Assembly: GCA_022813865.1 (NCBI GenBank)
Contig: JALDZX010000021.1
Span: 310,001 to 373,562 of the forward strand
Direction of reading: 5' to 3'
DNA length: 63,562 nucleotides
Source of the DNA: Xylographa opegraphella
Lineage: Eukaryota
In this document: positions 1 to 63,562 of the stretch, piece by piece
How positions within the stretch are numbered: the stretch's first letter is position 1
Layout of the letters: each line of letters begins with the position of its first letter
Made by a program: the position numbers and the translations under genes
Notes under the pieces: generated by a model
Database searches by the model: none
Told to the model about the DNA's origin: nothing
The model's input: only the letters and a program-made list of their open reading frames with translations

Positions 1-863
1 GCGGAAAGTGGATAGGTTACTAGGTTACTTTAGCAGGAAGACGAAAAAGGGTCGGTAAAATTGGTGATGCTTGGATGATTAGCTCTACATGCATCGACTA
101 TGTGACTGCAATCCAGTCGTGAGCGTAGGGAATCAGGCTCATTGGAGGCGATCACTGCGTTCGCTGGGTGAAGCTCATACTGATCTGTATATAAAAATGA
201 TCGCGTTTAGGGACAAAATCTTACATACATCTTTATCAGTTGACGAGCACAAAGTGATATTGATTATTGCTGCTGACAATTGTCCATGCGAGCATTCCAT
301 GCGTAGCAATGGGTATGACCTCTCTCAATAGAACTCTTCATCACCCAAACTTTAGTAGGTCTTTTCTTGATAGATGCCCAAATCTCAGGGCTACCCTAGA
401 TATACTAGTAGTGAATCGTAAATCACTACGCTTCAACTGGCCTCATTTTGACCTCATATCGCCTAGAGATAGATCTCTATCGCACAATACGCACGTTCGA
501 ATTTGCAACGGCCCGATCAGATGCTATATATGGTCCGAGCTCAAGCGGCAGTTCTACCCGCGTGAAATTCAGACGGAAGAGTCTATTGATCAATTCAAGT
601 GAATGATCCAAATCGCAGACGACAATATCATGGCATAGTGAGACGTGTAAGATGCCATGGCAATCTTAAGCAGAAGTTTGATCTCAACGCATCAAAAGTG
701 GCATAAGCACGACGCGTTCATATACGCACACCGGACGGCGATCAGTCCTTCATCACGAGATCTTGACCTCGAGCTTCGTGTAAGCAGCAATCATATCCAC
801 CTTCGTTATCAGATCTCTGCAACGGACCGCCAGCATAATTATATTTGAAACCGCCTTTTCACC

Positions 864-3629
864 ATGCCTGGCAACTTCAACGATTACCCAGGAATGCCTC
901 AGAACGGGAGCACACGAAATGGCTACGGCGAGCTTACCAACTCCTTGATTTTCCCTGGGCCATTACCGTTTCAGCAACCATTTCAGCAGATATGGTCGCC
1001 CACAGGCTGGCAAAATAATGGTCAGGAGAACTTCAATATGGGCAGCTCCTTCCAAGGCAACATGACAGGGTCGAATGCTTACTTCCCCGCCCAGCCAGAC
1101 TTTGTGGCTTTCGACGACGGCGATGACTTCTACAACAACGACGATCCGGATACACCGATGACAAGTGAGCATATGGAGGACACAACTGAAAGCAATGGCA
1201 CATTCAACCGTGACCATTCGAGCAACCCTCCAGGGCCAACCCCAACCACTACAAGTCTTCCCCATGCTTACAAGCCAGAGGTTACAGCCGGAAATCGAGG
1301 TCCATCTCATTCCAATGGTAGTGAATCGACACAAGAAGCTCCAAGCGTGAAGAGCTCAGAAGCGCAGCTAGCCGCGTTGAGAGCTGCAGCCTTAAGAGCC
1401 AAACTCATGTCGCAGCGACGAGTCGGAGGTAAAACACCGACACCTGAGTCAGTCCCAGAGCAGAAGCCTGGTACCAAAGAGAAATCATCTCTCGCTGGTT
1501 TTGTATCAGCCAACAATGATGGTACATCATCAAGCAAAGGCACTAGCCCAACCACTCAAACGCACACGCCGACTGTGTCTGTTCCTGTCGCAATTCAATC
1601 TGGTGAAGCACCTGCCGCTAAGTCTTCAGGCGATACCAGTGTGCTCAGTGTCCCAAAGGTTTCGTCCACCCAGCAATCTCATACTAGCACTGACATTGAA
1701 GCACTGCTTGCTGAAGCTAGGGACACCGTTGGCACAAAAAAGGATGATTCTCCGATACCCAAAACCTCCGAGGGCACGTCCAAGGCGAGTCCGAATACAG
1801 TAATGAGTGCAACTCATCATTCGACGCTGTCCACAACTAAACCTTCGGAGCCCTTGTCGGCATCAAGTCGTTTGCAGAGCTTGCAGAGCAGCAAAGCCTC
1901 ATCTGAGGTGTCCGAACAAGGCGAAATCCGTGAGGAGCCTAAAAGGACAATTAATCATATATCAGTGCAAGCCGCTGAACCTACTACGTTAGAAAATGTC
2001 CAGGCAATACAAAAGTCTGAGAGGACTTCAGATACACAAGATAGTGCACATGGGCAAGCGCAGCTGAGCCAGAAGAAGCAACAGCCAGGGAAGATCGATA
2101 CCTCGCTAGCTAATGATCGGAATGTTGCCTCTGCTACAAGCTCTGCGAAGCCTAAGTCCCCACTGTCTTTGCGCACCCCGGTCAGCTCCAAATCTCGAGA
2201 CTTCCGTGATGACCCGCCAGCCTCGAATCCGAATTCTAGAGATAAGAGCACTAGGTACGCCGATGTTCGGGACCGTATGACAGAAGCGAGCTGGGTCGCG
2301 CCAGACAGAAGACAGGAGCATAACTCGGGACCGCCCAGAGAAGCTTTGATACGAGACACTCTCCCTCAAAGACCCTATGTACGAGGACCTCGAAGATACG
2401 ACGAATATCGCCCTACATACCCTGCGCGACCAGACATCATCGAGGAGAATGAGCGCAAAGCTGCAGAATACAAGCGAAATTTGCATCAAGTCAAAGTCGA
2501 ACCGAAAGACGCGGTCATGGCCGAAGCCGAAGCGATCAACGAACCGCCAAAACCGTCTCCTAAAATTGCTTCTCCAAAGCCGAGTGTCGTCGCAGAATCA
2601 GCCGAGTATTACGCAGACGTAAACGAGTGGCTAGAAATGACTGGATATCACGATCAGACTTACCGGAAGAAGGCCTTGGCTCGACACCAGAAACTTCTCG
2701 CACTAGACAAAGAGAGAGCCGAGCTCGAGCGAGAAGCACAAACTGAACGGGAGGAGCAATCGCAAATGATCCGTGCACAATCCATCATGCCACGAGATAG
2801 TGTCGAAAGGCCTACTTCTCGGCCTGCAATAACGCCTCGAACAATTCCGAATTTCACGATGCCACCACCTCCAGTTCCCGCAAAAGATAGCATGGATGAT
2901 GTAGGTATCCAGATCAAGGATCTAGCCACTCGCGAGGCGACATCGCCAAAAGACCATGGCATCAGCAGCACTCAGCAGCTCCATGAGTCGTCTCGGCCCT
3001 TCCCAGCGGCGACCAAGCGACAGCATTCCGGTGACGACCTCGATTCCCCTCGCGGACGATTGATGGACAAGATCGTACGTACTAATTCGAAAGATTTTAG
3101 TTCCGACACGAAGGTGCAGCAGCCGATTGCAGGTGCTGCTCGGCCGATGACTGGCTCTCTTGAAAGCAGAATCTCCGTAGATGAGGGGAACTTTAGACGT
3201 GAGTATCAGCAACGCAGCAGATCACCCGAGATGAAGCAGCGATCATTGAGCCCGCCGTCCCGTCGTGCATCGGGTCAGGACAATCGCATGGAGAGACAGT
3301 TTTCACGAGGATCCTATGGATCACGCAATGGCTATTCTCCCAACCGTCGACCGGCATACAGCCGAAACGCTTCGCCGAGCCACCTCGAAGCTGGTCTTTA
3401 CGACGACTCCTCCGACGGCAATATCCGTCGCTACGATTCCTACCGCTACGACAACGACCCTCGCGCTAATGTAGAGTATGATCGTTATGGTGCTAACCCA
3501 CGTGGTGGTCCGTATCCCCAGTATCAAGCGCCCAATTCTCGTGGCCGCGGTCGTGGTCGAGGGCGTGGCAGCTTCAACCCCTACCGTGGCAACGGGTATA
3601 AAGTATATGACGATCTCGCCTCTGGATGA
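864..3629 (+). CDS. Large low-complexity protein with an RS/RG-rich C-terminus; resembles the N-terminal part of fungal YTH (YT521-B-like) proteins, but no YTH domain is visible
   Basis: Uninterrupted 921-aa ORF, ATG in CACCATG context. Contains DVNEWLEMTGYHDQTYRKKALARHQKL followed by a coiled coil, then RSRSP and RGRGRGRG. Confidence 0.75.
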   Translation: MPGNFNDYPGMPQNGSTRNGYGELTNSLIFPGPLPFQQPFQQIWSPTGWQNNGQENFNMGSSFQGNMTGSNAYFPAQPDFVAFDDGDDFYNNDDPDTPMTSEHMEDTTESNGTFNRDHSSNPPGPTPTTTSLPHAYKPEVTAGNRGPSHSNGSESTQEAPSVKSSEAQLAALRAAALRAKLMSQRRVGGKTPTPESVPEQKPGTKEKSSLAGFVSANNDGTSSSKGTSPTTQTHTPTVSVPVAIQSGEAPAAKSSGDTSVLSVPKVSSTQQSHTSTDIEALLAEARDTVGTKKDDSPIPKTSEGTSKASPNTVMSATHHSTLSTTKPSEPLSASSRLQSLQSSKASSEVSEQGEIREEPKRTINHISVQAAEPTTLENVQAIQKSERTSDTQDSAHGQAQLSQKKQQPGKIDTSLANDRNVASATSSAKPKSPLSLRTPVSSKSRDFRDDPPASNPNSRDKSTRYADVRDRMTEASWVAPDRRQEHNSGPPREALIRDTLPQRPYVRGPRRYDEYRPTYPARPDIIEENERKAAEYKRNLHQVKVEPKDAVMAEAEAINEPPKPSPKIASPKPSVVAESAEYYADVNEWLEMTGYHDQTYRKKALARHQKLLALDKERAELEREAQTEREEQSQMIRAQSIMPRDSVERPTSRPAITPRTIPNFTMPPPPVPAKDSMDDVGIQIKDLATREATSPKDHGISSTQQLHESSRPFPAATKRQHSGDDLDSPRGRLMDKIVRTNSKDFSSDTKVQQPIAGAARPMTGSLESRISVDEGNFRREYQQRSRSPEMKQRSLSPPSRRASGQDNRMERQFSRGSYGSRNGYSPNRRPAYSRNASPSHLEAGLYDDSSDGNIRRYDSYRYDNDPRANVEYDRYGANPRGGPYPQYQAPNSRGRGRGRGRGSFNPYRGNGYKVYDDLASG

Positions 3630-4170
3630 GAGCGGTACAAAACTAATTTGCTATTTCTATTGCACGCAAAGCGGATGATAGGTTGGAAGGAATAGATCAG
3701 CCGGAATTTACTTAGCAAGCTGCACCCCCTTAGATAAGTCTTCTGTAGTTGGCTCTGCCCAAAAAAGCGAAAGCATATATTTAGCATTACGAAATCATAC
3801 ATTGTCTTGAAAGTATGCTTATCCATGATCCTGCATGAAATCCTCGCTCAATCTTCGGTGGGGAAACAAAGCGCAGTACCCCCCGTCGGGTCCGAATACG
3901 TATCGGCAACAAAAACCATCCTGCGTCACAGATCCCAATCCCCCCATCTGCACGCCCCTCCCCCATCGCTCCCAATCACTTCTCGAACGCTTCTACCGCA
4001 GCATTATTTCCNCCCCCCCTCCCGTCTCCACCTGCAGCTTTTCTTCTCCCCTCCCCCTCCTGGGCCTCTGCAGCGCTTTGTACGCGCACTTCCGCGGCAC
4101 CGCCCGACAACCTTTGCTTTTTTTCGCTTTTTTAGCAATTTCCCCACATTCCAGGACCTTGAAACCCCGG

Positions 4171-5373
4171 ATGCTGGGCCTTATCTCGTTGTCTATAAGA
4201 GCTCGCCGTTCGGTGGGCATTTACGCTCCAGCTTCCCTCTGGCAGGACGAGTCCAGCGGCCGCATTTTATATTCGTATCTCTCTTCGCGGAGAACCGTGT
4301 CGTCTGTTTCGAAGGGGCCTTCGACAGCAGCAGCAGCAGCTATGAGTTCGTCACACGGCCATGGTAAGCCCGCCGCCGCCCCAAGCCCGCATGCCCGCAG
4401 CCCTTCCCCTCCCTTTTTCTCTTCTCCTCTCTTCCTCCTCTCTTCCTCCTCTCTTCCTCCTCTCTTCCTCCTCTCTTCCTCCTCTCTNNNNNNNNNNNNN
4501 NNNNNNNNNNNCTCCTCTCTTCCTCCTCTCTTCCTCCTCTCTTCCTCCTCTCTTCCTCCTCTCTTCCTCCTCTCTTCCTCCTCTCTTCCTCCTCTCTTCC
4601 TCCTCTCTTCCTCCTCTCTTCCTCCTCTCTTCCTCCTCTCTTCCTCCTCTCTTCCCCTCTCCACGCCCCCCTCCCCCCCCTCCCCCTTTTCCCACACAAC
4701 TAACCCCCGCCTCCAAGCCCCCCCCTCCGACCCCTCCTCCCACCCCCCCTCCCCCCTCGCCCACGCCCTGGCCCAAAACCGCGCCTGGGCCACGCACACA
4801 ACCAACACCCACCCCACATTCTTCAAAACCCTCTCGACCGGCCAACACCCACCAATCCTCTGGCTCGGCTGCTCCGACTCCCGCGTCCCGGAAACGACCA
4901 TCACGGGCCTCGAACCGGGCCAGATCTTCGTGCACCGCAACATCGCCAACATCTTGCCCCCCACGGACCTCAACTCCGCCGCCGTGATCGAGTACGCGGT
5001 CGCGCACGTGGGCGTGCAGCACGTGGTCGTGTGCGGGCACACCGCCTGCGGCGGCTGCACGGCCGCGCTGGGCAATGAGCGCATTGGCGTTATTGATGCG
5101 TGGTTGATGCCGCTGCGGCGGTTGAGGGCGGGCATGGTGGCCGGGTGGGAGGGCGTGGCGAAGGAGGAGAGGGTGCAGAGGCTCGTGGAGGCGAATGTGA
5201 AGGAGGGGGTGAGGACGCTGAGGGAGAATCCGAATGTGGTGAGGGCGGTGAGGGAGAGGGGGTTGATGGTGCATGGGCTGGTTTATGATATTGCGACGGG
5301 GCTGTTGCGGGAGTTGGAGGTTGAGGATGTGGAGGGGGAGGGGGTGAGGAGGGAGGCGTTTGGGGTGGAGTAG
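4171..5373 (+). CDS. Beta-class carbonic anhydrase (Nce103/Can-type). One intron 4364-4717; in-frame ATGs at 4171 and 4342
   Basis: Motifs LWLGCSDSRVP, FVHRNIAN, CGHTACGGC and HGLVYD. Donor GTAAGC at 4364, CTAAC branch near 4700, acceptor AAG ending 4717; splicing keeps the frame. Confidence 0.95.
   Translation: MLGLISLSIRARRSVGIYAPASLWQDESSGRILYSYLSSRRTVSSVSKGPSTAAAAAMSSSHGHGKPAAAPSPHARSPSPPFFSSPLFLLSSSSLPPLFLLSSSSXXXXXXXXXSSLPPLFLLSSSSLPPLFLLSSSSLPPLFLLSSSSLPPLFLLSSSSLPLSTPPSPPSPFSHTTNPRLQAPPSDPSSHPPSPLAHALAQNRAWATHTTNTHPTFFKTLSTGQHPPILWLGCSDSRVPETTITGLEPGQIFVHRNIANILPPTDLNSAAVIEYAVAHVGVQHVVVCGHTACGGCTAALGNERIGVIDAWLMPLRRLRAGMVAGWEGVAKEERVQRLVEANVKEGVRTLRENPNVVRAVRERGLMVHGLVYDIATGLLRELEVEDVEGEGVRREAFGVE
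4417..4655 (+). repeat. Polypyrimidine minisatellite (CTCTTCCTCCT)n inside the carbonic anhydrase intron; includes an assembly gap
   Basis: An 11-nt unit is visibly repeated about 20 times and is interrupted by Ns at 4488-4511. Confidence 0.95.
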
Positions 5374-5791
5374 ATTGGTGGAGTGGGGGCGGGGGGGGGG
5401 GAGATGTGTGGGAGGGGAGGGGAGGGGGAAGGGTCTGCTTGGGGGCGGGAGGGGGCCGTGACGGATGAGTGGTTGCGATTACTGCGTGTTCGTGGCTTTG
5501 CTATTGTTAGCTGCTAGTCGAACTCTGCCCTCGTTTCTTGAAGCCTCCTGGTGGTCATTCGCGTGCTCCTCGAGTACATACTCGGCAAGGTGATCGTTGC
5601 AGAGAGCTCGGCATGCAACTATACAAGACAAATTTACAGAGGATGGGGTCGAAGGTGATGAGCTTTCAAGTCAAGAACCGATGGTTTCCACTCCCGGATA
5701 TGATTATCTACAGCAGCTCTGCCTCGTGTGAATCGCTGTTAGGCGCAAGACAAAGTCATCCATACAAATTCACATATGCTAACAGCAACCA

Positions 5792-8700
5792 CTAGATAGA
5801 AACAAAGAAACTCTTCTCCCCCTCCTGCGGCAGCACCAACGCCCGCTTGATGATCGGATCCACACAGCTGACCCTGATCCTCTCCGGCGTCGCAGGGCTC
5901 TGCAAACTGAGCACGTCCGTCACGCCGTACTGCGTCCGCGCAGCCTTGAGCGCGTCGCGGATGGCGAAGAACACGCTGCTGCCCATGAACAGCGGCGGTT
6001 CCCCCACGCCCCTGGAGCGCTGGATCGTGCGCAGGTTCTCCCACGTGACGCCTTTCAGCAAGCTGACGTTGAACTGCTGCGGGATGTCTCTGAAGCCGGG
6101 GATCTTGTACGTGCCGGGCCCTTTCGTGAACAGCTGCCCCGAGGCGCGGTGCCACAGGCTCTCTTCCGTGGTGAAAAGACCCTGCCCCTGCACGAACGCA
6201 CCCTCGATCTGCCCGTAGTCGATGGCCGGGTTGATGGAGTGCCCGACGTCCATCTTGATATCTGCACGCAACGGGGTCCAGTCGCCCGTCAACGTATCAA
6301 TCTCCACCTCCGCGGCAGTGACGCCCTGGGTGAAGTAGAAAAACATCTGACCCGTATTGGGACCCCAGACATAGCCGATATCTGGGGTCTTGTAGAAGCC
6401 GTTGGCCGACAGGTTGACACGGTCGAAGTAAGCGGCGTGCGCTAGCTCTTTCATAGGAGCGTCTTTGCCAAGGCGTTCACGGTAGGGGCGTAGGCGCTCG
6501 TTGAGCTGTTCGCATGCATGTGCGATGGCGTAGCCGTTGAGATCGCTGGATGCGGAGGCGGCGGTGGACGAGGTATTGGCGACGGTGTTTGTGGCGGTCT
6601 CGGAGATGAAGACGTCGGCGAGAGGTACCTCGAGAGCTTGTGCTGCGATCATGGTCATCTTGGTATGTAGACCTTGACCCATTTCAGTGCCCCCGTGCGC
6701 GACAAGCACGGAACCATCGTGATAGATGTGGACGAGTGCTCCTGCTTGATTCAGGAATATAGCCGTAAATGATATGCCGAATTTGGTAGGTATGATCGCA
6801 AGTCCACGCTTCTTCCATTTGTGACTTGCATTGAATTTGTCCACTGCCAGACGTCTCGCCGCATACTCCGATTCGTCGAGAACTTGCTGGTACATCAGCG
6901 GAACATGCCAATCCTTGAGAGACTGGTTGAAATGAGTGATCTCGTCTGCCTTGTAGAAGTTGATCTCTCTCAATCGCTCGACCGGGATACCAAGATTATC
7001 TGCCACCTCGGCCATATATGATTCTGCAATGAACATACCCTGCGGGCCTCCAAATCCCCGGAACGCCGTGTTCGAAACTGTGTTAGTCTTCGCCACACGA
7101 CCTCGGACATGAACGTTGGGTATAAGATAGCAGCCATCAATGTGGGAAAGTGCACGGTCAACAACAGCACCGCTAAGATCTTGACTCCAGCCACCGTTGC
7201 AAAAGACGTCTGCATCTAAAGCCTGGAGTTTCCCGTCTTTGTTGACAGCTACTTTCCATCGTGCAAGGAAAGGATGTCTCTGACCAGAAGTCGCGATGTC
7301 TTCGTCACGATTGAGCATGCATCGTACAGGTCGTTTAACTTTATTCGCAGCGGCAGCACAAATACCTGCAAGTTGAATAGATCTGGTCTCCTTTCCACCA
7401 AAGCCCCCTCCAAGACGCTTAACCTTGGAGACGATCTTGTTTGCTTGAACACCAGTAACTTGGGCAACGTATGCTTGTCTATCGAAGTCAGCTGACACAA
7501 AATGAATGCAGAACTAAAACACTCACGTCTCGGAGGGATTTTGTGTGCTGCTATAAACCTCCATCTCACCATCCTCAGGCTTAGGAATAACAACACAGGC
7601 ATTCGTTTCAAGGTAGAAATGCTCCTGACCGCCCATGCGGGCGATGCCAGTAAAGACATGATCGGCCTTTTCAATCGCACCTTCAACGTCCCCTTTGTTG
7701 ATGTATCGAAAATGTGGGAAATAGCTTTCCTTTGCTATTGCCTCTTCTATTGTGAATATAGCCGGGAGTTCCTCGTACTGAACCTTGACTACTCTCGCAC
7801 CAGCTTCCGCATGCTTTGCTGAATCCGCGAGTATCATCCCAATAGGCTGTCCGGCAGAGAAGACCTCGTCAACTGCAAAAAACGTCTCATCGCAGTTCGG
7901 CGCTCCCCACCAGTTGGCTTCCGGATTGGGCAAATCATTATGGTCGACCCATGCCACCACCCCCGGTAGTTCCATTGCCGGAGACTCATCAACGCTTCTG
8001 ATTCTGGCATGAGCTTTACTTGATAATACCATTACACCATAGAGCTCATTTTTCTGCACTGGTATATCATCGGTATACTGTGCTTCCCCAGTGCACTGCT
8101 TCATGGCCGCAACATGGGGGTGAGCCTTTCCGACTATTCGCTGTTCATATGCTTGCGATGCATCATGGTCTTTCTTGCCTGTTGAAATACCGCGTTCGAT
8201 TTCACCTCGAACGTCTTCATCAATGTCCATATTTTCTATTTTGAGTTCTGATAGGACCTCATGGTAGAACCTGTAGAAGAATCCAAAGGCAAGCGACTTT
8301 CGATACGTCGCCATTCCACCAGGTACTCCAAACCTTAGATCAAAATCATTCTCTAAAGCATTCATGGTACCTTCGAGTGTTGAGGGGTCGGTCCATTTCT
8401 TTCCCTTCAGATATTCCACAGCTTCTTTTGCAGAGATGGTTGTAGGAGCCATGCCTCCATAGACTAAGCTCACGGATTCCACTATGTTGCTACTGTCTAA
8501 TGATACTCGAAGTGCAGCGTTGACGATAGCGATATCATCGTCTTTTCTCTTTGCTTGCTTATACGCACGAAGATATTCGCCACTTTCTCGTGCGACAGGA
8601 ATGCGCAGACTTGAAATAATAGCGTCCGGGGGTAAAGCTGTTGTTCGGTAGCCTTTGAAGAAGTCGGACATCGGAATCTCGGTCTCTTTATTCAGAGATT

Positions 8701-10008
8701 TCGCTATCAAAAGTGTGTTCGTAGCAACGAAGACAGGATTGAGGTCAGATATCGGTGATGCTGTGGCTAGGTTCCCAGCCGGTGTGCCAACATTTCTAAT
8801 TTGTCTGCCTGCAAAATATCTGATCTGCTTGTGGATGGCCTTGAACGGTTGTCCTCTTATTGGTCCGTAATGTTCAAGCGCTTTTAGACAAATTTCCTCG
8901 AGGTCTGTAAGGACGACATTACCGCCAATCTCCAGGTGATCGTCCTTGAAAGCATATTGACGAAGCTCAGCGATGTCACCTACAAACACGGAAGCGGAAT
9001 ATTGCATTGCCTTGAACTTGATCTCGATCTGAGTTTCAGTGCTTCCAGCGATGATCTTCGCGGATGGGTATACGCTCTTTATCTCAAGCAGCTGTTTAAG
9101 TGTCACAGGCCTATACCATCGCTTCCTCTTGTTTCCGAGGGCAAGCGGTTTGAATTCATGCCTTGACAAGGCAGGCGGGAATATAAGCTGCGTGTCAGGG
9201 TTATATTCGATAAACCCAGGAGGTGTGAACTTCTTGATTGGCTGATCGCCATTTTCCGCTCCATTATCCTTACAGCATCCTCCGGACTTCGAATCACCAT
9301 TCTCCATACAGCAACCACCGCCACCATTTGCAGTTGCCTTCCCACATGCGTTTTTAGCACTGAAAGACTGGGCTGCATCAAGGATCGGTCTGTAACCAGT
9401 ACACCGGCACAGGTTGCCATCGAAAGCCTCTTCAACCTTAATCTCAGACGGGCTGCTGTCATTACGAAGGAGCGCATATAAGCTCTATACCATTATCAGA
9501 TCGAGTGCCGCCGTAATAGATGAAGTCTCACCATCACGATACCTGGTGTGCAGAATCCGCATTGACTGCCGTTGCTCTTGGCAATTCTTTCCTGGGCAGG
9601 ATGCGGATTCTTCACGTTGCCGATTCCCTCCACCGTAATGACATGCTTACCGTCCACGCTGACCAACGGTGCGAGGCAGGCGTTGACAGATGCATGATAG
9701 ACCTTTTGGGTAGTAGGGTTGAGCTGTGAGATTACCTGTAATGTGTGAGCGAATACAAGTATCCTCTTTCATGGCCCACCTACCACCGTACAGGCTCCGC
9801 AGCCACCCTCTGCACATCCAAGCTTAGTGCCTGTCAGGCCTATTCCTCTCAGATATTCTAGAAGGGTGATTTCTGGATCAATGGAGTCTAACACTACTTT
9901 TGTTCCGTTCAAGTAGAAGCGTAAGGTATCATCGTACTGATCCGTCACGCTTTGTAAAGAGGCTGAGCGTTCTGACGATACGGCAGGCTCAACAAGTCCA
10001 GGAGCCAT
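5792..10008 (-). CDS. hxA: Xanthine dehydrogenase (molybdo-flavoprotein), about 3 introns (approx. 9737-9784, 9484-9530, 7475-7525)
   Basis: 2Fe-2S motifs [14 protein letters not shown] and [11 protein letters not shown] domain [11 protein letters not shown]; Moco domain [19 protein letters not shown] and GVGEPPL. Confidence 0.97.
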
Positions 10009-10043
10009 GCTTGCAAGCTAGTGAATCAATTGATATAGAAATC

Positions 10044-10227
10044 AGATAACGAGAAACACCAGCCTTGAGAAGCAGTTACGAAGCCGAGTAGTTGAATGGA
10101 GAGCACATCATCTATAGAAAGCTTCGCAAGTACAAAACACGAAATGCAGCCAGCGCTGTGCTCTTATCAGAAGCACTTACTCTTGTCTACAAACTAGTGC
10201 CTTCTGGTTCGCAGGCGGTCCCCGCCG
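10044..10227. promoter_or_regulatory. Putative hxA regulatory sites: two HGATAR (AreA/NIT2-type) sites and a CGG-N6-CCG (UaY-type core) site
   Basis: AGATAA at 10044-10049, TTATCA at 10164-10169 and CGGtccccgCCG at 10216-10227, in the divergent hxA/rsm7 intergenic region. AreA and UaY regulate hxA in Aspergillus nidulans. Confidence 0.5.
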
Positions 10228-10396
10228 CCCGATCTTGACTGGTGAAAGGCCACTTCGAAGGTGGGGGGCATTTGGGACCAAGGCTTGGACCAATCACAGC
10301 CGTCCTTCTCAATCAAGCTAGCGGCTGCCTGGTTTGGGCGACTTTTCATGTCTCGTGTTTGGACCAATTCCATATTCATGAAGGTATTCACAGCCA

Positions 10397-11543
10397 TGCC
10401 TCCACGAATACCACTCGGACGCTCATTGCGAGCGATTGAATTTCAGTCGAGATGCGCAAAGTCATCTCCATTCGCATCGGCTTTATGCTTCCGCCCAGCG
10501 ATGTGCAGGTACATCACCGCCGACGAAAAGCCTCTCCCGACCGCGGATACTTCCGACCTTGGGCCGAATCAGGAACGACTGCCTCATGTCAGTGAAGAAG
10601 CAGCTGAAATGGGGAAGATCACAGGCGAAGGTGGGCCCGATGTCGATCAAGGGACGCCTATACAGGAGGTACGTTCAACGCTTTCGAACACTATATGTCA
10701 TCGTAAAGTGCCTAAGACGATGCGTATAGATCCTTCAGCGAGACCCAGAGAGCCAAGAAAAGGCACCCCAGGTCATTCAGGATGATATCAAGTCTACCGC
10801 GCCGAAAGGTTCGAGACCGTACTCGACTTCCGCGCGACGACAACAAGAGGCAATGATCGACTTCGAAGACGGTGAGGTTGAGCTTCCGGGACACAAGTTT
10901 GGCCTGCCCGAGCTTCCGCTTCAGAGAACGGCGAATATGAAGCATCGCTACGATCCCGTGATTGTCCAGGTTACGAATCTGCTCATGCAAGATGGTAAAC
11001 TGAGTAGGGCTCAGACGGTATGCCGTCAGTCCTTCTGCTGATCCGGAGAGCTTCGTGTTCCCGAAGGGCATACAGTTTCCATACTGACTAGCTACGGCTT
11101 TTTAGAAAATGGCAAAGATATTAAACTACCTTCGGACCACCCCACCTCCCACGGTGAATCCGAATAGACCGTTGATACCTGGTGCACCGCCTGCCTCGCA
11201 TCTTCCGTTGAATCCTGTCCTATATCTCACACTGGCGATCGACTCGGTCGCCCCTTTGCTTCGGATACGATCACAGAAGGGGGCAGCGGGAGGAGGGGTT
11301 GCGTTGCAGATTCCGGTTCCTCTGGGTCTTCGCCAGCGACGACGGCAGGCAGTCATGTGGATCCTCGACGCGGCGAGCAAGCGACGGTCGGCCGGGAGTG
11401 GAAAAGGGATGTTTGCGCAGAAGGTGGCGCAGGAGCTCATCTCAATCGTGGAGGGGAAGAGTGCTCTGTGGGATCGGCGGGGTGGAATCCACAAGCTGGC
11501 AGTAAGCGCACGGTCTAACCTTTCCACCGGTCGACGGCGATAG
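10397..11543 (+). CDS. rsm7: Mitochondrial small-subunit ribosomal protein S7 (uS7m); introns approx. 10669-10728 and 11018-11105
   Basis: Arg-rich presequence; RYDPVIVQVTNLLMQDGKLSRAQ; AIDSVAPLLRIR; VPLGLRQRRRQAVMWILDAA; IHKLAVSARSN. Confidence 0.92.
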
Positions 11544-11684
11544 ACAATATGTACATAGCCAAGATTTCCACGCTCTCATTGTTGTCTGCTCTTGCGTCTA
11601 TCTCGTCGTAGTCGGTCCTTCAGAATGGTGTTTCGAACATGCTGCCACTATGAATGGGCGATGCAGGGCTAATGGATTGCATCA

Positions 11685-12257
11685 TTTTGTGGTTCGATCT
11701 GCCGATTGGACTACAGTCAATAGCGAACTACTAAAATCCTGTAACTACGGAGGGATGCTGGTCTCTCACCTCCCGCGATGAAGGAAGCACGACGACAGTT
11801 ATCCCAGTGCTGACTCTGAGTCTCTGACGTTCTCGCCCCTCACGCTCCACCGAAGACTCTTGGCCGTTGTCTTGGCTGCAGTGCTCGTCCAACTGCAGCA
11901 AAGTTGCTGCTGGTCTTTCCCAACAGTCAGTCTGCCCTTGGTCCCGATCCGTTGCGACGCGCTGTCCCACCTCCTCCCTCCATCCCTCCTGAACGAGATG
12001 CTGTCGCTGTACACCATCCTCGGCAGACTCACCGTCGTGGTCTCTCCTGTCGGCTGACATCGGGCTTTGGTCGGTCATTCACTTGGTCACATCGACATCT
12101 GCCTAATCAACCCTGGGCGGTCCCCCCAATCCTCACCCCCGGCGGTAGCATCTCCTCCCGCTGCTAAATGGTCGACCTAAACGTTTAGGGTTCGGCAGCA
12201 GAATGAAGCTCTGAACCTTCATCGTCCGGGGTCAACAAGGTAGGTCCATCCTAGCTT
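11685..12257 (-). ncRNA. Candidate large structured non-coding RNA of unidentified family (H/ACA-like box arrangement)
   Basis: Nested long-range complementary segments 11776-11784/12216-12224 and 11929-11936/12022-12029, several local hairpins, and G-U-containing helices that pair only on the minus strand. ANANNA at 11737-11742 and ACA at 11688-11690. Confidence 0.5.
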
Positions 12258-12584
12258 CTCACTCAGGCCGATGCCGTTGATGTATTGACTTTCGTGGTTG
12301 AAGAACATCCCGTGCTCGCGAAGACGTCCGTTCTGTTGGTCCATACATTCCGCGCATATCTGTCTAGCTTCTCTTCTCACAAGTTGCTCGTGGTCGCCCG
12401 ATGCTTGTGATCTAAATAGGCGACAGCACGGAGCTGTCTCCGCCATCGCCCGCTTCGTTGTGTAGCATCAGATATACACACCCTACAAGGATACCCACAC
12501 CACATAAGCCACCACTGAGCCGGAAGACTAAACTTTAGCAGTTGACGGGCGTCTGATTGAACCCAAGCCCTGGAAAAATCAAAC

Positions 12585-15176
12585 ATGTCGTTGGAGTCGG
12601 CACTTGATGAGGAGCGGCGTGAGGTGATGAATATTCTGGAAGGTCGAGCAGCCAAGCCTCAGAACTCGCCGACTACGTTGGCTTACGGTCAAAATGGACG
12701 AACCTCCAGCCCGGCTCCTCAGATAAGGAGTATGCTGGACGTCGGTCCCGCAGGTCCGAGGCGGAGTTCGCTTGCCGGACCAACAGCAAGTGCAATAGCT
12801 CCACCGGTACGGAGCGCGCCTGTGATTCGCAGCATGCTTGATCCTCAAAGCTCACCTCCGCCGCGAGTTAGCCATGTTGGGACATCTTCTTCTTCTAGCA
12901 ACAATCTAGCTGAAGGTGTTTCACATCATCGTGCCCAATCAGACGCATCTATCCATTCTCTGTCAAAGTCGAGACCCCGTGCAAGCAGTGACCTCCAGAA
13001 TGATGGAGCTGCTCTTCCATATGCCGGTAATCAGTTCGAGATGTCCTCAAACGTACAAGGCCCGGCTTTACCAAAGCGGGTGACGCAGGGAGGCAAGAAA
13101 GGCCTCGGTATTAGTTCGATGGCTTCAATCATACAAGGCCAGGAACTTGAGGCAAAGCCAAAAGCAGGGGACCGAGGAAGACACAATTCGACAGCTAGTA
13201 TCCTTGGTGGTATTGGCGGAAAGTCAAAATCACCTTCATCACGACTGAATCCTCGCTCGCAGTCGCCGGGTGGAACGCTACTCAATCATTCTTTCAGTCC
13301 TATGCCGGTGCCTGGCAAGTTTGTCACTCCTGGAGGAGCAGTGATTGATATGAACAATGCATATCGAAGATTATCAGATGCAAATCTGTTGAGGTCTGGT
13401 GGACATCTATCAACCATACCCACCCTGAAAGGAAAAGAAGGTACCCGTATTGGTAGCGGAGAAAGTCTTTCGCCTACTGGCGAGGTCAGGCTTCAGAAGG
13501 ATTATTATCGCACCAGTGGAAGCGCTGACGCGGCGATCGAGTCAAGCGATGAATCGGATAGTACTGGTGATGATGATGCTTGGGGGCCAGCTGCAAGAGG
13601 GAGGAAAAAAGCATTACGAAAGAAAACGGTGGATTCTGACGCCAAAGAAGATCAGAAGGATATGAATCCTACCTCAGGACCTGCAGGGATGGGTAGAGCT
13701 GGTGGCCAGAGAACAGTCAGAAGCTTACTGGCTGCCGCAGAAGAAGAGCGTACGTACGGAATGCTCTCGAATAAGGGAATGGTCTAATGGTCACTTCAGG
13801 AGTATCTGTATCCGCGAAAGCGAACACTAAAGCTGGAGCTAATGCTGCGGATATCGACTTTGATAATAGTGAAAACGAAAAACCGTCAGCCTTGGGTCCG
13901 GCAGGTATGGGTAGATCAGCGGGCCCAAGAATGGCGAGAAGCTTACTGGGAGCTGCAGAAGAAGAGCGTGAGCAACTGTTCGGATTTGATTCCGGATGCC
14001 AAACTGACAATTTCATCTTCAGGACTCTCTGTGGCCTCTAAGTACAAGGTCAAGTCTTTACTGGACCCTACGATTACTGTCAGCGGAGCAAATGGCGAGA
14101 AACCATTGGCTGAGAGACTGTCGAGGAGAAATTCGGGTGTGCATCCCAATACTAACTATAATGCACAAATCTCAGGAGCGTCTAGTCCAGCGACATCAGA
14201 CTCGGAAGATTTGAGTGACATTAAGCGCGCTCAGCGGCTGACCATCAACCAATCTCCTGTCGATAGCTCTGTTCAACATCGCGTAATAAGAACTATCGTC
14301 CGTGGTGAGTATTCCAGAATGGTAGAGGAGGCGGAAGGGGGATCGAGGCGGATCAGAAAGTACTTGGTTGCAACCGACTTGAGTAGTGAGGCCGCTTACG
14401 CTTTGGAGTGGACAATCGGCACCGTTCTACGCGATGGCGATAGCCTCTTCGCAATTTATGCTGTTGATGAAGAAGTTGGCACGAAACGGACCGGTGAGAC
14501 GGAGCTCATGGAAGGTTTGCCCGTCGGACAAGGTGGTGCAGCCATGCAAGAAACTACAGAAACGGTAGACAGGATGACAGCAGCCACACAAAATAAAATA
14601 TTTAAGAATAACCCTTCCCCTCTGGCCGGTCCTGCTACGCTGCCCGATGGAAAGGAGAGCCGTGCCGCCTCCACAGACTCGAGATCAATACCGCGAGCAG
14701 ATCAAGAGAGGTTCCACGCCATCGAGCTCATCTCGCAGACCTGCATCAAGTTCCTTCGGAAGACGAGACTGCAAGTCCGGGTTGGCGTCGAAGTCATCCA
14801 CTGCAAAAGCCCGAAGCATATGATCACCGAAGCCGTACGGTGCCCACCCGTCTGTTGAAGGCGCCGCTGACTTGGGATTATCAGATCGACGTGCTCGACC
14901 CAACCCTGGTCATCCTGGGATCTCGCGGGCGAAGCGCCCTCAAAGGGTAAGACCAGTCTTTCACGTCCCCATAGTTGCCATGTGCTGATCACGCGCCTTG
15001 CCCACAGCGTGCTCCTCGGCTCCTTCTCCAACTACCTGGTCACCAAATCCTCCGTCCCCGTCATGGTCGCGCGCAAGAAACTCCAGAAACCCAGCTCGAA
15101 GAACCGTCTGCCGCACTCGCGCCTCGTCAACAACCTTACGCCGAGCAAGAGTCTAGCCGAGGCGGTGATTGATTGA
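12585..15176 (+). CDS. Universal stress protein (USP) domain protein with a long disordered N-terminus; introns 13750-13799, 13968-14022, approx. 14836-14884 and 14947-15007
   Basis: USP motifs YLVATDLSSEAAYALEWTIGTVLRDGD, VILGSRGRSALKG and VLLGSFSNYLVTKSSVPVMVARK. Confidence 0.92.
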
Positions 15177-16399
15177 TCAACCCCTCCACATGAGCACCCA
15201 CGCGTCTACGAAATGCGCAGTCGGCTGGACCTGTCTCGTGCGCTTTCACTCCTCTCCTCTTAACACTTACAAGCCATCCTCAAAACCCCGGCTTTGCCTC
15301 TAGCGGCCGGGCGAGCATCAACCTCCGCATCGCCTTTCCAGGGCACCATAGAGCGGTTTTTTTTCAGTATAGAGGCGGGACGGGCAACCGGCGCCATTTC
15401 AGGAGGCTGCCGCGGCGCTTTAACTCGGAAGACACGTCTTCTTCACATTAGTATACCTCAAGCATGTGTTCGCCGTTCTCGGGATTTGTGCGCGGAATGA
15501 ACTTCGCCGGCGTAAACCCCTTGGGGGATTGCTGCGTTCTGCGAACGGAATCATGTAGGCTGAGAACTTTGGGCTCTTTTCTACAGGGCCAGCCGTTTTT
15601 CGTAAATTTTACGGTTATTCTGCTGGAGCTCGCCTAGGAGCCTAGCTTGCTGAATATCATATATGAAGTCACGGAGGTATAGCTCTGACAGATTTCCCTG
15701 TTTGCCCCCCCCCTTCCCTACGGTTTCCTATCTCCATTCCATTTCCATTGACTCTCCGCCGCCCATCTGAAAAAGGATGAATGAATATATATTTACAGCA
15801 TAAAACGTCTCCTGCCCCCCTGTTTCTCCCCACTATACAAGTATACGCCTCGTGCACGACGCAGGAGGTACGTTCGGCGAGGCGTATGTCGATATTTAGA
15901 TTTTAATTTTTCAGGAAATAACCTTATTTATATGTCCATCCCCGCCCATTCGGCCGCCCATAGCGCCGCTGTCGGAAACCGCCAAGGACTTATCTAAGGT
16001 TTAGGCTTAGGCTTAGAGCAGAGCGTAACAGCACGTAAGATATCGTAGCTCCAGCCGCTGGTCGATCGAGACCGCAAAGGCGGACTGTCCACTGCGGTGT
16101 CAAGGCGGTTGGGGGGAGGATCGACTATGCCGTACCGTCGAGTAAGCTGGTTGACTAAGACCTCGGGACCGTGAGAAGAGCGAAGGGGAGTGTGGTAGAC
16201 TGCGTATGCAGCCTCAGATGGTGACATGTGGAAGTCGGCACGAAGCCTGACAATGTGCCAATCGCCGGAGTGATGCTCCTCCATCAGCATCTCCCCTTGC
16301 AGCCACACAGATCCAGCCGATTCCCGCTCGCCTGGCGCATTCTGCAGCCCGCTGCGATCGAGTTGGTGGGTCAACTTCTCCGAGTGGAGGACTTGCGCC

Positions 16400-17404
16400 T
16401 CACGCTCCCTCGTTCTCTTTATCGCTTACCCTCCGCTTCTGGCCTCTTCCGTGGACGGTCCCATCGTGCTTCTGCCTTCCAGCTTGCGCCGTCCGCTCCC
16501 GCTCCGCACGCTCCGCACGCTTTCTCCGCCTCGTTTCCCGCTCCGCCTTACGGCGCGCTTTCTCTTCCGCCCGTCGTGCCGTGCCGTCCGCTTCTTCTTT
16601 CAAAAGTCGCTGCTCGTCCGGTGATAGGAACCAGGGCACAGAAAGGACGGCGGAGTGGAAATGCTGCGCTTCGCGCCAGGCGGCGGCTTCCGCTGTGGTG
16701 GTAGGGACTAGTGCTAGATACGCGACGAGGCGAACGGTCAGTTGAAGATATATGGCATGCAGAGGTCAGGAGACAGTGGGTGGGCGCTATCATGTAGCGA
16801 CTATGAGAATGGCGGCATTGGGGAGGGAGGACACACTTATGCGCTCCAGCTCAAGTTGACGCTCCCCTCTGAAAGAACCGATGCCGCCTTTGACTTTCAC
16901 CACGCTGCCGACGTCGAAGCCGGCAAGGTCGATCGAGATGCCGCTCAGAGTACGGCCTTTGAAGGGAGGTGGTTGCGTCGGAGTCTTTGGTACCGTCGCG
17001 CCGTGTACAATGTTCGTAGGGACTCCTGCTCCAGTGCTGCGGTCTCGCGGGCACGTTACCTCCACTATCTTCCCGCTGCTGTCGTCTAGGCAGAAGGTGA
17101 TTCGGTAGTCCGAGGCGTCAAAGGCGACGATGACGCCGACGAGACGGACCCACTTGATCGGATGGTTGAGGTAGAAGTAGATCTTTTGAGCTGCGGGATG
17201 TGAGCTTCTTTTCAGCACTGGACTCGAAGCGCGGGTTTGAGAGAAAAGCGTGGATAGGGAAATACAGGGATTGCTACCTTCGAAGCCCTCGCGGGTAGTC
17301 AGGGTGTGTACGTCTGCAGCGGTGAGCTTGGCCCAGGTAGAAAATGTAGGGGAGGCGGAAAAGCAATAGGCAGGATGGAAGGGAAGCGATGGAGGAGGGG
17401 GCAT
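16400..17404 (-). CDS. stn1: OB-fold telomere-capping CST subunit Stn1-like protein; 2 introns
   Basis: YFYLNHPIKWVRLVGVIVA, LDDSSGKIVEVTC and VGSVVKVKGGIGSFRGERQLELERI match the Stn1 N-terminal OB fold. Charged C-terminal tail. Confidence 0.8.
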
Positions 17405-17908
17405 ATGTTGAGTAGGGTTGGAGCTATGGCCTGAGGAGCAGAAGAGAGGGAGAGATTGTCCGGGAGGGCATGATGTGAAGAGATGTGAGAGTTGTGAGCT
17501 GGTATTGATCTTGGAAGTGCTTAGCAAGCTGTGTGGACGCCGTTTAGAAAGGTGCCTCACCTGCTCAAAAAGCTTGGAATAGGCGCTCCCCACTCTGGAC
17601 TTGAGCAGATTAGCTTCATTGCTATGGGGGAGGTCCTCCCTAACACGAACTTCAACATAGGCGTCCTAAGCGATCGGTTCTGGAATTACTGGGCCTTAGT
17701 GCTGCGATGCTGAAGTTTACCCGGGAAAAGCCTCAGGCATCCACGTAGCGTACTTCGTGTAAAGTGGGCTGCAAGCGCGTTCCGGCGCGTCACCCTCATC
17801 TTCTCACAACAGTCTCTCTCCCACCACCGGATACCCATTCATCTCAAATAGTCCGGCCTCCCTTCTTCAGAACCTCACGCGCATTTTACTCTCTCCTCAC
17901 CACCAAAT

Positions 17909-18952
17909 ATGCCCTCCAAAAAGAACCCTCCCCCCTCCCCTCCATCCAACCCCACCGATCTCATCTCCCCCTCCGACCCGGACACCTCCATAAACCCCTA
18001 CACCGTCCTCTCCGTCCCCCCCACCGCCACGCCCGACGAGATCCGCAGCGCCTACAAGAAACTCGCGCTCAAACACCACCCCGACAAACACCCCCCGCAC
18101 CTGCGCCCGACCGCGCACACCACCTTCCAGCGCCTCGCCCTCGCGTACGGGATTCTCTCCTCGCCCTCGCGCCGCTCCCTGTACGATGCCACCGGCAGCA
18201 CTGCGAGCACGCTCGCGGACGCAGACGACGACTTCTCGTGGCCGGACTTCTTCCGCGCGCAATACGCGGCGGTGACGCCGGATGCGATCTCCGCTTTCAG
18301 GCACAGCTACCAGGGCTCGGCCGAGGAGAGCGCCGAGGTGCTGAAGGCGTATGTGGCGGCTAAGGGAAGCATGGAGGGCGTGTACGAGCGCGTCATGCTG
18401 GCGAATTGCTTGGATGATGAGGAGCGGTTTCGGGGCGTGATTGATGCGGCGGTGGGGAGGGGGGAGGTGGATGCGTATAAGGCGTATGTGCAGGAAACGG
18501 AGAAAGGGAGGGAGAAGAGGTTTAAGAGAGCGAGGAGGGAAAAGGCGGAGGCGGAGAGGCATGAGGTGGATTTGGGGCTGGGGGGAAAGGGGACGGGGAA
18601 GGGGAAGGGTGGGGGGATGGGGGATTTGGCAGCGCTGATCCAGCAGAGGGGGAGGGGGAGGCAGGAGGCGTTTCTGGAGGGGCTGGAGAGGAAGTATGCA
18701 GGGAAGGGGGGTAAAGAGAATGAGGGAAAGATGGAAGAACCGGATGAAGCAGCTTTTGAGAGGATGTCAAAGAGGGGGCGACAGAAGAAGGCGGAAGAAG
18801 AGGTGGAGGAGGACGCCGATGCGATGAGGAAGACCCGGCCAAGCAAGAGGAAAGTGGAACAAGTGGAAGTCGAGGAAGAAGAGGGAGATGAGGTAGAGCG
18901 GCGTTCAAAGGTCAAGAAGAGAGCCGGGAAACGGAAATCCGCGAAGACTTGA
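17909..18952 (+). CDS. DnaJ-domain protein, DNAJC9-like
   Basis: J-domain NPYTVL...AYKKLALKHHPDK...YDATG; YQGSAEE, DDEERFR and EPDEAAF; basic tail. Confidence 0.9.
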   Translation: MPSKKNPPPSPPSNPTDLISPSDPDTSINPYTVLSVPPTATPDEIRSAYKKLALKHHPDKHPPHLRPTAHTTFQRLALAYGILSSPSRRSLYDATGSTASTLADADDDFSWPDFFRAQYAAVTPDAISAFRHSYQGSAEESAEVLKAYVAAKGSMEGVYERVMLANCLDDEERFRGVIDAAVGRGEVDAYKAYVQETEKGREKRFKRARREKAEAERHEVDLGLGGKGTGKGKGGGMGDLAALIQQRGRGRQEAFLEGLERKYAGKGGKENEGKMEEPDEAAFERMSKRGRQKKAEEEVEEDADAMRKTRPSKRKVEQVEVEEEEGDEVERRSKVKKRAGKRKSAKT

Positions 18953-19315
18953 AAGAGCCAGTTCGGCACGTTTGTTTTTGTAGCGAAGACTGACTTGGGA
19001 GTATGGACCGGAATGAGACATTACAACCTTTACCGTAGGGATGGCAGTGTCCTTGTGGAAACGAGCTGAAGTCTGTTAGCTTTGCAGCATTTCTGTTTCA
19101 ATGAAGCATTCTTGCAGTCCAGGTTCATGTGATGCTAAAAAATGTGATATGCTTCTAAAGCGTACGGACTTCGGGTATAGTTCCACACTATACTTCTAAC
19201 CCATTTCCTCGGTGTGGACCGATCCAAAAATATTGTAACGGCAGAGGATATCTCGAAAGTAAACACAAACAAAAGACCGCCTTCCCAAACACCCTTCCTG
19301 AATATGTCTGTATCA

Positions 19316-22300
19316 TCACTCCCCTTCTAGCTCCTCGTCCCATCCTCCCGTCTCCTCCAACCAATCCCTCACCCCTTTCCTGACCCTTCTGACCTCCCCA
19401 CCCAGCGCCTCCTCCCATTGCCCCTCCACAACCCCCACTTTCTCCTTCAAGTCATCCACCAGCGCACTCTGCTGGTTCGCTTTCTTCTCCTGGTCCTGCC
19501 GCCCGAGTTCGTGGCCCTCGACAGCGGCTTCGCTTTCCTTCACCCGCCAACGTGCACCGTTGGTGCCTTCTCGAACCTCTTGCAGCAGACACCAGAGACT
19601 GACTTGGCTCTCGATGAACTGCCGCGAGGAAGATTCAGCGTGGTTGAGGAGGCTGTAGAGGTAGCGGAGCGGATGTTCCCAGTAGGCGGGGTTTTCATCA
19701 ACTTCAGCACGCGGGATAAGGATTTCGAAGTTCTGGAGACGTTCACGGTTTGGGATTTCTTGGAGCAGGGAGAGCAGGGAGGGTGCGATATCCCAGAAAG
19801 CAGAGATCTGGATCTCCACGCCTCGCGTGACGTGCGTTTGGATGATAGAGCAGAAATCTTCGAAACGCGCGAGAGCGGACTTTTCGTGCGCAACTCGGCG
19901 AGATAAGGCATCCTTGTCGAAGAATGATTTCGCGTCTGCGAGCTTTTCGTGGTTACGTGACTGCAAGTATGGAAGGAGGACGATGGCTTTATACTTTTCG
20001 TTACGCTCGCTAAGGAGATTGTACGTCTCTTTGTGCAAGTGTTCGCGGGCTTCGAAAAGCCATTTCAATTGCGTCAATTTCTCGAGGAGCTCCGGCTGCT
20101 CGTCACCTTCTTCTTGCGCTTGATTAGGGTTGGATACTTCGGCGTCCGAGGCAAGTCGACCGCTCAATCGCTCGAATGCTTCAGACGCTTTTGTGATACG
20201 CTCCGAGAAAAGTGCATGCAGTGGAGAGACAACGCTGGATTGAAATAGGTCAAACTCTGTCTGGAGAAGTTCTTTTTTGGATTGAGCTTCTTTGGCCTCA
20301 ATCTCTGCCTCCGCTTGATCGAACTGCTCCTGAGTTATGTCGCCATTTTCCATGCGATATTGGATGTCTTGACTGTGAAGAGACCTCTGATGCTTACACC
20401 ATGAATCTGCTCTCAGCCTCTTTTCGCTGACCCGAGTATCGTATTCCTCTCTTGTGGATGCGGTTCCCTCAAGCTCATTAAGTGATCGCACAGTGGCCCT
20501 GACGTCAGCCAATTCAGGATGACTGTTATTTACGGCTGGATGATGTCGTGGATATGGTGGTGGTAGAGTAATAAGCCTAGACACATCCAGCTTCCTTGGA
20601 TCAGGGGTGAAAGGCGCCGTGGAAGGGGTTGAAGGATGTGGCGGTAGGGGCGGTATCATGGACTCTTCATGCAATCCTTGTTTCTCCGGCGGATATTCAT
20701 CTGGTCCATATGAGGTGCGATGACTAGTGCTATTACCAGATTGATAATGGTCATTCATCCTTGGAGAAATCTCATTATCAAACATCGCGGGCGAATAACG
20801 AGCTTCCTGAGGCAGAGCCATGTATCTGGACTCCCTTTTCGTTCTTTCCAGGACCTTGAACCCCTCTCCATGAGTTGATTCACCGGAATGGCTCTCCCAC
20901 CATCGACTTGGTGCCCTGCCTCTCGATTCAACTTCATCCCTTCCAGTCACAGCACTCATGCTAGCAATAGGTGACAGACACGGCACATAGTCGTTCCATC
21001 GCGAAGAGTCTCCTTGACCTTGGGCACATGAAGTATCCAGCGTCAAAACCGGTTCTGAAGTGGCAGTAGTTGAAGCTCTCCTGCTCCTCGATTCCGAAAA
21101 TGTTGTACCAGAAGAGCGCCGGCTGGATCCATCGTGCCTCCCCTCATATGCCTCCAAAGATGGCTTATTCGCTTTTGCACTCACCAGGTCAAAAAGTCCT
21201 TCTGTAAGATCCGAAGGGTCTAGTCCTTCAGCCTCAAAAACCGAAGAATATCTATCGCGACGAATCCTCGATTCTGCGACCATGAAATGGCAGAAAAGCT
21301 GTAGCCTCTCGGAATCGTTCTTGCAACCCATCTCGCTTTCTGCAAAGAGACGGTAACGATTCATTGCACGATGAGCAAAAGCTCTGGGGCTTTCTGGTTC
21401 ATCCAGGTCAATCAATGACCTTGAGCTGTCCGGACTAAGAGGCAGCACTTGAATTGGAACTTCAGGGTTCGGGAGATGGAGTATCGAGGACACTGGCCGA
21501 ATTTCTCCAGCTGTTTGAGCGCTGAGTGAACCGGTGTTCCGGTCCTCCCATTGCGATTTTGGTAAAGCTCTTGGTTGAACGGAGGTATTGTTTGGGTCGG
21601 TCGCTGTCTGAATCCAGGGAACTTCTCTGTCAGGTGAGAATGGAGGTGTAGGTGTCAACGACTGCGAATACGGGTTATGATCAAGCCGAGGTGTCGAACG
21701 AGTTGAGGTCGACGAAAGAGCTTGCTCGGATGATGATTTGGCACTCGCTAATGCTTCATCCAATCCACGCATATTTTTGGCGCTTCGCGGAGTCAACCTC
21801 GAAGACATGCGCCGTCTTGAGAGATCGCCACTCCCGGGAGGAAGAATGATATCTCCAGGCCGACCTCCATCGGAAAATACATTAGTCGTAGCGGTGGCTG
21901 CGGAAACACTTATTGGCTCTTCTAACGCTCGTGACTTGCCAGTCCTGCTCTCACTTCGACGTTCTCTAATACCTTTGGCACTGCGATTACGGACGGCCGG
22001 ACTTCTAATAAGCATTCCCGCAGCTGAGGCACTACGCACATGTGAAAATGCTAGGTTCTCGTCGGCCGAAGTGATGACCGGGCTCTCTTGAGGTACAGAG
22101 CTACCCGATGGACCATGAGTATCAATATGTAGAGGCCGCGGCCGCGGCCAAGTTGATTTTGGTGACCACGTGGTCTCGTTCTCGTTGTTATCTTCCCGCC
22201 AATCTGCTGGTGTAGGTGGAACGGTCTCCAGTCCGCCACCCATACCATGATTGTTTCGTCTCCTTGGAACGCTGCTTGCCTCGTGGACAGCTAATGTCGC

Positions 22301-23400
22301 CCCAGAGGGTCTGCAGAGGCTTTGACTCCTAGCACTCGTCGTAGGCGGAGGACCCGGTGGTGGGGGAGGGAGTTGCAAGCCATACTCTTCTCCAGTAGGA
22401 CTTCTAGAATTATTTACAGACCGAGATAGTGAGGTACCGAAGCCAATGGCGCCAGTGGACGCGGCCCTTCGTGCAGCTGGAGGCACGGGATTCCCTTGAA
22501 AGGGTTCTGTTCTTCCCGCTAATGCCTGCGCCGTATTATGGTGCAGAGTGTCGATAGCATTTACTGACGGGGGATTGGAGCTTTTGCCTTTGAGATTTAT
22601 TGCCGCAAGTATGCGATCAGTATGGGATCTAGAGGATGAGCGGAAGCGCGAACTTGTGGGGGTAGGAGGTGGAAGGAAGGCTGGTTGCTGCCCAAGTGAT
22701 GGCGAACTGGTCTGCTGTAAATTCATAGAGACTGGAGACCGTCTTTCAACTTTCGGGAAGATTATGCCTGGAGATACAGTTGTTGCAGCGCTGGTCGGTG
22801 TACGACCATGAGAAGAGTCTGTGCTTGGGGACATGGTGTCCGAGGGGGACAGGAGTATACTGTCACTTTGCGAGCCCTCCGGTCTCTGTGGCGAATATGG
22901 AGGGGGTGGAGATGCGACTGGTTCTATTGCAGTTTTGTTAGCTTTCGAAGAAAGTTTTTCAAGTGGTGCGACTTACCATCAGGTCCTGTGAGTCGTGGAG
23001 CGAAACTCGTATTTCTCGTCGACGCATGCCGAGCGTGCACATTCACCGTCAAGCCTGACGAGAGGGAGGAAGAGCTGTCGTTACTGTTCAGTCTTCCCCA
23101 TTGTTGCGGATTGTAGGGGGCAGAGAAGCCAGCTGCGCTTCTCAATGCCATGGGAGAGGAGCCTCGCGAAGCACCACCAGGCGACATAGGATATGGCGAA
23201 GACGGATAGGCGGAGAAAGGTGTACTCAACGTCGTTGTTGAGACAGGTGTCTGTCCTCCGAGCCCAGGGCTATATCCCAAATTGTGCGCATTGGTCAGAG
23301 AGGTCGTCAGCAGCGAAGGAGGTTGCCCTGGACGTTGACGGCGCGGAGAGGCCACAGCTCCTTGCTCTGCTGAGAGGCCAAAGGGATAAGAAGTCGACAT
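19316..23400 (-). CDS. Large hypothetical protein (~1340 aa) with a disordered Pro/Ser-rich N-terminus and a helical C-terminus; intron 22924-22976
   Basis: A 158-aa ORF and a 1172-aa ORF are joined in frame by a GTAAGT...CTAAC...TAG intron. PPxY motifs PPPPYSP and LPPPYPRHHP. Confidence 0.85.
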
Positions 23401-24299
23401 CGCCGAGGCGCTTGCTGATAATGCTTCACCGGGCCCAGCGGTCGAGGCCTGGTCACAGCATTCGCGCTCTGCGCGTCCTGGAACCCCAATGCAAGAAGTT
23501 GAAACTCGGGGGAAGGATCACACAGAGGGGACCTATTTAGATTGGTCCATCACGATGTGAGAATGTCCACAGCCGTTGACCGCGAAGACTGGTCGACGGG
23601 GCATGGGGCATTTTGCAGTGCTGCATGAACGCAGGAGATGTGATCCCCAAAAATGCCAAGAGCGGTACCCATTGGCTGCTGCTGTGCATGGGAGCGTGGA
23701 AGGAGTGTTGGTGATTCGCTATTTCTATTTTCTGCAGCGGAGCCGGTCGTGGCTAAAGCTCAGTGCGTCTTAGCCTGCGAGATCCCGTGGGACGGTCTAG
23801 AAGCTGGAGATCCAAAATAGCGAATGGGCTTCGCGCTATCACATCCACTGTCACATCGACATGGCTGGGCCGGCGCTTACAAGCCAACAGCAACCGTTCG
23901 GGTGGTGTTGCGGAATAATGTGATGGTGTTGCACGATTGCATCCAGCCCCTGATTTCTTTTGCAGTCTAAAGTATTGTGCACAAACCTGTTTGTGCAATT
24001 TAATGACATAGGGTTTTATAGTCGGCCGGAAAGATATATAAAGATATATCATTCGTTTTGTTGCTGGGCTCGAATCGATCAACTGACTGCTAGGTGCAAT
24101 CGCCGTATGTTAGATTCCCATTTGCGAATCTGCTATTTGTTACCTTAGTCAATCATCGTCAGGTTGCTTTGGTGGCATCAGTGTTCGCGATCACAAGTGA
24201 GCCTCATTTGGGGAGACAGTCGAAATTGCCCGTCATACTGCTCTACTCACAACATGCACAGAATGATTGGCAATGTTTGATGGAATATGCCTATATGCG

Positions 24300-26300
24300 T
24301 ATGATCGGGAAGTGCAATTCTTGCGGTTTGATCTATCACTCTCATCTTGTGGACTGGTGCGGACACTGTCTCACAAACGAAAAAGTATAAGTCGGACATG
24401 CTTGCAGTAGACACTTGAGATGAGATGGTATCAATATTCTTCTGGCGCTGTGTCTTCAAGCTCATTATACTGTTCTGCACATTTAGGATACCTAATCGCA
24501 AAACCAGTTGTTCATATTGTACAAGCAATACCGCATCGTTTCGACCATACCGCTCAGTGAGAGGCGATGCTATCCTATGCGTAATCTTCTTTCTCACCCG
24601 CGCGAGAAACATGAAGTTTCGTTGAAAGCATGTCGCACTTATGGCGGTGCCACTTTCACCACTGGCCGTAATAAGTATACAGAAAGCGATGAATGTCGGC
24701 ACCGCCAGCCGAGTAACATCAAAATCTCGAACTCCAAAGACCTCTGACCTCATTATCCTCTGCCAATGACCGTCAGAACCCTTACAGCTACTGAGCGTCG
24801 TTCCTATATAGCCAACATATTTCACGAAAGCCTCCCATCGCTCGTGAACTCGGCCTTTATCAATCTGTTATTTTCTACCCCTGGACGGCTTGTACGCGAT
24901 GGGATCGCACAGCTTCCCCAGTGAAGAACATCGAGCCGAGTAAAAGCGTATGATCGCAGGCGTGAGCTTTGCCTTGATCGACGAGTGGCTTCTGTTGCTT
25001 TGCACGCCTTGATCAAGTCATCTGAGAGCTGATAGTCAATGATAGGCCACCGTGCTGTTAGACCTTGAAGACCTTCATTGATTTGAATATGACTCACTTG
25101 CTAACCATATAGAGTTTCTTCTTTGAGACGTATGCAATCAGACCCTTCGATAACATAACAATACAACCCCGGCTAAAGTGTACTCAAATCTCTAGAGCAG
25201 AGTGCTAGAGCTCAACGATGCTCAGAATCCTCTTCTCCAGTCGCATGTCAGGAGAACTTTGTGCTGCGTTCGAAAATCTTGCTGCCAATATCATATCATT
25301 TGGCCATGACTATGGAATGCACTCCGGGGGGCATCAAAATTTACCTGAGTAATCGGATCAAAACTTTAGCATTCGAAGGAGAGGACACTCGTCAAGATAT
25401 CATTACGAAAGTACACGACGAGTCAACTGGCTGCATTCTATGGGCAAAGATATTCATAGAAAAGCTTTGTCGAGTCCACACATCTCGAGCAATCCAAAAA
25501 GTCTTGGAAGAGGTACCTACTGCTATGGACAGCGTGGACCGAAATCAACGGTGCAGATATTGCATGATCGAGAGGAAGGCGAGGTCCGCAAGCAGTCACA
25601 GCATGGCAGCTCATTCTACGCGACCACTTACTATTGGTGAACTCCCAAAGGCATGATTATCTGATGCTAATAACGATATGAATGAGCTGCAATCCTCTAT
25701 AGGTCAACGCTATGGACAGTCGAATTGGCATGCACAATAAGCGATCAAGTCGTCCTGGCTCGGTGAATGAGAATCAGGAAATAAATGCGCTTCAACGACC
25801 AATGGCCATTAACCAAGAATGGACGGTTGTAACCATTGGCCATCATGGACGATCGATATCTTAACGGGATCTAGAGGAAGGCTATTTGATGGGGCGAAGG
25901 TTCTGGAGATCAGCAACAGACATAAGCAATCCGAGAGGGCCGCAAAGGGTAAGATGACTTTCATGAGTACTATTTGCGAAGTCATCGTTTCAAAAGCATG
26001 TACAAGTCTTTGTGGTTGCGATCTCTCAAGACAGTGGATTTTGCGTCCTTGATATTGCCTTGGAAGAAATGGAAGCCCGCTTGACGGCCAGACCTTACAT
26101 GGCATGCGGAGAGATGCCGAAAGGATCAATTCAATAGTTCAACACTAGAAGAACTCTCTGGTTTCGAGACAGAGGTCGATTACCTCGTACGAATCAACTG
26201 GACCCAACAATCATCTTCCTCGACCAGAGACTCTGGATCTGCTCTCTCTCATCCTAACAACTTTTCGAAAGAGCAGACAACACATCATCCACTTTGTTAT
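24300..26300 (+). pseudogene. Decayed NACHT-type NLR gene (possibly alpha/beta-hydrolase-NACHT-WD40)
   Basis: Fragments MLRILFSSR (~25218), STGCILWAKIFIEKLCRVHTSRAIQKVLEEVP, RPLTIGEL and FLDQRLWICSL (~26215), separated by stops and frameshifts. Boundaries are approximate. Confidence 0.7.
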
Positions 26301-27324
26301 TCGACTCGATGGTATGTCTGCGAGCGACGATACGGTGCTTGAGATCAACGGCTCGCGGGACTTGGTGAAATGCAGCAAGGACCACAGTGACCAAACAGGG
26401 CGTCGCTCGCGTTGCAGAGGTCGTCTAGTTGGATGGACGACAGTGTCTACTACCGTCGAGAGCCTCAGTGCTAGGCTAGTTTCAGGACACCCTTCGATGC
26501 ACCAGGAGGCTCGTTGGTCGTCTACAAGCAATTTCATAGATTTGTAAGGCTGGTTACAACAACTCGGCCCTATTGCCACGCTCCCACGTATCCATCTAGG
26601 CATAGGTCTAGAGCGCTTTCGAGCACCGGCTCTGCTCACATGCCTATCACCAGACGCAAGGCTGCCATCAAGCCCTTCAGATCCAATTTCCTATTTGCGG
26701 GCAGTCTCCAGCACAGCGCATGATAACCTATTTGGACCGCCAAGCCTGCTTTTGTCAACATGTCTGGTCTGGCGAGACGCCCATCATTGTTCTTATTCGT
26801 CGACGATGTTAGGCCAGGCGGTGGTGGCTTGAGGCCTAGACTCACGATAATCACCGTTCCACTGGCATCGTGGCCCCGAGTGCTCAAAATCACCCTCGTT
26901 TCTTAGCATGCTTTTGCTGTTTCCTTAATGTTGTACTCAGTAATCGCGACGCGACTGGCCGCAAAGCACATGGGCTGTCCTCATTCCACTGGACGAGGTT
27001 ATATCTTAGTTCGCTTCCCACGTTGTCTGGAGGATCGAGCCCATACCAAGCATCGCCAAGCCCGCTTCGAAGCGTGCCAAGGCGGTCTAGGACTCTCCTG
27101 GAGGCGTGACAGCATGCCAGCCAAGACATGGCTGTAGCACTTGCGAGGTGATGGGGTCTACGGCTGAGTGATTCAAATGAGATGAGCGGATGCCCCCAAG
27201 GCTGAGATATATCTCTATGCCTTCATGCACTCCAAGTGGCATTGTGCAGTTCCCAACCTTTCCAACTGGATATTAAATACCCAACACAATTGTTTGTCTG
27301 GTCTGTTGCTGTACCCAAGCCACC

Positions 27325-28130
27325 ATGCCTATCTCCTTAGTTTGTAGGCTTCTCGTTCTCGCGGCCTGCGTCCTGCTTACCGGCGCTCAAACTGTCGCCC
27401 CCTATCCTGTCGCAGACTGCAACGCACCAACAAGCTACCTCGCCTACTCTACCTGCCCGAATCAGCCCGGTTGTTGCGCCGGTGGCGCCGATTGTTGCGC
27501 AGGCGGTTGCTGTCCTCTTGTTGCTGTGTGCATCTACAAGGGAACGAGCGACGAGGCATGCTGCCCACTTTCGGATCCAACCCAGTGCGGTGTTCCCCAA
27601 CCTGTGAGTGACACATAGCATATCGCCCCGTCATACAATGCTCTTTGTAGAGACCAAGAGCCCCTGTATTCATCAGGTGCCTGGGAAGGTTCATGTGCTA
27701 ACATGTTCGGCACAAGTCGTCAACCGGGTCGGCGCCTTCCGGCTTCAAGCCCAGCATGTCCTGCAGCGGTGTAGGTGACACCTGGACTTGTCCTGCTGGC
27801 TCATCTTGCGATTATGAGAACGGAGGCTGTATCGAGATTCCCACTGGTAGCAGGTCCTCGAGCGAAGCTGCCCCGGTAGTTTCACCGACCGTGGCACCCA
27901 GTTCCGATACCTACCTGGGTGCGAGTACTTCAGCAGATACTTTTCAGCCGGAAAGCACATCGGCCGATAGCTTTACCGCAACAGAGGCCTCACAGACTGC
28001 AGCAACGGCGGTGGCTACTACATCTGCTCAACCAACCCATACGGGGGTGGCTGGGGTGATCAAAACGAATACTAATAGCGTGTTTGCAGTGTTAATTCTG
28101 GTGGTTGTTGGCGGAGGCTTCGGTTTCTAG
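27325..28130 (+). CDS. Small secreted Cys-rich protein with a Ser/Thr stalk and probable GPI anchor; intron 27604-27716
   Basis: Signal peptide MPISLVCRLLVLAACVLLTGA; repeated CC motifs (GCCAGGADCCAGGCCP); Ser/Thr-rich region; hydrophobic end FAVLILVVVGGGFGF. Confidence 0.88.
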
Positions 28131-28446
28131 TCTACGTTTCTGCAGTTCAAGACAAGCCTCGGATGGAATGAGAAATTATCTTTCAAGGAAAATGTTGCAG
28201 TTTTTTTGATTGTTGAGTATTCCATTGGAGAAATGGTAACAGGGCACCATTTTATCTTGTTGTTGTGTCCTGTACCCCTTGTACTTCAAGAGACTTTAGG
28301 TAGTGATAGTTTTGCCATGAAAAGATCAGCCAATCGCAAGCATTGATAATGCCATAGTAACGCCTTTCCTCATCCGCACAAGCGTAATTCCAGCAGAGCA
28401 AAAAAAGCAGGCTCGATTTCGCAGAAGACACGAATAGAGATTCAAC

Positions 28447-28980
28447 ATGGCAGAGCCCAAATCTGAATTGCCAGAATGCGTTAAGGACTACATGCGACTT
28501 GCAATCGAGTTGGCCAAGCAGTCACCTCCCCAACCGACCAATTTCTGCGTGGGTGCAATCTTGGTCGATGAGGCCGAAAACAAAACCCTAGCGACCGGAT
28601 ACACGCTGGAACTCCCAGGGAACACACACGCAGAGCAGTGCTGCCTCCAGAAATTTGCAACTCAGCATGGCAAATCTGAAAAGGACATTGCGGATCTACT
28701 GCCAACGAAAAGTGCGATATACACTACCATGGAGCCCTGCGGAAAAAGGTTGAGTGGGAATCTGCCTTGCATTGACCGAATTCTCAACACACGGAATGGT
28801 CTCAATGGGGGCATCAAGACAGTATATCACGGAGTTGCAGAGCCTGAGACTTTTGTGGGTCAAAACACTGGCAGAGGAAGACTGGAGGCTGCTGGTATCC
28901 AATGCGTCCATGTCTCTGGCTTTGAGCAGGAGATCTTGAAAGTGGCCACCGCAGGCCATCCTCGCAAAGAGGATGCCTGA
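28447..28980 (+). CDS. Stand-alone cytidine-deaminase-fold protein (RIB2/DRAP deaminase-like)
   Basis: Zn-binding motifs HAEQC and TTMEPCGKRLSGNLPC; TGYTLELPGNT. Confidence 0.88.
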   Translation: MAEPKSELPECVKDYMRLAIELAKQSPPQPTNFCVGAILVDEAENKTLATGYTLELPGNTHAEQCCLQKFATQHGKSEKDIADLLPTKSAIYTTMEPCGKRLSGNLPCIDRILNTRNGLNGGIKTVYHGVAEPETFVGQNTGRGRLEAAGIQCVHVSGFEQEILKVATAGHPRKEDA

Positions 28981-29206
28981 TATGATTCCTACCTCATGCG
29001 GCACCTGGTTGCGTCCGATTGGTAGAGAATTCGTCATGATCCAACGTTCTTGACTCCAAAGTTGTTCATGTGACTTCGCGCAACGTTAAGAGCGAGAGTG
29101 GCGTCATGATTCCGCGATGACGATTGACTGAAACTCCAATAGGATTTTACATCATCGTGCAACGGATGCCGTCTTGCAACATCTTATTACTATCCACCCG
29201 ATTCCA

Positions 29207-30141
29207 ATGAGTAGAACTATCACTTCACAACTGAACAAATTTGCCAGAAGCCCTAAATTCCCAAGCACAGCTATCAAACCGATTTACCAATCCCGTAACA
29301 TGGCTTCCTCCGACGTCAATGTCGAGAACACCAACATCAAGACCGCCGCAGGCGTCAGCCTTGACGAGCACCAGAAGACTATTGTTGGCAGTGTACTTGA
29401 CGTTAGTCTTGCAATATCCCCCAAGCATAACTATCCACTAACCAATTCACAGCTCTTCGCAGGCCGACCCTCGTTGAAGAAGCTCCAATTGTGGGACGAC
29501 AACGGCGTTTTCCAGGATCCTATCACAAAAGCCGAAGGACGAAAGCAGTATGAGCCTCAATGGGTATGTGTAACTCTTAATCTGCACTCCATTCCTCCGC
29601 TAATAATGATGCTCAATAGTATGGCCTCCAAACCGCATTTTCGGAAATTGAGCGTCTCCACCACGAGGTCACCGATGCTGGCAACCCAATCAAGATGGAC
29701 CTAAAGACTCGCTATGTTGTCAAGGGAATCGGCAAAGAGCAGACCATCTCAAGCAAAATCCAAATCTACCTCGACAAGTCGACTGGCAAGATCACCGAGG
29801 TTCAAGACAAGTGGGATGGAAAACTTCCCGACAGCTCCTTCACCAACGTAAGTATTGATCAACTCTTCAGTCCTTGGTGGTGGGTGCACTATGCGGAAGG
29901 GTGGGTGTGGTGGACGTGGAGCTTCACGTGGAATACGTGGTGGTGGCAGGTGTGTGGGAGTTGTTTGCTTTTGCCCGCCTGCGACAACATCTACGCGAAC
30001 CTAATCTTTGACGATTCCTCAAGGTACCCATGCTAACAGATTTTGGTACAGATCTTCCGCCAGCTCAACTCTGTCACTGTGCCGGCCTTCGTCAGTGTCC
30101 CCAAGAACGACGAGGAGGACGCCAAGAGGGGTAACCAGTGA
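29207..30141 (+). CDS. Hypothetical protein, probably NTF2/SnoaL-like fold; in-frame ATGs at 29207 and 29300; introns 29402-29452, 29564-29619, 29848(or 29950)-30051
   Basis: Spliced product reads ...GSVLD|LFAGRPSLKKLQLWDDNGVFQDPITKAEGRKQYEPQW|YGLQTAFSEIER...KITEVQDKWDGKLPDSSFTN|IFRQLNSVTVP. All splice sites are canonical. Confidence 0.85.
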
Positions 30142-30383
30142 TGTGCTTATTGTCATAAAAATTGTACCATAACCATACAATCAAGCCTTCGGCTTTGGGT
30201 AGCTGTAGCGATCGATGAAGAAAAGCATGCTATCTTTAAATATCCAAATCATAATAGTTCCTTTTATTGATCTCGAAGGAGAAACAATTGTGGCATCAAA
30301 AATCAGCTCCGAAATCACCCATACGCAAACCCTCCATGGTATCATGCACCCCGTTGAAGCGGCCGGTTCCCCCTACCCTGTCG

Positions 30384-31028
30384 TCATATCATCGAGCCAT
30401 CACCATCCTCTCCTTTCCTCCCGCTTACACCTTCCGAACCCCCCTCCGCCAACGCCTCCGCCAGCGTCACCTCACTCCCCGCATACCGCTCACTCCCCTC
30501 GCGCTCCCGCCCCGCCTCCAAATCCACATACCCCCTCGCCCGCGGATCCCGCCTCACACTCTGCCGCAGCGTCGCGAACTTTCCCTCCTCCCCGACAACC
30601 CCAATCCGTTCCCGCCCTTCCTTGCTAGCAAAAAAACCACGCACGCGCTGCGCAAGCGAGACGCTCCGATCCGTCTTGTGCACTGTGGGCGCCACTGAGC
30701 CGGCCGCGATTGCGGATTTCAGCGGAGGGCGAGGGGCGCGGCGGGCGAGGGGGGTGTGGTGCCGGTGCTTGTAGTAGGCGAATAGGAGGCCGAGGATGAG
30801 GAGGGAGACGAGGATGACCGGGAGGGCGATGGTGCAGGCTTGGGTGCAGGTTTGCGTACTGGGTGGGGGGAGGGCGCCGCCGTAGTGGTTGGTTATAGGG
30901 AGGGTGGGGGTGGTTGTGGAGGGGGGTGTTGTTGAGGGTGAGGTTGTGGTTGAGGTTGAGGTTGAGGTTGTGGTTGAGGTTGCGGAGGGCGAGTCGAAGG
31001 GGGAGGCCAGGGGGGGAACGAATGTCAT
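30384..31028 (-). CDS. Hypothetical single-pass membrane protein with a Ser/Thr-rich N-terminus
   Basis: Thr/Ser tract, then TM segment IALPVILVSLLILGLLFAYY followed by basic KHRH. Confidence 0.7.
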   Translation of the reverse strand: MTFVPPLASPFDSPSATSTTTSTSTSTTTSPSTTPPSTTTPTLPITNHYGGALPPPSTQTCTQACTIALPVILVSLLILGLLFAYYKHRHHTPLARRAPRPPLKSAIAAGSVAPTVHKTDRSVSLAQRVRGFFASKEGRERIGVVGEEGKFATLRQSVRRDPRARGYVDLEAGREREGSERYAGSEVTLAEALAEGGSEGVSGRKGEDGDGSMI

Positions 31029-32446
31029 TGTGGGTGAGGAGGAGTTGAGGAGCTCGTTTGTCGTCTGGTCGGAGAGTGTAGGAGGAAATGAAACGAGATA
31101 ATGGGTAGTAGACACAGGGGAGAGAGGTGGTAGGAGATGTGGAAGCAGAAGTAATCTGCTCGTCGAGGAAATCTCACAGAAACCCACAACCGATAAACAA
31201 GCAGAAGCAGGACGGACGAAAATCGCCCTCGATAAAAGGAACAAACAAGAAACTCGGCACGATGCCGGCCTTTAAGCAAAATCTCCCTCCTCCCATTGTA
31301 ATTTCCTATACCGCATCTGCACATTCTCATCCTTCATGATCGACTCCTATCAGCCTCGTAGCCTCCGCCTCGGGCTTGTCAGGTTCTGAAACAAGCACGT
31401 CCTCACAAACAGCAGGGAATCCGATCCTGCCATGTCGGCGTCGCGCCGTGAGGGGCTGCTGTTACGGCGTCGGTAGGGTTCTCATACGCCGTTGTTGGGG
31501 GATCTCGGGGATGAGAATAGAAAAGGTGGCGCTTGGCGGGCAGGGCTGAGGGAGTGGCGTTGTGGGTGTTGGTGCACGGCCACTTTTGGAGGGCACGGAC
31601 CATACAGGGTGGCTTGTGCTTAATTGTTTAACTCAACTGTTCTTCGTCTTTGATAACCTCGCTGTTGTCAGAAAGGGATAGGGTTTTTAGGCGTGAATAC
31701 CGATGGCTGTTCTTCTGTCTTCAGCAATTCTTGGTGATTACGATGTGCACCAAGCAGATAATGGCACAGCTTCAAAGTACGCTTGACACGGTCTGGCTGA
31801 TTTGGTCGTTAGTTGCGCTCGCCGAGTTTTTACATACTTACTTCACTCCTAATTAATGGTTCTGGGAAGAATCATGTGCTTTATTATGATGCCACCCTTC
31901 TTGTATAGGCAGCTTTGTGGACGTCTCTGCTCCGGATCCTGAGCTTACTTCTCTGCTTACAGGGTTATTCTGTTTAACGCCTTTGATGGTTGTTTCCTCC
32001 GGCATCAGTATCTTCTAGAAGTGACTCATTCTCTACCTGGTAGAGAATGAGTCTGTCGCTCTATTCATATTCACTACTCGACTTTGTCAAATTCGTCGTC
32101 AGTGAAAACTTCCATCATCGCAGACCCACCATCATCTGTCATCCTGTGCACAAACTCGCACCTCAAATCAGCTGTAATGAAACAATGACGAAGGGCGTCA
32201 TGTGCTAAACCATTTCTGTCTCGTCGTTTCCTATTATCAGATTTTATGTAATCAGTACAATAGCGAGCGCTCAGCCACAATTGTCGACCATTAATGCTTT
32301 GTGGTCTAGTTTCCTTCCGAAGTTCGTGTGAAACCCTATACAATTACATTCCTACTTTCTCCGAAACGTCCAGATCTTCCTTGGCTGAATCTGTGAGTCC
32401 CTAGGGTAGCCATCAAGTTGTGAAATAGAAATGTTTCGACATCCCT

Positions 32447-34186
32447 GTGAGCTTTCAAGGACTGGACAAGAATCCTCTTTCCCACTACCGCTTGCGCACA
32501 GCAATGCTGAGCTTACTCATCGAGTTCTCCGACCCAAACATGGCGCTCCATAGCGAGCATCGTAAGGTTGACTACCGTCTCTACTATCTGGAGCGATCGT
32601 TCTGCCTGACTTCTGCGTATGACGCATTGAAGGTCCTCCTGTCTGCGACCAAGGACGCACCACAAGCATCGTCTGAAGTATACCTGGAATTCAAGAGTGC
32701 ATTCAGGGGCTTTGCCGAGCAGATATTGGCTCTCTGTTGGGATGAGGATGATCCCACCCAGCCCTGCCCCGAGCGAACCTTCAAATTTGCTTCCTTCCTC
32801 CGTATATGGCGAACTGAATATCTAAGTAAACTGGATCCCTTTCACATGTCTGATGGCCTTTTACGTAGCTACTGTGACATCATGTACGATGGACTTCTTC
32901 AGCTACACACGCCCTGCTGGTGTGGTGCAACATTTAATTGCAGTGCTCCGCATGAACTATTATTTCGTCTGAACAAAGCGCGGTTCAATCGCGACACCGG
33001 AGTCACCATGGACTGTTCGACACAGGATCTCAGTGAAAGCAAATTCTCGGAGCCGCTCTTAAATGTCTTACTGAACAAGCCAAAGCCGGAAGGAGAGCCA
33101 GTTAGTATTTGGAAACAAGTCGTGTCACTTCCAAGACTGCAATGCACCTGCCTTAAGGCATTCCTCCACTGGTTCAAAAACCTCTTCGAAGCTCCAGTTG
33201 ATCGTTTATGATGCTATGGGTATGAGTCCTGGTTACGCCCCAATACGTCACAAAGCTCACAGTAATGACACTCTTACAGGCAGTGGAAGCTGTCAGGTCT
33301 AGAACATTACAAGCAGTCCAAGGCAGAAATCGATTTCAGCTAGAGTTACTCCTCGTCCGCGGTGTGAGATCTCTTTGGAAGATCTGTCTTAGTCTCACTG
33401 TCCAAAAGAAAAGCTTTCAAAGCGATGCAACCACTCCATACGGTCCTGCACCTCTCAATCACTCGCCTCACAGCTAAGCAGTAAGACCTGGGATCGTCTT
33501 ACGTGTCTAGTATATTCTGCGGTGCTCGAATATGGCGAGGTGACGAAGCTTGCGTCTCCAGAGACTACTCTTCTGTACCAACTACCCCTACTGGTCTCTA
33601 CCATGATACGACGGCTAACCCACGTCTACAGGTACAACCGCCTCATGGTCATGCACGCTCTAAAGGATGATCCGAATTTTCGGCGTTGTCTTCGTCCGGG
33701 ATGCAACTTCAGCCAGATCCACGAGCAAGGCGATCAGGCCCCTTTGATGCGCTGCTGTGAATGCGGTCACAAAACGTGCTTCACGCACAGCGTACCCTGA
33801 CACGAAGGCCAGACCTGCCGCCAGTACGACTACGTCGACAGTCGCAGTGCCGCACCACGGCGCGAGGACGAGGCCGCTCAAGAACTCATCAGCAAAGTCT
33901 GCATACCATGTCCGGGCGCCGGTTGCGCGAAGCCGATCGAGAAGAACCGTGGCTGCGCTCCTATGAAGTGTAAGTATGGTTCAGCGAGTAAACGCAATTA
34001 TCTGGACCCCCTGGATGCCCGCCTACGGTGCTGATGTGCTGGCTCACGCTAGGTACACAATACGAGCACGAGTTCTGCTGGGACTGCCTTGCCCCCTTGG
34101 AAACGATACACCGTGTGGCGAATGGTGGACATTACGCGCATTGCGCGTTCCGCAGCTGCAATCTTCCGCGCTATAGCCGGTATTAG
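32447..34186 (+). pseudogene. RBR (RING1-IBR-RING2) ubiquitin-ligase pseudogene with an unknown N-terminal domain
   Basis: IBR CLRPGC...CCECGHKTCFTHSVP*HEGQTC; RING2 CPGAGC...IEKNRGC...HEFCWDC. In-frame stops at 33209, 33300, 33390 and 33798, and several Zn ligands are lost. Confidence 0.85.
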
Positions 34187-34567
34187 CATGATGGTGGGTG
34201 TATCGTCATCCGGTATGGATTGAGTCTGGAGTGTTCCTGGATGGGGAAGCACCTGGCCATGAAATGACTGAAATCCGCTTCCAGAGCACGAGAATTATGA
34301 AAGTGATAACTACAGAGCTTTCGAGCGCTAGAGCTGTAGTCTATCAATGAGTCTCGCGCTCTCTTTCCAGTGCTTGATGATGCGGATGTGCAAACAACAG
34401 TTTTTGATGTCGGCAAGGAGATACTAACATGGCTCTTGCGATTCACAGTTATTTCTTCTACCAGCCAGGTTATTCTCATTTTACTGTATTTTGTCACACA
34501 TCAAAACATGCTCTATACCCATTCACAAAAATCTACAGCCCTCCCCACCATCACCCCCTCTAAAACC

Positions 34568-35693
34568 CTACCAGCTCACCAACCCCCTCTCCCGATCAAA
34601 CCCACCCCGCAGCTGCCTCTCCGGCTTCACCACCTTACCCTGCAGTACCGTGAACCGAACAATGCCCTCACAGTCCTCCGGCCTCACCCGCGCCAGCCAG
34701 ATACACTGCGCCGCCTCGCCGCCCGCGCCGGCGCGCCGGTACACCATCATGTTGGCGGAGAACTTGTGCCCGCCCACGTGGCTGATGAAGTAGATGCCCA
34801 CGCCGCCGGGCCGCTCGTCGTGCAGGTCGCGGTACAGGCCCAGCGGGCGCAGGTGGCGCTCCAGCTCGCGGCGCAGCAGCGGCGCCGACTGCCCGCAGCG
34901 CGCGTCGCGCGTCTTCTGCGAGCAGAGCAGGATGAGGTAAGCGTGCGGGCAGGGGCGCGTGCGGAAATGGGATGGCGGCGGCGGCAGGGCGGCGGGGTCG
35001 GCGGGCGCGGTGGTCCCGTTGGCTAAGGGGCTGGGTCGAGCGAGCGGTGTTGTGTTCGTTGCTGCCGCGGAGATGTAGTGCGTGATCAGGTCCGGGACCG
35101 CCTGCGGCGTGACGTGCTCGACGAGGGTGAAGGCCGGCAGCAGCAAGACGGTCGTGGGCTCCGCGCCCTTGGCGTGGTCGTCGCCGGCGGAGGAGGACGA
35201 TGGTACGGGCATGTTGGAAGCCGAGAGCATCAGTCTCTGTCCCCGCGCAGCAGCGGCAGTATCAGCGCCCATTGCCCCATTGCACTCCGGCCGGTCGACC
35301 AAGGCAAGACAGAAAACATACCCCGTTCGTCGGCTGCATCTTGCACCTGCCCACCGCCTCCATCACGCTGCCCTTCTCGTCCTCCACGTCGCGCACCCAG
35401 TCCGTCCTGCCCGTCGCCACCAGCATGTGCGTCGCCCACCCCTTCACCTGCCCGTACAGTTTCTCCTCCTCGTCGATGCTGAACTTCGCCGGGTAGTGGA
35501 TCGTGCACGACGCGCAGTCGTGCTCGCACTCCTCGCCGTCGACCGCCGGGTCCACTTTGGGGAACAGCCGGCCCTCGGGCGCTTTCGTGAAGGCGTGGCC
35601 GTTGACGCCGGCGACGGCGAGGTTGGAGGAGGAGGCATTGGGGGTGAGGAAGTCGGTACCCTTGCGGAGGAGCGAGGACAGGGTGGATGACAT
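34568..35693 (-). CDS. apd1: Sucrase/ferredoxin-like 2Fe-2S protein (Apd1/Aim32 family); one intron approx. 35238-35321
   Basis: CEHDCASC; HMLVATGRTDW; ILLCSQKTRDARCG; ISHVGGHKFSAN; IWLARVRPEDC. Confidence 0.9.
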
Positions 35694-36060
35694 TTCGGCG
35701 GTGCGGCGTTTCATGCTGGGAGGGCGAAGGGGAGGCTTGGAAGGGCCGGGGTGCCGAGCGGAACAGATTCCGCGGCAGGTTTGGAGAGGTAGAATTCAGT
35801 CGACCGAATAATGAGCCCACTCGTTGCTGAAGGAACAGGCACGTCGTCGGGGGACCGTCTCAATAAAAGGAGTTGCTTTATCTACAACCCGGCACGCGTC
35901 AGCATTCTACCTCGCCTTACGACTCCAATCCTGACCGATCCTTCGGCCGACGCCTTGCTCTTATGTCCGACAGAACCTCGCGCATGCCTGTTGCTTAGGT
36001 GGGTACCACGCTGGTGAAAGCTGAAAGACAGCAAACAATCCTAGCCGCGTGTCCCCGAGC

Positions 36061-37143
36061 ATGACGCACCTCCTCAGCATCAAACTCCTCACCGGCGCTC
36101 CAGAAGCCAGTTCCCTGCAGTGGGACAGCGAGGCCCTCACAGCCCCTCTCCTACCATGTTTCACGCGTCCGTACGCACCCAGCGGGCACCACCCCGATCG
36201 GCGAACGGAATCCCAGCCCGTATGGCGCTCCCTTGCTCTCCACCACGACATCCGCCCCGCCGGCTTAGTCCAGCATGACGAGGGACCGCCCAGCACCACG
36301 GCGTCGACAGCAGCCACCAGCGTCGACCCCACCTCGAGCTTCGCCCCCTCCACGAGCAGCGCCGGCGCCTCCCCCTCCCCCTCCGCCGCACCCGCCGCCG
36401 CCGACGACGACGACGACGACGCGCAGACGCAGTTCTACGAGCACTCCTTCGCCCTGCACGAAGCGCTGCCGAGCTCGCAGCCTCGCAGCCCCTGCTCCAC
36501 CATCGCCACCTCCCTCGCCAGCACGCGCTCCTGCACGCGCTCCCCGTCCCCCACCCCTCCCCACATCGCGCTCACCCCCCTCCGCACCCTCCCGACTGCC
36601 TCACACATCCACGCCCTGCACCCACAAACCCCAACCGTCAACGTCCTGATCTGCATCCTGTCCGCGCCGCCACCACGGACGATCCACCCGCGGCGCGGCG
36701 GGCCGGCGCTGCTGCTGACGGAACTGCTCGTTGCGGACGAGACGAGAGCTGGGGTCGGGCTGAACATCTGGCTACCGGCGAAGGCGGACGCCCGGTCGCC
36801 GCGGTTGCGCGCCGCGGTGGATGCGCTGCGGCCGCGCGACGTGGTGCTGGCGCGCAACGTGGCGCTGGGTGCGTTCAGGGGCGTGGTCTACGGCCAGAGC
36901 TTGCGGAGGGATATGACGAGCCTGGAGCTGATGTATCGGAGTGGGGGGGGAGGGAGGTACAGCGCGAGGGAGCTGGCGGAGGGGGGAGCGAAGGAGGGAA
37001 TAGTGGAGAGGGTATGGGTGGTGAGGCGGTGGGTGATGGAATTCGTGGGCGAGGGCGGGGGACCCGTTGGAGGGGATCGCAACGAAGGATGTCAGACGAG
37101 GAGGGTGCCGGATGCGCTGATGCTGCCTCCTGATACACAATGA
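36061..37143 (+). CDS. OB-fold nucleic-acid-binding protein of unknown function
   Basis: TVNVLICILS...LTELLVADET...LNIWL...LRPRDVVLARNVALGAFRGVVYGQS has an OB-fold pattern. Confidence 0.75.
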   Translation: MTHLLSIKLLTGAPEASSLQWDSEALTAPLLPCFTRPYAPSGHHPDRRTESQPVWRSLALHHDIRPAGLVQHDEGPPSTTASTAATSVDPTSSFAPSTSSAGASPSPSAAPAAADDDDDDAQTQFYEHSFALHEALPSSQPRSPCSTIATSLASTRSCTRSPSPTPPHIALTPLRTLPTASHIHALHPQTPTVNVLICILSAPPPRTIHPRRGGPALLLTELLVADETRAGVGLNIWLPAKADARSPRLRAAVDALRPRDVVLARNVALGAFRGVVYGQSLRRDMTSLELMYRSGGGGRYSARELAEGGAKEGIVERVWVVRRWVMEFVGEGGGPVGGDRNEGCQTRRVPDALMLPPDTQ

Positions 37144-37366
37144 AGGATCAGAACAACAACAACAGTCTACCGCTACCAGATCATGTCCTAGCTTCACCTC
37201 TTGTCGAACCTTCGCGACACCTGGATCGATCCAATCGCATCGATTGTATAGTGGATCTTTACAGAATCCATACGCTAACGTATGATACAGCCATGAAAAG
37301 CCCACCACTATCTCCGACAGGCCGCTCTATACATGCAATGCAAATAATACAATCAAAGCCGCTTTT

Positions 37367-40362
37367 CTATTCGGCATCATCCTCGAGCAGAAGCTTGAAG
37401 CTAAAGGGCTCGAACGGCACACCGTCGCCCATGAAGTGTTTCGACATGGCTTCGACCTGTTCTTTGAGTCAGCTGCTGCAGAATCTTCGACCTCAGCCCC
37501 CGTGTACTCACCCAGTGAAGTCGCAAACTGTGCAACATGGCTGATGTACCCTCCATCACACAAAGAATGGCGATGGTCAAGAAGAACCAAAGGTAGAAAC
37601 CACAGAAGATGGCGAAGACGCCCAAGACTCCCCCGATGTCGAACACCTGATTCAAGGTCATCTTCCACAACACAAGCGATAGCTGCTGATGGGCGAGCGA
37701 TAGAGCCCACAGTCGCAGATAAGAGGCTGTGTGGGAGACACAGTTCAGACAGAATTCTGCATATCGATTAGCAAAATCCTGACAGATCCAGTGAAGGGAT
37801 ACCAACCAATAGTGTGAATGGTCTGATGAATCATTACTTCAGAGAATTCGAATTCTTCGTGCTCTTCGTCACCAATATCTTGAGTAATCATCGCGGTAGC
37901 TTCATTATCAGATGCCATACTATCGCGTGCCCCATTCATCAAATGGCCATCCTCATCGTCATCGAGAGCGCTGACTCTCGACGTTTCACCAATACCTCTG
38001 TATCCTTTCGAGCGAGCTTTGTTGTTCTCGTATCGCAAGTAAAGGGGTTTCAACAACAAAAGTATAGGCACCTGAGCTACAGCCAATAGTAGAAGAAACA
38101 CTTGGACGTATTTTTGGCCCGGATACAGTTGTTCTTCAATGGTGCCAGGTTGCAAAAACATGTAGATTAGCATGTTCAACAACCCCGGCGGTTGCTGTCC
38201 TCGTGCGGGCCAGTCAACGCACCACTTGTAAAGAACGGTAAAGACCAGATAGCCGAAAATCGACTGGAAGAAGATCATGCCTGGAAGGAAGTTCCCGTAG
38301 ATATCAATCGGCGTCTTAAAGTGGCGAGCATTGATATAGGACAAGCACAGCGAATAGGTCATCTGGAAATAATATTAGTAAACGACACCAAAGCAACAAG
38401 CATACGAAGACTCACGTGCGCCCACCCCATCAAAATACTGAGTTTCATCTTGTAGCTGTTGGCGAACAATAGCTCGGTCTCAGAATCGTGCCAGCCCCAA
38501 TCGAATCCGAATGGATATGTGTGCCCGGCGACACGTGTAGCCTTTACCGTTGTCCCCTCCGTAAAATTTTGCGGCCATTGAAACTCACTGTCGAATAAGG
38601 TCAAAGCCTTTGAGAATACGTCGTTGTATATCAAACCTGTGTACATAGAGTACACGCCCATCATTAGCATAATATACCGTCCAAAAAAGGCCATGGAAAC
38701 AATCTCGTCAAGCTTCGTCTTCTGTAACCGTTTCTCGAACGCGATGAAGGCAACAGCAGCGCAAGTCATGATAAAACCATGGCCGAGATCTCCGAACATG
38801 ACAGCGAAGAGAAATGGAAAAGTGACGATGGTAGGTAGTCCAGGATTCACTTCAGTGTACTTAGCAGTACCATATGCATTTATTATAGTTTGGAATCCCT
38901 CTGTGAACTTGTTCGTCCTCACGAAGGTTGGCGGTGTCTTTGAAGTTTTGATTTGGTTCACGATCGTCGGGACTGATAGCCCGGCACGGTCATTGACGTC
39001 TTGCAAAGTTGACTTTATAAGACCCAAAGAGTTTGTTGGACACCAAGCTTCGGCAATGAGTGTCTTGCGGGCTTGATCATAGGAACAACGGTTCAAAGTC
39101 TCATAAACACCCTTTTCTTTCTTGATTATGACCATCCATGCGGCTAAGCTTCTTGCGATTTGAGTAAGCTCAGCATCTAGAGTAGTCTCGGTGTTTCTAA
39201 GCACACTCGCCAGATCGCTCAGCCGCGTATTGACTTCATGGATTTGGTCTCGTCGAAGGTCACTGTTCTCGTCCACACTGTAAAGATCCGCTCCGAGTGA
39301 TTCCGAAATCTTTCGAATCTTTGCAATGACCTCCTTGCCGTGAGCAAAAATGACGAAGACGTTCTTGTGAGTCTCTTCGTTGTTCGAAGGATCTATAATG
39401 GGCTCCGGTATCTCCGATTGGTTCATGTATAGATTCCCGCGCAAGGTCCGCCATAATATCCGCTCGAATGCTGCTATACGTTCTCTTGGTATGACGCCGG
39501 CCACGAAGCCAATGTTCATGACCGCAAATGACTGCTGACCAGAGATATCACCATTCTGACCCCTGGGTTGCTGCTCGACATCTTGCAGCAGTGGAGCTTC
39601 GTCATTATCTGTAGATTGGCGGATTTCATCGACGCTTCCATGAGCCTTGAAAGCCTATCAGTATAAGTTATGCGTGCAACGAGACAAGTGTGAATCATGT
39701 ACTCTGTCGAAGAAACCTCCAGCTTCCCTTAGAACCCACCGCCACTCCGTGAGCTCGACCTCACGCTTCTTCAGTGTCTCGTAACTGTCGTTAAGCGAAC
39801 CAATACGTCCCTCGAGGCTTTGACTACGCTCGGCGAGTTCGTCAATCTCCAATGCCGAAGGTGCTGCAAGAATGTTGGAGAACTCGTGCTGTGGTCGCAT
39901 AGGTATGTTCTGCTTCTCGATCTGTGCCTGAAAATATCCTACAGTACATCAGCTCTGATGAGACCGAGGTGTAGCCATGGAAAGTTTCATACGAAGTTGT
40001 CTTTCTACATTGTCTAGTCTTCTGATCTCTTGGGTAAACGTTCTTTGAAAAGCTGTGGTTTCCGAATTAAGCTATGGTGGCAAAGAGTCAGCCAGTTGCT
40101 ATGTCACAATACAGACTTGGTGTAGTGTAACTTGTCTGCGCAAAACAGACAGGGAGGCCTTCCAAAGCTATTCATTCCTTTGCTGCTGCCTACTGTAGCA
40201 GTGAAGCTACAGATGAGCAATCGAATGACTTACATCTCTGAACTGCACCTCACCCAGCTCCCCCAAAGCGCTGACAACTTCTCGGCCTATCTCATTGGCA
40301 ATATATAGCTGGATCATAGACATGTCCACCGAGCGGAACAAGGTATCCTTGGCGACACCCAT
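37367..40362 (-). CDS. vph1: V-type H+-ATPase V0 subunit a (multi-exon)
   Basis: [66 protein letters not shown]. Confidence 0.97.
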
Positions 40363-40809
40363 GATGGGCGATCGAGAGCTGATTAGCCCAGAAAGCTGAC
40401 AAGGTGGCTTCCAGCAGATATTGTGAGACAAGCCCAGTGATCTGGTGCTCAGGTAGTGATTTTTTTCACAGCAGCGAACGCAACGTGGGTAGGTGTGTGG
40501 AGGTGGATGTCGTCGTTCGTGGTGATGAGGCAAGACAGATAGATCGCTTCCTAGCGTTGGTCGGATGCCCGTTGATTGGCTGAATAAAAGTCTATCCGCG
40601 AGCACTTTGCATTCTGCACTTTCCAGATGTGAAAATACCAGATGTCAACTGAGTATTGATCTTTATTGCCTGATAATCACGACATAATACTACAGATTCT
40701 AGATCTAAGAGATATTGCTACGAACGCAACCACAGTGAATCACACATCGATCACCATAACACATACTGCACTTAGGTCCCGATTCGTAACAATGCAAGAT
40801 ATATCCTTC

Positions 40810-41882
40810 TCATCGTGAATGACGAATACTCTCTTCCAGGTGATCCACAACGCTAATTTGCTGTGCTTCTTCGTATCCTGGTGGTGGCTCATCAGGTGGC
40901 TGAAACGATTGAGCTGTTGCAGGCTCATGTCTTGAATTTTCTAAAGGCTGGAATTGCCCATTGTTCGTCGGTCGTGACTGTTGCGTATGGGGAGGCGTGA
41001 TGGGTACTGGCTGTTGAATTACAGTCGTGGGTTGCGCTATGGCGGTACTTCCGATGTCTTCATATGCTGGGAGCTGGTCGAGATGGACTCCGGATAAATC
41101 TACTCCTTGCCCTTGGCTGGGGATCCGTCCGCTTTCACGAGCCGATTCCAGAGCTTGTGACAGAGTCTCTTTGATTCGTTCAAAGCTGGAATGGAAATCG
41201 AATGCTCCTCCGTCTTTGAAGGTCATCTTGATCTCGACAAAAGCATGGTGTGGTGGGATTCCTCCACCCGTCACTGGTTGTAAAATACCAGTCCATATAT
41301 TCGGGCCGAAGAATGGCGCGGAAACATGAGTGTCTTGGAGATTGAGTATCGGAGCGGAGAATGATTGCAGTTGAGGCGTGGAAGCAGTAGGCAAGTAGAC
41401 CAGCTGCATACACCAGAACGATCAGCGATCCGTTTAGCATTAAATGCCGCTAACCCGGCACTTACTCGCTGGTTCGTCAGGTATGCAACACCACCGGGGC
41501 TATTGATAGATAGAGGCGATTTGCCAGGGTACGAATTTGGTGTCTGCAAGGCAAGCGCAGTCCTTGGAGGTGAAGTGAACAATATCCTTTCTCTCGGTAA
41601 CGGTACAAAGCCTTTCCGCTCATCGAGCATAACCCAACTATAACGGTAAGCAAGAAATATAGCGGAGTAAAGCCATATCATGAGCTATAGAGGCCATTGT
41701 GCATAGACATAGCCGATGAACACGGGCTGAGCCTTAGAGGAATACAAAAACTATCGATCAGAAGAGAATCCCAGCTTAATTAACAAATGAGCTTTCATCA
41801 GACGTATATCAGGTATAGTCTAGACATGTGACCGGATCAAGCAATCTCAGGGACGTGTGGCATATACTTACTTTATGGACAT
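40810..41882 (-). CDS. WW-domain-binding protein 2-like (GRAM/PH-like domain plus PY motifs); introns 41638-41871 and approx. 41405-41465
   Basis: Spliced start MSIN|WVML; GVAYLTNQR|LVYLP; APFFGPN; FKDGGAFDF; LPAY and PPPGY motifs. Confidence 0.85.
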
Positions 41883-42882
41883 CTTCCCGCCCCTATATCG
41901 GTGGCCTCCTTGGTGTCACCCTCACCTCGTTCGGAACTTGTACCAGCAGGTCGCACCAGTATTCCAGAATTGAAGAGCAGTGTCGTTCGAACGCAAAAAC
42001 AAGCCCGCGGAACCTATAATTTTCCTATTTCGGTCGTTCTTTACTATGATGATCTCCAGGGATATATAGTAAGCCGAGGTCGAAATCTCAAGCTGTGCAA
42101 TACAAGCGTCGCGGTTGCCAGACTCTACGAGGTCCTCGTGGAAAAAAACTCTTGCGTAGACGATCGTACAGTGTCAAAAGTCAGACTTGGGGAAGGTTTC
42201 AATAAGAAAGGTAATCTAGAGTTCGGATATCGGATTTGGTTGGTTTTACGAAAGGGCGAATGATGACCATCCTATATGCAGCAACCGAGGATATGTAAGA
42301 TGTGACCTTCGACGTCAGGTGGGCCGGAAGAGGTTGCACGACATGTGCGGTCCATGCGATCTGAGTACATTTGAGATCTATTAGGTAGGCTATCTGTCAC
42401 ACGAATACTATCTACATTAGGCAGGTTCCAACACGCCGTTCAAAAGTGGTGTTTTCCGGAAGGTGGCCAGAATGCGTCATTCCGCCCCGCCCCATTGGTG
42501 GGTTGTCAGACAGCAAATCCTGAGGTTTTATGTACGCAGCACTGGCGAAGATAGGTCTATTTTACATTGTGTATACAGTTTCTCTTCCAAGGTACCGGGA
42601 TGTCATGAGCGGCATCTCCAGCTCGCGATGAGGTTCAAGTGCATTCAGGCCACCCCAGCCTTGCCGCTGCTGCCTGCGCCACTTGACGACTTCCAATCCC
42701 TCCAGCAGAAGCCAACAGCACTCGTATCCAAAGCCCAAAGCCATCTCTCGCTGAATCTACTATGACACTACTGTGTGACCAGGCAGCACATCTCTACATA
42801 TGACTTCTTCCCATCCCACTACCATGTCATAGAGACAATTACACGACCCGCTAAGTCGCCGGCCGCAGCTCCTCCGACCAGC

Positions 42883-43773
42883 ATGGATGAGCACGATCGC
42901 ACCTCCGAAGTATGGTCGCTCCGCTCCCGCGCCTCCAGCGTCGTCTCCACCGGCACCAAGATGAGCATCGGCACACTGGCCAACCCAAGCCACCTACCGG
43001 AGTCGCCCCCTCCCGAATGTTCCCAAACGGCAGGCATCGACGTCCTCCTCGGGCTCCGCAACTTCCGCATCACCGCCCGGCCCGGCTCCGTCCTAAGCAT
43101 CAGCTCCTTCGACCACCCCGCTCCTCCCTACGACGCCCAACCCCCCCCCGGCACCGGCCACACCACCCTCGATCTCTCCGAGTTCGAAACCCCGGAGCCC
43201 CCACCCACCCGCTCACAAGTCGAGAGGGCCCTCGAGCCCGATCTGACCTCACCCCCGTTCCGCTCCTCCCGCTCCGCCCGCTCCGTGCACTTCGCCTCGC
43301 CCATCCACTCGCCCTCGCCCTCACACTCCCCCCCTCCGTCCCCTTCCTTCTCGCCCACGCTCCCCTCGCCCCCTACCCTCTCCCAGCACTACACGCACGT
43401 CGTGCGCACCATCGACGCCAACCACCGCGCCGAGATCGCCTCCCTCACCGCGACGCACGCCGCCGCGGTCGCGGCCATCGAGGCGCGGCACAAAGCGGCC
43501 ACGGACGCCATCGAGGACAGGCACCGCGCAGAGAGCGTGAGCCACGCGGCGCGGATGAAGGCGGGGGAGGAGCTGCACGCAGCGCACCTGGCGCAGGAGA
43601 GAGCGACGTGGGCTGCGGAGGTGGGGAGGGCGAGGAATGAGGTCGAGGAGATGTGGGAGGCGCGCTGGAGCGAGACGATGCGCGTGACGGGCGGGGAGAT
43701 GGAGAGGCTGAGAGTGAGGGTGCGGGAATTGGAGCTGCAGCTGGAGGTGGCGAATGGACGGCGTGTTGCTTGA
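42883..43773 (+). CDS. Hypothetical Pro/Ser-rich protein with a C-terminal coiled coil
   Basis: Long GC-rich ORF with an RSVHF (RVxF-like) motif and a helical C-terminus. Confidence 0.7.
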   Translation: MDEHDRTSEVWSLRSRASSVVSTGTKMSIGTLANPSHLPESPPPECSQTAGIDVLLGLRNFRITARPGSVLSISSFDHPAPPYDAQPPPGTGHTTLDLSEFETPEPPPTRSQVERALEPDLTSPPFRSSRSARSVHFASPIHSPSPSHSPPPSPSFSPTLPSPPTLSQHYTHVVRTIDANHRAEIASLTATHAAAVAAIEARHKAATDAIEDRHRAESVSHAARMKAGEELHAAHLAQERATWAAEVGRARNEVEEMWEARWSETMRVTGGEMERLRVRVRELELQLEVANGRRVA

Positions 43774-44390
43774 TCCTGGGCTACAGTTGATAATGGCAAG
43801 TGGGAGGCTGGACCGTTGGGAAGGGATCGGATGCGGTGTGCTTCACCAGCTCGTTATGGGAACACGAAGATGGAAAGTGTTTGCAAATGAGAGGGTATTT
43901 TTGTGTTACGGATTCTCTCTGTACGGATACTGCGCGCCACCTGCGACTTCCGATTCTCAGGGGCGAGCACGTTGGTGTCGAAACTAAAATGGGAGTGTTA
44001 GAATTGTGCTCGGGAGGGCCACCGCAATTGCGAACAGGCCTGAGGGGCCATAGTGAGAAATAGACAGGGAACCATGTTCCTGAGAGGACAATTTAATTGT
44101 TGATTTCGAGGTTGAGATTAAGAATCCTTTACTCCAAGAATCCTTAACGCTTAAATTCTTGAGCGAAGTTTTGGATTAAATAGAAATATATCTACATCGA
44201 GACAATTTAAGACGCTCCCAATCTCCTCACAGACTAATATGCCCAGAAAGCGTACCACCGCGAAGCAAGACGCAGCTGGACTTTTGTACCCATACCGAAT
44301 GTAACCGCCGGCCGACGACATAGCACGTCGGTGATCGCTAGCCAACCCTTACAGAAGCGCCATATCAAATGCTGCACACCCACTGATCTT

Positions 44391-45729
44391 TCACATGATG
44401 ATTGCAGGTACTACATAGATGTTAGACATGTTCCGAGCAATATCGTTCGCTTGATTGGACCTTACCATCGACGTTTTGCTTGATTGACTTATGGGGCAGG
44501 ATCGAACCTCCGTTAACGTATATTTCATCACCTATCGTGACATCGTCCCCAAGTACACTGACATTTTCCAGCCGAGCCCATTTGCCAATGGTGCTGTGCC
44601 ACCCGACAATTGTTGACTTGATCCACGCATGGTCTTTGACTTTAGAGCCAGCCAGTAAAACACAGCGCTGTAGGCGCACCCCGTCACCAACCACGACGTT
44701 GGGACCGATTGTAACGTTGGGCCCGATCTTACAGTTCTTGCCAATCTTGGCCGATGGATCGACAAGGACATTGCCTTGGAAGACATATGGTGTATTGGCA
44801 GGCATGAGCTTTTTCGAACCCTTTTTGGTGAGCGAGGAAAGATAGAGGCAGGTTCCGCTCAGAAAATCTTTAGGCTGACCAACATCCATCCAGAAACCTT
44901 CTAGATCGAAAGAATGGAGTTCGCCGTCTTTGCAGATAGCAGGGAAGGTTTCTTGCTCGATCGATGTGGGTCGGAGGTCTATGCGGCGGAGGACGCTAGG
45001 GTTCAGAATGTATATGCCGGCGTTAATGCGATTGCCCACAAATTCGACAGGTTTCTCGACGAATCTGTCTATTCTTGAAGGATGACTTGGTTTGTGTACA
45101 ATAACACCGTATTTTGAGGGCTCTTCAACCTTTGTAACCACAATTGTACCTTCTTGGCCATGAGATTTATGAAATTCTGCAAGCTGCTTGAAGGGATAGT
45201 CGCAAATAACATCGGAATTGAGGACGAAGAATGGAGAGTCGTCTTTGCCTAAGGTCTTCTCGGCAAGCTTGAGCGGACCCGCCGTCCCAAGCGGCTCAGT
45301 CTCCACAGAGAACTCAATCTTGATGTTGAATTTCTCTTCATACTATGACAGTTCAGTCAATAGCCGAGGATACTTCAGCTGATGGTTTTACCTTCTTCAG
45401 CGCAGCTTCCATGATATCTGGTCTGTAGTTGACCGCAAGCACAATATCTGTAACTCCCGCCGCCGCCAAGCTCTCAACCTGATGCTCAATCATGGGCTTG
45501 TTGGCAAATTCGACCAACGGTTTGGGGAGGGTGAGAGTCTGATGACGGTCAGAATTTAGGTCTCGGTGGCACGACAGCTGGCGCCAGGAAGCACGCTGAC
45601 GGGCAGTCTGAAAGGGGGTGTTGTACCAGAGGTCGTAGTCGGGTACCAAAGCCGCCGACGAGAATGAGTGCTGCACATATCATATTAGCGAGTTCGTTCT
45701 CACTTCTAAGAATGGCTCGTACCCTTCAT
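44391..45729 (-). CDS. mpg1: Mannose-1-phosphate guanylyltransferase (GDP-mannose pyrophosphorylase); 4 introns
   Basis: [51 protein letters not shown]; hexapeptide repeats; PAIIM end. Confidence 0.97.
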
Positions 45730-46823
45730 GATGTCCGGTGATCAATTTCAAGATATCCAGTTTTCTTTCGAGCTGTTTCAGTCCCAAGCTGCCGGCGTTG
45801 TGGGGGGGAAACGAGCGTATGGGAGTTGTTGTGGTAACGAGTGTTGTGAAAGCCAGAGAACTGGTAATTTAAGTAGATCCTTGGTGTAACAGAAATCTTT
45901 GACTTGGACGTGATGAAGAATGGAGGACAAGGACAAGTGGCCAAAGATGTAGTTTATTCATTGGCACTCGTATGAAATACGGAGTACGATCTAAAATTAA
46001 GAATTGAGTTCCTTGCAGCCGGTCAGCTGCCTGCGGCCTTTCCCAGGGGCAAGCTTCGGCTAAACTCGAGCGTGCCCAGCCCGTATTCGTGATTGGATCA
46101 AGGGTATTCGCCGCCATGTCGGCATCCGCCGCTAGTAAATTCTAGGGGGCTTTTTTCTACCAGGTAAAGGTACCTGAGGTAGGTACTCTATTGATTACCT
46201 CCGTACCGTATCTCTTACAAGTACACACCGCAAATATGAAGCAGTGGGAACAATCTTGTTCATTCGGCCCCATGGGACTAGTATGACTACTTTTATGCAC
46301 AGAAAAGACGTCATCTTGTGAAATTGTGAGTGCTTAGATGTGAAATACCGCTGCTTAGAGGAAGCTAAATACACGATTCGAACATCGTAATAGTATAGTA
46401 CCGGCAATCTTTTAATTCAGCAAAAGCACAGGAGCAAGGAAGGGGAGAAGTTGGAATCCATGTTGCATAGCATTCTGCCAGAGCGACCATCGTAAAAGAT
46501 GTGGCAAACAATATCGAGTCACGAACCATCTTTGCCAATACCTTCGCGCTTTCTATGTGCGCTGCCTGAGAGCCGATCATAATGTCCCGTCTCATTACCA
46601 ATTCCATCCCTGTCTCCTGGTCAATGTTGTGCGCCACAGAGCCAGCCAGGAGGGTAAAATTGCTCAATGCTGCTAGTCGAAAATTATCAGTTAAAGAATG
46701 TAACACGTCTGTCTTGCGCATGTGAGGTGGCACCGAGCTCCTCCCTCACAGAAATTTTTGCCCCCTACAATCTTATCATCATGTCAAAAACCCGTACTGC
46801 CCCATTTCCGGATCCTAGCAAGT

Positions 46824-48390
46824 CTATCGTTGTGCCCCCAAAGCGGCGACTCCTTGTGGAATATTGGCGCTGTGATAAGGACAGTCAATATGATGTTGAT
46901 CATTGCCATGATCACGAATACCTGCGTATGGAGCAAAGCATTTCCAACAGAATTCATGGCAGCATTTACGACCTAGAGAGACTTGAAGTTAGTATTGTAA
47001 GTCAGCAATCATTGAACGCATCTTGCTTACATGTCATATGATCGCACCCCTGATTCTTCTCAATGGGGCTCTTACAGCCAGGGCAAGGTTTTGAAGTTTT
47101 GGCAACCAAAGCCAGAGAAGCTTCTTCTTCACGTTTTTTCTCATCACCGCGGCCCAAATGGTGGTCATACTCGCTGCAGGTCTGATTCTCGTGCCACGGA
47201 ATGTTGTGGACATAGCACATTCGGAACCCGCAATCACCACAACGTACAAGCGGCGCTTTTTCTCCTTCTTCGTGCAGTTGACCGAAATTACAACCGGGAC
47301 GAAGGCACTGTCGGTATTCGAGATCATCCTTGAGAGTCTCTGCGATCATAAATCGTTGATATTTGCAAATAAAGATTAGAGTTATGGTATTTATACACCC
47401 GCATACGTGAGGTGTGGCACTCTACCTCGCAACCATATCTTTGGAGCCGTACAGATCAACCTCCTTGCACTCGAGTATCACAGGACAAATGGGACAAGAA
47501 ATTCGGTCCCAAGTTTTCGTATCAAGCTGCGAGCTCAGTGATTGCGATAGGCAATCCAGGCAAGCTGTTGTCGTATGATCACAGCGCTCGGTGATTTTTG
47601 ATTTAGGGAACCGAGACATGGCGATATGGTCCATACAGATCTCGCACATCTTCATATGATCACTTGCAGCCAGATCTTGTTGGAACCCATAAACCCGGCC
47701 GTCACGAGTCTACAAGATTCTGGACACAAATCCCTCCCAGCTGCGGTCATTTTGGCCGAGAAGGACTTCAAGGTGTCTCGTCCGATCTTCAAGTCAAGTT
47801 TTCTTTCCGGCTTCCTGTTCTACGTTCATGATGTAGTTATAAAGGGCTTGAACCTCCGCTGCGATGACATCGTCGAGTTCCTGTGTGTTGCGATCGGAAA
47901 AACTGATGTCCAGGCAATCCTCCTTCACTGTTCTGCCGCAGCATTGGGTACTGTACAGCTGTGCAAGCGTGCACAGGAGTTCTATGGTAAAGCAGAATAG
48001 AACAGATCCTGAGATGTGACGCGTGGTGGTGATGTGGTGGAATATAAGAGCTATTTGTCGAAACCACGAACATAGCCTGCGGCGTAGTTCTTCACACAAC
48101 TGAAGATAACTCGTCTCTGCAGAATACACAGCTCCAGTGTTCCAGATCGCCTTCACCGTGGACTCAAACACCGTTCGAGGCAGATTTTCATGGCCAAAGT
48201 TGTCGTTTAGAAAAGAGTCCAGTACTTCCGTGGTATTGAAGGCTGGATTGAAAACAGTAATCTTCACTTCCTGGAAGTTGGCGAAGCTCGCAATCGACGC
48301 GTCAGCCATAACCACTAATTCAGAGGATCCGAATAAATGTATGAACTGAAGATACTCGGTTTTCATCCAATCTGATGAGCTCGTACACAA
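46824..48390 (-). pseudogene. Second RBR E3-ligase paralog; Zn ligands intact but apparently disabled
   Basis: RING1 CEIC...CDH...CLDC...CPIC; IBR CLRPGC...CGDC...CYVH..PWH...C; RING2 CPGC...GCDHMTC..C.HEFCWKC. In-frame stops at 47794-47796 and 47710-47712, and the intron acceptor reads CAA instead of CAG at 47363. Confidence 0.75.
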
Positions 48391-49009
48391 GATCCAAAGA
48401 CTTCTTATTGTGGGTTGAATAACAGAAGGACTTGAAGGCAGACAGTGGTGGAGGGTGAAGAGGGAAGGTTGTAGAGAACGAAGGACGAACGAGGATCAAC
48501 GATACAGTATGGGCCATGAAGGCCGCGTGATCTGATGAGCAACATTCTATAGGAATTGATTACTATAATCTAGCGAGATATGAATAAACGTGCATCAATA
48601 CGCGTGCTTCCTGGTATTGAGCTGCGTGGTATTGAGCCATTCGGTGTTGACTTCAGCGCTGCCCAAAGGCACTGGGACAACAACGAACACATTGTAATTC
48701 AGTCATCATATACATATTGTCTTTCTCATACGTTTTGGTGTTCGATGGAACAAAAGAGCAGTTAACGGTTTAAAAAAGGAAAGAAGGAAGACCATAACGC
48801 ATGTTGTCCCGGCGTTTGCTTTGTTGACCGAGCGGATTATCAGGCCCTGAACCCTTCGCTTAAGCCCTACCCGCCCAACCAATCAGAATGCCTCTGATCA
48901 GGACTAGTGAATTGGCCTAGGACTTCTTAGTGCATCATCATCATGCCGGGGCATTTCTTTTAAGAGTCCAACAATAATGTACGACACGAACAGCATACCT
49001 TAAGTCGGT

Positions 49010-49870
49010 ATGCGCACTGTATATACCAGGCTGCCATCAAGCCTCTCCAAAAGTTCATTATGTGCAGCGCGGTGCCCTTCTCTTCACACCATCACCAAAT
49101 CCGTTAGTAAACGCTTCATATCAACCACCCCCAAGCCCCGCCAAAATGTCGCCCCTACGATGGAGCAGCTCCGCGCTCCTTTCCTCAAGAAGAACAACTC
49201 CACAGCGTACTTTCTGAAATACTTACATTACAAATCCACTTGCTAAACTGTCCTAGCTACTACACTCTTAGCATCATCCTCGGCACCGTCGCCCTCTCTT
49301 ACGGCTCCGTTCCCTTGTACAAAATGATCTGCCAACAGATGGGCTGGGGCGGCCAGCCCATCCAATCCACCACGCACTCATCCTCCCCCGCCCGGCTTGT
49401 GCCCTTGACCACCTCTCCTCGCCTGCGCATCACCTTCAACGCGTCCGTCTCCGATGTCCTCCCGTGGAAATTCACCCCTCAGCAACGGGAAGTGCGTGTG
49501 CTACCAGGGGAGACGGCACTGGCATTCTACACAGCTACGAACACGAGTACAGAGGACATCATTGGGGTTGCGACATATAGCGTCAGCCCAGGGCAAGTGG
49601 CGCCATATTTCAGCAAGATCCAATGCTTTTGCTTCGAGGAACAGAGGTTAGGGGCAGGGGAGACGGTGGACATGCCGGTGTTCTTCTTCGTGGATCCGGA
49701 CTTTGCGCGGGATCCGCAAATGAAGGGCATCGAGACAGTGACTCTGAGTTATACGTTCTTCAGTATGTAATGAGTGTGACTCAGACATGGAAACTGGCTG
49801 ATAAAGGGCTACAGAAGCGCGTTACGATAAAAATGGCAACCTGACGCCAATGCCGGCAGCCATGGGATGA
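49010..49870 (+). CDS. cox11: Cytochrome c oxidase copper chaperone Cox11; 2 introns
   Basis: YGSVPLYKMIC; PWKFTPQQREV; PGETALAFY; YFSKIQCFCFEEQ; TLSYTFF. Confidence 0.97.
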
Positions 49871-51015
49871 GATAAACCAATTGAGTATACACTACGGAGG
49901 TTTCGGATGCAGCATGGAGCATGGTGTCAAGGCAATGTTGCATTTGGTTTGAGAACGAAGACATTTATTGGGCGGAGTCGTCGCATTTGCTAATGAAAAT
50001 CTGGTAGATAGGACAGGTCAAATATAGATCATGAATTCTACTCCTGGATAACTTTCCAATACAAGTGCCTTTGCACACCACCTCATTGTTCGCTGTTTCT
50101 TGTATAGAAGGTATTTTATGGCAACAGAGTTGCTAAAACATGACAACATGAATTCTCAGGGGAACTATCATGAACGTTTCCATTGCATAATATGCATTAT
50201 CAGGCTTTTGGGGCGGAAAACGCGCCCTCAATAAGTTCGACTTCCTGACTCTTCCTTGTGCCAATAACGAATTTAGTTTATTGTACATTATTACTTCGTT
50301 TGTTGGTTCTTGGGCAACTGACATTGATAGACATTCAGCTTCAAAGGCAATATTGAAGAGTGTCACTTCGGACATCCATCAATCAGTCGTCTTTTGAGGC
50401 AGCGTCAACCCGATAAATTTCTGTATAATCCACATGCGGACTGCTAGGAGCAAAGTACGGTCGCCTGATTTGTGGTCGGTGTTGCTTTCTAGCCAACTCT
50501 CATATCTCCATTGAAGAAGGACCGACGGATTTAAGGCGCTAGAGGAATTTCATGATCTTATGATACAATATCTGCACTCTAGCTATGAACTTTCCAGACT
50601 TACATCAGCTAGAAATTTGATAAACTTTGATTCGACAGCGAAGACGACACGGTCAGCTTTCCGGGTCTGGTGACCCGGCCTCTGCATAGTATACCGCTAG
50701 ACCAGCTATGAGTTTACCTAATTCTCCTATCAAGAGTGCTTAGAGAACATACATCATTGATGGTGAAGCGCACTGCACATAATTGAGGTTATTGACAGTA
50801 GCATATTCTTTCAAAGCAGATGAATGTGTACCATAAGGATGCAATGACTGCAGTATATATCGCGACCCAGTGACTCGGCGATATCGGCTATTGGTGGAAA
50901 TATATCTTCACAACAAGAGGCGGCGGACTATCAGGAGGCTTCGAACAAGAAGATCAAATTGTGTAATTTGCACGATTGCCAGACGTATTGGCGTGAGAAC
51001 CATCAGAGATGCGCC

Positions 51016-52552
51016 TCAATTCAGAACTCTATTGAGTATTTGTCCTAAGACACCTCTGATCTTGGTAGGATTCGTCTGGGCATATGTGAAAAGAATAGCC
51101 GTGCTCAAAGAAAATGCTAGCTGCTCTCTCCACAGATACTACCAAAATAAGAGTCAGCTAATTGAATGATAACCAGATGAGAGTTTCACTTACCTTGCTT
51201 TCGTATCGTCTTGGTAGAAAAGTAGCTACAGCGCGCGGTGCAACGAAGAAGGCGACCTCCTGCCTCCTCTTTCTGGCTTCCAGTAAAATACTCCAACCAC
51301 ACATCATACAGCCGGCACCAACGCAAATCCCTGAATCGATTGTCATGGCACTAATTATCTTCCGACTGAAGATCCGAGGCCCAACTAATGTTCTGGAAAG
51401 ACACACCGAATAATAAAATGTACTGATAAAGGCACCAAGAAATGCTGACGAGCGGATGGCGTCTCTCAATGCCTGATTGAGTGCCGTTAATGAAGGATGT
51501 CGAGCTTTGATCAATAACTGAAGTGGTAGGTACATGGCCATAGAAAACTTGAACGCTCGAAAAAACCGAACCACGGCGTGCCAATGGCACGATTGTCCCG
51601 TTCCCATGTGTACCATTTCACATGGAATGGGAATTGTCTGAGCTGGGTCGCCCCATACTAAAGGCCAACCATAATCTCTGCACATGCCTTCAAGAATCGG
51701 TGCTTGTCCAGTCTCTTTCCCGTAAATGAATTCACCGCGCCTAGCATTACGAAGGACTTCCACAAGCCGCAGATCTACTTGTGCCGCTTGATCAATCCAC
51801 TTGTTATATTCGCGGGGTAGTCTTTCTGGTAGATAAAACCATGCCCACATTACAGCACCAGCGCTCACAGCAAACACTCCAGCGTCAGTTAGTTGTGATA
51901 CTCTGGAGTACACTGAGCTCTGTTGGCCTTTCGATGCACTTGGGCTAGCTAATTGAGTCCACAGATCGCCGATCACAGAATCCAAAGCTCTGACTGAGAC
52001 TAAGATCGTAAGATCCAGGGATTGGCCAAGTAATCCTAGCTCACTGGGATGGGAAGCCTGGACGTCGAGCTGCGTCAAGTTACTGCGAGATGTCAAGTCC
52101 CGCTCCGCCGTTGTTTTCGTCTCTAGAAGTCCCTCATGTGCTCTAGGGGCCCTTTTGACACTGTTCAGCAAACGCAAGCTCAACCATGCAGCAAAAAATG
52201 CAGCATAAAATCGCGACACAATGTTCGAGAGACCGCTAACTTTCAAGGTTGTTGACGATTTCTGGAGAACCAAGTGGATTAAAAACTGTATCAGATATCG
52301 AAAAAGCGTGTATCCGCCAACCAGGGCAGCACAAAACGAAGGGAATCTGTTGAGGTCTAGCGAAGACAAAAGAATATCCTGAATTGATATAAGTGCCTCT
52401 CGCCAGTTCTGACGTTTGCTTCGTAAAGTGAAGAGAACGTTCAGCAGCCTCGGTCCCGTCGAGGAGGCATGGGCAAATAGATATGCCGTTAGAAGTGGCT
52501 TCAGAACCGAGGGATTTTTCAAAGGACCGTGTAGAGAACTGAGCACCACCAT
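51016..52552 (-). CDS. Integral membrane protein, TMEM135-like; one 3' intron
   Basis: Multiple hydrophobic segments; VMWAWFYLPERLPREYNKWI; IPCEMVH; RSSAFLGAF; WSILLEARKRRQEVAFFVAPRA. Confidence 0.8.
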
Positions 52553-53461
52553 TGCCCACTACTCCTCCTCCCCAGAAACTACAGGAGAAGAGCCTTATAC
52601 TGACTGTTCTCCAGAAGGAAGTCGTTTTGTAGAGAGCGCCTATGCTAAGAAGCGGATTGTGGATTTGCCGGTAAACATTGTGAGGCAAGATGCCACACCT
52701 CACGCCGTGCTATTGGCAGTAGAAGCACCGCGTTGCATTAGATTGTGGGCCTGGCGTAAATTCAGATCTGTCAGAGAGGATTTTCAAAGGATCCGAATCA
52801 CTGATATCATCGCCAGCTGTCGTGTCGAGACCGAGGTTCGGGAGGTGAAAAGAAGGTTCACTAAAAGTAAGTCGAATCTCGGAGATGGTCAACGCTAAAT
52901 TAGGTTAACCTCTCCGGAGCCACCGGCGCCGACAAGGTTTCGTGCTGCACGTCCACATTTGCATGTGACGGTATATGAATTGTTGGGGATTCGATGGAGC
53001 TATCAGAGCAGGAGCAGTACTGAAGATTAAGAACACCTTACTTCGCGGCCGGATCCAAACAGTACTACACTACTAGAAACATCTCAAATCGGTGCTTACA
53101 TATACGATTAGGAAATATACTACGATCTGAGTCTATCTACATCAAGACCCAAGGTTCAAAGCTTGTTCCATCTACACACCCACTTGGACCAGCCATTCCC
53201 CACTAGTGGCTTGTATTCCTCGTCGATGGAACAGTGCTGGATGTGGGCCATGGTCATAACATAAGAGGCGGCATCATTGTCTGGGGAACGCTTTTGGAGC
53301 AAGTGACACTCTTGCAGCCCTTCTCCGGAGCGCCAGGAGCATGGTGCTGTGTCTTGAGCGAGCCTTCCAAAATGGATACCCAACATGGTCTTCACTTCAG
53401 ATCACTAAGACATGGGGTGAAGCACACCACTGCCAGCGTTGACACTACACTATCACCACAA

Positions 53462-54961
53462 ATGGCGCATAACAACTTCGGCTGTATGAAAACCTCCCCA
53501 TCACAGAAAGACCTCTCGAACTGACCGTGATTTGGAGTAGATTGGTTTCAGGAAGAACCTGCCCCTCCACCTCCGGCTCCTGCTCAAGGTGAAGCCTTAC
53601 TTAATGACAATGAAACGAATAGGTTCCATGACTTTTTCAACCAAATGGAAGTTGGTCGCTTTGACGATAGTGGCTTCATGTTTGAGGACGTTATTCACAG
53701 CAACAATACAGAAGGGTGGCTATTTCATGACGAACCACCACCACCACCACCCCCCCTCCCTTTATTTCAAAACCCGACAACATCTTCAGCAAGGCCGCCA
53801 GGTGGGCCGACTTTACCGCGGAATAATGGCGCAATTGATCCGTTCACCGACCTTCCTTCTCCTCATGGGAGTTTATATCCTCAGGCAGTTTCAACGTCAC
53901 CGACAATTTTAGCCGCTGCTTCAACTCTTATGAGGAACGGCCGGAGTGACCTCCCAGCCACCCTCCCAATGAATAGACTACGGAATCAGTTTGAGGATTC
54001 ACCTCAGCTTTTCTTCGACCATCGCACAGCTAGAGATCGTCTCGCTTTTGATCAGCACTCATTCGCAGGGCATACACGCGAACTGATCGGAGGTAATTCG
54101 CTAAGCACGTTCATGCCGATTCAGGCGCATATGATACCTAATGGCAGTGAAATCACAGATCGGGCAAATTTAGATGGCCACTCATTGGCAAAGCCAAGTC
54201 TTTATGGCCCTGAGAGGTCGCCTCAAAATGGCCTCGCTCATTCTGATGGAAGTTCACATTTGCAGTGGGGATCGGACGGAAATTTTGCCAATAATCAGTT
54301 CTTCCCACCTGCTCACTTGGAGACTGTCGCTCATGTTACAGATGGTTTGCTTGAGAGAGTTCAGACCTTCGCAGAGCGTACAAGCGCTAACAGTACACAA
54401 CCTCCGAGCCCAATTGTCCAGCGCGCCAAAAATGACAGCAACAGAGCAAAACCTGTCGAGCAGATTACAGTTTTAAAGACAAACTTTGATCACGAAGGAG
54501 AGGATGCCAAAGTAAGCCCAAGGTGGAGAAAGCGTAGGAAAACTAGACCGGAAGTGAAAGAAGAGGACGCTCCGGGAGATGAAGAAGAGGATTGGCAGGA
54601 ACCAATATCGCGGCGCGGCAAGCGCCAAAAACGATCCTTGGGTAAGGCTGGAAAGAAGTTCAGTCTGGATGAGAACCACAGCAAAGGACGAGAGTCGGAA
54701 TCAACGGAGCATAGGCCTGGGAGGGACAATCTGACTGAGGAGCAGAGACGCGAAAACCATATTCTATCGGAGCAAAAAAGGAGAAATTTAATCAAGCAAG
54801 GCTTCGACGACTTATCAGAGCTAGTTCCAGGTCTGAAGTCCGGCGGCTTTAGTAAGAGTGCTATGCTAACGCAAGCTGTCGAGTGGCTGGAGTCTCTTCT
54901 GGATGGAAACGCACGACTTGTGGCGCAACTAGGTGAAATGAACAGAGGCGCTGGGCTGTGA
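53462..54961 (+). CDS. bHLH transcription factor (Ino4-like); probable intron approx. 53483-53540
   Basis: C-terminal LTEEQRRENHILSEQKRRNLIKQGFDDLSELVPGL...SKSAMLTQAVEWL. The start is tentative. Confidence 0.88.
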
Positions 54962-55293
54962 GTTTTCATGGATGGAATTGCTTTGATGATACCCAATGTA
55001 TACCTGGTCTGCTGGGAGGATTATCTGCATTTATGGTCAAGCTGTATAAGCACTCTAGAGAGCAAGTAATCGGCATTATCACGACAACTAAACGTCAATG
55101 CACTTCCTGGATCTCGACCTATCACTGAATAGTGAATAAAAATCGATCGAATGAATTGAGAGAACAGTGCCATAATTCTGCGTGTCGATGTCTTGCGATG
55201 CTTATCCGTAAAAGCTCTGTCGTAAAGTCCGACTTTATCTCGGTCGCCTCTCAACGCGTCGCGGAACCTCGGAATTATACAATATCAATAACA

Positions 55294-56515
55294 ATGGTAC
55301 GTTCAACGAACTGGACATCACTTTTTCAAGAACGTTGTTGTATTAAAAATCCTAGGTCAAGCGCCGAAGCATAACGGGACCAAGGAAGAAGCGTAAGGCA
55401 TCTGACGATGCAATCTTACGCCATCTACGAGGAATTGGGTCAAATGCTTCTCCAGGCCATCGGGCATCAGCGGTGAGCGATTTATCAAACGGGCATGGTA
55501 CAAATGGTGCCAAAAGGAGTCTACCATCACGTGTCAAAGTCAATAAGACTGAAATTGTGAATAGATGTGCAATCGCCTAAAAGATTTGCAGCACAGCTGA
55601 AGCCGAGACTTCGATATATAAGCCAGGATGTCATCAAGACGAAGTGGGAAGTGCTCCCAGAGAACTTGCAACAGCGAGTACGAGAGCTCTTCGTGGCTGT
55701 GGAGCGAACCATCATGGCGAGGCATTCAGAAGATAAGAGAAGACCAGAGACCCAAGCAGCTTTGAGCACAGTAATGAGATCGTAAGAAGATCGAATCCCC
55801 TGTGAAAGGCTAGATGGGCGTTTTACTCATTCCATTTGATAGGCTTTCTAGGCGTCTCCCGCGCATGCCAGTCCCAAGCAAGACCAAAGAAGAACACTTT
55901 AATTACGAATCCCTTGTGAATAAGAGCGTAAGAGCTCTGTTTCCATTTCCTATTGAATACACATTGATTGTCCCTCTAGCTCATTTTAGAACATCAACTA
56001 ACTCCAATCTTGCATTCCACCGCACTGCTGGACAGCCAAATTGCGAGCGAGGAAAGCCTCCTAACAATGGAGCGTGCTGCCTTGGATAGAACGAAGAGTA
56101 ATGCGGAAGCCGAAGTGGAACTGCGGAGCCGTCAAGCGGCAAAGGTAACCATAGTCCAAAGATACTGTTTATCAGATCAGCTAGGGCTAAATTGTTTCTT
56201 CAGCGGTCTGGTTTGCTCCAAGCAGGAATTCAAGTCAAGGAATCTGAAGACAGTGCTACAAATATTGGTTTGATGCCGGTGCCATCAACAAAACCACCGG
56301 CGTTTGAGGTATATCCCCGATTGTCCTTGCGTAGCAAAGCTACACTAACCATGATTAATCGGTAGATGGACGTTGATGGATATCTGCAACCGAGAATCCT
56401 GCAACTTCACGGCCACCTTAAAAGCATCGAGACCAACGCTACGCAGACGAAGGGAATGAACGCTTCAATTTCAGACACTGCTGCTATACTTCAGAACCAG
56501 ACATTGATTTCCTAA
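55294..56515 (+). CDS. Kinetochore CENP-Q/Okp1-like protein (multi-exon)
   Basis: LKPRLRYISQDVIKTKWEVL, RLPRMPVP...FNYE, a coiled coil and LHGHLKSIETN, joined by short GT-AG introns. Confidence 0.7.
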
Positions 56516-57071
56516 CGAATTTGGCCACCGGAGAGCTGATCGTCTCGATGACACAAACTTCAAATGGTAGATGTGCCCTGCTCACCTTTAAGGCAATGAA
56601 TAGGAACCGTGGCTATGTATCTATTGGACCAGCTATACTTCATACCTTAGCGTAGACGTGATACTAGCAAGAGCTTAATACCATACTACCAGAACGAGTA
56701 TCCCTTCGATTGAAGTTTGATTGAAGCTAGAAGAACATTGAAAGTTTGTTCTCGAGCGCTCTCTAATGAAGTCCCGACGCTGTTTCCGTAGAGGTAGATT
56801 CTCTACGGACTTTGGAACATCATGCGTAACACACATGAGCACCGGCGCCAGCGTGTGTCGCAACGAGCCACAGTTGAGCTTGTTGTCCTCATGTTGTCTC
56901 GTGCAGAAAGTTTCTGTGGCTTGTCGTGCAGATCTCCTACCCGTGCCAGTGATTCCCGCTGCGAACAACGACTAGGATACGCGCAGCCAGGGTTCCCCAC
57001 ATTTGACAGGGTTGTTTGTCGCCGTTATCCGTCGCACATGGACCTCCGGACCTGAAAGCACTGGCCATGCC

Positions 57072-58958
57072 ATGGAGAACGAGGCAAGTTCGCAGGATGC
57101 TGGTACAAAACCTGTGGGCTCACCGCCTTCGAACTCGGGAGGTGAGACGGGTTCCAGTATGAGCCCGACAAAACGCCGCAAGGTGAATCACGGTAGGCAG
57201 GCAAGATGTCGGGGATTCCCCATTGGCGACTTATTTACTGACACGCAATTCAGCATGCATTTACTGCCGACGATCGGTGAGCCACAGCACCCCCAATGCT
57301 ACACAACGTCTTCCGTAACTGTTGCTTCGGACCTGCACTTAAGACTGACTATCATGGTGCTGATGCCGACCACAGCATATGACATGCGACCTAGTATGCA
57401 ACCCCACCTTCGTAAACCGGCACTACTGACCTTTGCAACCTGTTTGGCAGGAGCGCCCCTGTACGAGATGTGTCAAGCGTGATATTGGCCATCTGTGTCA
57501 TGATGAACCTCGGGAAGCCGCAAGAAGACCCAAGGGTGAACGTGGTCACACCGGCGGTGACGACGACACACCTCCGCAGCAAGAAGAACCCTCCAGTGAT
57601 AGGTCCGTTGGGCCCCTCGGCAAGCACCCAGCAGACCAGAAGCTGTTACAGGAAAACGGATTGGATATGGCTGCGCCTGGTGTTCCCGGGCAGAGGAAGA
57701 ACAGCACTCAGCTTCCACACGCTGTGCCAGCATCAAATTCAGGCATAGATGCTACGAGTGGTGGCCAAATGTGTGAGTACGGAACGGCTAGTTCAGTCGT
57801 TACTGTTTGCTGATTGTCAGTGACCACAGTCGGAGGTTACAATGACTGGGGCTTAGGAGGCCAAAACCAGTTCCATGATATGCATACGTTTCATCCATCA
57901 TACATGTTCAATGCACCAGAAGTCACGAACGAATACAATCTTTTGAACGATTTCTTAAGCACGAGTCTGCTTGATGACGGCGCGATGTTCTCAGGTGATG
58001 ACGGACATACCATCTATTCCGAAACCGGCGCAATCAATACACTTGCAACCAGTAGAAATGGCAGCAGCGGGTCATATGTTGCAAATGTCCCGCCTCCGCC
58101 TTATACATTAGCTCCAACGCAGAGCTCTATAACACAGGCCAATAGTATTGCTCGCCCACCGAGTATAGTTCCGATTGATAAAGCCCGAGAAACCTATTAT
58201 ATGACAGCTGCAGACCCTTCTGGGAGTGATGCACCCGAAACGAGAATAGGAAAACTACTTCAAGCCAAATACGATGCTGGAATGCTCCGACCTTTCAACT
58301 ATGTCAAAGGGTATGCTCGGCTCAACCAATATATGGAGAAGCACATGCAACCTGGCTCCCGTCACAAAATCATGAGGCAATTAGAGAAATTTAGGCCAAA
58401 GTTTCGAGAGGCCATGCATAGTCTAACCGATGTTCAGCTTGTGCTCGTGGAGATGTGGTTTGAAAAGTGCTTGATGGAATACGATCGTGTATTTGCCAGT
58501 ATGGCTGTCCCTGCTTGTTGTTGGAGACGGACAGGGGAGATCTTCCGAGGCAATAAGGAGATGGCAGAGCTCATACATGTCCCCATCGAGAAGCTAAGAG
58601 ATGTAAGCCTGATTGGTCTACTTTACATACTGCCCAAGCAGCCGCTAATGCGGTCATGATAGGGGAAGCTGGCGATCCACGAGATAATAGTTGAAGACCA
58701 TCTAGTCAGCTATTGGGAAAAGTTTGGAGCTATAGCCTTCGACATATCTCAAAAAGCAATGTTGACAAGCTGTTCATTGAAGAATCCAGATTTACACTCT
58801 ACAGACCCTGAAATACCTTGCTGCTTCTCCTTCACTATCCGCCGAGATGAACATAATATGTAAGTACACATATCCAGATCATACATAATGCAGCTTATCG
58901 TAACAGTCCATCCTTGATTGTTGGTAACTTCCTACCGGTGAATCCAAAAAGGAAGTAG
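57072..58958 (+). CDS. acuM: Zn(II)2Cys6 transcription factor with a PAS domain, AcuM/Rds2 gluconeogenesis regulator; Zn cluster split over micro-exons
   Basis: KRRKVNH|ACIYCRRS|HMTCDL|ERPCTRCVKRDIGHLCHDEPRE; RPFNYVKGYARL; PACCWRRTGEI; CCFSFTIRRD; IVGNFLP. Confidence 0.9.
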
Positions 58959-59323
58959 CAGCGGCTTCTGTGCCTCATATACCCACGGCGTTCTCATCAT
59001 GGCTGTAGCCATTTATTTGGAAAATGTATGGCACAATCTGCTTTTGTGGCATATCTCTCTGTACATTTCTTCGGGTAATCTGTTCATAGACTTGAGTCAG
59101 AATAGAGTCGATGACCTCTACATCTGAAACCTCGATGAATGTTGTTCGTTGATGTACATTTGGAGTTGGCATACATAGATCCGGTTCATGAGGTACGGTA
59201 AGGTATCTTTGGTAACCTTTAGCGGTGGCCCAACGAAGCGAGCTTAGGGTTGTAGCGGGGTCTCGGAGCTTTCGTTAAAATTCTCCCTCAGCATGTCTGG
59301 AGATGGGATTAGTGTTATGGGTC

Positions 59324-62300
59324 ATGGCGTCTGTCAATTTACAACGGAGTACAAAGGCAAGCCCTGTGACAAAGATTCTAGGTTGGTTATAGCATGCTCA
59401 AGTATGCTATCAGGTATCGGCTGATTGGGAATCTGAACATAGAATATGCATCGTCTCTTGAGAACACCTTGACCGTGATTCCGCGACCGCCTTCACTCGC
59501 CACAGACCTCCTTGAACATATCGATAAGCTAGCAGAACATCGATTGGTGGCTGCCATCGATTTTCGAGCCGTCGACGAATATGGAACGAGACTATGGAAT
59601 ATAGCGTCGAGGCTGAAGAAGGACGAAGCCAACAGTATAAAATTGGTATGCTTGGGTATAGTGTCGATCGAGCTTTCATCCCTCCTGGGTACTGCTAATT
59701 GCAGAACCAGTGCGCGTATTCGCCTGCTTACTTCTCGATTGTGGCTACAGAAGTACAGCCGGTGGTACTGCAAGTTAGCTCACTCTCCCATCTTTGTCCT
59801 GTGCGCCATTGATTGCTTCACAGACGCCATTCGAGTACTCAAGTCTGCTTTGAAGACTACAAAGCTTTGCTTAGGTAACCTACATCTAGCTTGACCGATT
59901 CGTGGATATGCGCTGCTCATTTACATCAGACCAGCGGCACGTTGCACTTGCAGAACGGATCGTGGAGAAAGCGGCATATTACGAGGAGGCCCTCAAGCAC
60001 TGTGACAGGGACGATGTACAGGATTCCAATACATTGCACACCGATCTGTCGAGTGATTACTTCATGATGCGGATTGCTCTGGTACTGAAGGGTTTGAAGG
60101 ATTTATAAATTCTCTGCTGAAATAATTCTAGGCATGGCAGCAAGGTCGGCTTGATCTTGCAGAGAATTGGTTTGCAAAGATCGAGCCCGCCTTGGCCGAA
60201 TTGGACCCGATACTTACCGAGAGGCTTGCAGACCTTTTATTTGAGATTGGAAAAGAGCGAAATGGCAAAGCTGCATATGATACAGCGATCCAGTGGCTTG
60301 AGCAGGCTCATGATGTGCTCAGATTAAAGAGTGACGAGGAGCTTAGCAGTGACGCTGGTGACCTTCAGACTTCGATACTGTATACCATGGCTCGAGCACT
60401 CATGCAAGCACCTGGAGACGAAACAATTGGGAGAGCATGGAACATAGCTCATGAACTAGACACAGGTCCAAGTGATAAACTGGCTGTTCTAATTCTAAAA
60501 CTAGACATTATGGATACGAATGCTGAGAATGACCCACAGGATTACTGTGATCTTCTTATCCGAATGATTCGTACAATACAACTCACAGAATCCACTTTCA
60601 TGACGACATTGCATTACATTCATAAGCTTAAGCCGCGAAGCTCTACTCTTGCACATGTTCTCTTAGGAAAGCTCCTGCTAGAACGCTTGCCTGGAACAGA
60701 GAAGCCAGAATGGGTTGAAAGAATACTTGTGACTATCATTTGGAACTTAACAACCTCGAAAGACAATGAAGGTATTCAAGATTCACTAAAACAGATTCTG
60801 GATGTATTGCCAGCCCAGTTTCAGAATTGGATTGGAGCTTCAGCAACGCATGCGGCGCAAACGGTAGCAAATTCACCAACCTTTACATTTTTAGTATATT
60901 GTTTCATTGATTGCTAACGTGATAGCTAGCTGATATGGAGGCGAATAGAAAAAAGCTACAACCAGAGAGAATATAGCGAAGCGATTGTCTGGTCGCGTCT
61001 AGCTCTACATGAAATATTTGATAACTCCGGCGACATGAACATAGGAAAGATACAAAGGTGACAGGAATTATGTTTCAGATTGTTGCACCTAAGCTCACAG
61101 ATGTAGAAAGATAATCATCTGCACTCTCGCAACATCAGACTACGCCACGGCACGCAGTATCTACTCTGGGATGTCAGATACAGTCCGGAGTGCCGATGAG
61201 ACTAAATATCTAATGTACAAAGTCGCCCTACGATCGGGCGACAGAGAGCTGGGTCCTCAAGATGGGTACTGATTCGAGACGCTCACTAACTACCCGCAGC
61301 AGTGGAATGTCTCGAGGCTATTTCTATCGGTTCCACTAAGGATGGTACGCTGCTTTACGCCTGCGTGTTAGAAGCTCAACAGATGGGTCAGAGGGAACAA
61401 GCAATTAGCGCTATGGTACATGTACTTGACAAGTATAATTATGGAAGTCCTCCAGGCGTTAATCTACCCGCACTACTTCGGTATAAATTCCGATGTCTTT
61501 CCCGAGAAACCGGTCGCTCATCGACATAGTTGTACAGCGCGACTGCTCATTCAGGAGATCGAGTCCTCCGTCGGAGGAGACAATTCCAATATTGATGCTA
61601 TCTGTAGCCTGTTTGATGGAGGTATGCCAACCACATTATCATGACTCTGCCACCACTAAAGAGGAAAGCCGTCAGCCAAGCCAAATTACAGCGTAGAGAC
61701 GCGCAGAATGATATATTCTCGCTCTCTGAACTCGACTGGTTTTGTAGGAATGCTTACAACATGGCTGTGCGATTCTGCACGATTTGGAATCCTCCTGAGA
61801 GCTTACGTCTCGTTCAGGTATGCTTGAGGGTATTACGTATTGATGTGACAACCTCCGCTTTTCAGATCTAACTTCACTCAGTTCATTGATCTCTACCCCA
61901 AAGACATGGACACCAGTACTCTCGCGGACCTGTCCCTACGTCGGATGTTCTGCGATTTTCTGGGTGCCTCATTGCTGGTCATGTTAGCTCGTGGAGAGGA
62001 TGCCATAGAGCCACAGGTTTGCCCCTAACCGCCTTGAATTGCACTCGCTAATGCAATCAGTTACAATATTATCTCGACCTGCGTAGACATACTAAAAGCT
62101 TCCAAATACACTTTGTAGCGCAGGTAGATTCACTTCAAGGCGGTGCGAAGGATGATCTATGCCGTAAGGCTTCGATGTTGTTAACCTTCGATTTCGAAGC
62201 TGCTGTACGGCTCAAAGCATGGGACGACGCCGGTCAGATCGTGAGGGTAGATTAACGTGGCCTCCTATACTTGTTCCTAAGCTTAGATATATGAATCAGG

Positions 62301-62938
62301 ATTCTTACGCCTGCGAAGATTCAAAGTTATACGCCAAATTAGCAGACATTGTGCTGTCATCAGAAGCGCCAACAGATAGTGGGTCAGCTATATCGGCCTT
62401 CTACGTTCTTTATGCTAACTTTCAATAGAGATGATCACTATTCTTCAGGTATTTCCACTGATGTCAAACTGATGACACTATGCACGCCAGTACTGATGCA
62501 CGCTTGAGTTTTTTTAGCAAATTGTGAATATCACATGGCGCATTGGTGAGAAGGATGTAACGAAGCTTTCGAGGTGGATTAGATGCCTTTTCCAGCTAGC
62601 ACTGACTTCGAATCTTGAGACTGCCAAATCTCTACTTAATCAAGTCATGACTCTTACTGAAGACAGCAACATAGTAAGAGCTTTAGTGTCACCCGTCTGT
62701 ATTATGGAAGAGTCTACTGAGAAAAGTGTTCTCCCTACAGGCGTATCCAGCAGAAGAGCTCGAATGGCTCGCAACAACATCCTTTAACCGAGCAGTGGAT
62801 TTCTATTGCACCTCGCAGGATGAAGCTTGTAAACAGTGGGCTGAAATGGCGTTGGGAGTCGCACATAATATCAAGGACGGCGGACAGTTGCATGAACTGC
62901 TGCAGACAAAATATCTAGGCCTGAAGTGGGAAGATTGA
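59324..62938 (+). CDS. spo22: Meiotic ZMM TPR protein Spo22/Zip4 (many introns)
   Basis: GTRLWN; LADLLFEIGK...AIQWLEQA; LLYACVLEAQ; ELDWFCRNAYNMA; LSRWIRCLFQ; YPAEELEWLATTSFNRAVD. Confidence 0.9.
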
Positions 62939-63357
62939 GTTCTGTGATTATGGGGACGGAGTGGCAGTCCAAAGAATATAGCAATATCTTGACTACATAC
63001 CTTAGCTGGCGTTTGAAGCCTCGTAGCGAAAGATAATTACAAAGCAGGCACTGTAAGAAAACTAACAGGACAATGTCTTTTGAAAGCTACAAGGACTATA
63101 TGTGATCAAGGCGGCACATTATTAAGCGGATTGTGTAAGGATGAATTCTGGTTAGCAGAAAAAAGGCAGCTAGCGGCAGGCTAACTATTAGCGTATGCAA
63201 TAACCGTGCATTTCCTTGGCGCTCAACTTCCCCCCCCACCCCTCAAAAATGTAATCATACAATAATTTTAGATCATTTTTACAGGTTTTTCTCACTGATT
63301 ATTCTTATTTAATATAATATTCTTATTATTTATATAGATTTCGCAGCCCCCGCTGGC

Positions 63358-63562
63358 TGTTACGATCCTGCCTCTCACTAGTATAGTTCGATTAGGGATC
63401 TGGGTTGGATTCGTCAATGAGTNNNNNNNNNNNNNNGATGCAGTCTTAATGCTCCAGTCTAATAGTCTTCGTACAGTATTGTATTGAAGCCTAGTAGTCT
63501 AGAGCATTAAGACTGCATCGTGACTTCCTATCTACTCATTGACGAATCCAACCCAGATCCCT
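63358..63562. mobile_element. Fold-back (long inverted repeat) element, MITE-like or part of an LTR; truncated by the window end
   Basis: 63394-63422 is the reverse complement of 63534-63562, and 63437-63454 of 63502-63519. TGTTACG at 63358 follows an AT-rich tract. Confidence 0.65.

What the first reader, a model, noticed from the sequence alone, without database searches (positions are those of the whole stretch)
29848..29949. Alternative 5' splice extension encoding 34 aa with 11 tryptophans
Seen: the last intron of the NTF2-like gene is unusually long (204 nt). It has two same-phase donors, AAC|GTAAGT (29848) and CAG|GTGTGT (29950), exactly 102 nt apart and sharing the acceptor at 30051. 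The intervening sequence is stop-free and encodes VSIDQLFSPWWWVHYAEGWVWWTWSFTWNTWWWQ. The TGG triplets fall in the coding frame, and such density of a single-codon amino acid is unlikely to be neutral intron sequence. Inference: a splice-switched membrane-interface anchor, or a Trp-availability-sensitive translational element; alternatively a UGG-rich splicing-regulatory or G-quadruplex element.
Basis: partly seen in the sequence, partly recalled or inferred. Interest (0 to 1): 0.72.

Follow-up and report, generated by a model that had tools for sequence, protein, structure and literature searches.

The report
Conserved splice-switched tryptophan-rich protein cassette
A 34-residue, one-third-tryptophan stretch in a small fungal protein is real conserved coding sequence flanked by two conserved splice donors, so the gene probably makes versions with and without what looks like a membrane-binding segment.

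Summary
Donors AAC|GTAAGT (29848) and CAG|GTGTGT (29950) lie 102 nt apart, in the same phase, and share the acceptor at 30051. The segment between them is stop-free and encodes 34 aa with 11 Trp, and all 11 TGG are in frame (0 of 100,000 shuffles match this).

The segment is not neutral intron. It is kept in frame in relatives from Lecanoromycetes, Dothideomycetes and one MAG labelled Leotiomycetes. Five Trp are invariant and third codon positions wobble as in coding sequence.

Its first two codons (Val-Ser) are frozen as GTR AGT, a consensus donor, in 20 of 25 lineages. Ser is AGT in 23 of 23 lineages, whereas other conserved Ser and Val columns vary freely. The downstream site is also conserved as GTGNGT.

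Cassette-skipped proteins occur in metatranscriptome-derived and cDNA-length contigs of several Dothideomycetes. Pseudocercospora eumusae has both forms annotated at one locus, from an RNA-seq-informed annotation.

Best reading: a conserved alternative 5' splice pair that adds or removes a Trp-rich helical cassette in an NTF2-like protein, which probably also carries a mitochondrial-type presequence. A role as an interfacial membrane anchor is inferred, not shown. No RNA data could be obtained for this organism. The Trp-sensor and G-quadruplex readings find no support.

The parts
29207..29299 (+). In-frame upstream ATG plus 31 codons (MSRTITSQLNKFARSPKFPSTAIKPIYQSRN). A possible N-terminal extension resembling a mitochondrial presequence.
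   Evidence: 6 K+R, 0 D+E, 8 S+T; comparable in-frame extensions in 7 of the 9 relative loci where exon 1 was found; transcript-like and annotated relatives begin with MRPF...-type extensions. The targeting role is inferred.
29300..29401 (+). Exon 1, starting at the ATG used in the public model
   Evidence: The spliced product equals P0112.
29402..29452 (+). Intron 1 (51 nt, GTTAGT...CAG)
29453..29563 (+). Exon 2
29564..29619 (+). Intron 2 (56 nt, GTATGT...TAG). It is absent in many relatives.
29620..29847 (+). Exon 3 core, holding most of the NTF2-like beta-sheet
29848..29853 (+). Upstream (distal) donor GTAAGT, which doubles as the Val-Ser codons that open the cassette
   Evidence: GTAAGT or GTGAGT in 20 of 25 dereplicated lineages. 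Ser is AGT in 23 of 23 and Val is GTR in 22 of 23, against freely varying control columns (Fisher p from 1.6e-7 to 0.016, and 4e-10).
29848..29949 (+). Trp-rich cassette: 34 codons, 11 TGG
   Evidence: In frame and stop-free in 22 of 25 lineages. Invariant W at codons 88, 100, 104 and 109 (23 of 23) and 87 (22 of 22 ungapped). Codon-position entropy 1.03/0.91/1.41. Predicted helices in a relative.
29950..29955 (+). Downstream (proximal) donor GTGTGT
   Evidence: +1 G in 25, +2 T in 22, +3 G in 19, +5 G in 24 and +6 T in 18 of 25 lineages, although the residues encoded there differ (R, C, G).
29950..30051 (+). Intron from the proximal donor (102 nt). GCTAAC branch-site-like motif at 30032-30037. 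The in-frame stop TAA at 30034-30036 ends any intron-retaining reading.
   Evidence: In relatives this intron is 48-102 nt and does not align.
30052..30141 (+). Last exon (IFRQLNSVTVPAFVSVPKNDEEDAKRGNQ plus TGA), a conserved C-terminal tail

Best explanation
The 102-nt segment is a conserved protein-coding cassette at the 3' end of exon 3 of a small NTF2-like (SnoaL-type) gene of Pezizomycotina. Two conserved, same-phase 5' splice sites flank it and share one acceptor.

Splicing from the strong upstream donor (29848, GTAAGT) gives a compact 176-aa protein, or 207 aa if the upstream ATG at 29207 is used. Splicing from the weaker downstream donor (29950, GTGTGT) inserts 34 residues, 11 of them Trp, between the NTF2-like domain and the conserved C-terminal tail.

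Shown here: the anatomy; coding-type conservation of the cassette; nucleotide-level conservation of both donors; and the existence of cassette-skipped products in relatives.

Inferred: that both donors are used in this organism; that donor choice reflects a strong-but-distant site competing with a weak site that gives an intron of typical length; and that the Trp-rich helices act as an interfacial (monotopic) membrane or lipid-surface anchor. On that reading, splicing switches the protein between a soluble and a membrane-bound state.
For: (1) The cassette is coding.
- 489 homologues. Many of about 212 aa contain the cassette.
- 45 related loci. Exon 3 reads uninterrupted through the cassette in 41 of 45.
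- After dereplication at 97% there are 25 lineages including the window. 22 are stop-free, and the 3 with stops also carry a stop in exon 3.
- Cassette length is always a whole number of codons (34, 35 or 31), while the intron after it varies from 48 to 102 nt.
- Synonymous wobble occurs at conserved P85, Y91, S101, F102, Q81, L82 and T106. W at codons 87, 88, 100, 104 and 109 is invariant.
- pN/pS is 0.27 in the cassette against 0.10 upstream (5 close pairs), and 0.43 against 0.31 over all 253 pairs.
- Codon-position entropy is 1.03/0.91/1.41.

(2) The upstream donor is constrained as nucleotides. The hexamer is GTAAGT in 13 and GTGAGT in 7 of 25 lineages. Ser is AGT in 23 of 23, against AGT:other ratios of 14:11, 7:17 and 15:5 at three control Ser columns. 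Val is GTR:GTY 22:1, against 16:53 at three control Val columns.

(3) The downstream donor is constrained as GTGNGT across different encoded residues.

(4) Reciprocal losses occur. Lineages L014-16 and L020, the pseudogene-like L023/25, and L044 lack GT at the downstream site. L014 and L020 nevertheless keep a conserved last exon that only the upstream donor can join in frame. L035 has ATAAGT at the upstream site.

(5) RNA-level hints in relatives.
- Cassette-skipped proteins from non-NCBI sources sit on contigs of about 0.9-1.9 kb (P0162, P0165, P0172, P0184, P0186, P0205, P0210, P0231, P0234, P0235 with 44 members, P0237, P0274, P0278).
- Four 'merc' members also skip the cassette. MERC is assembled from eukaryotic metatranscriptomes (10.1101/386110, passages read).
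- P. eumusae locus AC578_5497 carries two GenBank proteins that are identical apart from a 31-aa cassette. Its annotation used MAKER2 with Trinity RNA-seq assemblies (PMC4981473, methods passages read).

(6) Structure.
- AF2 model of the long form of a relative (P0023): NTF2-like core, then helices 158-177 and 180-190 over the cassette (pLDDT about 70-78 and 58).
- AF2 model of the short form, which is this window's own product: pLDDT 86.9, pTM 0.83, with a helix at 143-152 spanning the splice junction.
- Foldseek best hits are limonene-1,2-epoxide hydrolases (E 6e-7).

(7) Anchor idea. As a precedent, the Trp-rich peptide of CGI-58 is an independent lipid-droplet anchor (PMC4646293, abstract and passages read).
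Against: - No RNA run was listed for this organism, so usage of either donor here is unobserved.
- All 31 relatives classed by the script as cassette directly joined to the tail are gene predictions in NCBI records. None comes from a transcript-like source among the 210 proteins classified, the 64 hits of the junction-targeted search, or the cluster members fetched.
- The one metatranscriptome-derived protein that carries the cassette (P0151) reads on into the intron. It is therefore unspliced or intron-retaining.
- That MAKER2 emits two isoforms only when transcripts support them is my recollection, not something I read.
- The short form models far better than the long form. The long-form alignment, however, contained many read-through tails, so the two models are not strictly comparable.
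- The cassette is less constrained than the rest of exon 3 and is degenerate in Cladosporium.
- Membrane binding is untested. The helix has a low hydrophobic moment, so it is not a classical amphipathic helix.
- The lineages compared are related, so the Fisher tests overstate independence.
Confidence: 0.62

Rival explanations
1. Only the upstream donor is used in mature mRNA. The cassette reaches protein only through intron-retaining transcripts, giving NTF2 domain plus cassette plus a short unconserved tail ending at the intron stop (TAA 30034-30036 in the window). This resembles yeast PTC7 more than a two-donor switch.
For: Transcript-like sources gave only cassette-skipped forms, plus one cassette-with-intron read-through (P0151 from merc; P0255 on a 1118-nt contig). 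Four lineages lack GT at the downstream site yet keep the cassette open.
Against: The downstream site is conserved as GTGNGT in 22 of 25 lineages across different encoded residues, while the rest of that intron does not align. That pattern is hard to explain unless the site is spliced. P. eumusae has a cassette-plus-tail isoform annotated beside the short one. The intron after the cassette is open and in frame in only 2 of 24 lineages, so retention usually loses the strongly conserved C-terminal tail.
Confidence: 0.17
2. The cassette is a constitutive exon part. The upstream GTAAGT is a cryptic site that gene predictors wrongly prefer, so the short form is an annotation artefact.
For: 31 of the classified NCBI models include the cassette. 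The cassette is conserved as protein.
Against: Cassette-skipped proteins appear in metatranscriptome-derived and cDNA-length contigs from several lineages whose genomic DNA has the cassette. The synonymous positions of Val-Ser are frozen to the donor consensus. L014 and L020 have no GT at the downstream site, so only the upstream donor can join the conserved last exon. The short form gives a confident compact model.
Confidence: 0.08
3. The segment acts as RNA, as a UGG/G-rich splicing enhancer or a G-quadruplex, and its open frame is incidental.
For: There are 13 G runs of 2 or more and two possible two-tetrad motifs. The segment lies just downstream of a donor.
Against: There is no canonical (G3+)x4 motif. 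The fold z-score is -0.87, and 35 of 200 shuffles fold at least as well. Indels preserve the frame, third positions wobble and replacements are conservative aromatics (W to F or Y). An RNA role alongside coding is not excluded.
Confidence: 0.04
4. The dense UGG codons make translation of the long form depend on charged tRNA-Trp, so the cassette works as a Trp-availability sensor.
For: 11 UGG in 34 codons, including three WWW runs.
Against: Seven of the 11 Trp positions are replaced by F, Y, L, R, G, P and other residues in relatives, including the first W of the first WWW run and two of the last run. Nothing in the locus links it to Trp metabolism.
Confidence: 0.03

Closest known systems
Yeast PTC7 (retained in-frame intron encodes a transmembrane helix and changes localisation)
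   Same: One gene gives a mitochondrial-type soluble form and a form carrying an extra hydrophobic helix, decided by splicing and conserved across species (PMC7491326, passages read). Here too many relatives carry a presequence-like N-terminus.
   Different: Here two competing 5' donors share one acceptor, rather than simple retention. Full retention hits a stop in the window. The segment is Trp-rich and scores as interfacial rather than transmembrane (recalled scales). The family is unrelated (NTF2-like, not a PP2C phosphatase). Localisation is untested.
CGI-58/ABHD5 N-terminal Trp-rich lipid-droplet anchor
   Same: A short Trp-rich peptide appended to a globular domain, shown to anchor proteins to a lipid surface on its own (PMC4646293, abstract and passages read).
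   Different: CGI-58 has three Trp in about 12 residues and no splice switch. No sequence similarity exists: a search of the cassette against PDB sequences gave 0 hits at E up to 10. The comparison is an analogy only.
Conserved fungal alternative splicing that retargets proteins (SKI7/HBS1, MDH, FES1 and others)
   Same: Rare, anciently conserved splice choices in fungi that yield two functional proteins (PMC7491326, passages read; PMC3597508 and PMC3372373, search listing only).
   Different: Those events are in other genes and mostly in Saccharomycotina. My searches found no paper on this family.
NTF2-like / SnoaL_2 (PF12680) proteins such as limonene-1,2-epoxide hydrolase
   Same: The fold matches. 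Foldseek E is 6e-7 with target TM 0.66 to 5cf1. Pfam SnoaL_2 scores 29.0 bits in the relative P0085.
   Different: Identity is only 14-19%. The catalytic function is unknown. The window's own product scores below the Pfam cut-off (14.2 bits against 27). No known member has a Trp-rich insertion.

Membership tests
Alternative 5' splice-site (A5SS) cassette | Two GT donors upstream of one shared acceptor, in the same phase | tested here: met
   donors at 29848 and 29950, 102 nt apart, acceptor at 30051. Both products keep the frame into the last exon.
Alternative 5' splice-site (A5SS) cassette | Both donors conserved in relatives beyond what coding requires | tested here: met
   the upstream site is GTRAGT in 20 of 25 lineages, with frozen synonymous positions. 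The downstream site has +1 G in 25, +2 T in 22, +5 G in 24 and +6 T in 18 of 25, across R, C and G codons.
Alternative 5' splice-site (A5SS) cassette | Both junctions seen in RNA of this organism | not testable with these tools
   No RNA run was listed and no genome is held. In relatives, the short junction appears in transcript-like sources. Both forms are annotated at one P. eumusae locus, which is indirect evidence.
NTF2-like superfamily (SnoaL_2, PF12680) | Pfam model above the gathering score | tested here: inconclusive
   P0085 scores 29.0 bits (cut-off 27), P0023 22.7 and the window's short product P0112 14.2. DUF2358 scores 15-18 bits (cut-off 24.3).
NTF2-like superfamily (SnoaL_2, PF12680) | Alpha+beta cone fold | tested here: met
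   Searches give helices followed by a curved sheet; 379 PDB matches at E<=0.001, the best being limonene epoxide hydrolases, PhzA/B and NsrQ.
PTC7-type translated retained intron | The whole intron is open and in frame, so retention still yields the downstream exon | tested here: not met
   the window reading stops at TAA 30034-30036; the intron after the cassette is open and in frame in only 2 of 24 lineages.
PTC7-type translated retained intron | The inserted segment is a transmembrane helix | tested here: inconclusive
No dedicated TM predictor was available.
Trp-rich lipid-surface anchors (CGI-58 type) | Sequence relationship to the known anchor | tested here: not met
   no PDB sequence match at E<=10. 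The CGI-58 peptide structure 5A4H is in the PDB according to PMC4646293.
Trp-rich lipid-surface anchors (CGI-58 type) | The peptide alone targets a reporter to a membrane or lipid droplet | not testable with these tools
   This needs an experiment.
G-quadruplex element | Four G runs of 3 or more with short loops | tested here: not met
   only three G3+ runs and no canonical motif. Two possible two-tetrad motifs are present.

The most novel reading that the evidence does not exclude
A splice switch conserved since the common ancestor of Lecanoromycetes, Dothideomycetes and Leotiomycetes toggles a mitochondrion-directed NTF2-like protein between soluble and membrane-bound states. On this reading, it does so with a previously undescribed all-round tryptophan helix (5 invariant W, up to 11 of 34 residues), which would be a new kind of interfacial anchor. 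The upstream splice donor is written into the Val-Ser codons that open the cassette. Because the long form needs about ten times the usual density of Trp codons, its output could additionally be coupled to Trp supply.
Probability: 0.3. Interest if true: 0.7.

Novelty: new member of a known kind. Interest (0 to 1): 0.55.

Why it matters
Functionally conserved alternative splicing is rare in fungi, and few cases are documented outside budding yeasts. This one could be recognised from DNA alone, because a consensus 5' splice site is frozen inside two codons across three classes of Pezizomycotina.

It also shows that public annotations of this family are split between two models: 34 short and 31 long among the 210 proteins I classified. 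The model for this very gene omits a conserved 34-residue segment.

The cassette is among the most Trp-dense conserved peptides I know of. A profile search of 1.84 billion representative proteins found it in no other protein context. If it is a membrane or lipid-surface anchor, it would be a compact, portable targeting module and a clean system for studying donor competition in short fungal introns.

Tried and rejected
- RNA evidence for this organism: no RNA holder was listed, so read laying could not be used. No whole genome is held for the window.
- Earlier findings of the scan, searched by sequence: nothing to show.
- Tandem-repeat origin: TRF found no array in 29500-30300 at score 30 or above.
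- RNA structure across the two donors: z = -0.87, not distinguishable from shuffles.
- PDB sequence search with the cassette: 0 hits at E up to 10.
- Pfam on the read-through ORF and on the last exon: nothing.
- Search for a transcript-derived long form spliced at the downstream donor: none found among the 210 classified proteins, the 64 hits of the junction-region search, or the 33 cluster members whose sequences were fetched out of the 187 listed. This is weak negative evidence. Clusters are represented by one sequence each, and only the best 120 hits were listed.
- I first took contiguous upstream exons in short contigs as proof of cDNA origin. I rejected this because many lineages have lost introns 1 and 2 in genomic DNA. 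Only exact removal of cassette plus intron is informative.
- My first regular expression for locating the cassette mis-assigned seven loci. I redid this from the codon alignment.
- Literature: searches for tryptophan-rich with NTF2-like with membrane (1 unrelated paper), for fungal alternative donors and localisation, and for DUF2358 (13 papers, all on plants, algae or mouse) found nothing on this family. One search failed on term syntax.
- The Protein Atlas gave only generic SnoaL-like and DUF2358 clusters.
Full report
**What is in the sequence**

The gene lies on the + strand. Its ATG is at 29300 and its exons are 29300-29401, 29453-29563, 29620-29847 and 30052-30141. Spliced in this way it gives a 176-aa protein identical to the GenBank model of Xylographa opegraphella, P0112.

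- AAC|GTAAGT at 29848 and CAG|GTGTGT at 29950;
- the two donors are 102 nt apart and both in phase 0;
- the shared acceptor ends at 30051, with GCTAAC 15 nt upstream.

The 102 nt encode VSIDQLFSPWWWVHYAEGWVWWTWSFTWNTWWWQ. All 11 TGG triplets of the segment are in the coding phase. None of 100,000 shuffles reached 11 in-frame TGG (the maximum in any phase was 8), and no other stop-free 34-codon window in the six frames of the 63.5-kb window exceeds 6 Trp. TRF finds no tandem array. The gene's other introns are 51 and 56 nt.

**The segment is conserved coding sequence**

I searched with the read-through ORF (window:29620-30036) and found 489 homologues. Many NCBI models of about 212 aa from lichen-forming Lecanoromycetes and from Dothideomycetes contain the segment. 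It is followed directly by the conserved tail AFRxLNxVxVPK...EEDAxRGN. One MAG labelled Claussenomyces (Leotiomycetes) has it too.

A scan of metagenome contigs returned 45 loci.
- In 41 of them exon 3 reads uninterrupted through the segment.
- Dereplicated at 97% nucleotide identity, these loci and the window make 25 lineages.
- 22 lineages are stop-free. The three with stops (L023/L025 and L043) also have a stop inside exon 3 and look like decaying copies.
- The cassette is always a whole number of codons (34, 35 or 31). The intron behind it ranges from 48 to 102 nt and cannot be aligned.

The substitution pattern is that of coding sequence.
- Conserved residues show synonymous wobble: Pro85 uses four codons, Tyr91 TAT/TAC, Ser101 AGT/AGC, Phe102 TTC/TTT and Leu82 six codons.
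- Trp at codons 87, 88, 100, 104 and 109 never changes. Other Trp positions swap with Phe, Tyr, Leu, Arg and other residues.
- Codon-position entropy in the non-Trp columns is 1.03/0.91/1.41, against 0.69/0.48/1.38 in the rest of exon 3.
- pN/pS is 0.27 in the cassette against 0.10 upstream (five close pairs), and 0.43 against 0.31 over all 253 pairs, which are saturated.

So the cassette is under purifying selection as protein, though less tightly than the domain.

A profile of 22 cassettes searched against 1.84 billion representative proteins found 50 hits at E<=0.001. All are in this family's context: 49 are visibly so and one is a fragment that starts at the cassette. The PDB has no sequence match.

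**Both donors are conserved as nucleotides**

This is the key result. The cassette's first two codons encode Val-Ser, and across the 25 lineages the hexamer is:

| Hexamer | Lineages |
|---|---|
| GTAAGT | 13 |
| GTGAGT | 7 |
| GTTAGT | 1 |
| GTGGGT | 1 |
| GCAAGT | 1 |
| ATAAGT | 1 |
| GTGCAT | 1 |

Ser is AGT in 23 of 23 lineages that have Ser there. Three other conserved Ser columns of the same alignment give AGT:other ratios of 14:11, 7:17 and 15:5 (Fisher p = 2.6e-4, 1.6e-7 and 0.016). Val is GTA or GTG in 22 of 23, whereas three control Val columns are dominated by GTC/GTT (GTR:GTY 16:53, p = 4e-10). The lineages are related, so these p-values overstate independence. The control columns nevertheless come from the same sequences.

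The site after the cassette is also conserved: +1 G in 25, +2 T in 22, +3 G in 19, +5 G in 24 and +6 T in 18 of 25 lineages. The second codon there encodes Arg, Cys or Gly (CGT, TGT, GGT), which indicates a nucleotide constraint rather than a residue constraint.

Losses are reciprocal.
- L014-16, L020, L023/25 and L044 lack GT at the downstream site.
- L014 and L020 still have an open cassette and a conserved last exon that only the upstream donor can join in frame.
- L035 has lost the upstream GT (ATAAGT).

Introns 1 and 2 have been lost in many lineages. The last intron is present in all 24 lineages where the region could be read.

**RNA-level evidence, from relatives only**

No RNA run was listed for this sequence and no genome is held. 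The evidence below therefore comes from relatives.

Among 210 homologous proteins I classified:

| Class | Count |
|---|---|
| Skip the cassette exactly (N\|AFR) | 34 |
| Cassette joined directly to the tail | 31 |
| Cassette plus intron read-through (133 in all) | 117 without tail, 16 with tail |
| Unclassified by my regular expressions | 12 |

All 31 directly joined forms are gene predictions in NCBI records.

Cassette-skipped forms also come from sources that call plain ORFs on contigs of about 0.9-1.9 kb. These include P0235 (44 member sequences on 16 contigs) and four members of a 'merc' cluster. The genomic DNA of the same lineages contains cassette and intron (for example P0222 against P0235). 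Such ORFs must therefore derive from spliced RNA.

MERC is a protein-level assembly of 775 marine eukaryotic metatranscriptomes (10.1101/386110, passages read). That the label 'merc' means this catalogue is my inference.

One merc protein (P0151) carries the cassette and reads on into the intron.

The best hint for use of the downstream donor is Pseudocercospora eumusae. Locus AC578_5497 has two GenBank proteins, of 253 and 222 aa, identical except for a 31-aa cassette. That genome was annotated with MAKER2 using Trinity assemblies of RNA-seq from two media (PMC4981473, methods passages read). That MAKER2 reports a second isoform only with transcript support is recalled, not read.

**What the protein is**

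Pfam gives weak SnoaL_2 and DUF2358 matches. Only the relative P0085 passes the cut-off, at 29.0 bits.

AlphaFold2 models show an NTF2-like cone.
- Foldseek's best PDB matches are limonene-1,2-epoxide hydrolases (E 6e-7, target TM 0.66), followed by PhzA/B and NsrQ.
- The short form, which is this window's product, models with pLDDT 86.9 and pTM 0.83. A helix at residues 143-152 spans the splice junction (147|148), and the tail is ordered.
- The long form of a relative (P0023) models with pLDDT 73. It has a low-confidence linker, two helices over the cassette (158-177 and 180-190) and a disordered tail.
- The long-form alignment contained many read-through tails, so the difference in tail confidence should not be over-read.

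An in-frame ATG at 29207 would add 31 residues with 6 Lys/Arg, no acidic residue and 8 Ser/Thr. Comparable extensions are in frame in 7 of the 9 relative loci where exon 1 was found. They are also present in transcript-like and annotated relatives (MRPF...). This looks like a mitochondrial presequence, but that is an inference.

**How it most likely works**

Shown:
- two conserved same-phase donors share one acceptor;
- the cassette is conserved and translated-type sequence;
- the upstream donor is used in relatives.

Inferred:
- Both donors are used. The balance would be set by a consensus donor that gives a long intron (150-204 nt in the family) competing with a weaker donor that gives an intron of typical size (48-102 nt).
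- The cassette is an interfacial membrane or lipid-surface anchor. Its hydrophobic moment is low, because Trp lies on all faces of the helix.

Two precedents apply. The Trp-rich peptide of CGI-58 anchors proteins to lipid droplets on its own (PMC4646293). Yeast PTC7 uses a translated retained intron that encodes a membrane helix to switch between a mitochondrial and a membrane-bound isoform (PMC7491326).

**Rivals**

- Expression of the cassette by intron retention only (0.17). This fits the transcript-like data seen so far but not the conserved downstream donor.
- A constitutive cassette with a cryptic upstream site (0.08). This is contradicted by the skipped transcripts, the frozen codons and the lineages without a downstream GT.
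- A purely RNA-level element (0.04). This is contradicted by the codon-like conservation, the lack of a canonical G4 motif and an unremarkable fold.
- A Trp-supply sensor (0.03). Nothing supports it, and the replaceability of seven of the eleven Trp positions argues against it.

**Verdict**

The segment is better described as a conserved cassette exon part than as an extension into an intron.

The public model for this gene omits the cassette. Function and isoform ratios remain to be measured. I found no paper on this family in the searches listed. I rate it a new member of a known kind, namely conserved alternative splicing that adds a membrane-binding segment. Its unusual features are the Trp density and a donor encoded inside frozen codons.

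Noticed in passing
window 29207-29299 (+): An in-frame upstream ATG adds 31 residues rich in Lys, Arg, Ser and Thr with no acidic residue. Similar extensions (MRPF...) occur in many relatives, including transcript-like sequences. This suggests alternative starts giving mitochondrial and cytosolic forms.
   Followed up: partly
window 28438-28980 (+): The ORF just upstream carries an HAEQ...PC..(9)..PC pattern that I recall as typical of cytidine/deoxycytidylate-type deaminases. Some NCBI models in Teloschistales fuse this neighbour with the NTF2-like gene (P0138 and P0140, 343 aa, with PF00383). Deaminase-like proteins (P0383, P0419, P0411) sit in the same 90% clusters for that reason.
   Followed up: no
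L023 and L025 (1501-1975): Two near-identical metagenome copies carry several stops that look like C>T/G>A changes (CAG>TAG-type, TGG>TAG/TGA) in exon 3 and in the cassette. They resemble RIP-type decay of a duplicate.
   Followed up: partly
L014-L016, L020, L044; L035: The donors show reciprocal losses. Four lineages have GG or TT instead of GT at the downstream site, and one has ATAAGT at the upstream site. In L014-16 the 54-nt intron is open and in frame, so retention would give a long form with 18 extra residues.
   Followed up: partly
L002, L013, L014, L017, L020, L027, L029-L031, L039, L041, L045: Intron 2 is absent from genomic DNA in these loci, and both introns 1 and 2 are absent in L027, L029-31 and L045. 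The alternatively spliced last intron is kept in all 24 lineages where it could be read.
   Followed up: partly
P0177, P0182, P0222-P0224 (Cladosporium-like): The cassette is divergent and Trp-poor in this group (for example VSKPWTNAVDPRFWANYWLGWSYSLLVFVHDRWWWM). The short form is abundant on cDNA-length contigs (P0235, 44 members). This may reflect relaxation of the long form.
   Followed up: no
window 29749-30000 (-): An 83-codon open antisense frame rich in Pro, because CCA is the complement of TGG. The wobble falls on sense third positions, so this frame is a by-product and not a gene.
   Followed up: partly
window 30384-31271 (-): The downstream convergent ORF of 295 codons is rich in Ser, Thr and Pro and has one hydrophobic stretch (ALPVILVSLLILGLLFAYY). 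It was not examined.
   Followed up: no
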